Shown piece after piece: positions 1-64,000 of a stretch of 64,000 nucleotides of DNA (positions are counted from its first letter, which is position 1; the number at the start of each line of letters is the position of its first letter). Under the pieces are notes generated by a model. It was given only the letters and a program-made list of their open reading frames with translations. It had not been told where the DNA came from and did no database searches. The position numbers were made by a program, and so were the translations under genes. The DNA is taken from positions 24,051 to 88,050 of the forward strand of contig JAFUYA010000049.1 in NCBI GenBank assembly GCA_017477025.1. Reading direction: 5' to 3'. Source of the DNA: Bacteroidales bacterium. GTDB taxonomy: Bacteria; Bacteroidota; Bacteroidia; Bacteroidales; P3.

Positions 1-1437
1 AAGGCAAAGAATCTCTTTTTTCTCCTCATCTACTGCACATATACCACCTTTGTTTTCAATAAGTTCATTAATTGCTTTAACAATCATGGAATCCGACGTT
101 CCTATGGCTATAATATTGTGAGAGTCGTGGGCGATGGTTGAGGCTAATGCTCCTTTTTTCAATTCAAAACCTTTAATGAATCCGACAGAAGCTTTGCTTT
201 GGTTATAGCGGTTATATACTACTATCTTCAATATATCATTCTCAATATCCGACACAATGTTATTGTTTTTGATATTGGCTTTACAGATTATACTTTCGGT
301 GAAAAGTTGTTTATCTTTTGCTTTAATTACTTTAATTGCAGATGATTGTGCTGTACATTTAATATCTTCCTCCTTGATTTTTATTGCATGAAAATTGTTC
401 GGAAAGTTTTTCTCTGTATTATCTAAATCATTGTAATCAAGTGTATTATCCGTAGAATTATATACACATTCCCCGTTTATGAAAGTAAGAATAACATTCA
501 TGTCTTGCAGGTTATCAACAACAATCATGTCTGCTGAATCGTTAATTCGCAGCAATCCAATGGGGAGATTATAATGTAAAACAGGGTTTAATGAACTTGC
601 TTGCAGAATGTTCCATAAGGATAAGCCCTTTTTAACAGAGCGTTTGACAAGTATATCTATATAGCCGTTGAGCAATTCATCGGGATGAATGTCATCGGCA
701 CAAAGCATTACATCTTCGGGAAATTTATCAATAAGCGGATACAATGTTTCGAAATTTTTTGCGGCACTGCCCTCTCTGATAATAATCTTCATTCCCGCAT
801 TTATTTTTTCTTCCGCTTCTTGTAAAGTGCTGCATTCATGGTCAGTAGATATTCCGGCTTTTGCGTATTTTATCAAATCCTTTCCGCTAAGCATCGGGGC
901 ATGTCCGTCAATCGGTTTTCCGACTTCTTTGGCCGCAAGGATTTTGGCCATGACTTCTTCATCACTATTCAATACCCCAGGAAAATTCATCATTTCTGCT
1001 AATCCCACTACTTCATTTTCAGATAGTAATTTTCTGACTTCATTGCTGTTAAGAGAAAATCCCGATGTTTCAAACGGAGTCGCCGGCACGCAACTCGGGG
1101 CTGTGAAAGCAAAATGGAAATTACGTTTCCTACTGTCTTCTATCATGTAGTCAATCCCCTGCATCCCGCATACATTTGCTATTTCATGGGGATCACACAC
1201 ACAACCTATAACTCCGTGGCGAATGGCTACATCCGCATAGTGTGACGGCAGTAGCATGGAACTTTCGATATGGACGTGGGAGTCAATGAATCCGGGCATA
1301 ATATAAGGAGCGTTATTTTCCAAATCCGTTATAGGAACTATACTTGCTATTTTTCCGTTCTTGATATGTAGTTCTCCATTTGTAATTTGCTTATTTACAA
1401 CGTCTAATATATGGCCTCTCAGAATTTTTTCTCCCAT
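1..1437 (-). CDS. ade: adenine deaminase (C-terminus runs off the window start)
   Basis: The minus-strand frame is open from the ATG at 1437-1435 to position 1 (479 codons, no stop, so it is absent from the ORF track). My translation starts MGEKILRGHILDVV. It contains MPGFIDSHVHIESSML and CDPHEIANV, the metal-binding HxH and DPHE blocks typical of Ade amidohydrolases. Confidence 0.8.
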   Translation of the reverse strand, partial: MGEKILRGHILDVVNKQITNGELHIKNGKIASIVPITDLENNAPYIMPGFIDSHVHIESSMLLPSHYADVAIRHGVIGCVCDPHEIANVCGMQGIDYMIEDSRKRNFHFAFTAPSCVPATPFETSGFSLNSNEVRKLLSENEVVGLAEMMNFPGVLNSDEEVMAKILAAKEVGKPIDGHAPMLSGKDLIKYAKAGISTDHECSTLQEAEEKINAGMKIIIREGSAAKNFETLYPLIDKFPEDVMLCADDIHPDELLNGYIDILVKRSVKKGLSLWNILQASSLNPVLHYNLPIGLLRINDSADMIVVDNLQDMNVILTFINGECVYNSTDNTLDYNDLDNTEKNFPNNFHAIKIKEEDIKCTAQSSAIKVIKAKDKQLFTESIICKANIKNNNIVSDIENDILKIVVYNRYNQSKASVGFIKGFELKKGALASTIAHDSHNIIAIGTSDSMIVKAINELIENKGGICAVDEEKKEILCL

Positions 1438-1504
1438 TGACGTACCAAAGTTAATGTTTTACGGTATATAATTGAAATCTAATAAGATATATAGTTATAT
1501 GTTT

Positions 1505-2359
1505 TTATAAGAATGCAGCATTCATTCCTGATTTTTTCAAAGGTATGCATATAACGGGTACTTTGGCAAATCTGACTACATCCTGTGCCCTCGGGTCTGC
1601 CGCAAAATCCGTAGTAATGTCTCTTCCCATGACCATGCACAAATCAACATCATTTTTCTCATCATTCATATACCGTATGACCTCATCTGCAAAATCCTTA
1701 CTTTGAGCAAGGGTCGGCATTCTTACTATTTTACACTCTACCCCTTTTTGCAAGATGAAGTTTTCCGTTGCAGATGCAGTATATTCCAGACGTCTGCGTT
1801 GATCCGTTTCTATACCGTCCCAAGAACCTATTAAAATGGTAATCTTGGCTCCGTATTCTTTTGCCCATTTAATTGCATTAGGGACTTTTTGTCTTGAAGA
1901 CAGATTCAACTCCAGCGGGAGAAGAATGTTTTTTATAGGTTTGGGTTCGATGTTTACCGCAACGGTCATCAAAGAAATCTCTGACGTGCGGATAAGTTTA
2001 TGGGTATTTGCTCCGATAGTGTTGAGTCCTGTGTTGGATGTGCCGACAACTAATAAGTCTATTGCGTTGTACTGAATGAATTTGTTGATTTCATCCGCTA
2101 TACGTCCTTTGCTGATATACGGAGTAACATCCAATCCGTAAAGAGTTTTAATGTTTTTCTTAAGTTCTGCAAAATGGAGAATCTGTATATCTTCCTGCAC
2201 CTCCTGTTGTCCCAAAAGTTTTCCGAAAAAACCGATTTCTTCACTGACATGCAATAAAGAATAGTTTGTGTCGGAGTCTTTGAACATGTATTTGCAAAAT
2301 TTAAGACAGGCATTCAGACTTAAATCGTTAAAATCTGTTGTTATCAGGATTTTTCGCAT
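1505..2359 (-). CDS. universal stress protein family protein (tandem Usp domains)
   Basis: 284 aa. It has two Usp-like halves, each opening with a hydrophobic beta-strand (MRKILITTDF; IKNILLPLEL), plus G-x-x-G-type loops (VVGTSNTG; VMGRD). The length fits a tandem UspA protein. Confidence 0.6.
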   Translation of the reverse strand: MRKILITTDFNDLSLNACLKFCKYMFKDSDTNYSLLHVSEEIGFFGKLLGQQEVQEDIQILHFAELKKNIKTLYGLDVTPYISKGRIADEINKFIQYNAIDLLVVGTSNTGLNTIGANTHKLIRTSEISLMTVAVNIEPKPIKNILLPLELNLSSRQKVPNAIKWAKEYGAKITILIGSWDGIETDQRRRLEYTASATENFILQKGVECKIVRMPTLAQSKDFADEVIRYMNDEKNDVDLCMVMGRDITTDFAADPRAQDVVRFAKVPVICIPLKKSGMNAAFL

Positions 2360-2404
2360 GGTTGTTGTTTATTTTTTACCTTTTATTATTAATCTTTTCG
2401 GGTG

Positions 2405-2412
2405 CAAAGATA
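2405..2412 (-). promoter_or_regulatory. Bacteroidota -7 promoter box (TAtcTTTG on minus strand) for the usp gene
   Basis: The plus strand reads caaagata, so the minus strand reads tatctttg. It lies 46 nt upstream of the ATG at 2359. Confidence 0.4.
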
Positions 2413-2472
2413 TGCAATTATTTGTACTTTTTTGAGTAAAATGGGTTTTTGTGCAAAAAATCACAAACATTC

Positions 2473-2487
2473 TTGTCAATTTGACAA
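2473..2487. promoter_or_regulatory. perfect 7-1-7 palindrome TTGTCAA-T-TTGACAA (candidate operator)
   Basis: Read directly from the sequence. It sits in the divergent usp/obg intergenic region. Confidence 0.3.
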
Positions 2488-2569
2488 CGTCTTATGTTTT
2501 TTTTGTTGAAAATATTTCTGCTTTTACTTATTTTGGTTTCATATTACTTATCTAACAAGGAATTTTTCG

Positions 2570-2577
2570 TAATTTTG
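2570..2577 (+). promoter_or_regulatory. -7 promoter box TAatTTTG for obg
   Basis: taattttg lies 18 nt upstream of the obg ATG and matches the TAnnTTTG consensus of Bacteroides-type promoters. Confidence 0.5.
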
Positions 2578-2594
2578 CAAAAACTTTACAGGCA

Positions 2595-3590
2595 ATGACA
2601 AGCAATTTTGTTGATTACGTAAAAATATTTTGCCGTTCGGGTAAGGGCGGTAAGGGATGTATGCATTTGCTTCACGCTGCTAAAGAGTTCAAAGGCGGAC
2701 CTGACGGCGGCGATGGGGGAAGAGGCGGTCATATTATCCTGAAAGGCAACGCTCAATTATGGACTTTGCTACACTTGAAATACACAAAACATATTTTTGC
2801 ACAGGACGGAGAGGCAGGGGGACAGAACTTGCGGCACGGAGCAAACGGAGATGACCGTATAATAGAAGTGCCGTTGGGCTGTGTTGTCAAAGATGCCGAA
2901 ACTGGTGAGCAATTGTGTGAGATAACAGAAGACGGAGAACAGAAGATATTGTTTTCAGGCGGGAGAGGCGGCAAAGGAAATGATTTTTTCAAATCTTCTA
3001 CTAACCGGATTCCCCGTTTTGCACAACCGGGAGAGGAAGGAACGGAAAAATGGGTGATAATAGAATTAAAAATTCTTGCAGATGTAGGATTAGTAGGCTT
3101 TCCTAATGCAGGAAAATCAACATTGCTTTCCGTAGTCAGTGCCGCCAAACCGGAGATTGCAAACTATCCTTTCACAACTCTTGTGCCTAATTTGGGAATC
3201 GTTAAATATCGTGATGACAAATCATTCGTTATGGCAGATATTCCCGGAATTATTGAAGGAGCAAGTGAGGGTAGAGGTTTGGGATTACGATTTTTGCGTC
3301 ATATTGAACGAAACAGTATTTTGTTGTTTATGATTCCTTGCGACACGGAGCGGGATATTAATGAAGAATACAATATTCTTTTAAACGAACTGCATACTTA
3401 CAATCCCGAATTATTACACAAGGACCGTATTCTTGCAATTACCAAATGCGATATGATGGACGAAGAGATGATTAATGAGATGAAAAAAAATATTTGTGTA
3501 GATTGCGAAGTTTATTTTATATCTTCCGTTGCTCAACAAGGAATAACCGAGTTGAAAGACGCAATATACAAAAAGATTATCGCACAATAA
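2595..3590 (+). CDS. obg: GTPase Obg/CgtA
   Basis: The N-terminal glycine-rich Obg fold is present (GKGGKGC...[22 protein letters not shown]). It is followed by G1 [19 protein letters not shown] and TKCD GTPase motifs. Confidence 0.95.
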
Positions 3591-3617
3591 ACATACGTAA
3601 AGCAACATAATAGAACA

Positions 3618-3655
3618 AGACGGCAAGTAAAGAAATATTACCTGCCGTCTTTTGT
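3618..3655 (+). terminator. intrinsic terminator after obg
   Basis: Stem agacggca (3618-3625) pairs with tgccgtct (3643-3650), followed by a T run. Confidence 0.7.
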
Positions 3656-3866
3656 TCAGAGTTACTTACTCTTACTTATTTAACAATTAATGTTTTTTGT
3701 TACACCACCGCATTTAACACAATAAACATACAAGGCAAGTTTATAATATCTTTTAATAATAAATTTGTAATGATGTAAATTTTCAAATTATACATACATT
3801 AAATAAAATTTTATTTGTATTTTTGCAAGTGCAATAGTGCAAATAAACGAGCAATAACTATTATTT

Positions 3867-4028
3867 CGTATTCAAAATAAACCTAGGAAATTTATTTTTG
3901 ATAATTGAAATAAAATGTTCAGATAAAACCTGGATTTTTATATCCATTATGATTTTAATGTTTATCACCCTCGGTGTTAAACTTTCTATAATGGATACGG
4001 TATTTCTCCTAGGTTTTACCTGAATACG
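3867..4028. repeat. imperfect inverted repeats flanking a 110-bp segment upstream of the methyltransferase operon
   Basis: IR-L is cgtattcaaaataaacctaggaaat (3867-3891). IR-R is atttctcctaggttttacctgaatacg (4002-4028). The shared blocks are cgtattca and aaacctagga. The enclosed segment begins with a TAttTTTG box (3893-3900) and contains a nested 10-bp IR, tatccattat/ataatggata. Confidence 0.4.
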
Positions 4029-4104
4029 AGTAGAAGAGTTAAACACCTTATTTATTTCTGTATTATCAGTAACGATTGATAGTTTTTGCAAAAATTATCA
4101 ATCT

Positions 4105-5097
4105 ATGTCTGATAATAAAAATTTGAGAAATGCCAACAGAGCAAAGAAAGATGAATTCTACACTCAATTAGAAGATATTGAAAAAGAATTAAGGCATTAT
4201 AAACAACATTTCAAAGGAAAGACTGTTTTGTGTAATTGTGATGACCCACGGGTAAGCAATTTCTTTACCTATTTTTCACATCATTTTGAATCGTTAGGAT
4301 TGAAAAAACTTATAACTTCCTGTTATAAGAACCAAGATATAGATTTGTTTTCGCAAAATTCATCAGATAAAGCCGTATATTTGGAATATACTGGCGACAA
4401 AAACGGAAACAAAATACCCGACAGAGAAGAAATAGAAGTAAAACCTTTGCATGATAACGGAGATTTCCGCTCCAATGAATGCAAAGAACTATTGAAGCAA
4501 GCGGATATAGTAGTTACCAATCCGCCGTTTAGTTTATTCAGAGAGTATTTGCAACAAATCATTGATTTTGATAAGAAGTTTTTAATAATCGGCAATTTGA
4601 ATGCAGTATCTTATAAAGAATGTTTTAAATTAATTAAAGACAATAAAATGTGGTTGGGTGCGAGTATTCACAGCGGTGACAGAAAATTCGGCGTTCCTGA
4701 TGATTATCCATTAAATGCTGCAACCTGCGGAATAGATGATAAAGGACAGAGATTTATAAGAGTTAAGGGCGTCCGTTGGTTTACTAATATGGACTACAAA
4801 GAGCGTCATGAAGACTTACCTTTATATAAGAAATATTCAGAAACAGACTATCCTAAATTTGATTATTACAATGCTATAAACATTGATGCAACGGCGGATA
4901 TACCTTGTGACTATGATGGCTTAATGGGTGTTCCTATTTCATTTCTTGATAGATATAATCCTGAGCAATTTGAAATCGTTGATGGCATAGGACGTTACAG
5001 TATGCTCACAGGACCGACGGAAGAAACAAAGGGTAAATATCTTACAAAGGTAAATGATAAGCCTAAATTTGCGCGAATAATTATTAGAAGAAAGTGA
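4105..5097 (+). CDS. N6-adenine DNA methyltransferase, EcoRI-methylase family
   Basis: DEFYTQ near the N-terminus, then CNCDDPRVSNFF, the catalytic motif IV VVTNPPFSLFREY, KKFLIIGN and GVPISFLDRYNPEQFEI. As I recall the sequence, these are collinear with M.EcoRI. Confidence 0.85.
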   Translation: MSDNKNLRNANRAKKDEFYTQLEDIEKELRHYKQHFKGKTVLCNCDDPRVSNFFTYFSHHFESLGLKKLITSCYKNQDIDLFSQNSSDKAVYLEYTGDKNGNKIPDREEIEVKPLHDNGDFRSNECKELLKQADIVVTNPPFSLFREYLQQIIDFDKKFLIIGNLNAVSYKECFKLIKDNKMWLGASIHSGDRKFGVPDDYPLNAATCGIDDKGQRFIRVKGVRWFTNMDYKERHEDLPLYKKYSETDYPKFDYYNAINIDATADIPCDYDGLMGVPISFLDRYNPEQFEIVDGIGRYSMLTGPTEETKGKYLTKVNDKPKFARIIIRRK

Positions 5098-5103
5098 AAT
5101 AAT

Positions 5104-6210
5104 ATGGAAGTAAAATTGCACGAAATAACCGTAAGACAATTAGTTGAGGGTTATGAAAACAGAGAAGATGAGGGCGTTGTTGGTTTCGGCGGGAAATTAG
5201 ACATACGTCCGCCTTATCAAAGGGAATTTATCTATTCCGCAGACAAACAAAAAGCCGTTATTGACACAATATTCAAGAATTTTCCGCTGAATATAATGTA
5301 TTGGGTCAAAAGAGATGATGGTACATTTGAAGTTATGGACGGGCAACAGCGGACTATGAGTATTTGTGAGTATTATTGTTGCAATTTTTCAATAGAAAAG
5401 GACGGCTATTTGAAAGGTTACGACAACCTTACCGACAAAGAGCAGGAGGATTTTCTCAATTATAAACTTATGGTTTATTTTTGTGAGGGCAATGATTATG
5501 AAAAATTGCAGTGGTTTAAGACAATAAACATTGCAGGCGAGGATTTGTCCGACCAAGAAATGAGAAACGCAGTGTATAACGGCTCATGGGTGAATAATGC
5601 AAAGGTTTGGTTCAGCAAAAAAGTGGCAGGATGTCCAGCATACCAGGTAGGAAGCCCGTATATTGCCTCTTCGGTGAAAATAAACCGCCAAGGGCTTTTG
5701 GAACTTGCGATAAAATGGATAAGCAAGGGCAACATCAATGAATATATGAAACAACATCAACATGACAAAGACGCAACGGAACTTTGGAATTATTACAAAA
5801 GCGTCATTGAGTGGGCGGAAAACCTGTTCGGAAAGCCGAGAAAAGAAATGAAAGGCTTACCTTGGGGAGAGTATTACAATGAATACAAAGACCAAGAGTT
5901 TAATCCTGAGGCTATTCGGCAAAGAGTTGATTTCCTAATGCAAGACGAGGAGATAGAAAACAAAAAAGGTATTTATCTTTATGTACTTGACGGAAAAGAA
6001 AAGCATTTAAATCTGCGTCAATTCCCTGAAAACATCAGAAGAACGGTATATGAAAAACAGGAAGGCAAATGTTTTGTCTGCAAAAAGGAATTTGAGTTTG
6101 AAGAAATGGAGGGCGATCATTGGAAATCGTGGCATAAGGGAGGAAAAACGGAAATAGATAATTGCAGGATGCTTTGTCGTGACTGTAATAGGGAGAAATC
6201 GGGAAAATAA
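5104..6210 (+). CDS. DUF262 (ParB/GmrS-like) domain protein with C-terminal HNH endonuclease finger
   Basis: The N-terminus carries PPYQREFIY and the hallmark VMDGQQRTMSI of DUF262. The C-terminus reads CFVCKK...EGDHWKSWHKGG...NCRMLCRDCNREK (CxxC...DH...N...CxxC, an HNH finger). It starts 6 nt after the methyltransferase stop. Confidence 0.85.
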   Translation: MEVKLHEITVRQLVEGYENREDEGVVGFGGKLDIRPPYQREFIYSADKQKAVIDTIFKNFPLNIMYWVKRDDGTFEVMDGQQRTMSICEYYCCNFSIEKDGYLKGYDNLTDKEQEDFLNYKLMVYFCEGNDYEKLQWFKTINIAGEDLSDQEMRNAVYNGSWVNNAKVWFSKKVAGCPAYQVGSPYIASSVKINRQGLLELAIKWISKGNINEYMKQHQHDKDATELWNYYKSVIEWAENLFGKPRKEMKGLPWGEYYNEYKDQEFNPEAIRQRVDFLMQDEEIENKKGIYLYVLDGKEKHLNLRQFPENIRRTVYEKQEGKCFVCKKEFEFEEMEGDHWKSWHKGGKTEIDNCRMLCRDCNREKSGK

Positions 6211-6330
6211 ATTGAAGTATGTTTGATTGTTGCCTGTATTTATCAATGTGAAATATGGAATTATTGAGTGGTTATAGTGAATCAGACACCAATAACAGGA
6301 CCTTTTCGGAATGATTCTTTAAGAAAAACT

Positions 6331-6374
6331 CAATTCTTTTGCGATATTGCATTATTAATATCGCAAAAGAATTG
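6331..6374. terminator. 18-bp perfect hairpin between the convergent HNH gene and the hydrolase gene
   Basis: caattcttttgcgatatt (6331-6348) pairs with aatatcgcaaaagaattg (6357-6374), leaving an 8-nt loop. The T run is on the minus-strand side. Confidence 0.6.
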
Positions 6375-6387
6375 TGTGAAATGCGTA

Positions 6388-7221
6388 TTATTCGTAATTT
6401 TTACGGGCTTGCTCTATAAAATATATTACCTCGTCAGCCACTCTTTGGGGAACGTCAATTTCCATTAAGTGTTTTTCACCGTTAAGCATCACGTAATGGC
6501 AGCCTTTTACGATTTGCCAAACGTACATGTTGCTGTCGTAATGGTCTTGAAAGAAAGGATCTTCGCTGCCGAACAAAAAACCGACGGGAATATCGCAATT
6601 CTTCAAATCATTTTCGCATTCCTCCAAACTGTTCCACAATTTTTCGGGACTGCTTGCGTATTCCTTTATCGCCCAACTCTCCGCCATATCTTCTTTGTGC
6701 AGAGCATTCATTTCTTCCATCTTTTCAGGCAATCCTTTCTCAACATTACGAATAGCGGCAGCCATCATATCTTTTGGATTCTTCAAAAGGTCAAACCATT
6801 TATCGCTAACCTGTTTTTTAAGATGCGGAGCAAGGAAGAAACTTGCGAAATCAATCAACATATCTCTGTGATTGCGGAAAAGATACCAACCCGGAATTGT
6901 TCCGTGACACTTACCTGCGTAGTGAAATTTCTTAATTCCCATCTTTGTTGCGAAATCGTAAACATCTTTTCCCCATTGTTTTCCCCAATGTACCCTACCT
7001 TGTTCGTCTTTTTGGTCGGTAATGCCCGTAAATCTCATAACTATGCCGTAAACGTGGTATTTTTCCGCCAATTTTTCCAACACGGGTTTAAAAGTGTAGA
7101 AAAAGAATGCACCGCTTATCACGATTTCTTCATTTTTTTCGCCAAGCTCCAAATAAGTAAGCTCCGCTCCGTTGTCCAATACAAGACTTTTAGCCTCGCC
7201 TTTGATTTTGTAATCTTCCAT
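6388..7221 (-). CDS. alpha/beta-fold hydrolase
   Basis: 277 aa with a G-x-C/S-x-G-type nucleophile elbow (YAGKCHGTIPG) and the overall length and pattern of an alpha/beta hydrolase. Substrate unknown. Confidence 0.6.
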   Translation of the reverse strand: MEDYKIKGEAKSLVLDNGAELTYLELGEKNEEIVISGAFFFYTFKPVLEKLAEKYHVYGIVMRFTGITDQKDEQGRVHWGKQWGKDVYDFATKMGIKKFHYAGKCHGTIPGWYLFRNHRDMLIDFASFFLAPHLKKQVSDKWFDLLKNPKDMMAAAIRNVEKGLPEKMEEMNALHKEDMAESWAIKEYASSPEKLWNSLEECENDLKNCDIPVGFLFGSEDPFFQDHYDSNMYVWQIVKGCHYVMLNGEKHLMEIDVPQRVADEVIYFIEQARKNYE

Positions 7222-7470
7222 TGTTGTAATATTTTTTTTATTGTCAGTTGTCTGATTTTTCTGCCTGCAAAATTACATCAGTATTTTTAGGTAACGCTTA
7301 TCCGAAAATAATCAAAAATTATCTTTCAGTAAGAAAATCCATATTTCTCACGGATATAATGGCACTTATTATTATCTTTGCATCGTAAAAACAAAGAAAA
7401 AAGTATGTAATAAGCGGATAATGTATTTTAGTTTGTGGAAAATTTTTTTACAACGCTGAAATTTTAGTTG

Positions 7471-7505
7471 AAAAGACCGACTTATGCATATAAAAAGACG
7501 GACTT
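7471..7505 (+). promoter_or_regulatory. 13-nt direct repeat aaaagacCgactt / aaaagacGgactt with a 22-nt period upstream of the AraC gene
   Basis: Read directly: copies at 7471-7483 and 7493-7505, a 12/13 match. Confidence 0.3.
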
Positions 7506-7621
7506 TTCAGGTGTTAAATGCCCTTGTGAAAAAAAAATCTCCGCTTACGAAGAAAAAGTTTTCGGATATAATGATATTTATTCTTATCCTTGAATCGCAA
7601 AATAAAGAAAACAATAAAATA

Positions 7622-8506
7622 ATGAGTACAAATAATACGCAAATAAAGCATCTCGGTTTGGAAAATGTGGATTTAACGGAGATAAAAACACGGCATAAAG
7701 ATGTTTTCCTGTATGATGATATATTAATTGCAAAGAATATCTCCAAAGAAAGTTCTCAAACCGTTATAAAAGAGGGAGAAACGTATCGTACGGGCGAATA
7801 TCGTATTTTGAAAATCACAAACGGAGAAATCAATATTACGCTTAATCTTAATACTGTGGCTGCACACAGCGGAGATATATTATATATAGGTAAAGGAGTG
7901 TTGGTTCAGATGAATGCCGTCAGTAATGATACTCAGGCTGTCGGAATTTTATTCAGCGAAAAGCAAATAGCGGAGAATATTATTGAGAAAAATGTCGCCG
8001 TTGTCATTCATCCCGAAGAAAAATACGCAAGATATAACGACAAATTGTTTGATTTGCTTTGGCAAACCTCGCAATCAGAAGATTTTCGTATTAATACTAT
8101 TCTGTATTTGTTTAAAGCATACGTTTCGGATGTGTTTTTTATGATAGGACAACGGAATTTGCAGGAAGAAAAAGTAAAATTGTCGCATTCGGAAGACATT
8201 TTCAAACGTTTTCTTGTCTTAGCGGACCGTTACGGTGCTAAAGAACGAACAATAAGTTTCTATTCGGATAAGTTATTTATTTCGGAAAAACATTTGAGTT
8301 TTGTTGTCAAAAAAGAAAGCGGACAAACGGTGAAGCAATGGCTTAACAAACAAGCCGTATTAGAAGCAAAAATACTGTTGAAACATACGGATATGACAAT
8401 ATACCAAGTGTCCGACGAATTGAATTTCCCGAATCCTGCGTTTTTTACTAAATTCTTCAAACGCTTAACGGGAATGACGCCCAAAGAATTTCAGAAAAAA
8501 CAGTAG
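7622..8506 (+). CDS. AraC family transcriptional regulator
   Basis: The C-terminal double HTH is present (FYSDKLFISEKHLSFVVKKESGQTVKQWL...MTIYQVSDELNFPNPAFFTKFFKRLTGMTPKEF). I prefer Met47 of the tracked ORF (MSTNNTQ) as the start, giving 294 aa, a typical length for the family. Confidence 0.8.
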   Translation: MSTNNTQIKHLGLENVDLTEIKTRHKDVFLYDDILIAKNISKESSQTVIKEGETYRTGEYRILKITNGEINITLNLNTVAAHSGDILYIGKGVLVQMNAVSNDTQAVGILFSEKQIAENIIEKNVAVVIHPEEKYARYNDKLFDLLWQTSQSEDFRINTILYLFKAYVSDVFFMIGQRNLQEEKVKLSHSEDIFKRFLVLADRYGAKERTISFYSDKLFISEKHLSFVVKKESGQTVKQWLNKQAVLEAKILLKHTDMTIYQVSDELNFPNPAFFTKFFKRLTGMTPKEFQKKQ

Positions 8507-8730
8507 TTATTGAATAAAAAAAACATAAAAATGAGGGCATCATCACATTATAATAAGATATCGTCTTATAATTTAATTATATCTAATTTTACTGTAAATA
8601 ACTAATCACGAAAAGATATAATATCAAACAATCATTTTAGTTTTTGCAAAATACTTTTTCATAGAAAAAAATAGCACTGAATCAATTTTTTAATACCCTT
8701 GCATATTTTTATTTTAAAACATACGATATT

Positions 8731-9945
8731 ATGAAAAAAATATTTGTTTTCCGGATAATGATTATTCTTTGTCTGACTGCCATCGGCCAAAGAAATGTCC
8801 TGTTTGTAGGAAACAGCCTGACTTTTTATAATGATATGCCGACAATGTTCGAAAATCTGGCAAACACAAAAGGACAAAATGTAGTAGTTACGCAATACAC
8901 CATAGGCGGAGCAGGTTTGCATGATATGCAAAGCAATGCTGATTTATTAAATTTGTTTAATCAACCGTGGGATTTTGTTATTTTGCAACCGGGAACCAGT
9001 GAATCCGGTGGAATGGGAGTAGGTGTTGATTCTTTAACTGCTATTGTCAAAACAATGCGTAGAAGAATTTGGAATGTGAGTCCTTGTGCTAAAATTTGTT
9101 TATTTGAAATTTCCAACGGAATCTATTTTCAGGATAATACTCCTATGTGGGATTATTATTTCACAACTCAACCGCTTATAAGAAATGTAATCCATAAAGT
9201 TGCAGAGGCTGCAAAGTTGCCGTATGCACCGGTAGGAGAATGTTTTGTAGCATATTATCAGGGTAGAAATGATTTACAATTACATAATGACTTTAATGAT
9301 GTTCACCCTAACACAAATGGTTCTTATTTGACCACACTTGTCATGTATAATACATTGTTTGAAGAGAGTAATATATGTTCCTATTACGGTAATACGGAAG
9401 AAGGATTGGCTAAAATTTTACAACATATTAGTGATAGTGTTGTATTGAATCATAAGGACTTATGGTTGTTAGATGAATTCAAAACAAATGTAGATTTTTC
9501 TTATGCAATTCATAACGATGTGGTTCGTTTCGTTAATTTATCTACTAATTATGAAACAATTGAATGGAATATAAATGATGAATTCACATCTTACGACAAT
9601 GAATTTGATTATCAGTTTAGTAGTGCAGGCGAAAAATTTGCTGCCGTCAATATTGATAATCACGGATGTAAATACAATTTAACCAAAGAATTTGAAATAA
9701 CAAAAAACAATAGTATAGATGAAAAAGAATTCTGTAACGATATTATTTTTACCAATAATAGTATAGTAGTTAATACTACCGGCAGAAAAGAAATATATTT
9801 TAGAGTTTCAAATATGTTAGGTCAAATTGTTAAACAAGGAAAAACAAACAATAATGTAATTGATATTTGTGATATTGCAAGAGATACTTATATTATTACA
9901 TTTATAGTGGATAATAAACAGTATTGCTATAGATTTATAAAGTGA
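8731..9945 (+). CDS. secreted SGNH-like hydrolase-fold protein with probable T9SS C-terminal sorting domain
   Basis: Signal peptide, then VLFVGNSLTFYNDMP (block I-like GNS) and DVHPN (block V-like). The C-terminal ~70 aa (IYFRVSNMLGQIV...TYIITFIV...) resembles a Por secretion tail. Confidence 0.55.
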   Translation: MKKIFVFRIMIILCLTAIGQRNVLFVGNSLTFYNDMPTMFENLANTKGQNVVVTQYTIGGAGLHDMQSNADLLNLFNQPWDFVILQPGTSESGGMGVGVDSLTAIVKTMRRRIWNVSPCAKICLFEISNGIYFQDNTPMWDYYFTTQPLIRNVIHKVAEAAKLPYAPVGECFVAYYQGRNDLQLHNDFNDVHPNTNGSYLTTLVMYNTLFEESNICSYYGNTEEGLAKILQHISDSVVLNHKDLWLLDEFKTNVDFSYAIHNDVVRFVNLSTNYETIEWNINDEFTSYDNEFDYQFSSAGEKFAAVNIDNHGCKYNLTKEFEITKNNSIDEKEFCNDIIFTNNSIVVNTTGRKEIYFRVSNMLGQIVKQGKTNNNVIDICDIARDTYIITFIVDNKQYCYRFIK

Positions 9946-9997
9946 AAATATTTTTGTCAAATCAAAAAATTTTACTACCTCTACGCATTACTTTTAA

Positions 9998-10396
9998 TTA
10001 CTATGGGAGAAGACGAAAGAAGGTCGACCGATTTGCGTACTGCTTAACGAAAAAACACAGGAGATATTTAAACGATATAAGGATTATGGTGGGTCAAGCC
10101 TGCTGACATTTATTTCAGAACAGAAATACAATACGGCTATCAAAGAGTTTTTCAAACTTGCAGGCATTGACAGGATTGCTACCACGTTAGACCCTTTGAC
10201 ACGAGAAGATTTAAATGCCCAATGCACGAAGCAACCGGTAGCCACACGGCACGAGGGCCTTTTCATCGGTAATATTTATATAAAGCTAAAAGCCCTTGAC
10301 CTTATTTCAGCCCTACCCGTTCATAAAGTCATAAAGAAGACAGCAAAGCATCTCAGATATATAGATGAGGAAATGAAAAAAGATCCGGCTCGCTGA
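9998..10396 (+). pseudogene. 3' remnant of a tyrosine recombinase/integrase
   Basis: The open frame reads WEKTKEGRPICVLLNEKTQEIFKRYKDY...FISEQKYNTAIKEFFKLAGIDRI...TRHEGLFIGNIY...HLRYIDEEMKKD. It is collinear with the C-terminal catalytic region of Bacteroides-type integrases. About two-thirds of the gene is missing at the N-terminus, and the HxxR / GH active-site positions are altered. Confidence 0.6.
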
Positions 10397-10560
10397 CAAA
10401 GTTCTTGATACCGTTGAGAACGAAGACGAGATAAATAGCGATGTTATCACCTATACGCAGAACGAGATCAATTCTCAACTCAAAGTGTATTTACAATTAT
10501 TTGTCAAATTTCATATTTATTTGTAATTCTGCATTGGTACATTAAAACTATATATGCATT

Positions 10561-11217
10561 ATGGTTAAAGTATTATTAATTAATGCGAGTCCTCATAAGA
10601 ATGGAAACACGGCACAATTGTTACAACGGGCTATGGACGGAGCCGAAGAAATGGGAGCCGAAACTGAAATGATAAATCTTTACGACAGAAATCTTAATTA
10701 CAAAGGTTGTATGAGTTGTTTTGCCTGCAAAGTCAGAGGAGGCAAGAAAGGAATCTGTTTTTTTAAGGATGATTTGCAACCTGTATTGGCAAAAGCCATT
10801 GATGCTGACGTTCTAATTTGCGGATCACCGAATTATTGCAGTTATCCTACCGCATCATTGCGGGCTTTTGTGGAAAGATTAATATTTCCGATGGTTAATT
10901 ATTCGGATTATTCCAAGCCGATTGTTCTGAAACCTAAGCATTCTGCAACAATCTACACTATGAATTGTCCGAATATGGAAATGTACAAAGCGAATAATTT
11001 TGATATTTTAATGGATTCCAATGCAAAAACGTTAGCAATGATGTGTCCGACGGAGATTCTTTATTCTTTTGATACGTATCAGTTTAATGATTACAGCAGA
11101 TATGACGCTGACAATTTTGATGCCGAACATAAAAAGCATATACACGAAACTCAATTTCCGAAAGATTTGCAAGCAGCCTACGAATTAGGCAAACGTTTGG
11201 TAAAACAGGCAGAATAG
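10561..11217 (+). CDS. flavodoxin-fold NAD(P)H-dependent FMN reductase / iron-sulfur flavoprotein-like
   Basis: MVKVLLINASPHKNGNT is the N-terminal FMN-binding loop. A compact Cys cluster follows (CMSCFACK...GICFF). Confidence 0.7.
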   Translation: MVKVLLINASPHKNGNTAQLLQRAMDGAEEMGAETEMINLYDRNLNYKGCMSCFACKVRGGKKGICFFKDDLQPVLAKAIDADVLICGSPNYCSYPTASLRAFVERLIFPMVNYSDYSKPIVLKPKHSATIYTMNCPNMEMYKANNFDILMDSNAKTLAMMCPTEILYSFDTYQFNDYSRYDADNFDAEHKKHIHETQFPKDLQAAYELGKRLVKQAE

Positions 11218-11327
11218 TTATTGAATAAAACAAGAATACACCTGCAATTACACGAAATAAAAGAGTTTTTATGTGTGTAATTGCAGGTGTTAATGTTATT
11301 ACGGTTTAACGATAGGACAAATGTTTC

Positions 11328-11855
11328 TTATTCTATATGTCTTAAAACTTTTGCGGGTGTTCCGCCGACAATGGTGTTTGCTTCAACGTCCTTTGTAACC
11401 ACGCTGCCTGCTGCAATTATTGCGTTTTCTCCGATGGTAACGCCTGACAGAACGGTAACATTTGCACCCAACCATGCATTACGTTTTATATGTATGGGCT
11501 TTGTCAGTAAGGAGTGGCGGTTTTTCGGATCTTCAGGATGATATTCCGTTGCCAATACGCAATGCGGAGCAATGAAGACGTCATCTTCAATGGTAATTCC
11601 TCCTAATGCCAGAAAGGTACAGCCGAAATTTACAAAAGAACCCTTTCCTAATGATAAGCCTTTGCCGTAATTGATATTGAACGGAGGAAAAACTCTGACA
11701 GTATCGTCTATTTCTTTTTGCGTTATCTTTCTTAAATAATCTCTTACTTCGTTTTCCGTTTTGTAACCGTTATTTAATTCTGCAACCAACTTCATTGTGC
11801 GATGAACGTCCGCATAAGTTTCATCGCTGCCTACATATTTTTCTCCTTCTGTCAT
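11328..11855 (-). CDS. sugar O-acetyltransferase (maltose/galactoside acetyltransferase-like, left-handed beta-helix)
   Basis: Hexapeptide repeats and the IKRNAWLGANVTVLSGVTIGENAIIAAGSVVTKDV...GGTPAKV block. The N-terminal Mac-like helix region is present. Confidence 0.85.
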   Translation of the reverse strand: MTEGEKYVGSDETYADVHRTMKLVAELNNGYKTENEVRDYLRKITQKEIDDTVRVFPPFNINYGKGLSLGKGSFVNFGCTFLALGGITIEDDVFIAPHCVLATEYHPEDPKNRHSLLTKPIHIKRNAWLGANVTVLSGVTIGENAIIAAGSVVTKDVEANTIVGGTPAKVLRHIE

Positions 11856-11882
11856 TGTTTTGTATTTGTTTTTGTGTGATAA

Positions 11883-12521
11883 TTATTCGTTTGTTTTCTT
11901 TTTAATCGGAATTCTAAGTACCGTTTTTAATTTTTCAGCTGAACACTTACGCGGATCAGATAAATAAATCTCGTGATGTCGCCTGTATTCCGATAAATCC
12001 GTTTCATAATTATTTTCTTCAATGAATTTATTCATCAAATCTATTGTTTCAGGCTCTTTATCATAACTGCCGATGTGCATACATTGCACGCAAATGCCTT
12101 CATTCAAAGTAAAAAACTCCGCTTTAGAGAAATCTTTTTTCTTTTTTTGCGTTGCAGTCTTAACCGCCCAATCAAAATCATCCTTTTTTATGAAGTAAGG
12201 CAGTCGTATCATGGAAATAAAATTAAACTTTTCTTTGTGATTGTAATCCAATTCCGTTTCATCTTGCCACCATAAACCTTCTAACGGCGGAACAACAAAG
12301 TCAAAATAACCGTCAATACGCTTATCCGTCTTTTTTGACATCTTAATCGTATAAGCAATACCGTATAAAAGTTCAATAGACTGCTTATATTGCGAATTTT
12401 CATCGTTAGGATTGCCTTTTCCTTTTACGGCAACATAGTTTATTGTCGGAATTTCAATAATTGTCGGTTTATTCTTCGGTAAATAAAACTCTTTGTATTC
12501 TTTTTTATAATCAAAAGCCAT
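11883..12521 (-). CDS. GyrI-like small-molecule-binding domain protein
   Basis: 212 aa. MAFDYKKEYKEFYLPKNKP...VAVKGKGNPN...GLWW...HEIYLSDPRK is the pattern I associate with GyrI-like/SOUL effector-binding proteins. Confidence 0.55.
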   Translation of the reverse strand: MAFDYKKEYKEFYLPKNKPTIIEIPTINYVAVKGKGNPNDENSQYKQSIELLYGIAYTIKMSKKTDKRIDGYFDFVVPPLEGLWWQDETELDYNHKEKFNFISMIRLPYFIKKDDFDWAVKTATQKKKKDFSKAEFFTLNEGICVQCMHIGSYDKEPETIDLMNKFIEENNYETDLSEYRRHHEIYLSDPRKCSAEKLKTVLRIPIKKKTNE

Positions 12522-12743
12522 AAAATATATGTTTTATACAATGTATTCAATACATAATTCCGTATGCAAAAGACTGCAAAGGTATAAAAATCTTGTTTAA
12601 TTGATATTGATTGTTTGCAAAAATTTGATTGGAAATATGGAAAGTATTTTACAAGGTCCTGTAATTGAAAAATTATTGCTTGTTATTAGGGAAAAATATC
12701 TATCTTTGTGAAATAAATTTGTAAAACAAAAGGGAACAATTCA

Positions 12744-13373
12744 ATGAAAGTATTAATAGTTAACGGCTCTCCGAATAAGGAAGGATGCACATATACGGCG
12801 TTAAAAGAATTTGAAAGCGTTTTGATTAAACATAATATTTCAACGCATTGGGTATATTTGGGCAAAAAACCGGTTGCGGGTTGTATAGCCTGCGGATATT
12901 GTACGGAAAACGGACATTGTTTTCAAACGGATGTAGTAGCGGAATTACAAAAAAGAGTAGATGAATTTGATGCTATGGTTGTCGGCTCACCCGTTTATTA
13001 TTCCGGCCCGACAGGGCAGGTAATTGCTTTTTTAGATCGTTTGTTTTACGGAGGATTTCAGCAAAATATGGCGGGAAAACCCGGTTGTGCAGTTGTGAGT
13101 TGCAGGAGAGGTGGAGCAAGTGCTACTTATGAACAGTTAAATCAATATTTTTCTATTTCCAATATGCCTATCGTGTCTTCGCAATATTGGAATAGTGTTC
13201 ACGGATTCACTGCTGACGATGTTAAAAAAGATTTGGAAGGATTGCAAACAATGAGAACATTGGCACAAAATATGGTTTATTTGTTGCAATTAATAGAGTC
13301 GGGTAAGAAACACGGCATAAATAAACCTCAATATGAGGATTGGATAGGGACACACTTCATAATGGATAAATAA
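12744..13373 (+). CDS. flavodoxin-fold iron-sulfur flavoprotein-like reductase
   Basis: MKVLIVNGSPNKEGCT loop plus GCIACGYCTENGHCF (CxxCxxCx5C). Paralogous in architecture to 10561-11217. Confidence 0.7.
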   Translation: MKVLIVNGSPNKEGCTYTALKEFESVLIKHNISTHWVYLGKKPVAGCIACGYCTENGHCFQTDVVAELQKRVDEFDAMVVGSPVYYSGPTGQVIAFLDRLFYGGFQQNMAGKPGCAVVSCRRGGASATYEQLNQYFSISNMPIVSSQYWNSVHGFTADDVKKDLEGLQTMRTLAQNMVYLLQLIESGKKHGINKPQYEDWIGTHFIMDK

Positions 13374-13392
13374 TTAAATGGAATTTAAAAAT

Positions 13393-13435
13393 AAACAGAC
13401 TGAATAATATATACCATTCAGTCTGTTTATTTTTA
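13393..13435 (+). terminator. intrinsic terminator
   Basis: aaacagactgaat (13393-13405) pairs with attcagtctgttt (13416-13428), followed by atttttac. Confidence 0.75.
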
Positions 13436-13839
13436 CTTTTTGTTTCCGTTGTTTGTTACGAAAAACGGTTATGGTGTAAAATATCAAGTTAAAAGATATT
13501 GTTTTCGGTAGAAAATGTGCAGAAATTATTTGCAGGAGGGAATTTATTTGTACTTTTGCAACTGCGATTATGTAATAAACAGACAATAAACTATAATTTC
13601 ACTTGAGGATAAAATAAAGGAACAAACTTAAATGTTCGGAATAGTGTATCTTTATAAGGATAAGTAAAAGAGAAATCAGGTTTAGGTGTCGTTTTATTCT
13701 GCACGATGCAGATGTAATATTATTCGTAAAAAGAAGATATTTTTTTCAAGTTGCACCTGTCTTGTATAAAAAGAGATTTGCACTTGTCTTTTATTTATAA
13801 AAAAATAAATTAATAGTTTTTGCACAAATTATATCTCAA

Positions 13840-14925
13840 ATGGATAGAACGATGAAATATACTATTGTTGATTATGATCAATTACAGTCCGAAACAATTG
13901 ATTGGTTGAGGTTTCCGCTCGTTATATTGGTCTTATTCATACATACCGTGCAACCGCCTGAAATGTTTGCTTCGGATTCTGCAGTGTTTAATATTTATTA
14001 CGCCGTTTCCAAGATATTTGCTGCCATTGCCGTACCTTGTTTTTTCGTTATATCGGGTTATTATTTCTTTTATACAAAAACAAATCCCGTAAGTTTTACC
14101 AAACAAGAGTATATAAAGAAATTAAAAAAGCGTATTCACTCTGTATTAGTACCTTATATTGTATGGAATTTTTTTGGATTTGCGTTGTTGGTAGTTTCTC
14201 AATATTTGTTTCCCTACGATTTATTCTCAGGTAAATATAAAGACATAGCGGATTACAATCTGACGGACTATATAGATGTTTTTACAGGTCTGACTACACA
14301 CTATCCCATAGTAAATCAATTGTGGTATTTGCGTGATTTGATGTTACTTGTACTTATTTCTCCCGTTATATATTTCTTAATGACAAGATACAAACATTTT
14401 TTCGTTGCCGTTTTATTTCTTGTGTATATGTTGCCTTTGAATGTAAATATAACGAAATCATTATTTTTCTTTTCCGCAGGAGGTTATTTTGCTTTAAACG
14501 GAATTAATATCATAAAAGAGATTAGAAAATTGTCCGTATATCCGATAATAGTATATTGTGCGATTTTTATTTTTCTTTTGGGATATAAAGATTTACTTGT
14601 CAGTCAATATATAAGTAAATTAGGAATAATTTTCGGCATAATAAGTATTCTTTATATTGCATCTTCTTATGTTGAGAAATTTTCAGTAAAGGCAAACAGA
14701 AAGTTGGTAAGCATTTCTTTTTTTATCTATCTTTGGCACGGACTTTTTACACATACTTTCCATTCCCTTATTTTAAAGTTGTATCCTGAAAGCGGATTAT
14801 ATTACTTATTTACATACTTCTTCTCGGTATTTATAACGGTGGTAATCTCTTTTGCAGGATATTACATACTGACGAATAAGTATTTTCCGAAAAAACTTAA
14901 AGACTTGTTAATCGGCGGACGATGA
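13840..14925 (+). CDS. acyltransferase family 3 membrane protein
   Basis: 361 aa and polytopic. The N-terminal IDWLRFPLVILVLFIHT motif and roughly 10 hydrophobic segments are typical of O-acyltransferase family 3. Confidence 0.7.
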   Translation: MDRTMKYTIVDYDQLQSETIDWLRFPLVILVLFIHTVQPPEMFASDSAVFNIYYAVSKIFAAIAVPCFFVISGYYFFYTKTNPVSFTKQEYIKKLKKRIHSVLVPYIVWNFFGFALLVVSQYLFPYDLFSGKYKDIADYNLTDYIDVFTGLTTHYPIVNQLWYLRDLMLLVLISPVIYFLMTRYKHFFVAVLFLVYMLPLNVNITKSLFFFSAGGYFALNGINIIKEIRKLSVYPIIVYCAIFIFLLGYKDLLVSQYISKLGIIFGIISILYIASSYVEKFSVKANRKLVSISFFIYLWHGLFTHTFHSLILKLYPESGLYYLFTYFFSVFITVVISFAGYYILTNKYFPKKLKDLLIGGR

Positions 14926-15008
14926 TACAAGTATCCGCCTGCAAGAACAGGGGAGAGGGCATGGATGTTACAGTTTTTATTTGCCGACAATCGGTCTGTT
15001 GTCAAGGA

Positions 15009-17285
15009 TTAAAACTCGTATCCTATATTTATGAACATATAAAGCTCTTTTGTACGGGAAGAATATCCCAAAGATGCTCCGACCGGACCTATAATCGAGT
15101 TGTATGCATACGACAGATTAAGACCCCAAATCGGAGATACGGAAAAAATATCTTTAATATTTGAGGCATTTTGTCCTAATGCGGTCGTAAAACTCAAATA
15201 GTTGTTATCCAATATTCGATAACGGGCTTTTAGTTCCAATGCTGCAAAGTTGTTATTTATAACTTCAATATTTCCGATTCCTGCAAACGGCAATTGCTGC
15301 TCCGTATAATGTGAGAAAAAATGTCCTCCTATTGTGTTATACAAAATTGTCGGGATATTTTCGCCGTAAATTCCTCTGCCGTAGATACGAGGCTCAAAAC
15401 ACAAGCGGTTTTGTACAGGAAAAATCCTTGAAAAGCGGAAAGAAACCTCATGTATCGGAGAAGCATCTTCATATTTGTAAAAATTGTCGGTGTATAAGGA
15501 GTATGCGACTTCATAAGACATCCCTTTCGGAGCAAAATATTTGTTGATTCTGTCGTCATAATGAATTTTTGCATGATAAGAATACAGATGCGAAGTCGAA
15601 ACAAACGGTTTTCTGCTTCGGTTTCCGACAAGAATCTGTTTGTAGTTAAAGTAGTCCCAACGAACAAAAGCGTCAAACAGAAAATTCTTAAAACCGTAAT
15701 TCATGATTCCTACATCCATTTGGTGTTGATTGTAGTCGGGATTGAAATCTCTGTCGCCTTTCCAATATACGTTAATGTCATTGTGTCGATAAGTATATGC
15801 AGTAGTGAAAGATGCCATTTTTGACGGGTTAAAAGTTGCCTCTATACGGCCCGCACTTCTTTTCCCGAGTCTTATTGTTCCTTGTAATACGGAAGGTACG
15901 ACAATTTTCATCGGCACCGTAGCATTGAATTGCAAAGATACTTTTTCTTCATTATCAAATCTTACTCCCATGAAAACCTCTGCCGTCTTTTTGCCCTCAC
16001 TTTCGATATGGATTGCATATCCGTCTTTACGGTATTCAATTTTGTATGAAGCATCCTTATAGAACAGATTACTGCGAAGAGCAGTCATAACCTTTTCCAA
16101 ATCATACAATGAAGTACTTTCACCTCTCTCCAAATGAAATTTCTTTTTCAAATATTCTTTATCTCCGTCCTGTATATCGGAGAAAGTTACTTCACTGATT
16201 TTCATTCTCACCCTTTGGTTTGCCATATGATAAGGACGAGGTCTGGGAGCGATGTAATCATCGGGAAGGAGTAAGTCTTGTTTGAGTTGCAATAATTCAT
16301 TAAGTTTATTTTTTGCTGCATTTTCTCCCCGTTGGATAAGCGTGTCAATGGAAGTAACGTCAAAACTTGCTGCACTGAAACCCGTTACATCCACTTTGAT
16401 ATAAATGTCCGTCAAAGCAATGTTTTCTTCCAATTTGTTCAAGTTTCCCATATCGGTCAGTTGATTGACTACTGCAATGGCGGAATTAAACTTATCTGCA
16501 TCTTTTTTTATCTCATTTTGTACGGAAACTCCGATAATGATGTCCGCTCCCATGGCTTTTGCCACATCAACGGGAAAATTATTTCTCAAACCTCCGTCAA
16601 CTAAGACCATACTGTCCATATAGACAGGAGAGAAAACAGCCGGTATGCTCATCGAGGCACGCATGGCAGTGGCGAGGTTGCCGCTGTGAAAGACAATTTC
16701 GTTGAAATTGGTTATATCCGTTGCAACGCAGGCATAAGGAACAGGGAGTGTATTGAAATCTATACTGTCATGATAACCGAGAGTCAGTCTTGCAAACAGG
16801 TTGCTTAAGTTTTTCCCCTTAATAAACCCTGAAGGGGCTAAAGAAAATTTGTGTGCATCATTGACTGCCAGAGAAAGCATATAAGTATTATTCTTATTGC
16901 GTTGCAAAAGACTTTGATCCGTAGGGTCAATTTTGTCTGACAATAAAAAAGGCCAATCCTGTATTCTGACAAGAGAGTCCAACATGGTGGCATCATAACC
17001 GATGGAGTACAATCCTCCCATTAAAGCCCCCATGGAAGTGCCGACAATCATGTCAATGGGAATATTTGCCTGTTCCAATACTTTCAACACTCCGATATGT
17101 GCAGTACCTTTTGCTCCTCCGCCGGACAATACCACAGCAACTTTCTTTTTTTGAGCAGTTTTTTTTGTTTCCGTACGTTGTACTTTTCTGTTTTTCGGGT
17201 TTTTCCCTTTATTTTGTGCAAATACACCGAACGTGAGTACGACAGCAACAAACAGGCATAATATTTTTTTTAACCTCGGTTTCAT
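15009..17285 (-). CDS. patatin-like phospholipase fused to an Omp85/BamA-type beta-barrel (PlpD-like, type Vd architecture)
   Basis: Signal peptide MKPRLKKILCLFVAVVLTFGVFAQ. Patatin motifs are present: LSGGGAKG (oxyanion), GTSMG (Ser) and VDGGLRNN (Asp). The C-terminal ~350 aa are beta-rich and end in NIGYEF. I start at Met51 of the tracked ORF. Confidence 0.8.
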   Translation of the reverse strand: MKPRLKKILCLFVAVVLTFGVFAQNKGKNPKNRKVQRTETKKTAQKKKVAVVLSGGGAKGTAHIGVLKVLEQANIPIDMIVGTSMGALMGGLYSIGYDATMLDSLVRIQDWPFLLSDKIDPTDQSLLQRNKNNTYMLSLAVNDAHKFSLAPSGFIKGKNLSNLFARLTLGYHDSIDFNTLPVPYACVATDITNFNEIVFHSGNLATAMRASMSIPAVFSPVYMDSMVLVDGGLRNNFPVDVAKAMGADIIIGVSVQNEIKKDADKFNSAIAVVNQLTDMGNLNKLEENIALTDIYIKVDVTGFSAASFDVTSIDTLIQRGENAAKNKLNELLQLKQDLLLPDDYIAPRPRPYHMANQRVRMKISEVTFSDIQDGDKEYLKKKFHLERGESTSLYDLEKVMTALRSNLFYKDASYKIEYRKDGYAIHIESEGKKTAEVFMGVRFDNEEKVSLQFNATVPMKIVVPSVLQGTIRLGKRSAGRIEATFNPSKMASFTTAYTYRHNDINVYWKGDRDFNPDYNQHQMDVGIMNYGFKNFLFDAFVRWDYFNYKQILVGNRSRKPFVSTSHLYSYHAKIHYDDRINKYFAPKGMSYEVAYSLYTDNFYKYEDASPIHEVSFRFSRIFPVQNRLCFEPRIYGRGIYGENIPTILYNTIGGHFFSHYTEQQLPFAGIGNIEVINNNFAALELKARYRILDNNYLSFTTALGQNASNIKDIFSVSPIWGLNLSYAYNSIIGPVGASLGYSSRTKELYMFINIGYEF

Positions 17286-17450
17286 TTCTCTTTCGGATTG
17301 TAATACATATATAGTATATAACTGAAAAAACCATGTTTTATTATATTCGATTTTCTTGAAAAAACAGGCAGAAAAGCATAAAATACAAAAGAAAGTATCG
17401 TTTTCTGCGGTACTTTCTTTCGTATTTGTATGCAAATATATGTTTTATCG

Positions 17451-18395
17451 TTACATATTCATATAACGCTTGCGTTTATCCTCATAAATATCGCCTATGG
17501 TTACCAAAATACCCGTTTCTTCCACATCGGAAAAGTGTTTGTTTATACTTGTTCCGAAGGATTTCATTGTTGAAGATAAGTTCATATAGGCATTAACCAA
17601 CGGAGGTATGTTTTCGTTATGTTCCCTTACCTTTTTGACCAGTATTTGATAATCTTCCTTATAGTTCTTTCCGCAAAATATACTGTTCAGTTCGTTGTAA
17701 TCGCCTTGTATTCTTACCTCTTCTTTAGGAAATACCAAACCTTCATTGTCAGGGAAATGTTTTTTGTAGAAAAACAAAATATAATCCTTTGCCGTTGTGT
17801 CCATTTGCGGATACATTGTAATCTTACCGAAGAAATATTTAACTTCTTTTTCCAATTTTTGAGCCAAACCGCCCAAACCGTCCCAAAGGTTATCCAAGGA
17901 GTACATACCTTTGCGGAGATTTACCGTAGGTTGATACTCGGGACGAACGAAACTTCTTCCCAATTCCATTGTTTCAGGCCAATATCTTTGTTTGAACTCG
18001 TCCGTAAAGAAGAATAAATCGGCAGTAGCGGAAAGTAGTTCCCCGTTTGCCTGCATAAAAACGTCCTTGCCTACAATAAAACGATAACCTCCTACAATTT
18101 CTTCATCGACAGGGTCCCAAACAAAGAGTTGTTTGTAGCAATGAGGAGCGGGAGCAATGTCATATTGGTCAATATCGCACTCGGTACCGCTGCCACCTCC
18201 CTGAGCTCCGAAGGATATTTCCCTGAGCCGTCCTATTTCTCTCATAATGTTGGGAGAAGAGTGTGCATCGGTAACATAAATCTCTCTGTTTCCGTAGTTG
18301 GTTTTTCTGAAAAAAATGTCTTTCGTTAATTCTTCCTTGATTAAGTTCTTATCAACAGGAGGAATAACATAAGAAGTATCCATTGTCTTAATCAT
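17451..18395 (-). CDS. GNAT-fold N-acyltransferase (COG3176 'hemolysin'/OlsB-GlsB-like N-acyl amino acid synthase)
   Basis: 314 aa. REIGRLREISFG...YDIAPAPHCYKQLFVWD...GGYRF...ELGRSFV fits my memory of the OlsB/GlsB-type family. Substrate not determinable. Confidence 0.6.
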   Translation of the reverse strand: MIKTMDTSYVIPPVDKNLIKEELTKDIFFRKTNYGNREIYVTDAHSSPNIMREIGRLREISFGAQGGGSGTECDIDQYDIAPAPHCYKQLFVWDPVDEEIVGGYRFIVGKDVFMQANGELLSATADLFFFTDEFKQRYWPETMELGRSFVRPEYQPTVNLRKGMYSLDNLWDGLGGLAQKLEKEVKYFFGKITMYPQMDTTAKDYILFFYKKHFPDNEGLVFPKEEVRIQGDYNELNSIFCGKNYKEDYQILVKKVREHNENIPPLVNAYMNLSSTMKSFGTSINKHFSDVEETGILVTIGDIYEDKRKRYMNM

Positions 18396-18701
18396 ATTGC
18401 ATAGTCATTTTAAATGAAACGAAAGTCTTCCTCTTAAGAATGCAAAATTAACGTTAATTCTTGAGTTTGCAAAACATTTTTACACTAAAACAACGGCAAC
18501 CCTTACAGGATAAAAAATATTTACATGATTTCCATTGTCCGAATTTTTGTGAAAAAAATGTTTCTAAAAGCAATCATTTTGTCTGTTTTCTTGATAAGTT
18601 TCCTTTGAAAATTTACTTGTTTTTACATATTCGGGACAAAAATATACACGCTTCTGACACGGTGTAAATCAATATGTTAAAAAACACTATGATTTTTGAA
18701 A

Positions 18702-18758
18702 TTTTTTTAATGATTTCGGCAGAAATCTCACACTTTTTGACGGAAATCATTAAGAAAA
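18702..18758. repeat. hairpin fragment related to the 38.4/58.3 kb intergenic element
   Basis: ttaatgatttc (18707-18717) pairs with gaaatcattaa (18743-18753). The loop carries tctcacac and gacgg, words shared with the long copies. Confidence 0.45.
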
Positions 18759-18938
18759 ATTTTTTGAATAAAGGTATTCTTTTTTTGTACTCAAAAAATG
18801 GTTTTTTATTGTGTGTTACAAGTAAGTTTTTTACACGAAAAAATAAGACCTTTATTATTCTTGTTTTCTTTTCCGTTCGGGATAATAAATATTTTTGTAT
18901 TTTTGCACCGTCAAAATCAAAAAACATAAAAAGACATT

Positions 18939-19973
18939 ATGGAAGACAGGACGGAATTATCCGCACTCGGTGAATTCGGGTTGATAGAAAGGCTGACCAA
19001 AGACAATAAGGCTGTCAATGACAGTACCGTTCTCTCCGTGGGAGACGATTGTGCCGTGTTGGATTACAAAGAAAAGCAGATACTTGTTTCAACCGATGCC
19101 ATGGCGGAGGGAGTCCATTTTGATATGGTTTATACTCCGTTGAAACATTTGGGGTATAAGGCAGCCGTTTCCAATTTTTCGGATATTTATGCTATGAACG
19201 GCAGACCCAAACAGATAACCGTCAGTTTGAGTGTCAGCAATCGTTACAGCGTTGAGGCTTTGGAAGAGTTGTACAGCGGTATTCGTTTGGCATGTGAGAA
19301 GTACGGAGTGGATCTTGTCGGAGGGGATACGACTTCTTCCGCAGGCGGAATGTTTATTTCCATAACCGTGTTGGGAGAAGGTAACAAAGGCAAAATAGTT
19401 ACAAGAAACACGGCAGGGGAGAATGATCTTATCTGTGTAACCGGTGATTTGGGCGGAGCGTATGCAGGACTGCTTGTTTTGCAGAGAGAAAAAGCCGAAT
19501 GGAAGGCCAATCCTGCCGTACAGCCTGCACTTGACGATTATGATTATGTACTGGAAAGACAATTGAAACCCGAAGCAGGGAAGTGGTTGATTGATTTTTT
19601 TGAAAAAAACGGAATAGTTCCTACTTCCATGATTGACATATCGGACGGATTGGCAAGTGAGATTCTCCATATTTGTCATAACAGCCGCAAAGGATGTGAG
19701 ATATACATGGAACGTTTGCCGATAGATTATCAAACTTCAAGAACGTTGGAAGAGTTTAAAATTGCTGCCGAAACGGGGGCTTTGAACGGAGGGGAAGATT
19801 ACGAACTTCTTTTCACCGTTGCACAAAAGGACTACGAAAAAATCAAAGACTGCAAGGATATTCATATTATAGGCTACATCAAAGAGGAAAATGCAGGGTG
19901 CAAACTCATAACTCCGCAAAATACTGCCATAGACATCAAGGCTCAAGGCTGGAATCATTATAAAAAGCAATAA
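18939..19973 (+). CDS. thiL: thiamine-monophosphate kinase
   Basis: LGEFGLIERL, GDDCAVL, STDAMAEGVHF, GYKAAVSNFSDIYAMNG and VGGDTTSS are the AIR-synthase-related ThiL signature blocks. Confidence 0.9.
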   Translation: MEDRTELSALGEFGLIERLTKDNKAVNDSTVLSVGDDCAVLDYKEKQILVSTDAMAEGVHFDMVYTPLKHLGYKAAVSNFSDIYAMNGRPKQITVSLSVSNRYSVEALEELYSGIRLACEKYGVDLVGGDTTSSAGGMFISITVLGEGNKGKIVTRNTAGENDLICVTGDLGGAYAGLLVLQREKAEWKANPAVQPALDDYDYVLERQLKPEAGKWLIDFFEKNGIVPTSMIDISDGLASEILHICHNSRKGCEIYMERLPIDYQTSRTLEEFKIAAETGALNGGEDYELLFTVAQKDYEKIKDCKDIHIIGYIKEENAGCKLITPQNTAIDIKAQGWNHYKKQ

Positions 19974-20007
19974 ACAAAGGGGAGTAATCGGAAATTTACG
20001 GGAGTTT

Positions 20008-20628
20008 ATGATAAAGAATTTGTTGTTGGATATGGGAGGTGTTATTCTGGATGTGGATTACAACAGAATAATTGAAACCTTTGAGGCATACGGAGCGGAC
20101 GGCAGGGAACTATATACGCAGGTTTCGCAATTGCCGTTGGTAGATGATTTTGAAACGGGCAGGATTACCCCGCAAAAGTTTCGTAACGGAGTCAGAGATG
20201 CTGTAAAGAAAAATCTGACCGATGAACAGATAGACACAATATGGAACTCTATGATTCTCGATGTAAGAGTTGAAACCATACGATTACTCGGCACGCTGAA
20301 ATTGCATTACGAAAAAATACTGCTGTTTTCTAATACCAATGAAATCCATATGAATTTTGTTCGTAAATTATTCTCGGACACAATAGGGTTTGACGTTTTT
20401 TCTCTTTTGTTCGATAAGTCTTATTTTTCCCATGAGATTCATTTGAGAAAACCTGACAAGGAGAGTTTTCTTCGGGTTCTTGATGATGCAGGCATAAAAG
20501 CGGAGGAAACGTTGTTTATAGATGATACGCAGAAAAATATAGACGGTGCGAAACTTGCAGGATTGAATACCTGCTTGCTGGAATCACCGAAGACGTTGGT
20601 TGATTTGCATGATGTAAGGATAATATAG
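20008..20628 (+). CDS. HAD superfamily hydrolase
   Basis: Motif I LLDMGGV (DxG variant), motif III K and motif IV FIDDTQKNIDGA. Confidence 0.65.
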   Translation: MIKNLLLDMGGVILDVDYNRIIETFEAYGADGRELYTQVSQLPLVDDFETGRITPQKFRNGVRDAVKKNLTDEQIDTIWNSMILDVRVETIRLLGTLKLHYEKILLFSNTNEIHMNFVRKLFSDTIGFDVFSLLFDKSYFSHEIHLRKPDKESFLRVLDDAGIKAEETLFIDDTQKNIDGAKLAGLNTCLLESPKTLVDLHDVRII

Positions 20629-20631
20629 GAT

Positions 20632-20961
20632 ATGAAAGAAAAACTGTTACATATACTCAAGTATCCGAAAACCAAGTATATTGTCGTACTTGTGTTGTTT
20701 ATCCTTTTGATGACGTTGTCAAGGGACAAGAATATTTTTTATTACCATAATATCTCAAAGCAGAAAAAAGAACTTGAACAACGCAAAAAGGATTATACGG
20801 AGCAGATTCAAAGAGACAGTTTGAATACTTCCGTTATTCAGCGGAATTTGGATGCGGCTGAGAAATTGGGAAGGGAAAAATATTTGATGAAAAAGGAAAA
20901 TGAAGACATCTTTATCATACGTCGGGCAAAGGATTCGTTGATAAAAGATATAATAGAATAA
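20632..20961 (+). CDS. septum formation initiator (FtsB/DivIC-like) protein
   Basis: 109 aa with one N-terminal TM helix followed by a coiled-coil-like KKELEQRKKDYTEQIQ region and REKYLMKKENEDIF. Confidence 0.55.
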   Translation: MKEKLLHILKYPKTKYIVVLVLFILLMTLSRDKNIFYYHNISKQKKELEQRKKDYTEQIQRDSLNTSVIQRNLDAAEKLGREKYLMKKENEDIFIIRRAKDSLIKDIIE

Positions 20962-21068
20962 CTTTTTTTGTGCTAAGATGCAATAAAAAGTATTTTTTTT
21001 CGTTTTTCAGTGTGGTAATTATTGAGGATGGTTTTATAAAAACAAGTTTAATAAGATTTTAGATTAAG

Positions 21069-22673
21069 ATGTTACATTTAGATTTAACAAAATACGGAAT
21101 AAAAGATACGAAGGAGATACTTTACAATCCTTCTTATGAAGTTCTTTTCAATGAAGAAACCCGTGAAGATTTGACAGGGTATGACAAAGGTCAGGTAACG
21201 GAGTTGGGAGCGGTAAATGTGATGACGGGAGTTTATACCGGTCGTTCTCCTAAAGACAAATACATTGTTGTAGATGAGAATTCCAAGAATAATGTTTGGT
21301 GGAATACTCCGGAATATCCTAATGATAACCACCCGATGAGTGAAGAGGTTTGGGCTGAGGTTAAAAGCAAAGCGGTAAATCAATTATCCGGCAAAAGATT
21401 GTTTGTCGTTGATGGTTTTTGCGGAGCCAACAAGGATACGAGAATGAAGATCCGTTTCATAATGGAAGTTGCTTGGCAGGCACATTTCGTAACCAATATG
21501 TTTATCCGTCCTCAGAATCAGGCAGAATTTGATCAGGAACCTGACTTTATAGTATATACCGCATCCAAAGCTAAAGTTGAGAACTATGAGGCTTTAGGTT
21601 TGAGAAGTGAAACTGCTGTTGCTTTCAACGTAACGAGCAAAGAGCAGGTTATTTTGAATACTTGGTACGGCGGTGAGATGAAAAAAGGTTTGTTCTCCAT
21701 GATGAACTACTATCTTCCGTTGAAAGGTATCGCTGCTATGCATTGTTCTGCCAATACTGATATGAACGGCGAGAATACCGCCATATTCTTCGGTCTTTCA
21801 GGCACGGGAAAAACAACTCTTTCCACTGATCCTAAACGTAAGTTGATAGGTGATGACGAACATGGTTGGGATGACAATGGAGTTTTCAACTTTGAAGGCG
21901 GTTGCTATGCAAAAGTCATCAATTTGGACAAAGATGCAGAACCTGATATTTACGGAGCAATCCGCAGAGATGCACTTTTGGAGAATGTTACCGTAGATAA
22001 AGACGGAAAAATTGATTTTGCAGACAAGAGCGTTACAGAAAACACCCGTGTTTCTTACCCTATCTACCATATCAACAACATTGTACGCCCTATATCCCAT
22101 GCTCCTGAGGCAAAACAAGTGATTTTCTTATCTGCAGATGCATTCGGAGTATTGCCTCCTGTAAGTATTTTGACTCCTGAACAGACGAAATATTACTTCT
22201 TGAGCGGATTTACGGCTAAATTGGCAGGAACGGAAATAGGAATCAAAGAACCTGTACCTACTTTTTCCGCTTGTTTCGGTCAGGCTTTCTTGGAGTTGCA
22301 TCCGACAAAATACGCAGAAGAGTTGGTTAGACACATGGAAAAGAGCGGAGCAAAGGCTTATCTTGTAAATACGGGCTGGAACGGTACGGGAAAACGTATC
22401 TCCATCAAAGACACAAGAGGAATTATAGACGCCATACTTGACGGTTCTATAGACAAAGCCCCTACAAAGCAGATTCCTTATTTCAATTTTACGGTACCTA
22501 CTCAGTTAAACGGTGTTGCAACCGAAATACTTGACCCTCGCGATACGTACGCAAAGGCAGAAGAGTGGGAAGTAAAGGCTAAAGACTTAGCAGACAGATT
22601 TATTAAGAACTTCGTTAAATACACAACTAACGAAGAAGGAAAGAAACTTGTTGATGCAGGTCCGAAGTTGTAA
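21069..22673 (+). CDS. pckA: phosphoenolpyruvate carboxykinase (ATP)
   Basis: [10 protein letters not shown], the kinase-1a loop [21 protein letters not shown] and NTGWNG are canonical PckA blocks. Confidence 0.97.
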
Positions 22674-22753
22674 TTAAATTCGGCTTTTAATCTTTTATCC
22701 TTATAGGGATTAAAAGTATGTTTTTGTTTTCATAATTAATAATTTTTTGGTTG

Positions 22754-22794
22754 GAGTCCCGTTCCGTTCCGGAATGGGACTCTTTTTCTTTTTT
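22754..22794 (+). terminator. intrinsic terminator after pckA
   Basis: gagtccc (22754-22760) pairs with gggactc (22776-22782), followed by tttttcttttttg. Confidence 0.7.
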
Positions 22795-23059
22795 GATATA
22801 GGACATCCCCGTTTAATATAAAACATCGTCCGAACCATGTCCTTAATAAAGGACGATTTTTCTGAAAAGCCTTTTTATTTTTTTACAAAAATTGTTGAAA
22901 AAATGTAACAATCGGAGAAAAACAGCGTAAAAGATACAGAAAACCAAGTGTAGAATACAAAAAAATGTAATAAAACAGGCGGTTTTTATTGCAAAAATGT
23001 ATAAAAATTTAGTATAAATCAAACTATATATTATATTGAATTATAGGTAATTATACATA

Positions 23060-23069
23060 GGGGGGGGGG
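23060..23069 (+). repeat. G10 homopolymer tract
   Basis: Read directly (catag gggggggggg a). It is the only G/C run longer than 5 that I saw in the window. Confidence 0.9.
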
Positions 23070-23123
23070 ATTTTCAACATTAAAAAGTTAATAAAAAATT
23101 TGGTTGGTATGACTTTTATGTTG

Positions 23124-23131
23124 TAATTTTG
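23124..23131 (+). promoter_or_regulatory. -7 box TAatTTTG, with a TTTG -33 element at 23099-23102
   Basis: taattttg lies 76 nt upstream of ATG 23207. A TTTG sits 21 nt upstream of the box. Confidence 0.45.
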
Positions 23132-23206
23132 CAAACTGGAAAAAGATTAGTTAAAACATAAAAACTCGTTAAAATGAATTTATTAAAATTATGTAACTCT
23201 CTGTAG

Positions 23207-25507
23207 ATGAGAGTTGGAAACCCTATGAAGGGTGTTTTTAGAAGAAAAACACTTTTAGCGGTGTTTATTGCCATATTCGCAATCTCTGCATTGCCGGGTA
23301 ATTTGATGGCACAATTCAGTGGCGGAAGTGGTACATCCGCAGATCCTTATTTAATTTCCAAAGCACAGGATTTAGTTACATTAGCAACTGATGTCAATGG
23401 CGGTACGACGTATAGCGGAAAATATTTTAAGGTTACGCAGGACATAGATATGTCTTCAGTAAGTAACTTTACTCCTATCGGCTATATTTATGGAACAAAT
23501 GATAATGGAACTATTTCGACAACAGGTGCTCGTGCATTTCAAGGAACGTTTGATGGGGATAATAAGACAATAAGTAATCTAACCATTAATCAGAAGTTAG
23601 AAAGGAGTAATAGCAACTCCGGTAACGGAGTAAGATGCGGTACAGGATTGTTCGGTTATGTAAATAACGGAACAATAAAGAATGTTGTCATCTCACACGC
23701 TAATATTTCTGCTGAATTACAGACTCTGACTGGATATTGGAATTCAGCAACAAAGGCGAGTGGAGTTGGAGCATTAGTAGGTATGTTATGGTCCGGTTCT
23801 GTTGAGAATTGTTCCGTATCAAATTCTTCTATTTCTGCAACAGCAACGACAACATCTGGTGGTACAACCGGATACATTGATTGTGTAGGCGGATTGGTAG
23901 GTGGTATTGGCGAAACATCTTCCGGTCCGGGAAACTATAATGCAACGGTAAGCGGTTGTTCTAGTTATAACAATACTGTAGTAGGAGGTACCTACGTAGG
24001 AGGTCTCTCGGGAGAAGGTGATGGCTCAAATATAACTGATTTTGATTTTGCAGGAAATACAGTTGTAGCAACCAATAACAATGGACAATCCGGAGCCGTA
24101 ACAGGTAGAGACCCATCCTTCCCTGAAGGAGAAGCAAATGCTGTTACTTTGTATGTTGGAAAATGGAACTTTATCGGATCAATAGGTAGCACTTTCGATA
24201 TATTGAATAGCAACAACGGAGGTAAAGCTCCTAACGGCAAGCAATATCCTAACGATATGGCGGCAATAGGATTCAATTATTTTACAACAGAAGCAGGTGG
24301 TACAGCAAACCAATGGTCAAGTGTTTGGTATCATTCATGGAATACTATGGTTCCTGGACAAGGTTACTTCGTTTGGCCTTTTGATAAGAGCAGAATAGAC
24401 GTTGAAGGAAATGATAGTAAAACGGAAGGCTTTACGTTGGACAATACTACCACATCCATACTTCCTACTGCATTAAAGAAAGGTGGTACGGTCGGAATTG
24501 CAGATGCTCTTCCAGGTAAAGATGAATATACAGCAGCAACTAATTATGCAACAACAGAACAAGCTGCAAACGGAAGATGGTTTGCTTTGAGCAATCCTTT
24601 TGCTGTAAACTTGAGTGTTGCAGGTATTGTTGGTTACCAAGGTGTAGAGGCTACAGTTACAGGTATTCAAGGTAACGTGGTTTATACTTATGATGCTCAG
24701 AATTCTCAGTGGAAGACGGTTGAACCGGGGGCTACGGGAATTATTCTTCCTGGACAAGGCTTTATGGTTGCAGCAAGTAAAGAGGGAAGTTCTGCAACTA
24801 TTGGTGGTTTGTTGAGATATGTAAGAGCTAAATCTGTAAGAATAGAAGATCTTGAGGAAAATCAACCTATGGGTATTGTTTTCGGAACTAAGACAAACAA
24901 AGATGAACATTTTTCTTATCTTCGTTTTGATGACAACGCTTCTAACAGTTTTGATGTGATGGATTGCTATTCTTTGTTTTCTGATAAGGAAGATTACGTT
25001 GAATCTTATTTTGATGTAAATGGTAATAATGTATTGATCAACTATACTAAAACACTTCCTTATGAGGTTCCTGTTAATTTCCATGCAGTAAAAGAAAGTG
25101 ACGTAGAGTTTTTTGCAAAGAATATTCCTGAAGATTTGCAAGTTTCAATTATTGATTTGCAAGATAGCGGCAAAGAGACTGTTTTAAACGATACTCCATT
25201 TATTTTCCATGCCGATCAGGGAGAAAATGCAGACAGATACAAGATAAAGGTTGCTTCTAAAAAAGCATCTTTGGAGAATTTGAAAGAAACGGATGTAAAA
25301 ATCTACAATTTAAATAAGGAATTGAGCGTGTATGGTGAGGATTTGCAGTTCGTTGAAGTTGTGAATGCATTAGGTCAGACGGTTTTATCTCAAAAAATCA
25401 GTGGAAATACATTCAATTGTACGTTATCAAATGTAAATAGCGGAGCCTACATTGTCAATGTAAAGACTGCAAACGGAAATAAAGTTGAAAAAGTTATTGT
25501 TAAATAA
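23207..25507 (+). CDS. GLUG-motif repeat surface protein with T9SS C-terminal sorting domain
   Basis: Signal peptide (the alternative start is Met7 at 23225). GSGTSADPYLI...FQGTFDGDNKTISNL is followed by reiterated GLFG/ALVG/GLVG/GLSG ...N[CV] units. The C-terminus DVKIYNL...VVNALGQTV...GAYIVNVKT...KVIVK is a Por_Secre_tail-like CTD. Confidence 0.75.
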   Translation: MRVGNPMKGVFRRKTLLAVFIAIFAISALPGNLMAQFSGGSGTSADPYLISKAQDLVTLATDVNGGTTYSGKYFKVTQDIDMSSVSNFTPIGYIYGTNDNGTISTTGARAFQGTFDGDNKTISNLTINQKLERSNSNSGNGVRCGTGLFGYVNNGTIKNVVISHANISAELQTLTGYWNSATKASGVGALVGMLWSGSVENCSVSNSSISATATTTSGGTTGYIDCVGGLVGGIGETSSGPGNYNATVSGCSSYNNTVVGGTYVGGLSGEGDGSNITDFDFAGNTVVATNNNGQSGAVTGRDPSFPEGEANAVTLYVGKWNFIGSIGSTFDILNSNNGGKAPNGKQYPNDMAAIGFNYFTTEAGGTANQWSSVWYHSWNTMVPGQGYFVWPFDKSRIDVEGNDSKTEGFTLDNTTTSILPTALKKGGTVGIADALPGKDEYTAATNYATTEQAANGRWFALSNPFAVNLSVAGIVGYQGVEATVTGIQGNVVYTYDAQNSQWKTVEPGATGIILPGQGFMVAASKEGSSATIGGLLRYVRAKSVRIEDLEENQPMGIVFGTKTNKDEHFSYLRFDDNASNSFDVMDCYSLFSDKEDYVESYFDVNGNNVLINYTKTLPYEVPVNFHAVKESDVEFFAKNIPEDLQVSIIDLQDSGKETVLNDTPFIFHADQGENADRYKIKVASKKASLENLKETDVKIYNLNKELSVYGEDLQFVEVVNALGQTVLSQKISGNTFNCTLSNVNSGAYIVNVKTANGNKVEKVIVK

Positions 25508-25528
25508 AACATATAGGAGAAAACGAGA

Positions 25529-25750
25529 ATGAAAATAAAGAGATTACTTGCATTGGGTGTTTTGCTGTTAATTAGTTTTGCAACGTTGAAAGCTCAAACA
25601 CCTCCTTCTCCAGAGCAAAATCCGAACAATCAAGCAAAGCAGTCACTGAATAGAACCCCTGTAGGTACGGCGACAGCATTGTTGTTAGGTTTGGGAGCAG
25701 GAGTATTGGGATACAGATTGCGTAAGAACACCAAAGAGAGCAACGAATAG
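25529..25750 (+). CDS. small secreted/bitopic protein (signal peptide + Pro-rich linker + C-terminal TM + basic tail)
   Basis: 73 aa: MKIKRLLALGVLLLISFATLKAQ / TPPSPEQNPNNQ... / ATALLLGLGAGVLGY / RLRKNTKESNE. It starts 21 nt after the surface-protein stop and ends before a strong terminator. Confidence 0.5.
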   Translation: MKIKRLLALGVLLLISFATLKAQTPPSPEQNPNNQAKQSLNRTPVGTATALLLGLGAGVLGYRLRKNTKESNE

Positions 25751-25800
25751 TAAAAGGAAATCGATTCAAGTTGATTTTATAATTAATTAATCATTTTTAC

Positions 25801-25846
25801 AAAGTCGTCGGTACAAAGGACTTGTACCGACGACTTTCGTTTTTTT
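25801..25846 (+). terminator. intrinsic terminator (16-bp perfect stem)
   Basis: aaagtcgtcggtacaa (25801-25816) pairs with ttgtaccgacgacttt (25822-25837), followed by cgttttttt. Confidence 0.85.
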
Positions 25847-25897
25847 AATTTATATGGTGAAAAAAGTATTAAAAATATGTTAGGAGATAACGTTTAT

Positions 25898-27184
25898 TTA
25901 TAGTCTGTCATCTACAATATTACGCGGTAATATACCTTTGACGTCATAAATAACAGAATTATCTTTGACTAGATTTTTTAAATCAAGAGACATAAATTCT
26001 TTGTGAGCAACGGCTAATATAACGGCATCGAATTTCAGATTCTTATCCAAAGTGTCCGTTATTTCTATATTATATTCTTTTTTGGTATGTTGTTTATCCG
26101 CCCACGTATCATATACTGTAATGTTGTTTGTATATTCCTGCAGAGTATGATATATATCTACCACTTTGGTGTTGCGTATATCGGGGCAGTTTTCCTTGAA
26201 AGTTATGCCGAGAATCAATATCTTCGCATCTTTTACCATAACTCCCTTTTTGTTCATACATTTGATTGTCTGATTTGCTACGTATGCTCCCATTCCGTCG
26301 TTAAGTCTTCGGGCATTACTCATTACACGCGGCAATACACCATAAACTTGTGCTTTCTGAATCAAGTAATAGGGATCGACACTAATGCAGTGTCCGCCTA
26401 CTAATCCCGGAGATAATTTGATAAAATTCCATTTGGAAGCAGCAGCTTCAATGACATCATGAGTATCTATGCCCATTGCATTAAAGATTTTTGCCAATTC
26501 ATTCATAAATGCAATATTGACATCTCTTTGACTGTTTTCTATTATCTTACTTGCTTCTGCAACTTTAATGGAAGGAGCCTTATGCGTGCCGTTTATTAAT
26601 ACCGAATTATACACCTTATCGACAATGTCGGCAATTTCATCGGTTGAGCCGCTGGTAACTTTCTTTATTTTCTCTACAGTGTGCAGTTTATCGCCCGGGT
26701 TGATTCTTTCAGGGGAATATCCTGCAAAGAAATCCGTGTTAAAACGAAGTCCGCTTACTCTTTCCACTACAGGAAGGCATTCTTCCTCCGTTACTCCCGG
26801 ATAAACGGTGGATTCATATACGACAATATCTCCTTTTGCAATAACTCTTCCTACCGTTTCACTTGCTTTTAACAAAGGTTGCAGGTCAGGACGGTTATTT
26901 TCATCAACAGGAGTCGGCACGGCAACGATGTAAAAATTGCAATCTCTTATTTCTTCAAGCACGGAGGTGCAAACAAATCCGTATTTATTGATTGCTTCCT
27001 GTAACAAATCGTTGCTGACTTCCAGTGTCGAGTCATTGCCTTGCATCAATTCGTCAATTCGTCTTTTATTTAAATCAAATCCTATTGTTTTGTATTTTGT
27101 AGAAAACAATCTTGCAAGCGGTAAGCCTACATATCCGAGTCCTATGACCGCAATTTTTATTTCGTTATTCATTTTTATTGTCAA
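25898..27184 (-). CDS. nucleotide-sugar 6-dehydrogenase (TviB/WbpO/Cap5O-like, UDP-N-acetyl-hexosamine dehydrogenase family)
   Basis: N-terminal Rossmann IAVIGLGYVGLPLA, a catalytic-Cys region GLVGGHCISVDPYY, and a C-terminal UDP-binding domain. Confidence 0.85.
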   Translation of the reverse strand: MTIKMNNEIKIAVIGLGYVGLPLARLFSTKYKTIGFDLNKRRIDELMQGNDSTLEVSNDLLQEAINKYGFVCTSVLEEIRDCNFYIVAVPTPVDENNRPDLQPLLKASETVGRVIAKGDIVVYESTVYPGVTEEECLPVVERVSGLRFNTDFFAGYSPERINPGDKLHTVEKIKKVTSGSTDEIADIVDKVYNSVLINGTHKAPSIKVAEASKIIENSQRDVNIAFMNELAKIFNAMGIDTHDVIEAAASKWNFIKLSPGLVGGHCISVDPYYLIQKAQVYGVLPRVMSNARRLNDGMGAYVANQTIKCMNKKGVMVKDAKILILGITFKENCPDIRNTKVVDIYHTLQEYTNNITVYDTWADKQHTKKEYNIEITDTLDKNLKFDAVILAVAHKEFMSLDLKNLVKDNSVIYDVKGILPRNIVDDRL

Positions 27185-27728
27185 TAATTTCTATTAAGTC
27201 AGGTGTAATATATGAAGTTGCGACAGCCACTCCCGGAATTTGCAACACAATTCTCTTGTTTTTGCGACCTTTTCCTTTCAAAAGTTCCCCTTCAATGCCG
27301 TCAAAAGCACCTCCGATGACTCTTACTCTTACACCTTTTTTTATCTCAATCTCATCAGGTTTGTAATAAGTAATACCGTCATCGAAATGTGATGCAATCT
27401 TCATAAACTTGTCCATTTCTTTGTCAGGAACAACGGCAGGTTTGCGTTTGCTCCTGTCAGGATCCATTAAAAAATAAGCGTGATAACCGTATTTTGATAA
27501 AATATTATCTTTGAAATCTTTCAAAGTTTCCTTATCGGAGTGAGCAAAGACTAAATCATTCACGGCAGGAGAGAAAACTTTTTGTTTTTTCCCTTTCATT
27601 GTCTTTACTGTGTAATGCATGGGAACAAAACTTTCGATATTGTTCTTATCCAATAGTTCTTTTATTTTAAGTTCTCTTCCGAAAATAGTCTTTAAAACGA
27701 ACCACTCCAGCGGACTATTTGTTTCCAT
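27165..27728 (-). CDS. UpxY-family (NusG-like) transcription antiterminator
   Basis: NGN-like N-terminus (WFVLKTIFGRELKIKELLDKNNIESFVPM) and a C-terminal KOW (KKGVRVRVIGGAFDGIEGEL). It overlaps the downstream dehydrogenase ORF by 20 nt. Confidence 0.8.
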   Translation of the reverse strand: METNSPLEWFVLKTIFGRELKIKELLDKNNIESFVPMHYTVKTMKGKKQKVFSPAVNDLVFAHSDKETLKDFKDNILSKYGYHAYFLMDPDRSKRKPAVVPDKEMDKFMKIASHFDDGITYYKPDEIEIKKGVRVRVIGGAFDGIEGELLKGKGRKNKRIVLQIPGVAVATSYITPDLIEIIDNKNE

Positions 27729-27755
27729 TATATGTTTGCAGTACTATTTATAAAT

Positions 27756-27785
27756 AAAAAGTGCGGTAGCGACACCACACCTTTT
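27756..27785 (-). terminator. weak bidirectional hairpin after the OMP gene
   Basis: gtgcggt (27761-27767) pairs with accacac (27774-27780) with one mismatch. It is flanked by an A run and a T run. Confidence 0.4.
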
Positions 27786-27815
27786 GTATAAATAAAACTT
27801 AATCTTGCATTTCCT

Positions 27816-28496
27816 TTAGAAAGTAAATCCGAAGTTAAGCAATAATGTACCCAATCCTAAAGAAACTTCATCTGTCAGATCATCATTTTCAGGAATTATT
27901 TCGTGATTGTAATTCAAAGAAGTTCCTCCCAAAACAAATTCCAATCCGAAAAGGAAATGTGTGTAACGAATATCTCCTTTGATGCTTACGCGGTGAGCAA
28001 AAGAAACCGAAGATGCCGATTTTTCTTTATAAACGCGTTCTTCCTGACGGAATTTATCAGGGTCCAAACCCTTACGACCTAAAGAAAATACAACTGTAGG
28101 GTCATATTGTACAGCAAAGTCGGCAACCAATCCGTCCGTAATACCGATAGTTACCATAGGTCCTAATTTTACACTCAAATCCCATAACAAACCGCTTTTG
28201 GTTGTCAGATATTCATCCTTAGGATTGTAATTATACTCTTTTCCCGTATTGAAAGTTGTGTTGATAAAAGTTATATCCAAGCCCGGGATAATCAATCCGT
28301 CTGCAATGTCAAAATTGAAAGGGAACATTCTTCCGAATTCAGCTCCGAATCCTGAACTGTAGAAATCTTTATATTCCCCTAACGGCTGTATAAACTGCAA
28401 TTTTACGTAGTTTTGTCCTAACTCTTCCTGTGCTTTTATTGTTGAAGGAAGCACGGAAATAAATGCGATAATCAATAATACGACTTTTTTCATCAC
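27816..28496 (-). CDS. outer-membrane beta-barrel protein
   Basis: Signal peptide MMKKVVLLIIAFISVLPSTIKAQ, alternating amphipathic strands, and a C-terminal aromatic signature LLNFGFTF. Confidence 0.65.
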   Translation of the reverse strand: MMKKVVLLIIAFISVLPSTIKAQEELGQNYVKLQFIQPLGEYKDFYSSGFGAEFGRMFPFNFDIADGLIIPGLDITFINTTFNTGKEYNYNPKDEYLTTKSGLLWDLSVKLGPMVTIGITDGLVADFAVQYDPTVVFSLGRKGLDPDKFRQEERVYKEKSASSVSFAHRVSIKGDIRYTHFLFGLEFVLGGTSLNYNHEIIPENDDLTDEVSLGLGTLLLNFGFTF

Positions 28497-28536
28497 TCTG
28501 TGTATTTTTTACTTTGGTTATTTTTACTTTCAAGAA

Positions 28537-29022
28537 TTAAAAAGGAAGAATATTGGAATCTTCTTTATTTTCCAAATTATTTTCGGCTATTTTGGATAAC
28601 TCGTCATCGGTTTCAAAAGAGAATTCATTTGTATTGAACTCATCTATTGAGGTTGTTGTCTGTGAATTATGGGTTGCCTGATTGGTATTGTTATGACCTT
28701 TTGAAAGTATTTTAAAGTTTTCGGCAACAACTTCCACCGTCCGTCTTTTGTTTCCGTCTTTATCTTCCCATTGGCGTGATTTTAACTTACCTTCAACATA
28801 GACCTGAGTACTTTTTCTAAGGAACTTATCTGCTACATCTGCCAAACCTCTCCAACAAACTACATTATGCCATTCCGTTTCTTCCGTTTTTACTCCCTCA
28901 TGATTGCGATATTGTTCCGTAGTTGCAAGAGAAAACGAAGCCTTTTTTACGTTATCGAACATAATAATCTCCGGATCCCGTCCCAAATTTCCTATTAGAA
29001 TTACTTTATTTACTCCAACCAT
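28537..29022 (-). CDS. ssb: single-stranded DNA-binding protein
   Basis: MVGVNKVILIGNLGRDPE...TEWHNVVCWRGLADVA...YVEGKLKSRQWEDKDG OB fold with an acidic tail ending ILPF. I start at Met47 of the tracked ORF. A TAacTTTG box lies 25 nt upstream. Confidence 0.9.
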   Translation of the reverse strand: MVGVNKVILIGNLGRDPEIIMFDNVKKASFSLATTEQYRNHEGVKTEETEWHNVVCWRGLADVADKFLRKSTQVYVEGKLKSRQWEDKDGNKRRTVEVVAENFKILSKGHNNTNQATHNSQTTTSIDEFNTNEFSFETDDELSKIAENNLENKEDSNILPF

Positions 29023-29046
29023 ACCATTACAATTATTAATAAGTTG

Positions 29047-29054
29047 CAAAGTTA
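29047..29054 (-). promoter_or_regulatory. -7 box TAacTTTG for ssb
   Basis: The plus strand reads caaagtta. It lies inside the rejected N-terminal extension of the ssb ORF. Confidence 0.45.
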
Positions 29055-29137
29055 CAAAAAAATGTGAAACTACCCATAAAAAGCATTGAAAAAAGCTTTT
29101 TAAGTGCCATTTTTCTTGTAGATTCAAAGAATATGAG

Positions 29138-29145
29138 TAATTTTG
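29138..29145 (+). promoter_or_regulatory. -7 box TAatTTTG for rluB
   Basis: taattttg lies 32 nt upstream of ATG 29177. Confidence 0.45.
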
Positions 29146-29176
29146 CAAATTATTTATCATTACCTATTATAATATC

Positions 29177-30292
29177 ATGAGAGAGAGAAGTAATCACGAT
29201 TGGAGCAGAGGAGCCGATCGTAAACAAGATCGTCGCGAAGACAGATATTCTCGCGAAAAGAAGTCTTTCGGTAAAAATGATGATTCTTACGAGAATCGCG
29301 GAAAATCAAGAAAAGAAGACGGTAAGAAATTTTCAAGCAGAGGAAACAGGTTTGAGAAAACAGAGAAAAGTTTTGCTAAAGGCGGAAAGTCAGGAAAACG
29401 TTTTGAAGATTTCAAAAAGGAACGTCCTGTCAGAAGAAAAAGAGCATTTGAGGAGTATAAGCAGGAGAATGATCCTAAAAAGCGTCCTCGTGTAAAGTAT
29501 GATGAGAACGGAGAAAGAATATTCAGCGAACGCAAGAATCAAGCTCCGAAACAAATCCAACCTCAAAGAGACGAAAAAGCAGTCAGGTTGAATAAATATA
29601 TTGCAAATGCCGGTATTTGCTCAAGAAGAGAAGCCGATGTTTTGATAACAACGGGTGTAATTACTGTAAATAACGAAGTAGTTACGACTCTCGGCTATAA
29701 GGTTCAGCCGGGAGATGTTGTAAAATATAATGGAAGAACGCTTAGAAATGAAAAAAAGATTTACATCTTGTTGAATAAGCCTAAAGGATATATAACAACT
29801 TCAGATGATCCGCAACAGCGTAAGACCGTTATGGAACTTATTGACGGAGCATGCAGAGAAAGAGTCTATCCCGTAGGAAGATTAGACAGAATGACCACAG
29901 GACTTCTGCTCTTAACCAATGACGGAGAATTGACCAAGAAACTTACGCATCCGAGTTACGGAGCAACTAAAGTTTATAATGCAGAACTTGACCGTCCTTT
30001 ATTGAAAGAGGATATGACAAAGTTACTTGAAGGCGTTGAACTTGAAGATGGAGAAATGAGAGTTGATGACGTCAATTGGATAAACGAAGTTCCTTTGGAT
30101 AAAAAGAAAGTCGGTGTTAGTATTCATTCGGGAAAGAACCGTATCATCCGCCGTTTGTTTGAAGCATTAGGCTATGAGGTAAAAAAATTGGACAGAGTAT
30201 ATTTTGCAGGACTTACGAAAAAGAATCTTTTACGAGGACAATATCGTTTTCTTGAAGACAAGGAAATAGGTTTTCTTTACATGCAAAAATAG
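29177..30292 (+). CDS. rluB: 23S rRNA pseudouridine synthase, RluB/RsuA family, with a long basic N-terminal extension
   Basis: S4 domain (VRLNKYIANAGICSRREADVLI) followed by the catalytic block YPVGRLDRMTTGLLLLTNDGEL. The first ~130 aa are K/R/E/D-rich and low in complexity. Confidence 0.85.
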   Translation: MRERSNHDWSRGADRKQDRREDRYSREKKSFGKNDDSYENRGKSRKEDGKKFSSRGNRFEKTEKSFAKGGKSGKRFEDFKKERPVRRKRAFEEYKQENDPKKRPRVKYDENGERIFSERKNQAPKQIQPQRDEKAVRLNKYIANAGICSRREADVLITTGVITVNNEVVTTLGYKVQPGDVVKYNGRTLRNEKKIYILLNKPKGYITTSDDPQQRKTVMELIDGACRERVYPVGRLDRMTTGLLLLTNDGELTKKLTHPSYGATKVYNAELDRPLLKEDMTKLLEGVELEDGEMRVDDVNWINEVPLDKKKVGVSIHSGKNRIIRRLFEALGYEVKKLDRVYFAGLTKKNLLRGQYRFLEDKEIGFLYMQK

Positions 30293-30378
30293 ATGACGAA
30301 AAAAGCTACTCATTAGAGCGGATGAAAAAGTAACCGTAACCTTATTCTTAGATAAGAATTGAAGTTACCATAGTGCAA

Positions 30379-30438
30379 TTATCACCGATTTATTATCAAA
30401 AGTCAGATACTATGATAAAAAATCGGTGATAATTTTTT
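30379..30438 (+). terminator. intrinsic terminator after rluB
   Basis: ttatcaccgattt (30379-30391) pairs with aaatcggtgataa (30420-30432), followed by tttttt. Confidence 0.7.
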
Positions 30439-30574
30439 AATGTTTATAATTTTTTTGCATTATTCGTTATACGAAATCCGACAATTTCCCCGTGTCAGGA
30501 AACAGGCCTGTGTATTAAAACGAATAATTATTCATGTAAGATTATCTTATTTTGCTTTTCCTACACTTATTCTT

Positions 30575-31009
30575 CTATTTTGATCCCGTATGACCGAAAC
30601 CGCCTTGACCGCGTTCGGTATCGGATAGTTCTTTTACCTCAACAATTTCAGCCGTTGCATGTTTAGCGATGACCATCTGTGCTATACGTTCTCCATTATT
30701 GATGGTGAAGTCTTCATTTGACAAATTTATCAATAGAATTTTCAACTCTCCTCTATAATCGGCATCAATTGTCCCGGGAGAATTCAAAACGGTTATACCA
30801 TGTTTGAATGCTAATCCGCTACGCGGGCGAATTTGAGCCTCAAAACCGGCTTCCAGTTCAATGAATAATCCTGTAGGGACAAGGATTCTTTGCATCGGTC
30901 TCAAAATAACGGATTCCGTAAGATTTGCTCTTAAATCCATTCCTGCCGATAATGACGTTTCATATTTCGGAAGGGCATTCGTACTTTTATTAATTACCTT
31001 TAAAATCAT
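30575..31009 (-). CDS. dut: dUTP diphosphatase
   Basis: [27 protein letters not shown] and GGFGHTG are the five dUTPase motifs. Confidence 0.95.
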
Positions 31010-31098
31010 ATTCTGCGTAGAATTTTTTGCAAAGTTACTATAAAAAACTCAATTCTTTATACTAATTTTGTAACTTCTAAAAAATACCTGTAAAGAAT

Positions 31099-31677
31099 AT
31101 GAGAGAAATAATTTTTGCAACGCATAACAAGCATAAAACGGAAGAGATCAGGCAATTAGTCAAAGACAAGATAAATATCATCTCCCTTGACAGTCTTGGA
31201 GAAAGGGAGGATATTCCCGAAACGGGCGATACGTTGAAAGAAAATGCACGTCAAAAGGCTGTATATATATACAATAAATACAAAAAAGATTGCTTTGCAG
31301 ATGATACGGGTCTTGAAGTTGAGGCTTTAGGAGGACGTCCGGGAGTTTATTCAGCAAGATATGCAGGTGAAAAATGTAGTTTTGATGATAATATTGATAA
31401 ACTGCTTGACGAGTTGGACGGTAACACCAATCGTAAGGCACGTTTTCGCACCGTTATATGCCTGATTGAAAACGGACAGGAGAAATATTTTGAAGGAGAG
31501 TGCAAGGGAGCCATTACAACCGAACGTTACGGGAAGAAAGGTTTCGGATATGATCCTGTTTTCATACCTAACGGCTACGGAGAAAGTTTTGCTGAAATGA
31601 GCGGGGCGGATAAGAACAAGATTTCCCATAGAGGCATTGCTACAAGGAAACTTATTGAGTATCTTTTAAAAAATTAA
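31099..31677 (+). CDS. rdgB: non-canonical purine NTP pyrophosphatase (RdgB/HAM1)
   Basis: IIFATHNKHKTEE, ADDTGLEVEALGGRPGVYSARYAG, GFGYDPVF and SHRG. Confidence 0.9.
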   Translation: MREIIFATHNKHKTEEIRQLVKDKINIISLDSLGEREDIPETGDTLKENARQKAVYIYNKYKKDCFADDTGLEVEALGGRPGVYSARYAGEKCSFDDNIDKLLDELDGNTNRKARFRTVICLIENGQEKYFEGECKGAITTERYGKKGFGYDPVFIPNGYGESFAEMSGADKNKISHRGIATRKLIEYLLKN

Positions 31678-31684
31678 CGGATTT

Positions 31685-32218
31685 ATGTACAAAGAAGAGG
31701 ATTTCAATGACGAGTATGTCTTGACCGTTGCCAAACAAATGTGTGTTGCGGCTCGTACTGCACCTAAAGCAAGGGGAACGGATAATCTTATTATACGTAT
31801 CTGCGACAAAGATGACATTCGTAACATATCCGAACAGTTAGTTAAGGATTATGAGATGACGGATTGTAAAGAGCAGTTTCTTTTAAGGGATTCGCAAAAT
31901 ATTCTTTCAGCATCGTATATTGTTTTAATAGCTACTCAAAATAAGCCTTTGGGATTGAACTGCGGTTGGTGCGGGTTTGAAAGTTGCGGATTAAAAAATC
32001 AAATGAATAAACAGGTTCCGTGTTTTTTCAATTCGGAGGATTTGGGTCTGGCAATAGGTTCTGCGGTTTCAGTGGCTACTGATTCGAGAGTGGATACCAG
32101 AGTCATGTTTTCGGCAGGTAGAGCGGCATCAAGACTCGGTATGGTCAATAATTGTGTACAATGTTTGGCAATATCATTATCCGCTTCGGCTAAGAATCCT
32201 TTTTTTGACAGGAAATAA
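31685..32218 (+). CDS. DUF2148-like protein with a CGWCGFESCG cysteine motif
   Basis: 177 aa. AARTAPKARG and LNCGWCGFESCG match my recollection of the DUF2148 family. Function unknown. Confidence 0.45.
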   Translation: MYKEEDFNDEYVLTVAKQMCVAARTAPKARGTDNLIIRICDKDDIRNISEQLVKDYEMTDCKEQFLLRDSQNILSASYIVLIATQNKPLGLNCGWCGFESCGLKNQMNKQVPCFFNSEDLGLAIGSAVSVATDSRVDTRVMFSAGRAASRLGMVNNCVQCLAISLSASAKNPFFDRK

Positions 32219-32264
32219 ACTGTATAAGGACTTACTGTTACATATTACATAACAATAACATAAT

Positions 32265-33764
32265 ATGAGCGATATTAAAAAGTTAGCAGGGCAGACTGCT
32301 GTTTATGGTATCCCGACAATAATCGGCAGATTTCTGAATTATTTCCTTGTTCCTTTGTATACTTACAACATTGCTGCTTCGGATTACGGAATGGTGAGCG
32401 AACTTTATGCCTATGTTGCCTTTCTTATGATTATTTTAACTTACGGAATGGAAACGGCATTTTTCCGTTATTCGCAGGAAGAAGATGCAAACAAGGTTTT
32501 CAATACGGCTATGCTCTCTTTGCTGTCTTCAACGTTTGTTTTTTTACTCATAACTTTCATTTGTCTTAAACCTATAACGAATGCACTGGAATATCAAGGG
32601 CATCCGTCATATATTGTTTTGTTTTTGTTGATTCTGGCAGTAGATACACTCAAGGCAATACCCTACGCACTCCTAAGAAGAGAGAATAGACCTAAACGTT
32701 TTGCCTTAATAAAGACAACGGATATATTTTCCAATATAATTTTTAATTTGTTTTTTATTGCACTGTGTCCGTATTTAGTCCGCACATCGCATCCCGTACT
32801 TATAACATCGTGGTTTGATTCTTCGGATTTGGTTTTCTACATTTTTCTGTCCAACTTATTAGCATGTCTGATTGCCATGTTGATGTTGATTCCTGAATAC
32901 AGGAAATTCAGATGGGACTTTGATTTTTCATTATTAAAAAAAATGCTTGCATACGGCTTTCCCGTTATGATTGGAGGTTTGGCCGGAATGGTGAATGAAA
33001 CGTTTGACAGAATAGCATTGAAACATTTAGTAAGAACGCCTCAGGATATAACGGATGCTTCAGAGATTGCATCTTGGAAGATGGCACAAATCGGGATATA
33101 CGGTGCATGCTACAAACTGAGTATAGTTATTTCATTGTTTATTCAAGCATTCAAGTTTGCGGCAGAACCGTTTTTCTTCTCCAAGATGAAGAAAGCGGAT
33201 GCCAAAAAAAGTTATTCTTCAGTGATGACGGCATTTGTTATGTTTCTTTCATTCATATTCCTTGTAGTTATGGGCTATATAGATTTGTTCCAATACTTTA
33301 TGGGAAAAGAGTATCGCATCGGATTGACAGTCGTTCCTATTTTGTTGATGGCTAATATCTTTTTGGGGATATATTATAATTTGAGCATTTGGTATAAAGT
33401 AACTGACAAAACAAAATGGGGTGCCGTAATAGCAATAATAGGAGCGATACTGACATTAGTCGGCAACTATATACTCGTTCCGTATTTGTCTTATACGGGA
33501 GCCGCCGTTACTACGTTAGTATGTTATGTTACAATTGCCGTTATTTGTTATTTTGTAGGACAGAAATACTACAGGATAGTATATAACGTAAAACGTTGTT
33601 TGTTTTATATTTTTCTTGCCGTATGTCTTTATTTTGTTTCTGCGACGGTTAGAAATATGAATTTGGGATTATCCCTTACATTGTTGTGTTCCACGATTTT
33701 GATTGGTATATATGCATTTATAGCGTATAAATTGGATGTCAAACGAATGATTCGTGAGAGATAA
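32265..33764 (+). CDS. MOP-superfamily oligosaccharide flippase (Wzx-like polysaccharide biosynthesis protein)
   Basis: 499 aa with roughly 12-14 TM segments. The N-terminal AGQTAVYGIPTIIGRFLNYFLVPLYT is typical of Bacteroidota flippase-family proteins. Confidence 0.7.
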   Translation: MSDIKKLAGQTAVYGIPTIIGRFLNYFLVPLYTYNIAASDYGMVSELYAYVAFLMIILTYGMETAFFRYSQEEDANKVFNTAMLSLLSSTFVFLLITFICLKPITNALEYQGHPSYIVLFLLILAVDTLKAIPYALLRRENRPKRFALIKTTDIFSNIIFNLFFIALCPYLVRTSHPVLITSWFDSSDLVFYIFLSNLLACLIAMLMLIPEYRKFRWDFDFSLLKKMLAYGFPVMIGGLAGMVNETFDRIALKHLVRTPQDITDASEIASWKMAQIGIYGACYKLSIVISLFIQAFKFAAEPFFFSKMKKADAKKSYSSVMTAFVMFLSFIFLVVMGYIDLFQYFMGKEYRIGLTVVPILLMANIFLGIYYNLSIWYKVTDKTKWGAVIAIIGAILTLVGNYILVPYLSYTGAAVTTLVCYVTIAVICYFVGQKYYRIVYNVKRCLFYIFLAVCLYFVSATVRNMNLGLSLTLLCSTILIGIYAFIAYKLDVKRMIRER

Positions 33765-33854
33765 CAGTTGTTTTTAATATAAAATTTGTAACTTTGCAGG
33801 CATCGTACTGCGGTATGTTGTTACGATCGTCTGTTTATACATAAAATTACAGGA

Positions 33855-34832
33855 TTGAATATGGATAGAAAAAATTTTGCAATAATAGGTGTAGGCGGTT
33901 ATATTGCACCGCGTCATTTGAAAGCCATCAAGGATACAAACAATGAATTGGTTGTAGCTTTGGACAAATCCGACAGCGTAGGAATCATGGATTCCTATTT
34001 TCCGCAATGTTCTTTTTATACGGAATACGAAAGATTCGATCGTTTTGTTGATAAAATAAAGCGGACGGATAAGAAACTTGACTATGTTACGGTGTGTACG
34101 CCTAATTATCTACATGATTCCCACATTCGTTTCGGGTTAAAGAACGATTGTGATGTGATTTGTGAGAAACCCATAGTTTTGAATCCTTGGAATATTGATG
34201 CATTGGAGCAGATGGAAAAGGAAACGGGGCATAAAGTCTATAATATTCTGCAACTCAGACTGCATCCTGCCATCATAGAATGGAAACGTAAGATAGACAA
34301 TGCTCCTCAGGACAAAATCTTTGATGTGGATTTGACTTATATCACTTCACGCGGATTGTGGTATTACACTTCTTGGAAAGGAGATGTAAGTAAATCCGGC
34401 GGTGTTGCTACCAACATAGGAGTTCATTTCTATGATATGCTTTCATGGATATTTGGAGAGTTGCAGGAAAACATTGTACATATCTATACTCACGACAGAG
34501 CTGCAGGATTTTTGAGATTTAAAAGGGCAAGAGTCAGATATTTTCTTTCCATTAATTATGATACTATTCCGCAGGACATTAAAGAACAAGGTAAACGTAC
34601 TTACAGAAAAATTACTTGCGAAGGAGAAGAGATCGAGTTTTCAGGAGGTTTTACTGAATTGCATACCGAAAGTTACAAGAACATTCTTGCAGGCAAAGGT
34701 TTTACTTTGGAAGATGCCCGTTCCTGCATTGAAATTGTCAGCACAATAAGAAATTCGCATCCTATCGGACTTAAAGGCGAATATCATCCGTTAGCACGTC
34801 TGCCTTTGACATCGCATCCTTTCAATTTGTAA
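33855..34832 (+). CDS. Gfo/Idh/MocA family oxidoreductase (WbpB-like sugar-nucleotide dehydrogenase)
   Basis: N-terminal Rossmann FAIIGVGGYIAPRHLKAI, an EKP motif (VICEKPIVLN), and a C-terminal alpha/beta domain. Confidence 0.75.
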   Translation: MNMDRKNFAIIGVGGYIAPRHLKAIKDTNNELVVALDKSDSVGIMDSYFPQCSFYTEYERFDRFVDKIKRTDKKLDYVTVCTPNYLHDSHIRFGLKNDCDVICEKPIVLNPWNIDALEQMEKETGHKVYNILQLRLHPAIIEWKRKIDNAPQDKIFDVDLTYITSRGLWYYTSWKGDVSKSGGVATNIGVHFYDMLSWIFGELQENIVHIYTHDRAAGFLRFKRARVRYFLSINYDTIPQDIKEQGKRTYRKITCEGEEIEFSGGFTELHTESYKNILAGKGFTLEDARSCIEIVSTIRNSHPIGLKGEYHPLARLPLTSHPFNL

Positions 34833-34836
34833 GATT

Positions 34837-35760
34837 ATGATAGAATTTGCCGATGCTACAAAGTTCATAAATGATTTTGAGGCGGTTTATTCCAAAAAAA
34901 TCGTACGTATTCCATACTCTACCAAAGAGGGAGTACGCAAAACGATACTGATGTGCAAATGCGGAAAGACATACATAAGTTTGCCGTATATGTCTTTGGG
35001 TGTTATAGAGAACAGAACAACGGACAGGAAGACGGCTCCTTTTATGTTGTTTGAAACGGAAGAAGGTAATATCATATCTACAAGTAAAAAGAATTGGGAA
35101 ATAAGGGATACGGCGGCTCATTCACCGTATATCTATGCGGATAAAATCTTCACATGGATTAATATTACGGATAAGGATGACGTAATGGATTTGTACACAT
35201 CAAACGTAAGAAGAAAAATTCGTAAATCCCTCAAAGGTGGTATCGTTGTTAAAAGCGGAAGCAGCAAAAAACTGATAAGAGATTTCTACCATGCATATTT
35301 GTTGAGGATGAAAGAGATTTCGGTGGCACCGTTCAGCAAGCAAATAATAAAAAACAGCGTTAAAGTCGGGATGACAACGATATTTGTTGCTTACAAAGAC
35401 AATAAAATTGTCGGTGGGGCTACACTTAATGATATGTACAACGGAGTCTTGGCCAACGGTCTGTTTGCAACTCCGTTTGAATATAACAAATATTATGTTT
35501 CGTATAATCTCCATTACTCCATGATGAGGTTTGCCAAAGAAAAAGATGCCGTTTATTATTCTTTTGGCAGAAGTACGAGGAACAGCAACGTACATCATTA
35601 CAAAATGCACTACAAAGGAGAGGATATTCCTTTGTACTGGTCGTATTCAAGAAAGAAAAAGAATATCAGAGATATGAAATTGTTGTATTGGCTGTGGAGC
35701 AAACTCCCGGATTCTTTGACTAAATATTTGGGACCGATTGTTTCACGGTATGTTTATTAG
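34837..35760 (+). CDS. FemAB-like / Acetyltransf_6 GNAT-fold protein, function unknown
   Basis: 307 aa. NVRRKIRKSLKGG...FYHAYLLRMKEISVAPFS...IVGGA... resembles FemAB-related acyl/aminoacyl transferases. It starts 4 nt after the oxidoreductase stop. Confidence 0.4.
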   Translation: MIEFADATKFINDFEAVYSKKIVRIPYSTKEGVRKTILMCKCGKTYISLPYMSLGVIENRTTDRKTAPFMLFETEEGNIISTSKKNWEIRDTAAHSPYIYADKIFTWINITDKDDVMDLYTSNVRRKIRKSLKGGIVVKSGSSKKLIRDFYHAYLLRMKEISVAPFSKQIIKNSVKVGMTTIFVAYKDNKIVGGATLNDMYNGVLANGLFATPFEYNKYYVSYNLHYSMMRFAKEKDAVYYSFGRSTRNSNVHHYKMHYKGEDIPLYWSYSRKKKNIRDMKLLYWLWSKLPDSLTKYLGPIVSRYVY

Positions 35761-35876
35761 TTTTTGTAAATTTCTAATTAAGCAAACATGAAAAGAAATA
35801 TCCTGATTGCATTTTAACGGCATTATTCCTTCAAAGAATAATGCCGTTAAGGTTTCAATAGTGGTACATCAATTCA

Positions 35877-36248
35877 TCAAAAATCACCGTTTTTGAATCT
35901 TTCTATACTTCTGCGGTCTTTCTTTGTAGGTCTGCCGATATGAGAATCCCGTTTCTCAAACATCATATCATGCATCATTTTAACTTTATCGTATTCCGCT
36001 TGCGGAGTCATATCTTCCATATACTCGGATACATCTTTTGCTCCTACCCGGTTTTTGAGTATCTGTCTTACTTTTATCGTTTTTTTCAAGGGATTGAGAT
36101 TTACCGTCAGCACATCACCTATATTTACCTCTTTACTCGGTTTGAGGGGCATTCCGTCCCTGGTTACTTTTCCCAAATCGCAGGCTTCCGCTGCAATACT
36201 TCGTGTTTTATATATCCTGACACACCACAGCCATTTATCTACTCTCAT
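35877..36248 (-). CDS. S4-domain RNA-binding protein (Hsp15/HslR-like)
   Basis: MRVDKWLWCVRIYKTRSIAAEAC..GKV is the S4 motif. I start at Met18 of the tracked ORF. Confidence 0.75.
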   Translation of the reverse strand: MRVDKWLWCVRIYKTRSIAAEACDLGKVTRDGMPLKPSKEVNIGDVLTVNLNPLKKTIKVRQILKNRVGAKDVSEYMEDMTPQAEYDKVKMMHDMMFEKRDSHIGRPTKKDRRSIERFKNGDF

Positions 36249-36369
36249 AGTGGTTATTTTTTTCGCAAAATTAACAAATAAAAATAGAATTGCAACCATT
36301 TTCGGTTGTATTGACTGCGGAGAATATGTTTTTTCAATGGAAAAATACTTGCGGAACGGATTTTTTTTG

Positions 36370-36377
36370 TAATTTTG
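36370..36377 (+). promoter_or_regulatory. -7 box TAatTTTG for ackA
   Basis: taattttg lies 47 nt upstream of ATG 36424. Confidence 0.4.
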
Positions 36378-36423
36378 GATTTCGTAATATTGAAATCACA
36401 TAATAAAAAAATAATGACGGAAT

Positions 36424-37629
36424 ATGAAAATATTAGTATTAAACTGTGGAAGTTCGTCTATTAAATATCAATTGATTGACATTACGGGCGAGAATACATC
36501 TACTCTTTTGGCAAAAGGGCTTTGTGAGAGAGTAGGATTGGAAATGGGAGAATTTACTCATAAACCTCAGGGCAAGGAAAAGCATTATGAGAAAGTTCCT
36601 ATCCCGACTCACAAAGACGGTATCGCACTTGTTTTGAATGCTTTGACAGATGAGAAGATGGGAGTTATAAGTTCGTTGAATGAAATTGAAGCCTGCGGAC
36701 ACAGAGTGGCTCACGGCGGAGAGATTTTCACAAAAAGCGTACTTATTAATCAGGAAGTAAAGGACCACATCAAGAGTTTAGAGCCGTTAGCACCGTTGCA
36801 TACGCCTGCAAACTTAGCAGGAATAGAGGCAATGGAGCATTTGTTACCAAATGCTCCGCAGGTAGCAGTGTTTGATACGGCATTCCATCACACAATACCG
36901 AGACAAGCATATCTTTACGGCATTCCTATCAAATATTATAACGACTACAAAGTCCGTCGTTACGGTTTTCACGGTACATCTCACAGATATGTTGCACCGA
37001 AAGCGGCAAAAATGTGCGGAATGGATATAAACAACTCGAAAATCGTATCATGCCACCTTGGCAGCGGGGCTTCAGTTACGGCTGTATTAAACGGAAAGAG
37101 TATAGATAACTCAATGGGATTTACAACAGTGGAAGGAGTTGTGATGGGTTCGCGTTGCGGAGACTTGGATGCAGGAGCATTGCTTTACATAGGCGAGAAA
37201 GAAGGTTGGGGTTACAAAGAACTGAACCGTTTTATCACAAAGGAGTGCGGACTTAACGGATTGACCGAAGGAGTTACGGATATGCGTGATATAATGGCAG
37301 GAAAGCGTGAAGGAAATCAGAAATTGAGTGATGCTTTTGACGTTTTTGCTTATCGAGTTAAGAAATATATAGGAGCATACGCAGCAGCAATGGGCGGTGT
37401 TGATATAATATTGTTCACGGGAGGTATAGGCGAGAACGCTTGGTGGCAAAGAGAAGCGATCTCCTCAGGATTGGAGTTCTTGGGTGCAAAGATTGACAAA
37501 CAGGTCAATGAACAGATGGCAGGAAAGGATGGAGTTATCTCTACGGCTGATAGTAAAGTAAAGATACTTTCCGTAACCACCGATGAGGAATATGTTATTG
37601 CAAAGGACACTTTTGATTTGTGCAGATAG
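36424..37629 (+). CDS. ackA: acetate kinase
   Basis: MKILVLNCGSSSIKYQL, GHRVAHGG, VAVFDTAFH, RRYGFHGTSH and FTGGIGEN. Confidence 0.97.
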   Translation: MKILVLNCGSSSIKYQLIDITGENTSTLLAKGLCERVGLEMGEFTHKPQGKEKHYEKVPIPTHKDGIALVLNALTDEKMGVISSLNEIEACGHRVAHGGEIFTKSVLINQEVKDHIKSLEPLAPLHTPANLAGIEAMEHLLPNAPQVAVFDTAFHHTIPRQAYLYGIPIKYYNDYKVRRYGFHGTSHRYVAPKAAKMCGMDINNSKIVSCHLGSGASVTAVLNGKSIDNSMGFTTVEGVVMGSRCGDLDAGALLYIGEKEGWGYKELNRFITKECGLNGLTEGVTDMRDIMAGKREGNQKLSDAFDVFAYRVKKYIGAYAAAMGGVDIILFTGGIGENAWWQREAISSGLEFLGAKIDKQVNEQMAGKDGVISTADSKVKILSVTTDEEYVIAKDTFDLCR

Positions 37630-37671
37630 CATATTAAGAACTTTAAAGTCATTAAAGTCTTTAAAGAACAA

Positions 37672-38235
37672 ATGAAATTATTCGGGAAGATTATATTAAA
37701 ACTCGGCGGTTTTCATCTTCGCAGCGATTTCAGTGAGGAGATGAAAAACGCCGTTATTATTGAAGCTCCGCATACAAGTATGTGGGATTTTGTTTGGGGA
37801 AGGGCAGGTTTATGGGCCTTGGGCATAAAATGTCATTTTCTTATTAAAAAAGAGTTGTTCTTTTTCCCGTTAGGGATTATTCTTAAAATGTTAGGAGCCG
37901 TTCCCGTCAATAGAGGTAAGGACGGTAAAGGATTCTACGATCATATCATCAGACAACTGAAAGATAACGACAATTTTTCACTGATTATAACTCCCGAAGG
38001 GACAAGAAAACGTACGGATAATTGGAAGAAAGGTTTCTATTACATTGCTCGAAAGGCGGAAAAACCGATATTTATGGCATGGATTGATTATAAATACAAG
38101 ACCTGCGGAGTCAGTAAGCAGGATAAGATTGTTCCGAGCGGAGATTATGACAAAGATTTCTTGATTGTCAAAGAGTTTTACAAAAAAGTTCATGCCAAAC
38201 ACCCTGAAAAGTTCAATCTTACTTCACAACAATAG
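37672..38235 (+). CDS. 1-acyl-sn-glycerol-3-phosphate acyltransferase family (PlsC-like) protein
   Basis: The APHTSMWD (HX4D) and ITPEGTR motifs are both present. Confidence 0.75.
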   Translation: MKLFGKIILKLGGFHLRSDFSEEMKNAVIIEAPHTSMWDFVWGRAGLWALGIKCHFLIKKELFFFPLGIILKMLGAVPVNRGKDGKGFYDHIIRQLKDNDNFSLIITPEGTRKRTDNWKKGFYYIARKAEKPIFMAWIDYKYKTCGVSKQDKIVPSGDYDKDFLIVKEFYKKVHAKHPEKFNLTSQQ

Positions 38236-38369
38236 TATTTCTTGTAAATTAAAATTGACAAACGGCGGTAAATTCTCTCAAATGAATCTGTCGCCGTTCT
38301 TTTTTGTTGCATAAACAGAGTAAAAGATTCATTTGAGGACGGATTTCTTACTGAAAAGTTTGGAAAACA

Positions 38370-38575
38370 AGGACAAAACTTCTGAAATCATTAAGAATAT
38401 TTTTGAAATTATTAAAAAGAAATTCGTCAGGACGGTTCAAAATTATATTTCAGACGGTTCAAAATATGGTTTTTGACGGTCTGAAATCTTTTTTGAACCG
38501 TCCTGAACAAAAGTTTTCTTAATGATTTCAAAACTCTTTTCACTAATTTCAAAACCGGTTTCATTGATTTTAATT
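38370..38575. repeat. composite palindromic intergenic element, copy A
   Basis: A 15-bp perfect IR: caggacggttcaaaa (38428-38442) with ttttgaaccgtcctg (38491-38505). A 14-bp perfect outer IR: gaaatcattaagaa (38384-38397) with ttcttaatgatttc (38516-38529). GACGGT/ACCGTC cores sit at 38431, 38453, 38475 and 38497, a 22-bp period. It is collinear with copy B at 58.3 kb. Confidence 0.75.
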
Positions 38576-38677
38576 GACATTTCAGAAAAGCGACACGGTT
38601 TTTCTCACATCGGGAGTGAAAGGTTGCCGATGAATAAAAAAAACCGATTTTCATTTGTGCATATATATGAAATTTTG

Positions 38678-38685
38678 TAAATTTG
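38678..38685 (+). promoter_or_regulatory. -7 box TAaaTTTG for purL
   Basis: taaatttg lies 32 nt upstream of ATG 38717. Confidence 0.45.
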
Positions 38686-38716
38686 CAACCAAATAAGAAA
38701 AAACATTGATAATACT

Positions 38717-40954
38717 ATGATAAAGGCTGAAGAAGTTACGGTTGAAACCGCTAAAAAATTGGGGTTATTGCCTGAGGAATTTGAAAAGATTAAAGAATAT
38801 TTGGGCGGAAGAACGCCGAATTTTACCGAGTTGAGTATTTATTCCGTTATGTGGAGCGAACATGCTTCATATAAGAATAGTATCAAATGGATAAAAAAAC
38901 TTCCTAAGGAAGGAAGACAAATGCTTGTTGCACCGGGTGAGGAGAATGCCGGAATGGTTGATGTAGGTGACGGAAGAGCATGTGTATTCAAGATAGAAAG
39001 TCATAATCATCCTTGTGCCGTTGAGCCTTTTCAGGGAGCGGCAACGGGAGTAGGCGGAATAAACCGTGATATTTTCACAATGGGTGCAAGACCTATCGCA
39101 CAGATGAACGCACTTCGTTTCGGAAAATTGTCTTCAAAACACGCTAAACATTTATTTAAAGGTTCTGTAGAGGGTATTTCCCATTATGGCAACTCTTTCG
39201 GGGTGCCTGTTTTGGGAGGAGAGGTTTTCTTTGACGAATGTTTTGAAAACAACCCGTTGGTTAATGCCATGAGTGTGGGTATAATGAAGAAAGAAGATCT
39301 GATAAAGGCTTTGGCAAAAGGAGCAGGTAACCCTGTTTATATTGTAGGTTCTTCCACAGGTAAGGACGGAATACACGGGGCAACGTTTGCAAGTGCCGAT
39401 GTTACTGAAAACTCTGCCGACGATATACCTTCCATTCAAGTAGGAGACCCGTTCCAAGAGAAATTGTTGATGGAAGCATCCTTGGAATTAGGCCGTAGCG
39501 GAGCAATAGTAGGTATGCAGGATATGGGTGCAGCAGGTATTATCTGTTCTACAAGTGAAATGAGTGAAAAGGGCGGAAGCGGAATGAAAATCAATTTGGA
39601 TGAAGTTCCTTTACGTCAGCAGAATATAGAAGCGTGGGAGATTCTTCTTTCCGAGAGTCAGGAAAGAATGCTCGTTGTTGTAAAGAAAGGACAGGAAGAA
39701 GTTGTTGAGAAGATTTTTGATAAATGGGATTTGAATTGTAAGAAGATCGGTGAAGTTATTGACGAGGATATGCTTTATTTCTATTGGAAAGGCGAATTGG
39801 TTGCCAAAGTACCTGCTTCAACACTTGTTCTTGGCGGGGGAGCTCCTCAATATGACAGAGAATATACCGAACCTGCTTACTACCAAAAGAGAAAAGAATT
39901 CAAAATTGACAGCATAAAAGAGCCTGATATTAAACAGGCAAAAGAAATTGCAAAGGCTATGGTTCATAATCCTAATCTTGCAAGCAAACGTTGGGTTTAT
40001 GAGCAGTACGATACTATGGTAGGTACGCGTAATATGACAACTAACCGTCCTGCTGATTCGGGAGTTGCTAATATCAAAGGATGCAGCAACGGTATTGCCA
40101 TGACTTGCGATTGTAATTCGCGTTATGTGTATTCTGATCCGTTTATCGGAGCCGAAATGGCGGTAGCAGAGGCGGCAAGAAACATTGTTTGTACGGGTGG
40201 AGAGCCGTTGGCAGTAACTAATTGCTTGAATTTCGGCAATCCTTACAAACCTGAGACCTATTGGCAGTTTGTTAATGCGGTTAAAGGTATGGGTGAGGCT
40301 TGTAAAAAGTTTTCTACGCCTGTTACCGGCGGTAATGTTTCTTTCTATAATCAGGCATCAATCAACGGAGTTGTGGAGGCCGTTATGCCGTCGCCTGTTA
40401 TCGGTATGGTGGGAACGGTAAATAAGGACGATCAAACGGGATTGGACTTCAAACAAGAGGGACAAAGCATCTACTTGTTGGGAGAAGTTGTCAATGACAT
40501 TAATTCTTCGGAGTATCTGTATAACTATTGCGGAGTCAAATTGAGTGATGTTCCTTATTTTGATATGGACAAAGAATTTGATTTGCAGCAGGCTGTCAAA
40601 AAAATGATAAAAACCAAGACTTTGCAATCCGCACATGATGTTTCTGACGGAGGATTGTTTATGAATTTGTTGGAAAGTGCTATGGTAAGAGACTTAGGTT
40701 TTGAGATAGAAACAGATAAAAATGTTCGTTTGGATGCATTTTTGTTCGGAGAGAGTCAATCTCGTATAGTTGTAACAATAAACGAGAATAAGAAAGCCGA
40801 ATTTGAAAGCATTTTGGCCGAATACAACGTTCCTTGCCGTAAAATAGGTAAGACGACAAGTAAAAATATTGCCATTGACGGAGAAGATTTCGGTTGTATC
40901 TGTGAATACAAACGGATATTTAATAACGTCATCGGCGAAGAAATGGAGAAATAA
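38717..40954 (+). CDS. purL: phosphoribosylformylglycinamidine synthase subunit PurL
   Basis: 745 aa. WSEHASYKNS, ESHNHPCAVEPFQGAATGVGG, the duplicated AIRS-like domains and DVSDGGL are present. Confidence 0.95.
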   Translation: MIKAEEVTVETAKKLGLLPEEFEKIKEYLGGRTPNFTELSIYSVMWSEHASYKNSIKWIKKLPKEGRQMLVAPGEENAGMVDVGDGRACVFKIESHNHPCAVEPFQGAATGVGGINRDIFTMGARPIAQMNALRFGKLSSKHAKHLFKGSVEGISHYGNSFGVPVLGGEVFFDECFENNPLVNAMSVGIMKKEDLIKALAKGAGNPVYIVGSSTGKDGIHGATFASADVTENSADDIPSIQVGDPFQEKLLMEASLELGRSGAIVGMQDMGAAGIICSTSEMSEKGGSGMKINLDEVPLRQQNIEAWEILLSESQERMLVVVKKGQEEVVEKIFDKWDLNCKKIGEVIDEDMLYFYWKGELVAKVPASTLVLGGGAPQYDREYTEPAYYQKRKEFKIDSIKEPDIKQAKEIAKAMVHNPNLASKRWVYEQYDTMVGTRNMTTNRPADSGVANIKGCSNGIAMTCDCNSRYVYSDPFIGAEMAVAEAARNIVCTGGEPLAVTNCLNFGNPYKPETYWQFVNAVKGMGEACKKFSTPVTGGNVSFYNQASINGVVEAVMPSPVIGMVGTVNKDDQTGLDFKQEGQSIYLLGEVVNDINSSEYLYNYCGVKLSDVPYFDMDKEFDLQQAVKKMIKTKTLQSAHDVSDGGLFMNLLESAMVRDLGFEIETDKNVRLDAFLFGESQSRIVVTINENKKAEFESILAEYNVPCRKIGKTTSKNIAIDGEDFGCICEYKRIFNNVIGEEMEK

Positions 40955-40980
40955 GGATTCAACAAATAGTTTGTCCTTAT

Positions 40981-41044
40981 AAATTGCCGGAAAGTGGGGA
41001 GAATCTTCACAAAAGTGATGATTCTCCCCACTTTCCGGCAATTT
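40981..41044. repeat. 64-nt near-perfect palindrome (25-bp perfect arms)
   Basis: aaattgccggaaagtggggagaatc (40981-41005) pairs with gattctccccactttccggcaattt (41020-41044). An inner tcac/gtga pairing extends the stem. No adjoining T run. Confidence 0.8.
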
Positions 41045-41101
41045 ACAGTAGCAGTTATCTGAGGAATATAGTATATATACACACATAAAAAGGAGGTTAG
41101 T

Positions 41102-42946
41102 ATGAAAAAAATGATTTTTTGGGCAGCATGTTTCATGCTTTTTATGCAAAGTTTTGCTTACGGACAACTTGCAGAAGGCAGAGAGTTTACCGTAGGCGCA
41201 CTTACTTACAGGGTTCTTCCTGACCGCAGTACGGTAAAAGTAGGCTCCGCATATGAATATCATGCGTTGCTTCCGTTTGACTTGTCAATTCCGGAGTGGG
41301 TTGAATACGATGGTTACCGATATACTGTTACAGAAATAAGACGCAAGGCTTTTACTGGGTGTGATATAGTAAGTGTAACTATTCCTAACACAATTACCCT
41401 CATAGATACGTTTGCGTTTGAGTCTTGTCACGAATTGAAATCCATAGTTATACCTGACGGAGTTACTGAAATAAAACGCTTTGCTTTTGACTTTTGTGAT
41501 AAAATGGAAAGTATTGAAATCGGCAAAAATGTATCTAATATTGAGGGGCATATACTACACGGCTGTAAAAATTTGCAGACTATTATTTGGAATGCTGAAA
41601 ATTGCGGGGGAGACGGTTTTGAAGCGTATGGTTCGATTCCGTCATGGTTAGATAATACTAATACTGATTTGATGAAACATGTTGTAATCGGGACGACATG
41701 TAAAAATATTCCTGAAGGATTTATGGAGAATTATGCAGGATTGGAAGACGTTGTAATAAAAGGTTCAATTGAACATATCGGAAAACTTGCGTTTAGCAAC
41801 TGCTCAAACTTAAAAAGCGTCGATATGCAGGGACCGTATGTCAGTGTTATTGAGGATTATGCATTTTCAACTTGTAAAAATCTGGCAATGGTCAATTTTA
41901 GTCCGAAAGTAGATACGATTAAATTACGTGCATTTACAAACTGTAAACTGGACAAGATACATTTACGTAATTGTACTTATATCGGACGAGAAGCCTTTTA
42001 CAGTAATTGGGAAGTAAAGTATATTATCATTGATGGGGTTAAAACTATCGAGTCCGAAGCCTTTGCCCAATCATATGATGTGAGGATAGTTAAACTTGGA
42101 AAAGATATAAAAAGAATAGAGAAGTACGCGTTCAAACATAGTAGTTTGATAGATACTTTATATTGTATGGCTGACGTTCCGCCTGCTGTAGGGGATAGTA
42201 TTCTTTATTATCACTACAAAAATCCGGAACATTTGATTGTTTATGTCCCTTGTGGCAAAGCAAAAGCGTACAAGAATGCAGATTATTGGAAAAAATTTAC
42301 TATTCGTGAGTGGTGTGAGAGTACGGATCCTATAAAGGACGAGAAAATAATAATACCTCCATTGGCGGTTATTACTATGTTGGATTCCGGTACAGTTTAC
42401 CAAGGAACATCTATTACATACAATGCAAGAATAAAAGGACATGTTGATAATACGGGCGAAGTACGATTCCAAAGAAGACCTGCAACTACAGATGAATGGA
42501 TTACATGGAATGATGACCCGAAGAAGGTGTATGAAGACAATTATTCTGTAAGAAAGGAGACTATTGAGAGGTATATTCCTTTGAGTGATGAATATTTCGT
42601 GCGTGCTTATATGCTTGTTCGTTATAGTTCGGATCGTAATAAACACATTGATAGATGGGATACTGTCTTTAGTAATGAGATTCTCTTGAAACACGATTCC
42701 GGTATAGAGGATATTAATGAGGAGAATATGATTACTGTTTATCCTAATCCTGCAAAAGATATTGTTACTATTGAGGCGGTTGCTCAAATCGGCAAAGCAG
42801 TAAGGGTCTTTGACAATCAAGGCAGAGTTGTATTTGAAGACCAAAAAGCGGATATAAGACATTATGTTTTAAATACCGCATTATGGGCAAGAGGAATTTA
42901 TTATATTGAAATTGACGGCAAACGAAGCAGGTTGATTCTTGAATAA
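41102..42946 (+). CDS. BspA-like leucine-rich-repeat surface protein with T9SS C-terminal sorting domain
   Basis: Signal peptide, then reiterated units of about 23 aa, AF..C..L.S[IV].IP..V..I (LRR_5 type). The C-terminus ITVYPNPAKDIVTIE...GIYYIEIDGK...LILE is a canonical Por tail. Confidence 0.8.
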   Translation: MKKMIFWAACFMLFMQSFAYGQLAEGREFTVGALTYRVLPDRSTVKVGSAYEYHALLPFDLSIPEWVEYDGYRYTVTEIRRKAFTGCDIVSVTIPNTITLIDTFAFESCHELKSIVIPDGVTEIKRFAFDFCDKMESIEIGKNVSNIEGHILHGCKNLQTIIWNAENCGGDGFEAYGSIPSWLDNTNTDLMKHVVIGTTCKNIPEGFMENYAGLEDVVIKGSIEHIGKLAFSNCSNLKSVDMQGPYVSVIEDYAFSTCKNLAMVNFSPKVDTIKLRAFTNCKLDKIHLRNCTYIGREAFYSNWEVKYIIIDGVKTIESEAFAQSYDVRIVKLGKDIKRIEKYAFKHSSLIDTLYCMADVPPAVGDSILYYHYKNPEHLIVYVPCGKAKAYKNADYWKKFTIREWCESTDPIKDEKIIIPPLAVITMLDSGTVYQGTSITYNARIKGHVDNTGEVRFQRRPATTDEWITWNDDPKKVYEDNYSVRKETIERYIPLSDEYFVRAYMLVRYSSDRNKHIDRWDTVFSNEILLKHDSGIEDINEENMITVYPNPAKDIVTIEAVAQIGKAVRVFDNQGRVVFEDQKADIRHYVLNTALWARGIYYIEIDGKRSRLILE

Positions 42947-42982
42947 TCAGTTCCGAATAATTAGCATTACTAATTATGAAAT

Positions 42983-43022
42983 AAAAAAAGCGGAGACTTT
43001 GTTAAAAGTCCCCGCCTTTTTT
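42983..43022. terminator. bidirectional terminator between the LRR gene and ftsZ
   Basis: gcggagactt (42990-42999) pairs with aagtccccgc (43006-43015) with one mismatch. It is flanked by an A7 run and a T6 run. Confidence 0.7.
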
Positions 43023-43042
43023 ATTTGCAGATGTTATAAATC

Positions 43043-44794
43043 TTAATCTACTCCACTGCTTATTATAGGGTTTTCCATTATTGAAATAGAACCGTCTTTG
43101 CTGATTCTCATTCCCGTATCAGGTATTTTCAGATTGGATAATTTCTCATCAATATTATCTACAGCAGGTCTTAGATTCATTATAATCTCTCTGTTGCCGG
43201 AGTTCAATAAATCATGTATCTTTTTTATTCTTTCTCTTTTTGCATCAGAAGAGTTTTCGTATACAGAATTACTTTTCTCAAACGTTGTAACAGTATTGTC
43301 TTGTGTTATCTCTTTCAATGACGGTTTGGATATTGTTGTAGGATCGGAAGATTCACGACGTGAAAATATTTGTTCCATTTCTTTATTTTCGGATGGAGCA
43401 AACAAAGATGACATTGAAAGTCTGGTCGGTGTTTGAATATCTTCCGGAATTTCTATGGATTGCGTTTTTCCTTCCGTCCTTTCAAATTCTTTAATAATTT
43501 CATCATTGGTTTTTATATGCTCACTTTCCTTTTGCTGAACAGGAGGCTGAAAGGAAATAGGGTCTCCTAAAGTGATTCTTTTTGTCTCAATCTCCTTAGG
43601 TTTATCTAAAACACTCGTGGTGCTTGGTTCTTGATTAGGCTGAGTTTTGATACCGAATCCGTTGGCAGTATCCTTAATTTTATCTTCTATCCTGTCAAGT
43701 GGATTTTCAATGGTAGGTATAGGTTTCGGGTTTTCTCTGTGAGCAGGTTTCGGATTTTCAGGGATACTTATTCCGGGTTTCCTTGGAATAGGGTTGTAGA
43801 TAGTTTTGGATTCAAAACCTGTAGCAACGAGAGTGATTGCTATCTTACCTTCAAGAGAGTCATCATATCCGTATCCCCAAATTTTATCAACATCAGGGCT
43901 TGTCAATTCTTCTATATAGTTAGTGATAGTTTCCAGTTCATCCATTTGTAGTTGGAATTTTTCATCGGAAGAGAAAGAAACATAAAGTAAGATATTTTTT
44001 GTTTGTTTCAAGTCATTGTCATTTAACAAATCACTTGTCGTTGCAGCTTTAATGGCTTCATAAGCACGATCTTCCCCTTCTCCGATACCGCTTCCCATCA
44101 ATGCAACACCGGAATGTTGCATAACGGATTGAACATCTCGGAAGTCAACATGTATATATGCATTTGCCGTCATTATTTCCGAAATACCTTTTGCTGCAGT
44201 CAAAAGAACATCATCGGCAAGAGCGAAAGCATTAGACATAAGCATCGTTCCTCTGCCTTTCAATTTATCAGTGTTTACTATGATTATAGAATCCACCACT
44301 TTTCGCAGATTTTCTATACCCATAGTGGCTTGTTCTCTTCGTTTCTTTCCTTCAAAAGAGAACGGAATAGTAACAACGGCTACGACCAAAATTTCGTCAT
44401 TACCGTCATCAACTTCTATTTCTTTTGCTATCTTAGCAATCTCGGGAGAAGCTCCCGTTCCCGTTCCTCCTCCCATACCTGCTGCAATAAAGAGCATGTG
44501 AGTATTGTTTGAAAGTACGGTTTTTATACGATCTGATGCTGCAATGGCAGCCTTTTGTCCTACGGCAGGGTCATTTCCTGCTCCTAAATCTTTATCTCCT
44601 AACTTTATTTTAGTAGTGACAGGAGAAGCATCCAAACTCTGCTTGTCTGTATTGCAGACGATGAAATCAACGCCTGTAATACCCTGTCTGTACATGTGAT
44701 TGACAGCATTGGTTCCTGCACCTCCGACACCTATTACCTTTATGTATGAACTTTGTTCTTCCGGTGCTACATCAAAAAAATCAAAATCGGACAT
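43043..44794 (-). CDS. ftsZ: cell division GTPase FtsZ (long C-terminal linker)
   Basis: IKVIGVGGAGTNAVNHM, the tubulin signature GMGGGTGTGASP, and NTDKQ. Confidence 0.97.
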   Translation of the reverse strand: MSDFDFFDVAPEEQSSYIKVIGVGGAGTNAVNHMYRQGITGVDFIVCNTDKQSLDASPVTTKIKLGDKDLGAGNDPAVGQKAAIAASDRIKTVLSNNTHMLFIAAGMGGGTGTGASPEIAKIAKEIEVDDGNDEILVVAVVTIPFSFEGKKRREQATMGIENLRKVVDSIIIVNTDKLKGRGTMLMSNAFALADDVLLTAAKGISEIMTANAYIHVDFRDVQSVMQHSGVALMGSGIGEGEDRAYEAIKAATTSDLLNDNDLKQTKNILLYVSFSSDEKFQLQMDELETITNYIEELTSPDVDKIWGYGYDDSLEGKIAITLVATGFESKTIYNPIPRKPGISIPENPKPAHRENPKPIPTIENPLDRIEDKIKDTANGFGIKTQPNQEPSTTSVLDKPKEIETKRITLGDPISFQPPVQQKESEHIKTNDEIIKEFERTEGKTQSIEIPEDIQTPTRLSMSSLFAPSENKEMEQIFSRRESSDPTTISKPSLKEITQDNTVTTFEKSNSVYENSSDAKRERIKKIHDLLNSGNREIIMNLRPAVDNIDEKLSNLKIPDTGMRISKDGSISIMENPIISSGVD

Positions 44795-44941
44795 CTTTTA
44801 TATATTCTTTTATATTAAACTTCAAATATGGCAACACTTCAAAGTGTAAAATTACCTTTTTTTGTCTGAAAAAAAGTATTTTTGTTTCCTTTTTTATGAA
44901 CAAATAACTGTTAATAATCAGTTATAATTTGTTTCTATTCA

Positions 44942-46297
44942 TTATTCTACACTATCATTCAAGACTTTAGCAAAGAACTTCTTGATGGCATCCAGTATAG
45001 AACCTTTCGGAGTTTTAGGATTTTCCTTATTATTTTTTACAGGTTTTTCTTCAACAACAGTTTGTTCCGTCTCCTCTGTTTTGGTTTCTGTATGAGAATT
45101 CAGATTTTCTTCATATTCAAAACCTTTCAAAACAAGTCCTATTCCTGTAGAATACATCGGATCGCAGCAATCACTTGTACTATCTGAAAGCCATTTACTA
45201 TCAGGATCTCCTGTTCTTGTAGGAATTCCTGTTATGTATTGAGTATATTGTGCAATGTGCTCCAATTTACTTCCACCTCCTGTCAGTACTATTCCTGCTA
45301 TTAATATCTTGTCATCATAATAGCCGTTTTTCAATTCGAAATCTACCTGTTGCAGTATCATCTCAACACGTGCTTTTATGATTCCTGAAAGCATATACAA
45401 AGTTACTTCTCTACCTTCTCTACCTTTCAAACCCGGTATTTGTATTATAGTTCCCTGTTGGCTTTCGGTTTGCAGACAATCTCCGTAATGAGTTTTTAGA
45501 GCTTCTGCCTGATATTGCATGATACGACATGTTTCTTTTATGTCATTGGTTATACTGTTACCTGCCAGTTGAATGACTGCAGTATGACGCAATATACCGT
45601 TTTGGAATATGGCCATATCCGTAGTACCTCCTCCAATATCCACCAAGCATATTCCTGCAGTTTTCTCATCCTCATCAATAACGGCTTCGGCACTTGCTAT
45701 AGGTTCAAGAATTAATCCTTTGACCTTGTAACCTGCCATAGATACACTCCTGTATATATTATGTATGTTGTTTTCATCTCCGCTAATGAGGTTATAATTA
45801 ACTTCTATAACCTTTCCTACATATCCTACAGGATCGGTAATACCTGCCTGCCCGTCTATAATGTAGTCTTGAGGAACAATGTCTATGATGCTTTCTCCAG
45901 GAGACAAAACTCTGTTGTATTGTTCATTGATCAATTCCCTGATGTCTTCCTCTGTAATTAAGTGATCTTCCTCTTTAATAATTTTCTGACTCCTGTTAAG
46001 ACTATTTTTAATATTATGACCGGCAACACCTACATATGCTTCCGTAATCTTAATATTACACTTTTTCTCTGCAAGTTCTACTGCAAGTTTAATGCTGTCT
46101 GCCGTATTTTTTATGTTTTTGACTGCTCCGTGTACGACGCCTACGGAAGTGGTCTTGCCCATACCGACGATACTTACTTTTCCGTTAGCATCTTTCTTAC
46201 CGACAAAGACTGCGATTTTGGTAGTTCCGACATCTATGCCTACGATCATATTGTCTGTATTTACTTCTTGGGTTCTCTCCTGTTGTAAATTTTCCAT
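44942..46297 (-). CDS. ftsA: cell division protein FtsA
   Basis: Actin-fold motifs VGIDVGTTKIAVFV, VDIGGGTTDMAIF and LTGGGSKL. Confidence 0.95.
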   Translation of the reverse strand: MENLQQERTQEVNTDNMIVGIDVGTTKIAVFVGKKDANGKVSIVGMGKTTSVGVVHGAVKNIKNTADSIKLAVELAEKKCNIKITEAYVGVAGHNIKNSLNRSQKIIKEEDHLITEEDIRELINEQYNRVLSPGESIIDIVPQDYIIDGQAGITDPVGYVGKVIEVNYNLISGDENNIHNIYRSVSMAGYKVKGLILEPIASAEAVIDEDEKTAGICLVDIGGGTTDMAIFQNGILRHTAVIQLAGNSITNDIKETCRIMQYQAEALKTHYGDCLQTESQQGTIIQIPGLKGREGREVTLYMLSGIIKARVEMILQQVDFELKNGYYDDKILIAGIVLTGGGSKLEHIAQYTQYITGIPTRTGDPDSKWLSDSTSDCCDPMYSTGIGLVLKGFEYEENLNSHTETKTEETEQTVVEEKPVKNNKENPKTPKGSILDAIKKFFAKVLNDSVE

Positions 46298-46308
46298 ATC
46301 TATTTCTT

Positions 46309-47058
46309 TTATTTATATTTTCCACATATAATTTGATTATGAAATCTTAAATCTATGTACTCATAATCATCCCACCCTTGGGTTTCAAATGAATAGTTTA
46401 TCAAATAATGTAACTTTTCCAACTCTTCCTTCCATTCTTTTTTATCTCCTAATCTTATAACATAATCTCCTTGGGTAGGTATTAGAAACCAATTTTTATC
46501 TTTTTTCATTATTCCGCTTATCCATTTCTTTAACAAATTATCTGCATTAATAAGCGTTGCTATATCGTAAATTATTTTCGAATCACCGTTTTTTATTGTA
46601 TCTATGTGTAATACCGGATTATCTTTTATATCTCCTATTGCAGTTAAACATTGTACGGGCTTTATAGTTTTTATTATATCCATCTCATCATCTATATAAA
46701 AATTGTGATTTGATTTATTATAAACCCTTACAATAATTGTTTTTTGTACAATAGTTATACGTAACTCTCCGGTTAAAGAAACAGAAACAACAGCATTCTT
46801 TATAAAGTCATTATGTTCAAGATACTCTTTTATGTCATCCGTATCAATCTTATTTCTTTTATATGTTAGGAAGTTTCCGTATTTTTTTGATAATTCATTT
46901 AATATTTCCGTTTCGGTCAATATTTTCGGTCCTTCAGTGTTTTGAATTTTTAGTTCAATATTTGATATCTTTGATAATCCTACTAACAAAGGTACAGCAA
47001 CGGCAATCACAATGACTGCCACAATTATCCCTGCCTTTATTAGAATTCGTTTACTCAT
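46309..47058 (-). CDS. ftsQ: cell division protein FtsQ-like
   Basis: 249 aa with a single N-terminal TM followed by a POTRA-like region. The position between murC and ftsA supports the call. Confidence 0.7.
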   Translation of the reverse strand: MSKRILIKAGIIVAVIVIAVAVPLLVGLSKISNIELKIQNTEGPKILTETEILNELSKKYGNFLTYKRNKIDTDDIKEYLEHNDFIKNAVVSVSLTGELRITIVQKTIIVRVYNKSNHNFYIDDEMDIIKTIKPVQCLTAIGDIKDNPVLHIDTIKNGDSKIIYDIATLINADNLLKKWISGIMKKDKNWFLIPTQGDYVIRLGDKKEWKEELEKLHYLINYSFETQGWDDYEYIDLRFHNQIICGKYK

Positions 47059-47065
47059 GAATTTC

Positions 47066-48439
47066 TTAATTATCGTTTAGTAGTTCTTCTATTTGTGGTA
47101 CTAATCTGTCAATATCTCCGGCTCCAAAAGTAATTAAAAATTTTGGATTAAGGGCTTCTAATAACGGAAAAAGTTGTTCTTTATTTACTAAATACTTATC
47201 CATTTTATTTATTTTGTGCAGTAGTAAGTGAGAATCCACTCCTGCAATAGGCTCTTCTCTTGCCGGATATATCGGTAATAATATTACTTCGTCCAATTTC
47301 TCCAATGCTTTTGCAAAATCATCTGCAAAATCTCTCGTTCTGGAATATAAATGCGGTTGAAATATCCCTGTTATCTTTTCTTGTGGATACATCTGTCGTA
47401 AGGAATCTATGCATGAGGTAATCTCTTTCGGGTGATGTGCATAATCATCAATGAAGATTCTGTTATTATTTTTTATTCTGAAATCCAGTCTGCGTTTCAT
47501 TCCACTGAAAGATTTCAATCCTTGTCGCAGTATTTGTTCTCTTTCTTTAATATTGACATTAATACTTTTCAGAGCAAAATTACATACGGTCAGAGCAGCT
47601 ACTGCATTTTCCACATTATGCATACCGGGATAGGACATTTGCATATCATACCAAACCCCGTCATCGTGTTTATAATCGAAAAAATAACATCCTTTGCTGA
47701 TACGAAGATTCCAGGCATAGTTATCGGATTCTGTATTTAGAGAAGAATATGTGCGTAGAGGTATTCTATTTCTGAGATCTTTAATCAGACGTTCTTGATC
47801 CTGTCTTACTAAAAGAAGACCGTCTTTATTTGTCAGACAAGCAAATTGTTCAAATGCGTCATGCAGGTTTTCATAGTTATGATAAATATCCATATGGTCT
47901 GCATCAATAGCTGTTATAACGGAAACAAACGGATTTAGCTGCAAAAAGCTTCTGTCGTATTCATCAGCTTCCGCTACAATGAATTTAGAATTTTTATTGT
48001 ATATGAAGTTAGTGTCAGCACTTTTCAGGATACCTCCCAAAAAGGCACTGCATCCATAATCTGAAGAAGATAGAATGTGAGTAATCATGCCACAGGTTGT
48101 TGTTTTGCCGTGTGAACCTGCAACAGCCAGAACCTTTTTGTCTTTAGTTATGTGTCCCAATGCTACAGAGCGTTTTTCCAAAGGAATATTCTGTTGTTTT
48201 ATATAGTTTAGTTGCTCATTATTTTCAGGTATTGCGGGAGTATATATGCATAAGTCTATGTTGTTCGGGACATTTTCTTTTTTATCTTCATAATTGATTT
48301 TAATGCCTTCTTTTTCCAGTTGTATTGTCAACTCACTGCGTGTTTTGTCATAACCGCTTACATCATCGCCTTTTGTATTTAAGTAACGGGCGATGGCACT
48401 CATACCTATTCCTCCTATTCCCAGAAAATAAATTTTCAT
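47066..48439 (-). CDS. murC: UDP-N-acetylmuramate--L-alanine ligase
   Basis: FLGIGGIGMSAIA, the P-loop AGSHGKTTT, and DDYAHHP. Confidence 0.95.
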   Translation of the reverse strand: MKIYFLGIGGIGMSAIARYLNTKGDDVSGYDKTRSELTIQLEKEGIKINYEDKKENVPNNIDLCIYTPAIPENNEQLNYIKQQNIPLEKRSVALGHITKDKKVLAVAGSHGKTTTCGMITHILSSSDYGCSAFLGGILKSADTNFIYNKNSKFIVAEADEYDRSFLQLNPFVSVITAIDADHMDIYHNYENLHDAFEQFACLTNKDGLLLVRQDQERLIKDLRNRIPLRTYSSLNTESDNYAWNLRISKGCYFFDYKHDDGVWYDMQMSYPGMHNVENAVAALTVCNFALKSINVNIKEREQILRQGLKSFSGMKRRLDFRIKNNNRIFIDDYAHHPKEITSCIDSLRQMYPQEKITGIFQPHLYSRTRDFADDFAKALEKLDEVILLPIYPAREEPIAGVDSHLLLHKINKMDKYLVNKEQLFPLLEALNPKFLITFGAGDIDRLVPQIEELLNDN

Positions 48440-48491
48440 CTTACCATGTTTGTTTATTAACTACGCGGATAGCAACCGTATCCTTGTATCA

Positions 48492-49613
48492 TTATTTAAC
48501 CAATTCATTTATAACTTTAAATATTCTTTCGTCAGCATCTCTTATACCAAGTTGTATAATATTTTTTCCTAAAGTTTTCATCTTGATCTCATCTTTGATT
48601 AGACCATCAAGAACATTGACAAAAAGACTGTCAAGTTCAGTATCCTTAATCATCAGTGCGGCATTTCTATTTACCAGTGCTGTTGCGTTTTTTGTTTGAT
48701 GATCCTCTGCAACATTAGGGGAAGGGACGAGAATCAACGGCTTGCCGACAAGACAGAGTTCACTTATACTCAATGCTCCGGCTCTTGCCATAATTACATC
48801 TGCAACCCTGTAAGCCTTATCCATATCGGTAATGAATTCATGAATATGAATCAATTCTTTTGCTTTAGGACTGTGTTTGAACAAGGTAGATACGCTATCA
48901 ATGATATGGGAGTAATAACTTTTGCCTGTTTGCCAAAGGAGTTGTATATTATTATCTATAAAATATTGTAAGTTCTCATCAATAACTTTGTTGATGCTTC
49001 CCGCTCCTAAACTTCCACCGGTAACGAACAGAGTTTTCATTCCTTCTTTCAAATCGAAGTGCTGCAGGCTTTCCGTTCGTTCTCCATTAGTGTTATCATT
49101 GAACGAAGCAATGTTGTTTCTTACGGGATTACCGGTAAAGATTATTTTATCTTCAGGAAAGTATTTGTCCATATTGCCGTACGCTACACATATTGCAGAC
49201 GCCTTCTTAGCAAGAATCTGATTTGTTTTTCCTGCTAAAGAATTTTGTTCCTGAATCAGAGTAGGTATTCCGAGTTTTTGTGCAGCAAAAAGGGTAGCCC
49301 ATGATGCATATCCTCCGACCCCTATGACAATATCAGGACGGAACTCTTTTATTATTTGTTTTGCTTTAAGCAGAGATGAGATCATTTTAATAGGTAATGA
49401 AAGATTTTTCCAAATCTTCTTCCTTTGGAATCCCTTTATGTTGAGACCTTCTATTTTATAACCTGCTTGCGGGACTTTTTGCATTTCCATTCTGCCCGAA
49501 GCACCGATGAAAAGAATATCGCTGTCAGACTGATGTTTTTGTATAACATTTGCTATGGCTATGGCAGGAAAAATATGTCCTCCTGTCCCTCCTCCGCTTA
49601 TTATTACTTTCAT
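48492..49613 (-). CDS. murG: undecaprenyldiphospho-muramoylpentapeptide beta-N-acetylglucosaminyltransferase
   Basis: GGGTGGHIFPAIAIA, GGYAS, and ARAGALSISE...VPSPNVAEDHQTKNA. Confidence 0.95.
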   Translation of the reverse strand: MKVIISGGGTGGHIFPAIAIANVIQKHQSDSDILFIGASGRMEMQKVPQAGYKIEGLNIKGFQRKKIWKNLSLPIKMISSLLKAKQIIKEFRPDIVIGVGGYASWATLFAAQKLGIPTLIQEQNSLAGKTNQILAKKASAICVAYGNMDKYFPEDKIIFTGNPVRNNIASFNDNTNGERTESLQHFDLKEGMKTLFVTGGSLGAGSINKVIDENLQYFIDNNIQLLWQTGKSYYSHIIDSVSTLFKHSPKAKELIHIHEFITDMDKAYRVADVIMARAGALSISELCLVGKPLILVPSPNVAEDHQTKNATALVNRNAALMIKDTELDSLFVNVLDGLIKDEIKMKTLGKNIIQLGIRDADERIFKVINELVK

Positions 49614-49616
49614 TGC

Positions 49617-50819
49617 TTATTGTGTTTGATTAATATCTTCTTGTTCTGATGTATTGTATGTTATTGGAGTTTCGTCTTTATCATCCGTTACTTTTTTTGT
49701 TATGTTTAGAGTTATTCCTAAGAATATGCTGGCAAAAACAAAGGATGTTCCTCCGTAAGAAATAAAAGGTAATGTTTGCCCTGTTACAGGAATAAGACCT
49801 ACAGCTACGCTCATATTAATAAGAGTCTGTAAGGTAATGATGATTCCCATAGACAAACATGCCATAGACCCGAAGTATCCGTCAATATTTCTTGCGGTTT
49901 TAAACATTCTGTATAGCAATATGATGTATAATAAGATGATAAAACCTCCTAACAATATACCTCCTTCCTCCAAGATAATTGAAAAAATAAAATCATTATG
50001 GGCTTCGTCAAGGAATCTTGACTGAATACTGTTTCCTATACCTCTTCCTATTAATCCGCTTGTAGCAATTGCCGTTAAAGATAAGTTTGTCTGAGTTAAA
50101 GCCCTGTAATCAATTCTTGTATGGCCCTCCGTTCTGGCTAATATCGTTCCAAGACGTCCGATTTTACTTGCAAATTCAGGACTGTATCTGGCTATCGTCA
50201 GAAGTATTCCTATGAATACAACCAAACATAACAACATAGTGTACAAATATTTTTTTCTTACACCCCCTATACGCATCAATATGAAACTTGTTATAAATAT
50301 TAAAACGGAAGTTGAAAAGTTTGACCAGAAAACAATGCCACAGACAATGAACAAAGGTATCATCAAAGAATAAAAAACTTTTTTATCTTCAATATGATCC
50401 TGGTTATTTGCCATTATCATGCATATATAGAATAACGTTACATATTTTGCTATTTCCGACGGTTGGAATTGCAGGTTGTAGAAACCCAAATTTATCCTTA
50501 TCCATCTTGCCATTGAAACAGTAGTATGGTTGAAAAGGGCCTGCAGGTACGGTACGCAGGTTAGGATAATTGAGAACCACAGCAAAACTTTTAAGATCTT
50601 TGTTATTTTACGGTAATCCGTTCTATGGAACAAAAAACAACATACGAAACCTATGATAAGCCAGATAATATGGCGTAACAGCAGAGGAAGAAAACTTCCA
50701 CCGCCTATTTCTTTTCCCATAGCAGAGAAGACCTCTACTATACTGATAAAGATAAATAGGAAATATACAATCCAGATTACCTTATCCCCTTGTAATATTT
50801 TATTTTTTATGTTTCCCAA
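49617..50819 (-). CDS. ftsW: SEDS-family lipid II flippase/peptidoglycan polymerase FtsW
   Basis: 400 aa and polytopic. FQPSEIAK, HNDFIFS and LPFISYGGTS. Confidence 0.9.
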   Translation of the reverse strand: MGNIKNKILQGDKVIWIVYFLFIFISIVEVFSAMGKEIGGGSFLPLLLRHIIWLIIGFVCCFLFHRTDYRKITKILKVLLWFSIILTCVPYLQALFNHTTVSMARWIRINLGFYNLQFQPSEIAKYVTLFYICMIMANNQDHIEDKKVFYSLMIPLFIVCGIVFWSNFSTSVLIFITSFILMRIGGVRKKYLYTMLLCLVVFIGILLTIARYSPEFASKIGRLGTILARTEGHTRIDYRALTQTNLSLTAIATSGLIGRGIGNSIQSRFLDEAHNDFIFSIILEEGGILLGGFIILLYIILLYRMFKTARNIDGYFGSMACLSMGIIITLQTLINMSVAVGLIPVTGQTLPFISYGGTSFVFASIFLGITLNITKKVTDDKDETPITYNTSEQEDINQTQ

Positions 50820-50843
50820 TTTTCTTTTTATATTAAATATTCG

Positions 50844-51332
50844 TTACATGGAAAAGACTTTCTCCTCAAATACCTTGGAGAGAAAAGTATTGACACAACT
50901 ATCTTGTTCAAAAGAAGTGAAAATGATACAGTCATCTATTGTAGCGATTTTGGCTGCCATGGAAGTATTTTGCAGAATGTCATCTTTTGAAGCGTTGGTG
51001 ATGAATACCTGTCTTATTTTTGACCCGAGAGTACTTGAAACACTTTTAATCTCATCACGGCTAACAGTACCTTTATTTACAATCCATATAATATTTTTAG
51101 CAGTTTTTGAGAATAACAACCATGCCGAATTGATGTTTTGTACTCCTACAGCATTGATGTATTCTACTCCGGACACAACTGCGACGGTATGATGATTGTT
51201 TTGCGTATTTTTCCTTAAAAATCCTCGCATAAGTATTTGGTTACGCATTTTGCGTATGTTATTATATGTTCGCTCGGACTTCAATGTATATTTTCCTTCC
51301 TCCGTTGTTGATGCTAATTCTTCAATTGTCAT
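50844..51332 (-). CDS. diverged Mur-ligase C-terminal-domain-only protein occupying the murD slot (truncated murD relic or repurposed domain)
   Basis: 162 aa. HHTVAVVSGVEYINAVGVQNINSAW...NIIWIV is collinear with the HR.E.V...GV.[FY]INDSKATN..S block that opens the MurD C-terminal domain. No GxxGK[ST] P-loop or N-terminal Rossmann domain is present. Only 531 bp separate mraY and ftsW. Confidence 0.55.
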   Translation of the reverse strand: MTIEELASTTEEGKYTLKSERTYNNIRKMRNQILMRGFLRKNTQNNHHTVAVVSGVEYINAVGVQNINSAWLLFSKTAKNIIWIVNKGTVSRDEIKSVSSTLGSKIRQVFITNASKDDILQNTSMAAKIATIDDCIIFTSFEQDSCVNTFLSKVFEEKVFSM

Positions 51333-51350
51333 GGTTTCGTTACGTTTTTT

Positions 51351-52604
51351 TTATCTTAGTTTAAGGGTTATAATTGTTATCACTGCCAAAATTATACTTA
51401 TTAAAAAGAAACGTTGTACAATTTTACTCTCGTGCCAGCCTTTTTTTTGAAAATGATGATGTATGGGAGTCATAAGGAAGATTCTCTTTCCCTCTCCGTA
51501 TTTTTTCTTTGTATATTTAAAATATGATACCTGCATTATTACACTTACGCTCTCAACGAGGAATATCCCGCATAGTAGAACTAAAAGCCATTCTTTTCTT
51601 ATTAATATCGCCAATACGGCAATTATACCTCCTATTGTTAAAGACCCAGTGTCCCCCATAAATACTTGTGCAGGGAAAGTATTGTACCAAAGAAAGCCTG
51701 CAGTAGCTCCGACGAAGGCAGCTATGAATATTGTCAATTCACCGATGTTAGGAATATACATTATGTTGAGGTAATTTGCGAAAATTATATTACCGCTTAC
51801 CCAGGCAAGGATGCCTAAAGTGGAACCTATTATTGCAGAAGTTCCCGTTGCAAGCCCGTCAATTCCATCGGTTAGATTAGCTCCGTTACTTACGGCTGTT
51901 ATAATCAGTATCACGATAGGGATAAAGATCAGCCATGCCCAGTTTTTATAATTTTTGGTAAAAGGCTTGAGAATCTTACTATAATCAAATTCATGACCCT
52001 TAATGAAAGGGATAGTAGTTTTAGTACTTCTGACGCTTTCTTTTGAGAATTGTTGTTTTGCTTTCTCGTATGTTGTCTCAACCTGCAAATTGTGAGTTTG
52101 CGAGTACTCGGCAATATCTTGTTTTTCTTTGATAACAATATCATTAGAAAAGAACATCATACTTCCGACAATTATACCCAAGCTGATTTGTCCCAATATT
52201 TTACCCCAACCGTTCATACCTTCCTTATGTTTCTTGAAGACCTTGATATAGTCATCCATGAAACCTAACAGACCTAACCAAATTGTCGTAATAATCATTA
52301 TGATTATATATATATTGTCCAATTTACAGAATAGCAATACAGGGACTAAAATACCGAACAAAATAATCAATCCGCCCATTGTCGGGGTTCCTTCTTTTTC
52401 TTTTTGTCCTGCAAGACCCAAATCTCTGACCGTTTCGCCGATTTGTTGTTTTTTCAGAATATTTATTAATTTTCCTCCGAAAACAATGGTAATCAGCAAA
52501 GATACTATTGCAGAGGCAGCCGCACGAAATGAAATGTACTGAAACACTCCTGCTCCGGGGAAATCAAAACCCTCATCCAACCATCTGAACAAATAATACA
52601 ACAT
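51351..52604 (-). CDS. mraY: phospho-N-acetylmuramoyl-pentapeptide transferase
   Basis: [38 protein letters not shown] and PIHHHF. Confidence 0.95.
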
Positions 52605-52653
52605 ATCTATTTTACTTTATTTTAACTTATTTACACTTAGGTAGAATCATCGG

Positions 52654-54162
52654 TTATTTCATCAACTCTTCTTTGTCGTCAAAATGATGTTTAACTCCTT
52701 TGATCTCCTGATAATTCTCATGACCCTTCCCTGCAATTAATATAATATCGTTCTTTTTTGCTAAAGCTATTGCAATTTTTATTGCTTCCCGTCTGTCTGT
52801 TATCGAGAACACCTGTTTATTTTCCGTATCATGCACCTGATCCAAGCCTTTCTCCATATCTTTTATTATGTCTTCGGGATTTTCATCACGAGGATTATCA
52901 CTTGTCAATATCAAAATATCACTGAGTTTATATGATATTTCGGCCATCAAAGGGCGTTTTGTCTTATCTCTGTTGCCTCCGCAACCTATTACGGTGATAA
53001 TCTTTTGGGTAAGAGAAGTGCGACAATCGTTTATCGTATTTAGTACATTCTCTACTGCATCCGGTGTGTGTGCGTAGTCAATTATTCCGTAGGCTTCATT
53101 TCTTAGTTTATATATTTCAAATCTTCCTTTTGCAGCTTTCAACATCGAAAGATTTTTTAATACGTCCAACTTATCGGCACCCAACAATATAGCGGTAGAA
53201 TAAACAGCCAAAAGGTTGTACGCATTGAATTTTCCCACCAAAGCAAGACGCACCGGTAAGTTGCGATAGGCATTTAAAGAGTCCTCAAATGTTATTTCCA
53301 TATCTTCCAAAGAGGATTCCAGTATCTTGGCTTTAAAATCTGCCTTTGCATTTTTCAACGAATACAGATAACGTTTTGCTTTTGTGTTTTGCAACATGAC
53401 CTCGCCGTTCTTGTCGTCTATGTTTGATAATGCAAATGCTGACGCAGGCAAATCGTCAAAAAACTTTTTCTTCGCTTTGATGTATGCGGCGAATGTTTTG
53501 TGATAGTCCAAATGATCAAGAGTTATATTGGAAAATATTGCTCCTGCAAACTCCAATCCTGCAATACGATTTTGAACAACTGAATGCGAACTGACTTCCA
53601 TAAATGCATATTGACAGTTCCGAGCAACCATTTCGCTCAATAGTTCATTTAGCGTTATGCTGTCGGGTGTCGTTCTCTCAGTAGGTAACACCTTGTCGGC
53701 AATCATATTTTCGACAGTAGATATTTTACCGCATTTGTATCCGAGTTTGGTAAATAGTTCATGTAATAAAGTAACCGTTGTGGTTTTTCCATTCGTACCG
53801 GTGATACCTACAAGTTTCAGTTTAGCAGACGGATTATCATAAAAGTTCTTTGCTGTTTGTGCCAAAGTAAGAGAAGAACTCTTTACTCTTATATATAATA
53901 CGGAATCATCATTTGCACAATATTCTGCATTGTCGAAAATAATAACTTTCGCTCCGTTGTTTACGGCTTTGTCAATGAACAGATGTCCGTCCGTAACTTC
54001 TCCTTTCTCTGCAATAAACAGATAATTATCTTTCACCTTACGACTATCGAAAGCAATACCCTCAATGTATATCGAATCCAAATTGTACGGTACTCCGTTC
54101 AAAGTGGTATTTTCAATATTGTATTCTACGTTTAGTAATATGTCTTGTAAATTCTTTGTCAT
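52654..54162 (-). CDS. murE: UDP-N-acetylmuramoyl-L-alanyl-D-glutamate--2,6-diaminopimelate ligase
   Basis: The P-loop GITGTNGKTTT, MEVSSH, NITLDHLDYH, DYAHTPDA and the DAP-specificity-like DNPR motif (TSDNPRDE). Confidence 0.95.
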   Translation of the reverse strand: MTKNLQDILLNVEYNIENTTLNGVPYNLDSIYIEGIAFDSRKVKDNYLFIAEKGEVTDGHLFIDKAVNNGAKVIIFDNAEYCANDDSVLYIRVKSSSLTLAQTAKNFYDNPSAKLKLVGITGTNGKTTTVTLLHELFTKLGYKCGKISTVENMIADKVLPTERTTPDSITLNELLSEMVARNCQYAFMEVSSHSVVQNRIAGLEFAGAIFSNITLDHLDYHKTFAAYIKAKKKFFDDLPASAFALSNIDDKNGEVMLQNTKAKRYLYSLKNAKADFKAKILESSLEDMEITFEDSLNAYRNLPVRLALVGKFNAYNLLAVYSTAILLGADKLDVLKNLSMLKAAKGRFEIYKLRNEAYGIIDYAHTPDAVENVLNTINDCRTSLTQKIITVIGCGGNRDKTKRPLMAEISYKLSDILILTSDNPRDENPEDIIKDMEKGLDQVHDTENKQVFSITDRREAIKIAIALAKKNDIILIAGKGHENYQEIKGVKHHFDDKEELMK

Positions 54163-56298
54163 CTATTTTTTTGTTAATGTAAGGATTATAGTTTTTCCTC
54201 TTTCAATCTTAGTATTAGGTTTTATACTCTGTTCTTTTACATTGCCGTAACCGGAAAACGTTACTTTCAATCCCAATCTTTCCAAGACAAACAGGGCATC
54301 TGACAGATTCCATCCTTTCAAGTCAGGGACTTTATCCGACAGAAGAGCAGATTTTATTTTGACGGAGTTATCAACAAATCTGTTTTTCTTATCCGTAGTT
54401 GAGTAAGAAGTAATATTGTTACTTTTTGCGATGTTATTTTGTGATGTTTCTTCAACCCTTTGAGCATTTACTCCCATAACTCTGTCGCTTATTTCTCTGA
54501 AAACAGGAGCTGCCAGATCTCCTCCGTGCGTTACTCCGCCTTTCGGTTCATTGATAACGACAATGCAGGAATATTGCGGGTTGTCTGCAGGGAAATAACC
54601 GGCAAAAGAAGCTCTGTGCAAACGATGTTGGCTCTTTACGTCTCCGCCTGAATAATTGACTTCAGCCGTACCTGATTTTCCGGCAATGCCGTATGATGCG
54701 GACTTAAGTCTTCGCCCCGTTCCGTAGATGACCACACGTTTAAGAATATCCTGTAAGATTTTTACGGTTTCGGGTTTGCACATTCTGCGTTTCAAAGTGT
54801 CTGCAGAGAATGTTTTTATTACTTGTCCGTCTTGCAATACCTGACGTACGAAAATCGGTTTGAGCATTATACCCCCGTTTGCTATACCGTTATAGAAAGT
54901 TAAGAGTTGGAGCGGAGTCATAGCTGTAACATAGCCGAAAGACATACGTAATAAATCGTCCGTATAGCGGGAAGAACCTATTGTAGGCAGAGGTTCATGG
55001 ACCATTATATCCGTTTCCAATTTTTTATACGGGAAGTATTCCTGTAAGTCTTTGGCAAACTGCTCTCTGCTTTTATAATTTTGTCCGTAATAGTCATAAA
55101 CCAAACTGCTTATTCCTACATTGGAGGATATTTCCATTGCACGGGTTAAAGAAACGTCCTTATCTCTGCCTTTTTTATTGACGTCATAGATAGGTTTTGA
55201 TGCATTCGGAAATTCTTTCATTCCCGTCGGAACGATTATTGAAGTATCGCAATAGCCTTTGTCCAAAAGCATCATGTCAGTTACGGTCTTGAATGTACTT
55301 CCCGGTTCATAACGACTGCCGACTGCAATATTGCGATCTTCGTAGTAGTAATAGTCATCCTTTTCTTCCTGATCAGTTTTCTTTTTTCTATCTTTCAGAG
55401 TCTTACGAGTGAAAGAGGCCAATGCTTTAATATAGCCTGTTTTCGTTTCCATCAAAATAACGCAGCCTTCTTTAGCATCGTTACTGTCAAGGCATTTTTT
55501 CAATGCCGTTTCAGCCAATTCCTGTAAAGGAATATCCAATGTAGTTATAATATCATTGCCTCTTTTAGGCTTTATAAGCAATGTGTCGTCAATAGGTATC
55601 CACAAGTTCGGGGCAATCTTTCTTTCCAATCGCTCGCCTTTACTGCCTTGTAAAGTACTTGCATAAAAACCTTCGATGCCGTTACTTGTGTCAATACCGT
55701 CTTTTATGTATTCTATTCCGATAGTTCTTCGTGCCAAATCGCCGTAAGGATAAACTCGTTTGTATTTCAAATCTGCGAAAATGGCATTGCGTATTTTTCC
55801 GAAATTTTTCAATGCATCCAAATCATCCTGCCTTGCCATTTTGGCAATAAGTGTTCCTCTGTTTCTTTCTGCACGGTTTTTTTGCAGATATTCTTCCCAT
55901 TGGGTTTTTGTTTTTGAAGGAAATCGTTGAGAAAGTAAGGAACACAAGTCATTCAGGCGACGTTTCCAAAGTGTATCTGCAATTACCCAATCTATTTTGT
56001 CTTTTTCCCCGACTGCATTTATTTTTCCTATGCCCAAATCCAAGTAAATGTCATATCGTATCTCGTTAGCAGCCAACAAAAGCAACTCTCCGGTAACATT
56101 ATCATAAGAATATATGTTTCCTTTCGGGGCATAAAAGGAGCGTTTTTGAATCAAACGTTCATTACTTATTGAATCAAAAACCGTCCTGTCGCTCGTTTTC
56201 AGTCTTATTGCTTTTACGAATATGATTATAAAGACTACTACGAACAGCCAATATAACAAAGGAACTATCGTTTTAATATTTTTATCAAATCCGGACAC
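54163..56298 (-). CDS. ftsI: penicillin-binding protein (FtsI/PBP3-like transpeptidase) with C-terminal PASTA domain
   Basis: N-terminal TM anchor, STFK (PGSTFKT), SSN (ISSNVG) and KSG (GKSGTA) transpeptidase motifs, and a C-terminal PASTA-like KGWNLSDALFVLERLGLKV. Confidence 0.9.
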   Translation of the reverse strand: MSGFDKNIKTIVPLLYWLFVVVFIIIFVKAIRLKTSDRTVFDSISNERLIQKRSFYAPKGNIYSYDNVTGELLLLAANEIRYDIYLDLGIGKINAVGEKDKIDWVIADTLWKRRLNDLCSLLSQRFPSKTKTQWEEYLQKNRAERNRGTLIAKMARQDDLDALKNFGKIRNAIFADLKYKRVYPYGDLARRTIGIEYIKDGIDTSNGIEGFYASTLQGSKGERLERKIAPNLWIPIDDTLLIKPKRGNDIITTLDIPLQELAETALKKCLDSNDAKEGCVILMETKTGYIKALASFTRKTLKDRKKKTDQEEKDDYYYYEDRNIAVGSRYEPGSTFKTVTDMMLLDKGYCDTSIIVPTGMKEFPNASKPIYDVNKKGRDKDVSLTRAMEISSNVGISSLVYDYYGQNYKSREQFAKDLQEYFPYKKLETDIMVHEPLPTIGSSRYTDDLLRMSFGYVTAMTPLQLLTFYNGIANGGIMLKPIFVRQVLQDGQVIKTFSADTLKRRMCKPETVKILQDILKRVVIYGTGRRLKSASYGIAGKSGTAEVNYSGGDVKSQHRLHRASFAGYFPADNPQYSCIVVINEPKGGVTHGGDLAAPVFREISDRVMGVNAQRVEETSQNNIAKSNNITSYSTTDKKNRFVDNSVKIKSALLSDKVPDLKGWNLSDALFVLERLGLKVTFSGYGNVKEQSIKPNTKIERGKTIILTLTKK

Positions 56299-56302
56299 TT
56301 AT

Positions 56303-56608
56303 CTATTCAATAATTATAATATCCTTAACTTCTTCTTTACTGATGGCAATACCCCTCGGAGCTAATCTTTCGTTGAGTTGCTGCATTGAAATGGTGTTCT
56401 GATAGATAGTTTTGGTTTTTAAAGATTTTTCCTGTAAAGCAGTTATCTCTGCCGCCAATTTATTAATATCCCTTATAGTGTGTTCACAGGTGAATCGAAA
56501 TCCTATGTAAATCACTAAAAGCAATACACAGAAACTTAAAAACAAAAGATTTTTGCCCGTTATCTTTTGTAAGAAAGTTCCGTTTAATATTTTGGTTACA
56601 ACATTCAT
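56303..56608 (-). CDS. ftsL: FtsL-like cell division protein
   Basis: 101 aa with one TM followed by a coiled coil. The position between rsmH and ftsI supports the call. Confidence 0.6.
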   Translation of the reverse strand: MNVVTKILNGTFLQKITGKNLLFLSFCVLLLVIYIGFRFTCEHTIRDINKLAAEITALQEKSLKTKTIYQNTISMQQLNERLAPRGIAISKEEVKDIIIIE

Positions 56609-56616
56609 ATCTTTTT

Positions 56617-57534
56617 TTACTTCTTCTCTGCTATTCTCAGTTTGGCACTTCTTGCACGCGAATTGTTACATATCTCTTCTTCGGAAGGTGTTATCGGTTT
56701 TCTTGTTATCGGTTTGTAAGGAGTATTTACGTTTCCGTAGAAATCTTTCTCAATTATGCCTTTTGTATTTCCCGAACGTATCAATTCTTTGACCTTTTTA
56801 TCTTCCAAAGAATGATAAGATATGACTGCCAACCGCCCTTGAGACTTAAGCATTCCCTCACATTGGTTAAGCATGGAATCAAGAGAGGAAAGTTCGTCAT
56901 TTACTTCAATTCGCAATGCCTGAAATATCTTGGCAAAAAACTTATTTTCAATATTAGGCTTGGTAAGCGACTTCAATATTCCGCAAAGTTCGGTTGTTGT
57001 GGCAATATATTGCTCTTCACGTTTTTTGCATATCATTTTTGCCGTTTGTTTTGCATTAGGAATTTCGGCGTATGAGAAAAACAGTCCCGCAAGTTGTTCT
57101 TCGGTGTAAGAGTTGATAATGTCCGCAGCCGTAAATGCGGTATCAACATTCATTCTTAAATCGAGCGGAGCATCGCTGCGGAAAGAAAATCCGCGTTCGG
57201 AAGTATCAATCTGGTGAGAAGATATTCCAAGGTCGGCAAGTATGCCGTCAACTTGCGTAACTCTGTACAGTCTGAGTTGTTTTGTCATGTTGGAGTAGTC
57301 ATCGTTGATAAGGCAAAACCTTTCATCCTCAATGGTATTTTTAACAGAGTCTTTGTCCTTGTCGAAAGCGTAGAGTTGTCCGTTATTGCTCAATTTGTTG
57401 AGAATCGCACGGGAATGACCGCCTCCTCCGAAGGTTAAATCCACGTAAATACCGTCAGGATTAATGTTTAATCCTTCAAGGCATTCGTTAAGTAATACCG
57501 GAACGTGATATGTATTAGACGGACTTGTCGGCAT
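56617..57534 (-). CDS. rsmH: 16S rRNA (cytosine1402-N4)-methyltransferase
   Basis: HVPVLLNE, DLTFGGGGHS, ADLGISSHQ, SYHSLEDK and RARSAKLR. Confidence 0.95.
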   Translation of the reverse strand: MPTSPSNTYHVPVLLNECLEGLNINPDGIYVDLTFGGGGHSRAILNKLSNNGQLYAFDKDKDSVKNTIEDERFCLINDDYSNMTKQLRLYRVTQVDGILADLGISSHQIDTSERGFSFRSDAPLDLRMNVDTAFTAADIINSYTEEQLAGLFFSYAEIPNAKQTAKMICKKREEQYIATTTELCGILKSLTKPNIENKFFAKIFQALRIEVNDELSSLDSMLNQCEGMLKSQGRLAVISYHSLEDKKVKELIRSGNTKGIIEKDFYGNVNTPYKPITRKPITPSEEEICNNSRARSAKLRIAEKK

Positions 57535-57979
57535 TGGATGTTTTCAGCAAATTTTTCGCAACTTGTTTATAATCAAAGTTATCTTCCGAAGTTTTTTTGT
57601 AAGTATCCGCATCCCATATCTCAAGAAAATTGCCGGAACCTATTATTACGATTTCTTTTGTTATGTTAGTTGATTTTCTCATCATTTCCGGAATCAACAA
57701 ACGGTCAAAAGAATCCATTTCCAACATATTTCCCTCGATAAAACGGCGGTAAAGTTTCTTGGAATCAGGATCATAGAGATTCAGATTCTTGTTTAGAAAC
57801 GATACTTCTTTTTGAAAACTTTCGTAAGTAAAGACTTCCAAACAATCGTTGTAGATACTTTTGCGGATGAAGTAGCGATTGTCGGAAGCAATATCCAACT
57901 GCTTCTTTATCGCTGCAGGCATCTTGAATCTGCCTTGAGCATCCGTTTTACAATATTCTACACCTACCAACAAAGACAT
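57515..57979 (-). CDS. mraZ: transcriptional regulator MraZ
   Basis: Two DxxxR-type SpoVT/AbrB halves (DAQGRFKMP; DSFDRLLIP). First gene of the dcw cluster. It overlaps rsmH by 20 nt. Confidence 0.9.
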   Translation of the reverse strand: MSLLVGVEYCKTDAQGRFKMPAAIKKQLDIASDNRYFIRKSIYNDCLEVFTYESFQKEVSFLNKNLNLYDPDSKKLYRRFIEGNMLEMDSFDRLLIPEMMRKSTNITKEIVIIGSGNFLEIWDADTYKKTSEDNFDYKQVAKNLLKTSNADKSV

Positions 57980-58014
57980 TGTTTTTAACCTCTTTACTCC
58001 TTATAAAAGTGTTG

Positions 58015-58022
58015 CAAATTTA
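58015..58022 (-). promoter_or_regulatory. -7 box TAaaTTTG for mraZ / the dcw operon
   Basis: The plus strand reads caaattta. It lies 36 nt upstream of the mraZ ATG (57979). Confidence 0.5.
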
Positions 58023-58227
58023 CTAAAAAAAATCCAAATATTACCAAATTTTGACTTTTTTTACCTATTTATCCCAGTTTTACGTGAATTTTCTGTAAAG
58101 GTTACACTTTTTTGAGAATTATTTTTTTAAGATTTTCAATAGGTTAGGGACAAAAAATTTCAAAAAAACGCAGGGTTTAAAAGTTTTCAACAATCTGAAA
58201 GATGGAATTACACGGAATATTTTCGGG

Positions 58228-58430
58228 AAGTGTGATAATTTTCATGAAAAGTGTGATAAAACTTTTGAAATCTCTGACATTATTTTTGTCAGGACGGTTC
58301 AAAATCAACTTTCAGACCGTCCAAAATATAGTTTTAGACCGTCTGAAAAATTTTTTGAACCGTCTGAAACAAAAATATTCTTTATGATTACAAAAATATT
58401 CTCACACTTTACAAAACTAATATCATTGTT
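58228..58430. repeat. composite palindromic intergenic element, copy B
   Basis: GAC(C/G)GT/ACCGTC cores sit at 58293, 58315, 58337 and 58359 (22-bp period), each offset from its copy A counterpart by exactly 19862 bp. IR gacggttcaaaa/ttttgaaccgtc. Outer aagtgtga (58228, 58249) faces tcacactt (58402). Confidence 0.75.
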
Positions 58431-58555
58431 TTCAAATAAGTTATCAATAAAAGGGTAAATATTCATTTGACAGTTTTCGGATTTTATGCTGAAAAATGAG
58501 TTATTTTTATGAAAGATAGGATAGTTTTTACGAAATTTGCAAAAAATTTACGGAT

Positions 58556-59593
58556 ATGGGAAGTATAATAAATAAATCTGTTAAAATCATATCGGTATTA
58601 GTTGCTTTGATGTGTTTGTTTTCGTGTTCAAATACGGAGAAAAGAGTGGTAACGGACGGTTTTGTGCAGGGAACTTATTATCATATTGTTTTCTATGCAC
58701 AGGATACCTCAGGCATCAAGCAGGACATAAAGAAAATATTTGCCGATATTGATTCGTCATTATCTTTATGGGTGGAAAATTCAACGGTTAGCAGAGTGAA
58801 TCGTAATGAGGACGTGCTGTTGGATGACATATTCATTGATAATTTCAATGCTGCGATAAAATTTTCGCAATTAACCGACGGAGCATTTGATATCACGGTC
58901 GGGGAATTGGTCAGAAAGCACGGATTTGCAAACAAAAACAGAGAAAAATTAACAGACGGGCAGATTGATTCACTGTTGCAGTTCGTAGGATATGAGAATA
59001 TTTCTGTAAAAGACGGAAAACTGATAAAAAAATTTCCACAAACAACATTGGATTTCAATGCTATAGCACAAGGATATACTTCCGATAAGATTGCATCGTA
59101 TTTTCGCAGTCGCAACATCCGTTCTTTTATAGTGGATGTAGGAGGAGAAGTGATGTGCGGAGACAGAAAACCCGACAATTCCAAATGGTCGGTAGGAATA
59201 GAACAGCCCTCGGATGAGGATTCTCGGGATAATGAGAGACAAATGCAGCGGGAGAGAAAGACTCAACAGATTATCTATCTTGAAAATGAGTCGGTTGTAA
59301 CAAGCGGTAACTATAGAAAGTTTTATATTGAGGACGGTGTGAAATATTCGCACACTATTGATCCGAAAACAGGCAGATCGGTAACGCATTCTTTGCTTTC
59401 AGCATCAGTTGTAGCCGAAGATGCCGTAACGGCAGACGCTTTAGCAACGGCGTTTATGGTTATGGGATTGGAACGAACGCAAAAGTTTTTGCAAACACAC
59501 GATCAATATGCTGCATATCTGATTTTCTCCGACAAAGACGGCAATATGCAGACTTGGCAAAGCAGAAATTTCGATAAATATACAAAGAAATAA
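58556..59593 (+). CDS. apbE: FAD:protein FMN transferase (ApbE family lipoprotein)
   Basis: Lipobox LFSC, then GTYYHIV, FDITVG, LDFNAIAQGY, VDVGGEV, YSHTIDPKTG and ADALATA. Confidence 0.85.
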   Translation: MGSIINKSVKIISVLVALMCLFSCSNTEKRVVTDGFVQGTYYHIVFYAQDTSGIKQDIKKIFADIDSSLSLWVENSTVSRVNRNEDVLLDDIFIDNFNAAIKFSQLTDGAFDITVGELVRKHGFANKNREKLTDGQIDSLLQFVGYENISVKDGKLIKKFPQTTLDFNAIAQGYTSDKIASYFRSRNIRSFIVDVGGEVMCGDRKPDNSKWSVGIEQPSDEDSRDNERQMQRERKTQQIIYLENESVVTSGNYRKFYIEDGVKYSHTIDPKTGRSVTHSLLSASVVAEDAVTADALATAFMVMGLERTQKFLQTHDQYAAYLIFSDKDGNMQTWQSRNFDKYTKK

Positions 59594-59656
59594 GCAACCT
59601 GACAAAGTTTTACGGCTATAGTCCGTAATGTCGGGAGCAGGGTTTTATTCTTTTTG

Positions 59657-61285
59657 TCAGTCAGTTATGACTTCAATGTTTTTAAATCTGTCATCAACGG
59701 CAAAATTCTTGCTTACAATGAGATATTGAGTACCTTCAATATTTACAATATCAAATGCATCCGACTCAATTCTTGTAGCGGTGTATTTCTCCATTCTGTT
59801 TGCAAACGGCTTTATGTAGAACGGTAGGGAAGAAAAGTCGGTTTCGTTCAGTATAAAGTAAACTTTCTTTGGTTGTTTGCCGTTATACTCCTTGACATAA
59901 AACGGAAGATTCGGATAATCACTGAAATCTTTGTACCTATCAGGATTTGCCGTTGCCTCATTACAGAATCTTTCAGGAATAAATGCTAACGAATCTCTGT
60001 TAAATGCAGCAGCCATTTGGATATTCTCATGATTTTCGGATGAATAGAAATTATAGTACTCAGTCCACTCACTGATTAACGGTTCTTTGACATATTTTCT
60101 AAAAGGTTTAGGGATATTTACTGTATTTGTTTTTACTACAAATTGTTGGCTGTTTCTCATTTGACTGTACAGACTTCGGTATTCTTGATAGTTGTATACC
60201 GAAAAAACTAATGTTACGGCATAGAATACGGTAACAACTCCGCAACATACGTATAGGAAAGTCCGCTTTTCAAAGTTTATATGCTCATTTAATAAGACCA
60301 GTATCAATATCAGAGAGAAAAATTCTGCACCGAATGCAACTCTTGAATCCAATCTTCCCACATAGAAAAGAATACATATTGAAACAATAATTGCAGAAAG
60401 GATGGCAATGTATTTTTTTACAAATGTTGTAATTGAAAGTTTTTTCTTCTTTATCAAAATAAATATTATTACTGCCAGAATGTATATCAGTCTTAACTTT
60501 GTTAATGTCATAAGACTTAAATAAACGTTATGCAGAATTAACAATAAAGAAAAACCGTCTTTGGAAATTGTACTCCTGTGCATTGTTGAAGGAGAAAAAG
60601 TACAAACAAAAGCTCCGATAATAAAACCTATGATTAAAACAAAATTACCGTTTTTGTATATAGTTTTATAATTAAGTAATGAATATACAATCAAACCGCA
60701 GGCAAGAGGGAAAGTTATTCCTTCATGTGTCCAACCTAAAAGAAAACATATACAACTTAACGGAATATGTTTGTAAGATAAGGGTTGTTCTTCCGTCCTG
60801 CCGAGCATAAACAAAAAGATTAGCACGGCAAATGCCGGCCACAAATAGTTAATACTTCCGGTCATCCATAGAAAAGTTCCGCTGAATTCAGGTAAAAAGC
60901 CGCATACTATGACAATTATCAAGACAGCACTTACAGAATACTTTTTATTTTGTAAGATTCTTGTTAAGAGAGCAATAAAAAGACAGAATATAATGGTGTT
61001 GAATATATTGAATACATTTTTTCCTATAATGCCTGTAAAAAATTGTACGAAGCAATGAACGATACTTCTGCCGTTGAAGAGAAAATAGTGATTATATTGT
61101 GATATGAAAATATCTTTAAGGTTTTCAATAGGTCTTTCAAAGTCCATGAACGGGCGATCTTCCAGGCAGAATACAAATTTATAAAAATAATCGTCTCCGT
61201 ATTCAGGAGTCAGAAAGTTAAGAATATAAAATAAAATGCCTATAATAGCCAGGCATAACCAATATATTTGGGACTGTTTTTTCAT
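59657..61285 (-). CDS. polytopic membrane protein, probable GT-C-fold glycosyltransferase (GtrC-like specificity component)
   Basis: 542 aa with about 11-12 TM segments followed by a ~170-aa soluble C-terminal domain. An acidic EYGDDYFY motif sits directly after TM1. The start overlaps the gtrB-like stop (ATGA-type, 4 nt). Confidence 0.5.
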   Translation of the reverse strand: MKKQSQIYWLCLAIIGILFYILNFLTPEYGDDYFYKFVFCLEDRPFMDFERPIENLKDIFISQYNHYFLFNGRSIVHCFVQFFTGIIGKNVFNIFNTIIFCLFIALLTRILQNKKYSVSAVLIIVIVCGFLPEFSGTFLWMTGSINYLWPAFAVLIFLFMLGRTEEQPLSYKHIPLSCICFLLGWTHEGITFPLACGLIVYSLLNYKTIYKNGNFVLIIGFIIGAFVCTFSPSTMHRSTISKDGFSLLLILHNVYLSLMTLTKLRLIYILAVIIFILIKKKKLSITTFVKKYIAILSAIIVSICILFYVGRLDSRVAFGAEFFSLILILVLLNEHINFEKRTFLYVCCGVVTVFYAVTLVFSVYNYQEYRSLYSQMRNSQQFVVKTNTVNIPKPFRKYVKEPLISEWTEYYNFYSSENHENIQMAAAFNRDSLAFIPERFCNEATANPDRYKDFSDYPNLPFYVKEYNGKQPKKVYFILNETDFSSLPFYIKPFANRMEKYTATRIESDAFDIVNIEGTQYLIVSKNFAVDDRFKNIEVITD

Positions 61286-62235
61286 AATTGTTTGTTATTT
61301 TCTTCTTCGTTGTATGATTTTATGATATAAACAGGTCTGTTCTTTGTTTCGTAAAAGATTCTTCCTAAGTATTCTCCTATTATTCCCAAGAATAAAAATT
61401 GAAGTCCTACTGAAAACAGTATTACGGTTATCAATGTGGGAAATCCTTGTATGGATTCTCCCCAGATTAATGTTTTTGCTATGATAAAGCACATGTAACC
61501 AAATGCTCCTAAAGAAACCAACAGCCCGACAAAAGTGGCAAAACGCAACGGTAATGATGTAAATGACGTTATTCCATCTACTGCTAATCCAACCAAGGAC
61601 TTAAAATTCCAGGATGATGATCCTGCTACTCTGTCTTGTTGCTCGAATAAGATTTCTTTTTTCTTAAATCCTATCAAGCAAAACATACCTTTGGTATATC
61701 TGTTGGATTCTCTGAACAGTCTTAACGCATCTATACATTTTCTGTCGAGCAAACGGAAATCTCCTACGTTTTGTAATATCTCTACTCTGGTAGTTTTCTG
61801 CAATAATCTGTAATATTGTAAGGATAATTTCTTTCTTAACCACGATTCTTTACCTCTTGATTTTCTTTTGGCATAAACATCCTCAAAACCTTCTTCCCAA
61901 TGTTTCAACATTTCGGGAATAAGAGCAGGAGGATGTTGCATATCAGCGTCCATAATTATCATACAATCGCCTTTAGCATAATCAAAACCTGCCAACATTG
62001 CGGCTTCTTTGCCGAAATTACGGGATAAATCTATATAACAATAGCGTTTATCCTCCTTTCTGAACGATTTGATAATATCTATCGTTGCATCCGAGGAACC
62101 GTCATTGACAAAAAGTATTTCCCAATTGTAAAGATCATAGGAATTAATAAGTTTATCAATCTCCCGTTTGAGATACGGTAGGGATTCTTGTTCATTATAG
62201 CACGGAATTAATACGGTTACTTTCTTTTTTGTCAT
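61282..62235 (-). CDS. gtrB: GT2 polyprenyl-phosphate glycosyltransferase (GtrB/DPM1-like)
   Basis: VLIPCYNE, FVNDGSSD, the DXD motif MDADMQHPP, FRLLDR, and two C-terminal TM helices. Confidence 0.85.
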   Translation of the reverse strand: MTKKKVTVLIPCYNEQESLPYLKREIDKLINSYDLYNWEILFVNDGSSDATIDIIKSFRKEDKRYCYIDLSRNFGKEAAMLAGFDYAKGDCMIIMDADMQHPPALIPEMLKHWEEGFEDVYAKRKSRGKESWLRKKLSLQYYRLLQKTTRVEILQNVGDFRLLDRKCIDALRLFRESNRYTKGMFCLIGFKKKEILFEQQDRVAGSSSWNFKSLVGLAVDGITSFTSLPLRFATFVGLLVSLGAFGYMCFIIAKTLIWGESIQGFPTLITVILFSVGLQFLFLGIIGEYLGRIFYETKNRPVYIIKSYNEEENNKQL

Positions 62236-62624
62236 TTCGTTTTGTGTTTGAATACATATCTGACCATTAAGAAATTGATCGGTATTGCAATTGCGTATGT
62301 CGGTAACGGGGCTATAGACTTACTGACGCCGATACCTATGAACAGGTTCAGTAATGCTAATTGTATGAGATAATTGCATAAATGTGCAGCGGAAAATCCC
62401 AATCCTCTTTTTACGGATGCTTTGGATTTGAAAGTGAAATATGAGGTCATGAAAAAATTGCCTGTGAAACTTACCGCATAACCTATGGTGAAAGCAAGAC
62501 TCGCATTCATTTTCATTTTCATCAGAGTATAATAGACTGCGTAGTGTAAGCAGGTGGCAATAATTCCTACAATGATAAATCTGATTGCCTCATATATAGC
62601 AGTTTTTTCGTATATTAGTTTCAT
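62232..62624 (-). CDS. gtrA: GtrA-family membrane protein (polyprenyl-P-sugar flippase-like)
   Basis: 130 aa with 4 TM segments. RFIIVGIIATCLHYAVYY and the C-terminal NFLMVRYVF are typical of GtrA. Confidence 0.8.
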   Translation of the reverse strand: MKLIYEKTAIYEAIRFIIVGIIATCLHYAVYYTLMKMKMNASLAFTIGYAVSFTGNFFMTSYFTFKSKASVKRGLGFSAAHLCNYLIQLALLNLFIGIGVSKSIAPLPTYAIAIPINFLMVRYVFKHKTK

Positions 62625-62651
62625 ATTTACCGACCCGACTCAAATAAAGTG

Positions 62652-62659
62652 CAAAGATA
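62652..62659 (-). promoter_or_regulatory. -7 box TAtcTTTG for the gtrA-gtrB-GT-C operon
   Basis: The plus strand reads caaagata. It lies 28 nt upstream of the gtrA ATG (62624). Confidence 0.45.
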
Positions 62660-62732
62660 TCTATATATTTTGCGTAATAAGAGTTTTGTATGTATAGTAT
62701 TTTTTTTACATTGTGTATAATATTTTTTTACA

Positions 62733-62984
62733 TTATGAGGAAAAATCTACCGTATAATGAAATATCGGGGAGGAATCTTTCTTTTTGAAGACTTCGTTGG
62801 AAATATCTTTGAAGAAATCATAATTCAGAGCTTTACAGATTCTAATCAAAATATCCGTATCAATGCTTTCCCGTTTGAAGATGTTATATACATTGGCTCT
62901 TTCGCAGTGAATAGCCTCGGCAAGTTGTATGACTGATACACCCTGTCTTATCATAACTTCTCTGATATGTTTTCCGATATGCAT
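62733..62984 (-). CDS. XRE-family helix-turn-helix protein
   Basis: 83 aa. IGKHIREVMIRQGVSVIQLAEAIHCERANVYNIF is a Cro/C1-type HTH. Confidence 0.75.
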   Translation of the reverse strand: MHIGKHIREVMIRQGVSVIQLAEAIHCERANVYNIFKRESIDTDILIRICKALNYDFFKDISNEVFKKKDSSPIFHYTVDFSS

Positions 62985-63073
62985 CTTTACGGCATCTTCC
63001 CGTTAAGTTCCGCAACGGCTTTTTTCAAAAATAAGGAAACGTGGAACTATAAACTTACATTCCGACAGAAGGT

Positions 63074-63175
63074 CCTGAGAAAACCGTACACAAAGATGCT
63101 GTCTTTTATAAAATCCACGTAGGTGCAACCAGGCATCTACGCTTTTCTTTGTGTGTTGTTAGAAAATTTCTCAGG
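63074..63175. other. long-range hairpin in a relatively GC-rich non-coding stretch (structured leader or small RNA candidate)
   Basis: Three pairings: cctgagaaa (63074-63082) with tttctcagg (63167-63175); acacaaag (63088-63095) with ctttgtgt (63147-63154); atgc (63096-63099) with gcat (63133-63136). Confidence 0.35.
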
Positions 63176-63314
63176 TTTTCCGTCACAAATAATAAGCATA
63201 ACGCATCCTAAATCAGTCCTTAATACAATAGGGCTTTGATTTGCAAAAGTAAATAAAATTTTTCATATATCGCATTCGTTGCAATTAAGTAATTCGGCAT
63301 AAGAAAAAATGTTT

Positions 63315-63322
63315 TATATTTG
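63315..63322 (+). promoter_or_regulatory. -7 box TAtaTTTG
   Basis: tatatttg lies 24 nt upstream of ATG 63346. Confidence 0.45.
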
Positions 63323-63345
63323 CAACTGATTAGAATCTACCGTTT

Positions 63346-64000
63346 ATGAGATTGAAGAGAGGATTGTACATACTATGGATTACGCTTATATTGTTACCTC
63401 CTTTGTTTTATTTTATACCTGTGTATAAAACAAAGCAACTTAATGGCTGGATTGCGGAAGTAAATAAGCCTGAGATTACTTTAAAAGCAATATACGAGGG
63501 AAGATTTCAACATGAAGCAGAGGCTTTTTACAACGATAAATTATGTTTTCATCCCGATTTTGTAAGATTACGCAATCAAATATACTATTCTTGCTTTGAT
63601 ATTGCTTATCACGAAAAAACGTTGATAGGTAAGCAGGGTTATTTCTATGAAAAAGGCTATATCAATAATGTTTTCTACGGGTTATATTCTCAACCGTCAT
63701 CCGTACATAGAGAAAAAAGTGAGAAATTGTTCAAGATACAGGATACATTGGAGGCATTAGGTAAGGAATTTTTGTTTGTTTTTGCTCCCGGTAAGGGCAG
63801 TTATTATCCTGAATACATACCTTCCCGTATGCTTCACAAGAAAGTATTACTTCTCCCGAATGAAGATTATATGCATTGGTTCGATTCGCTCGGAGTTCAT
63901 TATATAGATTTGGATAAATGGTTCATTGAGTTGAAAAAACAGGGATATCCGCCTTTGTATTCCAAAAACGGGATACACTATAATAAATACGGAACCTATA
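63346..64000 (+). CDS. membrane-anchored AlgX/AlgJ/DltD-like SGNH-fold protein (3' end beyond window)
   Basis: The frame is open from ATG 63346 to the window end (my translation). It has an N-terminal TM (LYILWITLILLPPLFYFI). IGKQGYFYEKG, FAPGKGSYYPEY and SKNGIHYNKYG resemble the GK.GWLF / P.K / D.HW blocks of polysaccharide O-acyl transfer proteins. Confidence 0.5.
   Translation, partial: MRLKRGLYILWITLILLPPLFYFIPVYKTKQLNGWIAEVNKPEITLKAIYEGRFQHEAEAFYNDKLCFHPDFVRLRNQIYYSCFDIAYHEKTLIGKQGYFYEKGYINNVFYGLYSQPSSVHREKSEKLFKIQDTLEALGKEFLFVFAPGKGSYYPEYIPSRMLHKKVLLLPNEDYMHWFDSLGVHYIDLDKWFIELKKQGYPPLYSKNGIHYNKYGTY

Follow-up and report, generated by a model that had tools for sequence, protein, structure and literature searches.

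EcoRI-family methylases modify A3 of GAATTC or RAATTY (PMC13436318; PMC4752239), the latter specificity being known from a Campylobacter methylase (PMC13436318). Among nucleases with a DUF262 domain, GmrSD, BrxU and SspE are NTP-stimulated and modification-sensing, with SspE working alongside a modification module of its host (review PMC12707154). In GmrS, DGQQR is the motif predicted to bind NTP (PMC4619093). The HNH-type Type II restriction enzymes include KpnI, Hpy99I, PacI, SphI and NlaIII (review PMC4081073). In addition, Gba686I, a non-homologous isoschizomer of BamHI, was found beside a conserved methylase (PMC11754643).

The locus described here lies in a 64,000-nt stretch of DNA (the window). 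It consists of an EcoRI-family methylase gene (M, ORF A) followed by the gene of a nuclease with DUF262 and HNH domains (R, ORF B). Its features are as follows:

3806..6215, + strand: transferable cassette (leader, M and R), delimited by homology with L003, a locus in another rumen Bacteroidales MAG
3818..3825, + strand: candidate Bacteroidetes-type -7 promoter box TATTTTTG (TAnnTTTG), read directly from the sequence
3850..4089, + strand: structured, subfamily-specific 5' leader with nested long-range helices and compensatory changes (RNAalifold, covariance model)
4074..4103, + strand: 30-nt near-palindrome GATTGATAGTTTTTGCAAAAATTATCAATC, which stops 1 nt short of the M start codon (repeat and RNA fold)
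4105..5097, + strand: M gene, EcoRI-family (gamma-class, NPPF) N6-adenine DNA methyltransferase, 330 aa (PF13651, PADLOC MTase_II PDLC03297)
5095..5106, + strand: M stop, 6-nt spacer and R start (TGA AATAAT ATG; sequence)
5104..6210, + strand: R gene, DUF262 (ParB/Srx-like, DGQQR), helical middle region and zinc-HNH nuclease, 368 aa (Pfam GmrSD_N and HNH, PADLOC REase_II PDLC03418)
6328..6377, no strand: inverted repeat resembling a terminator, between R and the convergent gene (21-nt arms, 95% complementary)

Comparison with the EcoRI system showed the methylases to be homologous, with 50% identity over the full length to the genuine M.EcoRI (recognized by its adjoining gene, annotated 'type-2 restriction enzyme EcoRI'). 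Both systems are mobile, two-gene Type II cassettes of small plasmids, and their targets are probably the same or closely related. They differ in gene order, which is R then M on EcoRI plasmids but M then R in the present cassette, and in the nuclease: R.EcoRI is a PD-(D/E)XK enzyme, whereas the present nuclease is unrelated to it and has a DUF262 domain and an HNH (beta-beta-alpha-Me) domain. With GmrSD, BrxU and SspE the nuclease shares an N-terminal DUF262 (ParB/Srx-like) domain, the DGQQR motif, a C-terminal His-Me-finger nuclease and, likely, a nucleotide-binding regulatory module. However, the C-terminus of those proteins is DUF1524, whereas here it is a canonical zinc-knuckle HNH domain (PF01844), and the present nuclease is shorter (about 360 aa), has an obligate cognate methylase partner and is too low in sequence similarity to reach the solved members. 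KpnI, Hpy99I, PacI, SphI and NlaIII resemble it in their HNH/beta-beta-alpha-Me core, CxxC...CxxC zinc site and methylase partner, but a ParB/Srx-like DUF262 is described for none of them in PMC4081073 and no similarity to the present nuclease was detectable beyond the HNH core. Gba686I offers an earlier example of a nuclease that partners a conserved methylase clade but is unrelated to the textbook enzyme for the same site. It belongs, however, to another family with another site, and it has been tested experimentally. An 'HNH R-M' of Paracoccus DYTN-1, comprising a 16-kDa HNH protein and a GANTC methylase, was considered and found to be unrelated.

The two genes and their products

The two ORFs are on the same strand, separated by 6 nt (AATAAT, 5098-5103), in agreement with the coordinates and gene content given in the first-pass annotation. 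By homology both are real genes, and a chance ORF pattern was dismissed. The cassette is preceded by obg (2595..3590) and a terminator-like hairpin (3617-3651), and a convergent gene for a 277-aa protein lies downstream at 6388..7221 on the minus strand. These surroundings had been described correctly, except that the label 'hydrolase' for the convergent gene has no Pfam match behind it, that gene giving none. The inverted repeat at 6328..6377 is outside the region homologous to L003 and is therefore probably part of the host locus. The pair does not lie in a defence island in the window; the neighbors of the cassette are obg and Usp, AraC, GDSL lipase and flavodoxin-like genes.

The product of ORF A matched the Pfam EcoRI_methylase profile (PF13651) over residues 6-330 and profile positions 1-345 of 345 (E 1.9e-139; 465 bits, cut-off 26.4), and PADLOC MTase_II PDLC03297 over residues 4-330 and profile positions 7-328 of 332 (E 6.6e-125). 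The motifs DEFYTQ (16-21), CNCDDPRVSNFF (43-54) and NPPF (139-142) are all present. Together with the full-length PF13651 match, these motifs bear out the earlier assignment to the gamma-class, EcoRI-family m6A methylases.

In ORF B, GmrSD_N/DUF262 (PF03235) was identified at residues 34-158 (62 bits, cut-off 33.2) and HNH (PF01844) at residues 323-366 (47.6 bits, cut-off 21.4), the C-terminus also matching PF14279 (HNH_5); there was no Pfam match to DUF1524 (PF07510). PADLOC REase_II PDLC03418 was matched over residues 2-368 and profile positions 2-372 of 372 (E 1.6e-123), and the N-domain showed weak similarity to the PADLOC models of NsnA and PD-T4-2_A. The motifs are QREF (39-42), DGQQR (79-83), CxxC (323-326), GDH (337-339), N353 and CxxC (358-361). 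Across 23 homologues these residues were invariant with the exception of C361, and the invariant positions include DGQQRT as well as C323, C326, D338, H339, N353, C358 and N362. In approximately half of the nuclease family, knuckle 2 has Asp in place of its second Cys. Thus, both domains proposed for the second gene are above their Pfam cut-offs with all the quoted motifs in place, and the beta-beta-alpha-Me core is present with its catalytic His, metal-binding Asn/Asp and Cys knuckles.

An AF2 model of ORF B had a pLDDT of 86. Foldseek indicated that its C-terminus resembles the Gme, Cas9 and McrA HNH domains (rmsd 1.9 A over 53 columns for Gme HNH 4h9d_C), and a profile search of the PDB with the ORF B family also matched the Gme HNH structure 4h9d (E 1.6e-6). 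The top Foldseek matches of the N-domain were Noc, ParB-CTP and Srx; their probabilities were 0.8-0.97, but E was no better than 5e-3 to 0.2 and the TM scores over whole chains were low. When the PDB was searched with ORF B by sequence and by profile, HNH domains alone were reached. The DUF262 domains of BrxU and SspE did not align, the present domain having diverged so far from them that its motifs could not be placed on those structures. In view of this divergence and of ParB-fold matches at E ~5e-3, the case for nucleotide binding rests on motif conservation. Neither a solved structure of the DUF262-HNH nuclease family in the PDB searched nor a biochemical description of it in the literature searched was found.

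The first-pass annotation regarded the pairing as outside the established classes. In contrast, both proteins matched PADLOC Type II models end to end (E about 1e-124), and the MTase_II and adjacent REase_II matches that define PADLOC RM type II are both present on the same strand, so that a defence-annotation pipeline would call the locus a plain Type II R-M system. On the profile evidence the pair belongs to the PDLC03297 and PDLC03418 family, from which it does not differ at the profile level. As for the characters of a GmrSD-type enzyme, DUF262 with DGQQR is present and DUF1524 is absent, while stand-alone status is contradicted by the methylase found at 151 of 154 loci. The possibility that the pair corresponds to a characterized REBASE system was borne out only insofar as these are catalogued PADLOC Type II families, but no REBASE enzyme name was found: no named prototype for the nuclease appeared in the literature searched, the PADLOC papers or the source names of eight clusters, and public records label it 'DUF262 domain-containing' or 'HNH endonuclease family' and no more. 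The cataloguing of PDLC03418 by PADLOC does not prove biochemical characterization.

Linkage, distribution and mobility of the pair

Homologues were surveyed by alignment-based search of metagenome and viral contigs. The DUF262-HNH nuclease family comprised ~400 clusters at 50% identity. Of the 154 distant loci that could be assessed, 151 have an EcoRI-family methylase next to the nuclease, nearly always directly upstream. In the metagenome loci the methylase was found in 73 of 76 assessable cases (72 upstream on the same strand, one downstream), and in the viral or proviral loci in 78 of 78 (77 upstream, one downstream); three of the 154 nuclease genes had no adjacent EcoRI-family methylase. 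A lack of conservation of the two genes as neighbors had been named beforehand as one of the results that would refute the proposal; instead, their conservation was strong. The view that M and R work as a single module is likewise supported. Over 135 homologous loci the M/R junction was a 4-nt overlap in 47 and lay within -11 to +8 nt in most, and such abutting or overlapping junctions indicate one transcript and translational coupling. A single-chain fusion of M, DUF262 and HNH was predicted once (P0177).

The plasmid records of PLSDB gave a similar picture. A near full-length DUF262-HNH gene was present on 43 of the 80 records holding an EcoRI-family methylase, and DUF262-HNH was the commonest partner of these methylases on plasmids. 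Hence the statement that EcoRI-family methylases normally pair with PD-(D/E)XK endonucleases is wrong for the family as a whole. All 25 nuclease matches listed came from records with the methylase gene as well. Where coordinates were compared the two genes were adjacent, except in E. dispar NZ_CP116586. A true EcoRI-type partner was confirmed on three small enterobacterial plasmids (n=3 inspected), and the similar small plasmids of E. coli, Klebsiella and Raoultella among the matches probably carry an EcoRI-type system too. Small plasmids bearing the M and DUF262-HNH pair were found in Bacillota, Actinomycetota, Pseudomonadota and Bacteroidota; on plasmids of 4-10 kb the pair makes up a minimal unit of two genes. 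It is also present in Geoalkalibacter and Brevinematales.

The cassette is horizontally mobile. Pairwise alignment showed that L003 has a 97%-identical cassette in unrelated flanks, with the homology running from ~3806 to a few nt beyond the R stop; an 82%-identical cassette (L004) was in a third genomic context, and one 90%-identity cluster covered two phyla. Identical or near-identical copies of the cassette are kept at this locus in several metagenomes that were assembled independently. An empty site was not found: the cassette is present on all contigs that have the identical downstream gene. A search for the exact Obg protein gave no record. Two candidate observations were rejected. An apparent variant cassette (L181; a 302-aa M with a 358-aa protein giving no Pfam match) was a scaffold-gap artefact: N runs had put X residues into its protein, and the identity was otherwise 100% and 96%. 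The other was a possible inverted repeat at the cassette ends, with CACAATAAACATAC on the left side and GTATGTTTGATTGTTG downstream of the R stop codon; the two have no more than an 8-nt core in common, and L003 lacks the repeat.

Recognition sequence and structured leader

The target of the methylase is likely a GAATTC-like palindrome with an AATT core. M.EcoRI was nested among the partnered methylases in an NJ tree, its median identity to them being 51%, against 54% among the partnered methylases themselves, and it keeps 71 of the 73 residues that are conserved at a level of at least 93% among them. This nesting and residue conservation make a GAATTC-like target likely, although the inference is weak, the Nanomotif methods requiring 80% identity for motif transfer against the 50% seen here. 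In the flanks of the carriers, GAATTC was the only depleted AATT-core word (O/E 0.54, z -5.1), a depletion ratio that many other hexamer palindromes matched in this comparison of carriers alone. GAATTC was not depleted in the window (18 observed, 22 expected). The site noted earlier within the methylase gene, at 4153-4158, is present and is the sole GAATTC between 3500 and 6500. The palindromes strongly depleted in the window were GCGC, CTAG, GGCC and GATC; this depletion has other causes, and we set aside palindrome avoidance in the window as an uninformative clue to specificity.

In the Bacteroidales subfamily the methylase gene is preceded by a leader of ~240 nt. RNAalifold identified 37 pairs in this leader, 20 with double-sided changes, and 93% of cells were paired versus 38-43% in slid controls, a value attained by none of 500 shuffles. 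A covariance model of the trimmed leader (R1) matched solely upstream of M, at eight distinct loci, and a search of Rfam 15 with both strands of 3300-6600, which includes the leader at 3850-4107, gave no match at E up to 1. The near-palindrome before the start codon has a 5' arm that can alternatively pair with 3851-3863, in the outer helix of the leader (3851-3863 with 4074-4089). The RNA fold of 4050-4125 had a free energy of -20.8 kcal/mol (z -5.6) with the AUG within the outer stem, and the arms of this hairpin were conserved and its loops variable in L003, L043, L045, L046 and L086. The terminal hairpin motif by itself was also seen in three viral contigs, in unrelated contexts and without M, R or leader, and was judged uninformative. 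Based on these folds, the leader may sequester the M start codon and so have a regulatory role, and we consider it a candidate new cis-regulatory RNA that has not been described before.

The consensus of the Bacteroidetes -7 promoter element is TAnnTTTG, and the box fitting it at the left of the cassette is conserved in L003 and L004. No TTTG was found at the expected -33 spacing from this box, which remains a candidate promoter element for that reason.

Proposed mechanism and its implications

Our favored explanation, to which we give a probability of roughly 0.8, is that the cassette is a compact, horizontally mobile and translationally coupled Type II R-M operon that is possibly modulated by nucleotide. 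It coincides with the earlier proposal of a methylation-protected and perhaps nucleotide-regulated restriction system, and is supported by the linkage and the PADLOC Type II matches. In this mechanism M, a member of the M.EcoRI clade, would methylate an adenine in a short AATT-core palindrome, most likely GAATTC, on host DNA. R would be the cognate restriction endonuclease, its translation coupled to that of M, and would cut unmethylated sites through a zinc-stabilized HNH active site (D338-H339, N353 and N362), with cleavage being sequence-specific and blocked by the cognate methylation. The DUF262 domain, with its invariant QREF and DGQQR, probably binds a nucleotide and may gate or stimulate cleavage in the manner of GmrSD, BrxU and SspE, and sequence recognition and dimerization are the likely tasks of the helical middle part, at about residues 130-300. 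We speculate that the order of M before R, the coupling of R to M and, in the subfamily, the leader would tie nuclease output to methylase output on entry to a new host.

A different and unlikely possibility is that the methylase marks self DNA for a sensor nuclease resembling SspE or BrxU, in which DUF262 would sense the methyl mark or a nucleotide signal and license nicking or cleavage of invaders by HNH; the nuclease would then not be a classical site-specific enzyme blocked by methylation. The characterized GmrSD, BrxU and SspE are NTP-stimulated and modification-sensing and SspE pairs with a modification module (PMC12707154), DGQQR is invariant in the DUF262-HNH nucleases, and the weak N-domain similarity to NsnA and PD-T4-2_A points the same way. 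However, the best and sole full-length match of the nuclease is to a Type II REase model, its nuclease domain is the canonical PF01844 HNH and not DUF1524, and nothing specific suggests m6A sensing. The minimal two-gene unit on 4-10 kb plasmids resembles classical addictive R-M systems, and translational coupling and the predicted fusion suit plain R-M equally well.

Conserved adjacency and orientation of M and R are not expected of unrelated neighbors, and we regard it as highly improbable that the DUF262-HNH protein is a Type IV, non-specific or homing nuclease hitch-hiking beside an orphan EcoRI-like methylase. DUF262 is best known in Type IV enzymes, three nuclease genes are solitary, and orphan EcoRI-family methylases do exist, such as those of V. 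harveyi p2 and the RAATTY methylase of Campylobacter. Nevertheless, at 151 of 154 assessable loci, drawn from plasmids, proviruses and many phyla, methylase family and orientation are unchanged and the ORFs abut or overlap, and an m6A-dependent nuclease next to an m6A methylase would be suicidal. There is an equally slight chance that the ORFs are intact but the system no longer works in the present genome, a view with which the lack of GAATTC avoidance in the window is consistent. Against such decay, both ORFs are full length relative to the profiles with all catalytic residues intact, and near-identical copies are kept in several independent assemblies, along with the 97%-identical copy in a second MAG.

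As an R-M system, the Type II operon we favor would be routine and already classified by defence-annotation pipelines. Its setting shows that the textbook M.EcoRI sits in a far larger methylase clade whose usual partner is DUF262-HNH and not R.EcoRI; here the nuclease has clearly been exchanged while the methylase stayed conserved. A broader scenario, tentative and on balance doubtful, is that the M.EcoRI clade had DUF262-HNH nucleases as its main, ancestral partners, these enzymes being GAATTC-specific, nucleotide-gated and unrelated to R.EcoRI, with their expression in a Bacteroidales sublineage controlled by a new leader RNA that toggles between helix and hairpin. If this scenario is correct, the nucleases would represent a nucleotide-switched class of Type II enzymes without a solved structure. 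The leader is a candidate cis-regulatory RNA for control of R-M establishment, which is poorly known in Bacteroidales, and the nuclease might provide an EcoRI neoschizomer. No biochemical or structural description of a ParB/Srx-type domain within a Type II enzyme that has a methylase partner was found in the literature and PDB searched, and if DUF262 does gate cleavage, it would be a mechanistic link between Type II and GmrSD-type enzymes.

The gene pair and its setting

Profile searches placed the two genes of the cassette in a family already filed under Type II restriction-modification (R-M), as both proteins matched PADLOC Type II models end to end. The EcoRI-family methylase matched MTase_II (PDLC03297; E 6.6e-125), and residues 2-368 of the DUF262-HNH nuclease matched REase_II (PDLC03418), a 372-position profile, at E 1.6e-123. 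The first-pass annotation had described the pair as a candidate non-canonical restriction or defence module. The pairing of methylase and DUF262-HNH nuclease stood, but the term non-canonical was only partly right. The Type II R-M family that the window pair joins as a new member is catalogued and very common. The features of the locus were as follows:

2595..3590, obg, upstream of the cassette
3617-3651, terminator-like hairpin after obg
4105..5097, + strand, EcoRI-family methylase gene, 330 aa
5104..6210, + strand, DUF262-HNH nuclease gene, 368 aa
6388..7221, - strand, convergent gene downstream of the nuclease gene, 277 aa

Both reading frames lay exactly where the annotation had put them, and the obg gene and terminator that it reported upstream, the motifs it quoted from both proteins and a GAATTC at 4153 were all found. 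The convergent gene, which it named a hydrolase, gave no Pfam match at E <= 0.01. In the window the cassette did not lie in a defence island; its neighbors there were housekeeping or metabolic genes. The spacer between the two cassette genes was six bases, AATAAT.

The methylase covered the entire Pfam EcoRI_methylase profile (PF13651; E 1.9e-139), and the nuclease had GmrSD_N/DUF262 at residues 34-158 and HNH (PF01844) at 323-366, both above the Pfam cut-offs. Alignment of 23 nuclease homologues (mean column identity 73%) showed Q39-R40-E41-F42, D79-G-Q-Q-R-T84, C323, C326, D338-H339, N353, C358 and N362 to be invariant. The DGQQR motif typifies the GmrS/DUF262 domain and is the site at which that domain is predicted to bind and hydrolyze NTP (PMC4619093), and characterized DUF262 enzymes are stimulated by NTP (PMC12707154). 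The second cysteine of knuckle 2 (C361; residues 354-361, window 6163-6186) was replaced by aspartate in roughly half the family members (C-x-D-D-N versus C-x-x-C-N); judging from these residues, the zinc site in many members may be three-Cys plus Asp, or may have been lost.

An alignment-based AlphaFold2 model of the nuclease was confident (pLDDT 85.9, pTM 0.70). Foldseek comparison of the model to the PDB found no full-length relative; the N-terminal domain resembled Noc, ParB-CTP and sulfiredoxin (probability <=0.97, E only ~5e-3), and the C-terminus resembled the Gme HNH nickase, Cas9 HNH domains and McrA. Searching the PDB by sequence and by profile reached HNH domains alone. Whereas the GmrSD family has a defining DUF1524 domain, the window nuclease lacks DUF1524 and has a cognate methylase, and based on these differences it is not a GmrSD-family enzyme. 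Our literature search found no publication on the biochemistry of the nuclease (site, cleavage position, nucleotide dependence) or its structure.

Linkage and mobility of the two genes

The nuclease belongs to a very large family. In a search of 5.8 billion proteins every one of the 8000 candidates scored passed, and the best 120 of them were full length, came from many phyla and had 55-61% identity to the query, except for three at 75-100%. An exhaustive HMMER search of 1.84 billion cluster representatives identified 401 family representatives at E <= 1e-30. NCBI labels for these relatives were only "DUF262 domain-containing" or "HNH endonuclease family".

Linkage of the two genes was surveyed in 80 metagenome and 80 viral or proviral loci obtained with the 23-nuclease alignment as query, with methylase and nuclease placed by tblastn. 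The neighbor conservation on which the first-pass proposal depended was borne out: an EcoRI-family methylase was present in 73 of the 76 metagenome loci whose upstream sequence was long enough (72 on the nuclease strand and upstream of it, one downstream) and in all 78 viral loci (77 upstream, one downstream). Most rows in which the genes appeared non-adjacent were an artefact, in that the HSP stopped at residue 292, at the variable C-terminal stretch of the methylase. The methylase stop and nuclease start overlapped by 4 nt in 47 of the 135 loci with a delimited methylase ORF, and most others lay within -11 to +8 nt, which indicated translational coupling. In addition, P0177, a 688-aa cluster representative, was predicted to be a single EcoRI_methylase, GmrSD_N and HNH chain; it is possibly a fusion of the same system, although a frameshift or gene-call artefact is also possible for this one sequence.

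Three intact DUF262-HNH genes had no adjacent EcoRI-family methylase (L059, 2127-3230; L068, 1242-2333; L087, 1756-2859), and these nucleases may have a cognate methylase elsewhere in the genome or a different role. By eye, the ORF abutting the L068 nuclease upstream resembled a RhuM-type protein. In another assembly the locus of the window cassette (L181, 3481-5556) appeared to hold a variant with a 302-aa methylase and a 358-aa nuclease recorded as "no Pfam", which was rejected as a scaffold-gap artefact caused by runs of N; it is a caution for automated neighborhood tables.

The methylase-then-nuclease order was found on small plasmids of Lactiplantibacillus, Ligilactobacillus, Mammaliicoccus, Gordonia, Sulfitobacter, Aeromonas, Variovorax and Enterococcus and of one rumen plasmidome, and, in Geoalkalibacter and Brevinematales, on the chromosome in a mobile or defence setting. 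The window derives from a rumen Bacteroidales MAG. In another rumen MAG (L003) the nuclease was 97% identical and the flanks were unrelated, with homology beginning near window 3806 and ending a few bases after the stop codon of the nuclease gene; an 82%-identical nuclease (L004) lay in a third genomic context. The cassette was present on all contigs encoding the identical downstream protein. One 90%-identity nuclease cluster (P0039; loci L007-L009) had members from both Brevinematales (Spirochaetota) and Bacteroidota/Paludibacteraceae MAGs, indicating very recent inter-phylum transfer. Neighbors of the cassettes in this cluster included tyrosine integrases and an AAA_13 ATPase.

The 14-nt sequence CACAATAAACATAC was repeated perfectly and in direct orientation: one copy, at 3583-3596, overlapped the obg stop codon, and the other lay 135 nt downstream at 3718-3731, ~75 nt upstream of the point where L003 homology becomes clear; L003 carries GCAATAAACATA at the equivalent position. 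The repeat may represent a junction of the cassette or a core for its recombination, or may be due to chance.

The methylase, its partners and its probable site

The M.EcoRI reference came from a 5.6-kb E. coli plasmid, beside an annotated "type-2 restriction enzyme EcoRI", and was 50% identical to the window methylase. Its identity to 134 methylases partnered with DUF262-HNH (median 51%, maximum 61%) compared with a median of 54% among those methylases. In a neighbor-joining tree M.EcoRI was nested among them, the largest purely partnered clade having 37 of 135 members. Of 73 positions at least 93% conserved in partnered methylases, M.EcoRI kept 71, the window enzyme 70, and family members with other downstream partners (Campylobacter, Moraxella, Psychrobacter) 64-68. 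We found no solved structure for the M.EcoRI family.

The view that EcoRI-family methylases normally partner PD-(D/E)XK nucleases was not upheld in PLSDB, where 43 of 80 methylase records also carried a DUF262-HNH gene of near full length; the three small enterobacterial plasmids inspected were all confirmed to have EcoRI-type nucleases. On five other plasmids (L174-L178) the methylase was followed by an unrelated small hypothetical protein (201-391 aa), or was in a RelB-like or Dcm-type methylase fusion, which indicated that the methylase clade has swapped partners repeatedly. These small proteins may be further nucleases.

Family methylomes show methylation of A3 in GAATTC and RAATTY (PMC13436318; PMC4752239), and a GAATTC-type site is our best guess for the window system. 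GAATTC was depleted in the flanks of carrier loci (O/E 0.54, z -5.1 in metagenome loci; 0.70 in viral loci), a weak point since the statistic covers carrier loci alone and many unrelated hexamer palindromes were equally depleted. AAATTT, CAATTG, TAATTA and AATT were near expectation in these flanks.

Across window 1-64000 GAATTC showed no depletion; GCGC had 2 copies versus 45 expected, CTAG 4 versus 57, and GGCC, CCGG, GATC, AGCT and TCGA had O/E of 0.3-0.45. The extreme depletion of these 4-mer palindromes suggests that other restriction systems exert strong pressure on the host DNA, or that mutation is biased. The last ~240 nt of the methylase gene (window ~4850-5097, ~aa 250-330) had diverged from those of L003 to a much greater extent than the remaining methylase (~95%) and the nuclease (97%), an alignment pattern that marks this end as mosaic or recombined. 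Family-wide, residues 293-320 formed a variable insertion flanked by conserved blocks.

The leader and the proposed working of the system

In one cassette subfamily a conserved structured leader of ~240-260 nt lay directly 5' of the methylase start codon, always in that position:

3818-3825, window, candidate Bacteroidetes -7 box TATTTTTG, 5' of the leader
3850-4107, window, leader
4766-5024, L003, leader
832-1089, L004, leader
3638-3903, L043, leader
1616-1890, L045, leader
3673-3935, L046, leader
3592-3845, L086, leader
3774-3952, L131, leader, short variant

RNAalifold gave 37 pairs in nested long-range helices, 20 of them with pair-keeping changes on both sides. Cells of the alignment were paired in 93% of cases versus 38-43% after partners were shifted by 1-3 columns, the covariation score was 0.43 versus 0.03-0.10 in these shifted controls, and none of 500 shuffles reached the observed values. 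The G-U pairs on the sense strand fit an RNA. A covariance model searched against ~1.4 Mb had its only matches in the subfamily loci, immediately 5' of the methylase gene, with no further match in the window, and Rfam had no match to the leader.

A 30-nt near-palindrome (4074-4103) ended 1 nt before the methylase AUG, with arms conserved and loops variable in five other loci. As RNA, its hairpin region was predicted to fold at -20.8 kcal/mol (z -5.6) with the AUG within the stem. The 5' arm of the near-palindrome (4074-4089) could alternatively pair with a far-upstream block, GCAATAACTATTA (3851-3863), to form the outer helix of the leader. These two pairings are mutually exclusive, a switch-like layout, and the predicted folds suggest a translational switch. 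The leader is a candidate new cis-regulatory RNA. That DUF262-HNH enzymes are the ancestral GAATTC-specific, nucleotide-gated partners of the M.EcoRI clade and that, jointly, the Bacteroidales leader is a new RNA switch seems to us rather doubtful.

Together, the linkage data and profile matches best support the window system being a mobile Type II R-M operon of classical type. An alternative in which self-methylation licenses a sensor-type nuclease fits both less well, as does an inactive remnant, and the same evidence speaks against the two genes being unrelated neighbors. In a Type II operon of this kind, the methylase would shield sites on host DNA and the HNH enzyme would cleave sites that lack methylation. 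The DUF262 domain would probably gate the nuclease by nucleotide, and the helical middle region of the nuclease presumably recognizes the site. The methylase-first order and coupling would tie nuclease synthesis to methylase synthesis.

Follow-up and report, generated by a model that had tools for sequence, protein, structure and literature searches.

What kind of sequence occupies the long spacer upstream of purL in a rumen Bacteroidales genome, and what could keep its shape? In the 64-kb stretch of DNA analysed here (the window; 36% G+C), whose source is an uncultured rumen Bacteroidales bacterium, an imperfect palindrome of ~220 bp (copy A) is flanked by an acyltransferase gene (37672-38235) and purL (38717-40954), and another of ~220 bp (copy B) lies in the divergent spacer between mraZ (57515-57979, minus strand) and apbE (58556-59593, plus strand). 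Contigs from a series of ruminant gut metagenomes encode the same purL protein, and among named relatives the closest are MAGs labelled "Bacteroidales bacterium". An earlier note, made from the sequence alone, took the two palindromes as copies of one dispersed element with phased boxes and offered a MITE, an array of operators or a structured RNA as explanations.

Results

A nested palindrome present twice in the window

Copies A and B had been described as collinear and roughly four-fifths identical, without indels in the core, and this proved correct: a MAFFT alignment has 82% column identity over 283 columns with a gap-free core, and blastn gives 79.5% identity over 151 ungapped bases (E=6e-33). 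The nested inverted repeats of copy A are also present. The perfect outer repeat of 14 bp is as first reported (GAAATCATTAAGAA at 38384-38397, inverted at 38516-38529), while the perfect inner one is 16 nt long instead of 15 (TCAGGACGGTTCAAAA/TTTTGAACCGTCCTGA, 38427-38442 and 38491-38506). The coordinates of the element and its relatives are collected in Table 1.

Table 1. Features of the four-box element, its surroundings and sister arrays. Positions refer to the window unless a related locus (L013 and the like) is named.
Feature	Location	Strand	Basis or remark
Copy A, whole element (four boxes with an arm on either side)	38357..38579		nhmmer extent of A/B homology, alignment, neighbour Pfam
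Copy A, left arm, roughly three units of 21 bp, among them GAAATCATTAAGAA and TTTTTGAAATTATTAAAAAG	38357..38425	+	arm units related between copies
Copy A, box 1, dyad centre 38434	38426..38442		
Copy A, box 2, dyad centre 38456	38448..38464		
Copy A, box 3, dyad centre 38478	38470..38486		
Copy A, box 4, dyad centre 38499, 21 bp from box 3	38491..38507		
Copy A, right arm, 21-bp tandem units mirroring left arm	38508..38579	-	TRF, inverted repeats
Copy B, whole element	58219..58441		alignment, nhmmer; orthologous copy in L016 also between mraZ and apbE
Copy B, left-arm 21-bp direct repeat (AAGTGTGATAA...)	58228..58269	+	repeat search
Copy B, core, four boxes, dyad centres 58296, 58318, 58340, 58361	58288..58369		
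Short relative, arm units only: GAAATCATTAAGAA inverted pair around 25 bp	18690..18770		weak by nhmmer
Context, outside element: terminator-like hairpin and T-run of upstream gene	38261..38305	+	repeat search, sequence
Context: TAAATTTG, likely Bacteroidetes-type -7 box of purL	38678..38685	+	alignment with relatives
Sister family TAGTGTTAAACACTA	L014, two loci		
Sister family TAGTTTATATAAACTA	L014		perfect 25-28-bp terminal repeat
Sister family AAAAAAACAGTTTTTTT	L023 and L024		
Sister family with TTAACGTTAA core	L013		
Sister family GAAACGATGTCGTTTC	L027		
Array loci in L013, L014, L021-L024, L027 and L028	e.g. L014 4100-4280, L023 21190-21390, L013 13555-13780, L021 9355-9824		
TAATTTACTGACGTCGCAGAA unit-number comparison	L028 9585-9695 vs L029 9564-9695 and L031 2491-2622		

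The terminator-like hairpin at 38261-38305 lies ~55 bp before the left arm of copy A. On the other side of the element, TAAATTTG before purL is kept in four relatives, and the sequence upstream of it is not alignable; going by the TAnnTTTG consensus of Bacteroidetes promoters, we take it as the likely -7 box of purL. A 31-nt hairpin (40980-41045; 97% complementary) directly after the purL stop codon is probably a terminator and is unrelated to the element.

Four dyad boxes in fixed register

The GACGGT/ACCGTC hexamers start at 38431, 38453, 38475 and 38497 in copy A and at 58293, 58315, 58337 and 58359 in copy B. Counted from these starts, the four boxes are exactly 22 bp apart, as the earlier note stated; counted between dyad centres, the last interval is 21 bp (22, 22 and 21 bp in both copies). 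Five of the eight copies known to us have dyad-centre intervals of 22, 22 and 22 bp, and of the 24 centre-to-centre intervals in all eight, 21 measure 22 bp and the other three 21 bp.

Together, the 32 boxes of these copies give a mirror-symmetric consensus of 17 bp, TTTYRRAC-S-GTYYRAAA, in which T-7, C-1, G+1, T+2 and A+7 are invariant, and T-6, A-2 and A+6 are found in 30 of the 32 boxes. The central base is G in 13 boxes, C in 18 and T in one, which bears out the observation that the central C/G flips. In pairwise comparisons of all copies, ten box positions are 92% identical, whereas identity drops to 64% for the Y/R positions, 45% for the central base and 48% for the spacers; copy B and its ortholog in L016 agree at 36/40 box positions vs 8/24 in the spacers. 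In these alignments, the spacing is conserved, whereas the spacer sequence is free.

When the degenerate box was searched for in the window with at most one mismatch, five matches were obtained, all within A or B, as compared to 0.72 +/- 0.85 in shuffled windows, with 0/100 shuffles reaching five. Neither the window nor the ~400 kb of related loci has a box outside a four-box array, and none stands singly. Individual boxes also carry traits of their own: box 2 begins with TTTCAG in seven of eight copies, and box 3 ends with CTGAAA in five of eight. Because such position-specific traits are kept across copies, the four-box unit is inherited and copied whole, not rebuilt locally. With its 17-bp dyad sites, fixed helical phasing and variable spacers, the core has the anatomy of an operator or iteron array.

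Arms and other repeats

TRF detected a period of 21 bp in the right arm of copy A (2.2-2.3 repeats, 38508-38570). The arm units are related between copies (local scores of 20-39 vs 9.8 in shuffles), and they resemble decayed boxes minus the ACSGT centre, e.g., TTTTGTAATATCAGAAA beside TTTTGAACCGTCTGAAA. One left-arm unit of copy B is absent in the orthologous L016 copy, where the alignment has an exact 21-column gap; comparisons of this kind show that arms grow and shrink by whole units.

A short relative had been reported at 18.7 kb, and the exact 14-mer GAAATCATTAAGAA does form an inverted pair there (18704-18717 and 18743-18756). The likeness is partial, however: the arm pair stands in the opposite relative order, the four boxes are missing, and the nhmmer E-value is about 1.

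Several further repeats were recorded. Inverted-repeat arms of 23 nt (3866-4029; 83% complementary, 118 bp apart), whose sequence is unrelated to the four-box element, lie in the 514-bp spacer before the ORF at 4105. A run of about 10-11 G (23058-23070), in the 533-bp spacer upstream of a 766-aa ORF (23207-25507), could vary in length by slippage. A 22-bp direct repeat present twice (TGTATAATATTTTTTTTACATTG; 62691-62734) abuts the 3' end of an 83-aa Cro/C1-type HTH ORF (62733-62984, minus strand). Direct repeats of 10 bp occur by the mraZ start, both in L016 (AAATTTCCAA x3.6, 5661-5697) and in the window (CCAAAT twice with 10-bp spacing, about 58033-58050); by analogy with the known 10-bp-phased MraZ sites, we presume that these may form a MraZ operator.

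Copies in related genomes

A strict three-box pattern, which the copies in L013 and L016 would escape, matched three loci among species-representative genomes, all in rumen Bacteroidales MAGs (two RGIG5007 contigs and one RGIG9171). Three more copies were found in loci obtained via purL and mraZ homologs: L013 (PurL 93% identical) has two, one of them upstream of purL with a different upstream neighbor, and L016 (PurL 87% identical) has one in the mraZ/apbE spacer, orthologous to copy B. Beyond A and B, six copies are thus known, from four or more genomes of rumen Bacteroidales relatives. The earlier note's description of a dispersed element is supported by this total of eight copies, which come from at least five genomes and include non-orthologous sites. 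Copies were found between SulP and peptidase genes (L003), between a T9SS protein gene and the next gene (L002), between a NusG-like gene and capsule genes (L013a), and between convergent methyltransferase genes (L001).

Taken together, the alignments and gene contexts show that the element has descended vertically at some loci, and that elsewhere entire copies have been placed into unrelated spacers between genes. With more than two copies and unduplicated flanking genes, A and B are not explained by a local segmental duplication, nor was a full-length IS found of which they could be the ends. One claim had to be given up, namely that copies lie upstream of plus-strand genes in the same orientation: copy B also faces a second, divergent gene (mraZ), the element itself is a palindrome, and the L001 copy is in a convergent spacer. 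Whole-element identities are 74-85% for all pairs, in gapped AT-rich alignments, and carry no information on whether copies cluster by genome or by locus. No DNA-binding gene is consistently next to a copy, the neighbors being housekeeping genes.

The sensitive-model search covered only about 400 kb of related DNA, and seven other relatives, each represented by 13-22 kb of sequence, showed no copy. Plasmid and phage BLAST searches gave no match, nor did four scans of viral contigs, of which two used this family and two used sister families. A metagenome scan with the middle box pair returned eight loci, all of them unrelated intrinsic terminators of the AAAGACCGTCTAAAA...TTTTAGACGGTCTTT type.

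A clade-wide class of phased arrays

We searched 276 kb of the clade with TRF (score of 50 or more) and found 63 arrays, of which 47 have periods of 20-23 bp, three of 42 bp and three of 32-33 bp; no array of any of these periods was found in 49 kb of unrelated control DNA. The clade arrays are nearly all intergenic, at about one per 6 kb, and many are composite palindromes. Many sister arrays also share one plan, with arms of 21-bp units around three to four dyad boxes at 21-23 bp, built from unrelated sequences. Judged by this common plan, the four-box element belongs as one family to a class of minisatellite modules with helical phasing (21-23 bp) that extends across the clade. That the periods gather at multiples of one helical turn (21-22, 32-33, 42) suggests that the phasing is constrained.

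The same spacer holds different array families by species, both upstream of purL and upstream of mraZ. Within one species, the number of TAATTTACTGACGTCGCAGAA units upstream of mraZ differs between samples (5.3 vs 6.3), as does the length of the arm upstream of purL (L024 vs L025 9432-9540).

In L024, mirror-image arrays stand on both sides of purL (9581-9827 and 12476-12743), and the neighbors of purL are different in every relative examined, which together suggests repeat-mediated inversion or relocation of purL. Three tandem genes for HU-HIG (PF18291) paralogs, with large composite 21-22-bp arrays between them, were seen in L013 (13132-14730) and L027 (12604-14480); these paralogs are possible candidates for array-binding proteins. 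A single TAGTGTTAAACACTA box within a called pantothenate-kinase gene (L014 14468-14482) is the only array-type box seen in a coding region.

Discussion

Comparison with known systems

The closest described relative is BrickBuilt of Porphyromonas gingivalis, a minisatellite-bearing intergenic MITE with ~23-nt units that vary in number (Klein et al. 2015, PMC4596501). BrickBuilt has about 19 copies per genome, which are strictly intergenic and often just after a terminator, and is built of direct tandem repeats between a leader and a tail, with IS5-type terminal repeats (GAGACCTTTGCA) (PMC4596501). The present element resembles it in its Bacteroidales host, intergenic location, tandem units with some dyad symmetry, expansion and contraction by whole units, and low copy number. 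It differs in being mirror-symmetric, in its 21-22-bp units and in its invariable core of four boxes, whose dyad consensus is strongly conserved; the two are not similar in sequence, and neither the direct-repeat plan of leader and tail nor IS5-type terminal repeats are present. Matches to GAGACCTTTGCA with at most two mismatches numbered six vs 4.2 expected, none of them at the elements.

The BIME, REP and REPIN elements of proteobacteria are likewise dispersed intergenic mosaics of short palindromic units in alternating orientation, with nested palindromes, and BIME/REP elements bind the host proteins IHF and gyrase. REPs are GC-rich hairpins with an 8-9-bp stem, a 4-5-nt loop and a terminal GTAG or CGTC tag, and they occur in tens to thousands of copies linked to RAYT transposases (PMC3733652). 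The present boxes, in contrast, are AT-rich dyads with CGTC in the center instead of the tail, and the copy number of the element appears low. The Y/R positions of one and the same box do not pair, which leaves a single box with no stable hairpin; TTTCAG and TCAAAA do not form Watson-Crick pairs, and the loop would be 1 nt, so the box does not qualify as a REP unit.

In lambda-like operators, 22-bp iterons and ParR centromeres, three to seven sites of about 17-22 bp are spaced at about two turns, and in such phage and plasmid arrays dimers or monomers bind cooperatively on one DNA face and give rise to a higher-order nucleoprotein complex. By analogy, the core is probably most like these arrays in its mode of action. 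However, they adjoin the gene of their own binding protein (repressor, Rep or ParR) on a phage or plasmid, whereas the present copies are chromosomal, multi-copy, beside housekeeping genes, and absent from phage, plasmid and viral collections.

Other candidates were considered and rejected. The sequences of parS, matS, dif, the Fur, CRP, ArgR, MetJ and B. subtilis PurR boxes, and Tn7/Mu-type ends do not match. Bacteroidetes -33/-7 promoter pairs need about 26-28 bp from TTTG to TTTG, not 21-22, and TAnnTTTG stands beside box 1 in only three of the eight copies.

A proposed protein-binding module and its alternatives

With moderate confidence, we lean towards a dispersed module that works at the DNA level, whose four phased dyad boxes would be bound cooperatively by a dimeric protein. 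The core consists of four 17-bp dyad sites, each with two GTYYRAAA half-sites around a free central base, and every site would be occupied by two subunits, as a dimer, of a single sequence-specific protein. Owing to the strict 22-bp register, the four dimers would stand side by side on nearly the same helix face, which would favor cooperative assembly, and the arms would probably be weaker extensions of the same protein complex. Half-site centers about 9-10 bp apart would suit a dimer of the helix-turn-helix type, and 22 bp is close to two turns. The lack of Rfam hits, net covariation, a conserved ORF, consistent terminal repeats, target-site duplications and phage or plasmid matches fits such a DNA-level array and speaks against a gene, an RNA or an ordinary IS end. 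Against a binding-site module, it must be said that dozens of box families would need many cognate proteins, and that plain binding sites would not have to be arranged, core and arms together, as a palindrome, so that this model explains the overall symmetry only partly. For the array class, a sequence-independent process may be the alternative.

The earlier note had preferred a dyad-symmetric protein site to an RNA stem, and the symmetric logo of the 32 boxes and their free, non-covarying center are on its side. A long-hairpin sRNA or a cis-acting mRNA element could be imagined from the fold of all copies into a long hairpin, far better than shuffles (z -6.1 to -7.7), and from the non-coding nature of the region, where no conserved small ORF exists, the open stretches differ in frame and strand between copies, and the 45-aa ORF called in L012 is spurious. 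Yet any DNA palindrome gives such folds, and the pairing is not maintained: the RNAalifold covariation term is unfavorable (+1.36) with many pairs broken, the central base is complementary in just 7/16 partner-box pairs, and the changed box 3 of L013a and L013b has no compensating change in box 2. No Rfam family matched the window or five related loci at the gathering score, permissive thresholds gave only sub-threshold, generic miRNA-hairpin noise, and there is no consistent promoter or terminator, the element lying in every orientation relative to genes. We therefore regard the structured-RNA option as very improbable. Mobility deserves more weight, although we hold it as a minor possibility: a transposase or recombinase encoded elsewhere would recognize the boxes or arm units and move the module as a MITE-like non-autonomous element, which does not exclude a protein-binding module. 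The element is short, non-coding, palindromic and intergenic; non-orthologous copies occur in pairs (on two RGIG5007 contigs, in L013 and in the window); the sister element at L014 4100-4280 has a perfect 25-28-bp terminal inverted repeat; and BrickBuilt is a Bacteroidales precedent for a minisatellite inside a MITE (PMC4596501). The form put forward in the earlier note, with subterminal transposase iterons, is not supported, because the center is best conserved and the ends least, the reverse of a MITE, and because no consistent terminal repeat, target-site duplication or clean empty site was found at A, B or the other copies, nor a parent IS in the window or the fetched loci. There is no terminal motif common to all copies, whose arms resemble one another only weakly. 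Direct repeats are lacking at the flanks of B and the other copies, and the sole target-site-duplication candidate at A (CTGAAAAG/CAGAAAAG) looks like a further degenerate arm unit. The copies are old and diverged (74-91% identity) with no near-identical pair, no transposase gene is present in the 64-kb window or the fetched loci, and the IS5-type terminal repeat of BrickBuilt is not above chance. The search for filled and empty sites met identical same-species contigs, relatives without the element upstream of purL or mraZ whose surrounding DNA is unalignable or holds a different array, an L013/L027 homology limited to ~110 bp before purL, short of the element, and a four-way alignment of purL upstream regions with the promoter alone in common.

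Control of the adjacent genes (purL, apbE/mraZ and others) by a regulator bound to an operator array is a reading for which we see little chance. It draws on the location of seven of the eight copies 120-355 bp upstream of at least one gene start, and on the recurrence of purL-upstream copies in two species and of mraZ/apbE copies in two species. The proposal of operators for a global regulator agrees with the box anatomy, but the boxes are never single or double elsewhere in the window or in ~400 kb of related loci, the neighboring genes are functionally unrelated, and close relatives hold other array families, or none, at the same spacers. Because the distance to the conserved promoter varies widely (about 120 to 355 bp) and the L001 copy lies in a convergent spacer, a simple operator role for neighboring genes is unlikely. 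A neutral origin is somewhat less doubtful, though still unlikely in our judgment: slippage minisatellites in AT-rich spacers would have been made palindromic by template switching and would have no specific function. The clade is full of 21-23-bp arrays with unrelated units, unit number varies between samples, and the spacers upstream of purL and mraZ contain different families across species, as a neutral by-product would have it. On the other hand, the same box sequence and four-box layout recur at different loci in at least five genomes, where local homogenization would be unable to keep separate loci alike; identity is 92% at box positions vs 48% in spacers; and periods at helical-repeat multiples point to a phasing constraint, not a mutational accident.

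Implications for rumen Bacteroidales

A wider version of the protein-binding reading, which we offer tentatively, is an undescribed chromosomal system with dozens of phased dyad-box families, each read by its own member of a rapidly diversifying DNA-binding family, for which the lineage-expanded HU-HIG paralogs beside some of the arrays are one candidate. Nucleoprotein structures of this kind would fill most long spacers and mark rearrangement sites, and their sequence would turn over quickly while their geometry would not.

Most tandem repeats of these genomes belong to the wider array class, which is found at spacers where the gene order of relatives differs, so it may help to explain spacer length, rearrangement hot spots and breaks in MAG assemblies. 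If the arrays were no more than neutral minisatellites, they would be of interest only as an oddity in the makeup of the genome. Should proteins land on the boxes, however, these uncultured rumen Bacteroidales would carry a layer of chromosome organization or regulation with a clear sequence signature, in which the phasing is strictly two turns, the dyad boxes are under selection and the arms gain or lose whole units. The arrays are concrete DNA baits for binding proteins, including for the question of whether the HU-HIG expansion of Bacteroidetes recognizes specific DNA.

Follow-up and report, generated by a model that had tools for sequence, protein, structure and literature searches.

The window analysed here, the whole 64,000-nucleotide stretch of Bacteroidales DNA, carries a dcw cluster on its minus strand (Table 1). 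We took the gene order from the ORF list, from Pfam/NCBIfam matches and from precomputed gene calls on contigs that carry an identical X protein, and it agrees with the order given in the original prediction: mraZ, rsmH, ftsL, ftsI, murE, mraY, the short gene that we call X, and ftsW, followed on the same strand by murG, murC, ftsQ, ftsA and ftsZ, with X in the slot that belongs to murD. MraY, FtsW, MurG and FtsI look intact by Pfam/NCBIfam, as do MurC and MurE, all as had been claimed; the murE product matches Pfam Mur_ligase, Mur_ligase_M and Mur_ligase_C. The best NCBIfam match of ftsW is TIGR02614 (ftsW) at 222.5 bits, under the 337.5 cutoff, and the gene has an alternative ATG start at 50720. 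We also considered whether murC could be a murD in disguise and rejected this, as it passes TIGR01082 (murC) and reaches only 116.4 bits on TIGR01087 (murD; cutoff 211.95).

Table 1. Features of the dcw cluster around X (positions in the window)
Feature	Positions	Strand	Basis
mraZ	57515-57979	minus	ORF list, Pfam/NCBIfam
rsmH	56617-57534	minus	ORF list, Pfam/NCBIfam
ftsL	56303-56608	minus	ORF list, Pfam/NCBIfam
ftsI	54163-56298	minus	looks intact (Pfam/NCBIfam)
murE (502 aa), intact three-domain Mur ligase	52654-54162	minus	NF001126 595.3 bits (cutoff 373)
mraY (417 aa), upstream neighbour of X	51351-52604	minus	TIGR00445 321.9 bits (cutoff 192.05), Pfam Glycos_transf_4
X, 162-aa stand-alone, strongly diverged MurD descendant	50844-51332	minus	ORF, profile and fold homology
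X codons 1-40, remnant of the last strand and helix of the MurD ATP-binding central domain, lacking the His267/Asn268/Asn271 equivalents	51213-51332	minus	
X codons 41-162, predicted Mur-ligase C-terminal-domain fold	50847-51212	minus	AF2, Foldseek, alignment
ftsW (400 aa from TTG 50819), downstream neighbour of X	49617-50819	minus	Pfam FTSW_RODA_SPOVE 188.8 bits
murC (457 aa), intact three-domain Mur ligase	47066-48439	minus	TIGR01082 397.6 bits (cutoff 335.1)

The end coordinate of mraY (51351) and the TTG start of ftsW (50819) are 531 bp apart and enclose a single 162-codon ORF, which begins 18 nt after mraY and ends with its stop codon (50844-50846) 24 nt before ftsW; the predicted gap and start position are thus confirmed by the coordinates. 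There is no terminator-like site on the coding strand around X. The P-loop and the N-terminal domain had been described as missing, and they are: translated in all six frames, the 531-bp gap shows no G..GK[ST] motif, and domains 1 and 2 of MurD are absent from the 64-kb window when it is searched with a Bacteroidota MurD HMM (E<=50, filters off).

X has no meaningful sequence match in Pfam, NCBIfam or PDB, and its homology emerged only with clade profiles. It matches neither TIGR01087 (the MurD equivalog model) nor PF02875 (Mur_ligase_C; gathering threshold 28.4 bits) at E<=10. With a profile of the X clade, residues ~264-390 of full-length MurD are matched at E values as low as 1e-10, the MurD HMM matches X at E 3e-7 (28 bits), and HHalign pairs X 1-142 with MurD 266-428 at 97.5% probability (E 5.6e-12). 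On the evidence of HHalign, of these reciprocal HMM matches and of the graded intermediates described below, X is a descendant of MurD. Of the two comparisons proposed with the original prediction, then, the one with Pfam Mur_ligase_C gave no match and the profile-profile one did. The claimed similarity to MurD also held up in profiles, HHalign and Foldseek, but its extent did not: X corresponds to residues ~257-437 of the E. coli protein, roughly its final 40% rather than its last third, and starts inside the end of the ATP-binding central domain, ~40 residues ahead of the structural C-terminal domain (domain limits from PMC4816537). X itself can be rejected as a MurD ligase, as it is 162 aa long, lacks the three-domain architecture and has no match to MurD HMM positions 1-259.

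The AF2 model of X, built on six sequences, has an overall pLDDT of 79.7 and places six strands and five helices at pLDDT 86-96 over residues 50-162; X is accordingly predicted to have the alpha/beta fold of the Mur-ligase C-terminal domain, with an ~18-residue deletion relative to MurD in codons 41-162. The best PDB matches of the model in Foldseek are MurD structures (4buc, 1eeh, 7sy9 and 3lk7, with TM 0.46-0.52 normalised to the query), and MurD accounts for 17 of the top 20, the other three being 2am1, MurE 4bub and a DUF442 phosphatase; across these 20, probability is ~1.0, TMq 0.42-0.52 and E a modest ~2e-3 to 3e-2. The N-terminal part is modelled at low pLDDT (39-61), with a long helix at 20-43. 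Codons 1-40 are also the best-conserved part of the protein in the X clade (MTIEELA...KxTLKSExTYxNIRxMRNxxLMxGFL), with 26 of 39 positions invariant vs 35 of 123 in the rest.

A set of 112 full-length Bacteroidota MurD sequences shows no variation at H275, N276, N279, R310, D325, K327 and T329, and 111 of them have K354; these residues map to E. coli His267, Asn268, Asn271, Arg302, Asp317, Lys319, Thr321 and Lys348, of which Arg302 touches the ADP alpha-phosphate (PMC4816537) and Lys348 belongs to the site that recognises Glu (PMC8788868). In X all of them are replaced, as are the equivalent of Ser415, which is invariant or nearly so in the 112, and the SPxCxSFD loop. The alignment bears out what had been read by eye, namely that DSKAT has become AVGVQ and that the C-terminal SPACAS-like block is past recognition (in the alignment, the SPACASFD block is degenerate).

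One could suppose that X is a ligand sensor, with an altered C-domain pocket that binds a small molecule (a nucleotide precursor or an amino acid, for instance) and that it tunes the steps linked to mraY and ftsW instead of serving as a scaffold. The core is modelled confidently (pLDDT 86-96 over residues 50-162), X is under selection, and the ancestral domain does bind ligand (PMC4816537). We consider this unlikely, however: it is precisely the lining of the ancestral pocket that has been replaced in X, and conservation peaks around the N-terminal helix, not in the pocket.

X is not alone. Of the 80 species genomes with the most closely related MraY, 31 have nothing in the slot between mraY and ftsW but a MurD-tail gene of 160-190 aa, and the start of all 31 genes is a Met that full-length MurD also conserves (HMM position 264); 4 more genomes have murD plus a short paralogue. 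We define the class here as the stand-alone MurD-tail proteins of Bacteroidales dcw clusters, and X belongs to it as the sole mraY-ftsW gene, within 160-190 aa, with its start at the equivalent of the HMM 264 Met. The comparison of the slot in relatives, suggested alongside the original prediction, returned intact orthologues of X of 161-168 aa in the same place in six species. Divergence among the short genes is graded and tracks MraY relatedness. On the MurD HMM, the conserved short genes score 305-207 bits, L016 and L017 130 and 123, L015 99, L012-14 57-64 and the X clade 24-37; on PF02875, L037 scores 48.1 bits, the L033 paralogue 31.5, L016/17 21.4, L013/15 18 and L012 14.6, with none for X; and the sequence match to 3lk7 falls from 1.7e-31 (the conserved L037) through 2.5e-8 (the intermediate L016) to none for X. 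The lineage toward X loses Asp317, Lys/Arg319 and SPxCxSFD stepwise, so that X stands at the far extreme of the series. We rejected descent of all the short genes from one ancient paralogue family alone, since several of them are nearer to a sister full-length MurD than to other short genes: those of L026 and L044 are 67-69% identical to the full-length gene of their sister species L035, and that of L037 is 71% identical to a full-length gene. On one contig (L171), murD is broken in place exactly at the short-gene boundary.

The residues kept along this series bear on the possibility of a split, two-piece MurD, in which the tail would act in trans with a separately encoded N-terminal and central piece. 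In the 22 well-conserved short genes that have no full murD in the slot, Asn316/Asp317/Ser318 are kept in 22/22, Arg302 in 18/22, Lys/Arg at 319 in 17/22, Thr/Ser at 321 in 19/22 and SPxCxSFD in ~22/22, whereas the four paralogues beside a full murD have lost Arg302 and Lys319 in 4/4 and Asp317 in 3/4. Retention of active-site-facing residues in the 22 solo genes and their loss in the four beside murD is the contrast that a catalytic role in trans predicts. In MurD, moreover, the C-terminal domain rotates as a rigid body onto the other domains (PMC4816537), and the in-place break of murD in L171 also speaks for this reading. Nevertheless, X retains none of the catalytic and substrate-contact residues that the C-terminal piece of a split MurD would need, and His267 and Asn271 are gone from all short genes, with Asn268 kept in only 4/22 and Lys348 in 3/22.

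Nor did a complementary N-terminal plus central gene appear outside the dcw cluster in the top 120 matches of two database searches, in 80 metagenome loci or in as much as 10 kb of flanking sequence. When a protein database was searched with an N-terminal/central profile, the top 120 matches were full-length proteins save for one short protein (P0159), which is truncated by a contig end; with the N-terminal/central part of L035 as query, neither a relocated gene nor a gene fragment came up in the top 120, P0204 and P0257 being in-place frameshifts and P0171 and P0176 lying in normal dcw context. The metagenome scan with the N-terminal/central profile found full murD at all 80 loci, with mraY adjoining in every one that has upstream sequence. 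Within the window, phmmer and MurD HMM searches of six-frame ORFs returned only MurC, MurE and X, and Pfam searches of 20 further proteins found no ligase; ~8 kb past its right end there is nothing relevant. The neighbourhoods of the 31 short-gene loci, covered to at most 10 kb of flank, contain no full murD, N-terminal/central fragment or alternative ligase, and the genes enriched near such loci (antisense ORFs, an FAD oxidoreductase, a sigma-54 activator and a secreted repeat protein) were rejected as ligase candidates. A scan of viral contigs was irrelevant to the missing MurD, and literature searches turned up no account of a murD that is split, truncated or missing in Bacteroidetes. For X, then, we regard the split enzyme as quite improbable.

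The ORF of X is intact in the six species of its clade at 40-60% identity, with 61 of 162 columns invariant, and no frameshifts or disrupted frames were seen in these species or in the 31 short-gene loci. For X, dN is 0.32-0.46 vs 0.22-0.27 for ftsW/murG in the same pairs; dS in the X clade is above 1, so that omega is <=~0.3, and the estimates of about 0.1-0.35 are rough because dS is saturated. X evolves 1.3-1.8 times faster than ftsW/murG, under weaker constraint than its neighbours. Omega is 0.05-0.17 in the intermediate, conserved and tandem groups, like that of murG/murC/murE, and 0.05-0.11 in the short paralogues that follow a full murD. (One further contig, L170, differs from the window by a single base and is thus uninformative for dN/dS.) By simple arithmetic (A=T=0.32, G=C=0.18, approximating the 35-36% GC, with ~7% stop codons), a 162-codon frame would stay open by chance at ~1e-5.

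These results speak to whether X is merely a decaying remnant, its frame open only through translational coupling to ftsW or too young to have broken. X does outpace all its neighbours in rate of evolution, none of the catalytic motifs survives in it, and it lacks a Pfam, NCBIfam or PDB sequence match. Against this stand a 161-168 aa frame kept open in six species while synonymous sites saturated, the low omega and invariant columns, the confidently predicted fold and the small odds of such a frame arising by chance, and we consider decay very unlikely. The original prediction of a retained domain-only protein rather than fresh debris is thereby strengthened, through homology to MurD, orthologues in six species and the proposed dN/dS comparison, and the frameshifted relatives that would have marked a plain pseudogene were not seen: length is conserved and omega is well below 1. 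That a full murD was collapsed out of the contig, a suspicion raised by the short gap and nothing more, has a negligible chance of being right, as the short slot (510-700 bp) recurs across dozens of independent assemblies: in 31 of the 80 species representatives, drawn from many projects and with a chromosome-level MAG of 3.5 Mb among them, and for the X clade in independent ENA, JGI, Logan and NCBI contigs, with X itself diverged in its own right rather than a plainly truncated murD; the assembly deletion flagged at the outset is in this way excluded.

We thus favor, with a probability of roughly 0.55, the reading that X is a selected, non-enzymatic MurD descendant that probably binds a partner in the Mur/divisome machinery, with the D-Glu ligase encoded elsewhere. 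An ancestor in this Bacteroidales lineage lost the first ~263 codons of its dcw murD, and what was left, starting at an internal conserved Met, persisted between mraY and ftsW as a gene of its own. In the lineage of the window, the residues that contact ATP and D-Glu in MurD were dropped step by step, while X kept its fold, length, operon position and purifying selection. X would no longer be able to join in ligation, and D-Glu would in consequence be added by the product of a gene elsewhere in the genome, probably not a close orthologue of the ordinary Bacteroidales murD; that a MurD activity exists elsewhere is deduced from the intact murC, murE and mraY. Judging from patterns of conservation, the most likely activity of X is protein binding within the cytoplasmic peptidoglycan-precursor or divisome machinery, where its partner could be FtsW, MraY, MurG, the true D-Glu ligase or another Mur ligase. 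The putative binding element is the N-terminal stretch of ~40 residues, best conserved and without confident packing in the model. Precedent for a non-catalytic role is found in the four genomes with a full murD, in which the short paralogue has lost the Arg302/Asp317/Lys319 equivalents and is still under strong selection.

A more ambitious and, in our view, doubtful extension would cover all 31 of the 80 Bacteroidales that lack a canonical dcw murD: a split MurD or a non-orthologous enzyme would add D-Glu in these species, and the detached C-domain would also serve the Mur/divisome machinery in a second way that involves no catalysis, this second role alone surviving as X.

The MurD step of peptidoglycan synthesis is regarded as essential, universal and carried out by a single polypeptide, and MurD is treated as a target for antibiotics. 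In many Bacteroidales of gut, rumen and sediment, the dcw murD has shrunk to its tail domain, which is still under selection, and from this it would follow both that their D-Glu ligase is encoded in an unrecognised form or place, which affects the pathway annotation of MAGs, and that a function of the MurD C-terminal domain is separable from catalysis. The latter bears on the long-standing idea that Mur enzymes are complexed with MraY, MurG and the divisome, and the graded series, with an intact active-site face at one end and the fully degenerate X at the other, would serve as a natural mutational series separating the two roles. If murD simply lies elsewhere, the finding is a new and widespread family of pseudo-enzymes, interesting but modest.

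Compared with MurD itself (E. coli b0088; PDB 1uag, 3uag, 3lk7 and 4buc; TIGR01087), X derives from the last ~180 residues and shares the mraY-ftsW slot and the C-terminal-domain fold, but it lacks the UDP-binding N-terminal domain and the P-loop central domain and should be no ligase on its own. Closer at hand are the other MurD-tail genes of Bacteroidales/Bacteroidia (the L020-L084 subset, 180-190 aa), which share with X the slot, the Met264-equivalent start, the loss of the ATP-binding His and Asn and purifying selection, and are linked to it by the series L016/17, then L015, then L012-14. They differ in scoring 207-305 bits on the MurD HMM, in passing PF02875 (L037, the one tested), and in keeping Asp317, Lys/Arg319, Thr/Ser321 and SPxCxSFD, all absent from X, which is also ~20 residues shorter. 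The short MurD-C paralogues that follow a full murD (L033, L036 and L052; L070) are likewise small stand-alone C-domain proteins beside ftsW and offer the best functional analogy for X; unlike X, they coexist with a full murD, start further in (HMM ~276-307) and keep SPxCxSYD and RG, and they are not close relatives of it. The plant MurE-like protein of the plastid RNA polymerase complex is a member of the Mur-ligase family kept for a non-ligase, structural role, but it is full-length, belongs to a eukaryotic organelle and has an origin unrelated to X.

In Xanthomonas, D-Glu incorporation departs from the canonical MurD by way of a MurD paralogue: MurD2 is a full three-domain ligase and MurL an ATP-dependent epimerase, a pair reported in Gamma- and Alphaproteobacteria and rare actinobacteria and not in Bacteroidota (PMC8788868). 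Nothing ties X to either protein, and with no report in Bacteroidota we rejected this route for it. Natural fusions among Mur proteins (MurE-MurF, MurG-MurC and MurD-FtsW) point to their physical association and to a plastic dcw gene architecture (PMC10214165). In those fusions complete enzymes have been joined, whereas in X a single domain has become detached from its enzyme and its catalytic residues are lost.

The dcw cluster of the window is complete and lies on the minus strand, with ORFs and Pfam/NCBIfam searches giving the order mraZ, rsmH, ftsL, ftsI, murE, mraY, X, ftsW, murG, murC, ftsQ, ftsA, ftsZ, where X is a short ORF in the slot expected for murD; precomputed gene calls on contigs with identical proteins give the same gene set, in agreement with the original prediction. 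X is the sole ORF in the 531 bp between the end of mraY (51351) and the TTG start of ftsW (50819). The motif G..GK[ST] is absent from all frames of this slot, confirming the predicted lack of a P-loop, and no terminator-like site was found on its coding strand. An HMM built from 18 full-length Bacteroidota MurD proteins, run against the whole 64-kb window with filters off (E<=50), matched MurC, MurE and X only. MurC and MurE both clear the NCBIfam cutoffs of their own families by a wide margin; they are intact, as had been claimed, and neither is a disguised MurD. An antisense ORF opposite X was treated as spurious, since it is unsupported and similar antisense ORFs recur across AT-rich dcw loci.

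X alone had no meaningful match in Pfam, NCBIfam or PDB sequence searches. ENA, JGI, Logan and NCBI contigs yielded five orthologues from the same slot, each exactly 162 aa with 51-59% identity, and a strain variant at 99% (members of the X clade). A profile of these sequences matches full-length MurD over residues ~264-390 (E down to 1e-10), and the matched proteins are encoded immediately after mraY in many genomes; the MurD HMM detects X at E 3e-7, and HHalign aligns X 1-142 with MurD 266-428 (probability 97.5%, E 5.6e-12). The AlphaFold2 model of X (mean pLDDT 79.7; 86-96 over residues 50-162; six strands, five helices) has MurD structures, e.g., 4buc, 1eeh, 7sy9 and 3lk7, as its best PDB matches (probability ~1.0, TM 0.46-0.52 on the query, E ~2e-3). 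As proposed, X descends from MurD, although only profile and fold methods reveal this. Its start maps to E. coli MurD residue ~257, and the structural C-terminal domain begins at about residue 300 (PMC4816537); the ~40 residues in between give X the final strand and helix of the ATP-binding domain as well. The earlier description of a Mur-ligase C-terminal domain was right about that domain and too narrow in stopping there, and the profile check it called for succeeded with HHalign but not with Pfam.

One genome per species (GTDB representatives) was scanned with the window MraY, and the 80 closest loci were kept. Full murD (~445 aa) fills the slot in 41; 31 have only a MurD-tail gene of 160-190 aa (gap ~510-630 bp), in four an additional short paralogue comes after full murD, and four are cut by a contig end. 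Twenty-two short genes are well conserved (MurD HMM 207-305 bits over positions ~262-445), and the single one tested lies above the Pfam PF02875 threshold and matches solved MurD at 1.7e-31. X is the extreme end of this widespread class. All short genes begin with one shared Met (HMM position 264), which full-length Bacteroidota MurD proteins keep in 103 of 112 cases (residue 263 at locus L019; MVMTLQE at L035), and internal translation start there is a possibility that might yield a free C-terminal domain even in full-murD species. Several short genes are nearer to the full-length MurD of a sister species than to other short genes (those of L026 and L044 have 67-69% identity to the L035 protein and share its MVMTLQE start; that of L037 has 71% identity to a full-length gene), and short and full states are interleaved in the MraY tree, so that truncation probably happened more than once, as judged from single-protein neighbour-joining trees.

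Coordinates of features in the window and in other dcw loci (L-numbers) compared with it
Locus	Coordinates	Strand	Feature	Details
Window	4105-5097		EcoRI-type adenine methyltransferase	Pfam 465 bits
Window	5104-6210		GmrSD_N + HNH nuclease	directly adjoins methyltransferase
Window	49617-50819	-	ftsW	start ambiguous: TTG 50819, 400 aa, or first ATG 50720, 367 aa
Window	50653-51192	+	antisense ORF	179 aa; opposite X and ftsW start
Window	50844-51332	-	X	162 aa; 18 nt after mraY, 24 nt before ftsW (TTG start)
Window	54163-56298	-	ftsI	PBP3-type transpeptidase
L033	12618-13217		tandem paralogue	164-200 aa (all four), between full murD and ftsW
L036	12634-13209		tandem paralogue
L052	11027-11596		tandem paralogue
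L070	12575-13066		tandem paralogue
L171 (JGI Ga0376078_0011628)	2429-3789		murD broken in place	270-aa N-terminal/central ORF, 184-aa tail ORF, 7-nt overlap
L172	6942-8241		murD broken in place	313-aa and 105-aa pieces
L032	12954-15608		long ORF	~850-885 aa (all four), at usual murG-murC place
L042	12954-15593		long ORF
L065	13008-15635		long ORF
L084	11573-14125		long ORF
L056, L058	12616-12990		extra ORF	inside mraY-murD-ftsW stretch
L059	11261-11638		extra ORF	same stretch
L066	11266-11634		extra ORF	same stretch
L060	12676-15414		two ORFs	473 and 439 aa, between murD and ftsW

His267, Asn268, Asn271, Arg302, Asp317, Lys319 and Thr321 (E. coli numbering) are invariant in the 112 full-length proteins, and the Lys348 equivalent is present in 111. 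For His267, Asn268, Asn271, Asp317, Lys319 and Thr321 we assume the roles given in the MurD structure papers. Among the 22 conserved short genes, none keeps His267 or Asn271, four keep Asn268 and three Lys348; Asn316, Asp317 and Ser318 are kept in all 22, Arg302 in 18, Lys or Arg at 319 in 17, Thr or Ser at 321 in 19, and the SPxCxSFD and RG motifs in nearly all. Arg302 touches the ADP phosphate (PMC4816537), and Lys348 is part of the Glu recognition site (PMC8788868). Along the lineage to the window the NDSKATN motif decays stepwise, in parallel with MraY identity and MurD-HMM score (130, 99, ~60, then ~30 bits), reading DDSKS in L016/17, DDSDS in L015, DDAF in L012-14 and NAVGV / NLT / DAT in the X clade, where the predicted loss of DSKAT is evident. 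Without any of the MurD residues for ATP and D-Glu, X, to judge from its sequence, cannot ligate. The main rival reading, a two-piece MurD with the tail as a separate catalytic part, therefore fits X poorly, attractive as it is for the conserved short genes, which keep Asp317, Lys/Arg319 and Arg302 whereas the tandem paralogues do not (Arg302 and Lys319 lost in 4/4, Asp317 in 3/4; SPxCxSYD and RG kept). These paralogues, with omega 0.05-0.11, show that non-catalytic MurD-tail proteins can persist beside full murD.

In six X-clade species the frame is open over 161-168 codons with no frameshifts, despite saturated synonymous sites (dS 1.1-4), and 61 of 162 alignment columns are invariant. The dN of X is 0.32-0.46 vs 0.22-0.27 for ftsW and murG in the same species pairs, and omega is ~0.1-0.35, with dS saturated. 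Omega of the short gene is 0.05-0.17 in the other three groups (conserved, intermediate and tandem), matching the strength of selection seen for murG, murC and murE; selection on the X clade is weaker, but clear. We reject a pseudogene on the open frames, omega and invariant columns, and an assembly error because many independent assemblies share the short slot. The comparison of relatives and dN/dS that the original prediction proposed thus supports its retained domain-only protein over fresh debris. The results show that X descends from the MurD tail, has diverged strongly, stands alone and is under selection.

We found no gene for the MurD N-terminal/central domains in the window, in a further ~8 kb past one of its ends, or in the flanks (up to 10 kb) of the 31 short-gene loci. 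In two protein-database searches with N-terminal/central queries, the best 120 matches were full-length proteins except for a few short ones, which were contig-end cuts or in-place frameshifts, and an ordinary mraY-murD-ftsW context surrounds the two nearest relatives of the L035 query. The corresponding profile found full murD at 80 of 80 metagenome loci, adjoined by mraY in every one with upstream sequence. From these results, a MurD elsewhere in the short-gene genomes, if present, would not be a close orthologue of ordinary Bacteroidales MurD. No ligase-related gene was enriched near short-type loci.

X probably acts by binding. Its N-terminal 40 residues, which once ended the ATP-binding domain and have lost its Asn residues, are its best-conserved part (26/39 invariant vs 35/123 elsewhere) and form a low-confidence free helix in the model, a pattern we would expect of a docking element. 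Mur enzymes are reported to associate physically (PMC10214165), and because of this and the fixed operon position the candidate partners would be the true D-Glu ligase, another Mur ligase, MraY, MurG or FtsW. A plausible history begins with truncation or splitting of murD; as conjecture, the tail would at first still have contributed to catalysis, which another gene would later have taken over in the window lineage, leaving only a non-catalytic role of the tail.

Other dcw variants were seen. At L171 murD is interrupted at the conserved internal Met itself, where an A6 run is shifted by one base, and no catalytic residue has been lost; this and the L172 break could be sequencing errors or a first step of truncation or splitting. 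The four long ORFs, all in short-gene genomes, match MurC in their C-terminal half and look like MurG-MurC fusions, a type reported mainly in Actinobacteria (PMC10214165). Extra, unassigned ORFs inside the mraY-murD-ftsW stretch occur in other Bacteroidota, including ORFs of ~125 aa in Flavobacterium. The dcw FtsI has a C-terminal PASTA domain throughout this Bacteroidales group (window, L001, L005, L173, L174). Elsewhere in the window, the methyltransferase and nuclease genes are likely a restriction-modification or modification-dependent restriction pair.

For Bacteroidota, our literature searches turned up neither stand-alone MurD-tail genes nor dcw clusters lacking murD, and the sole database name met for an X-clade protein was “hypothetical protein.” The Mur-ligase C-terminal domain is already known as a building block; what is new is the MurD tail as a separate, selected protein, catalytically dead in the window lineage, and the scale of the phenomenon.
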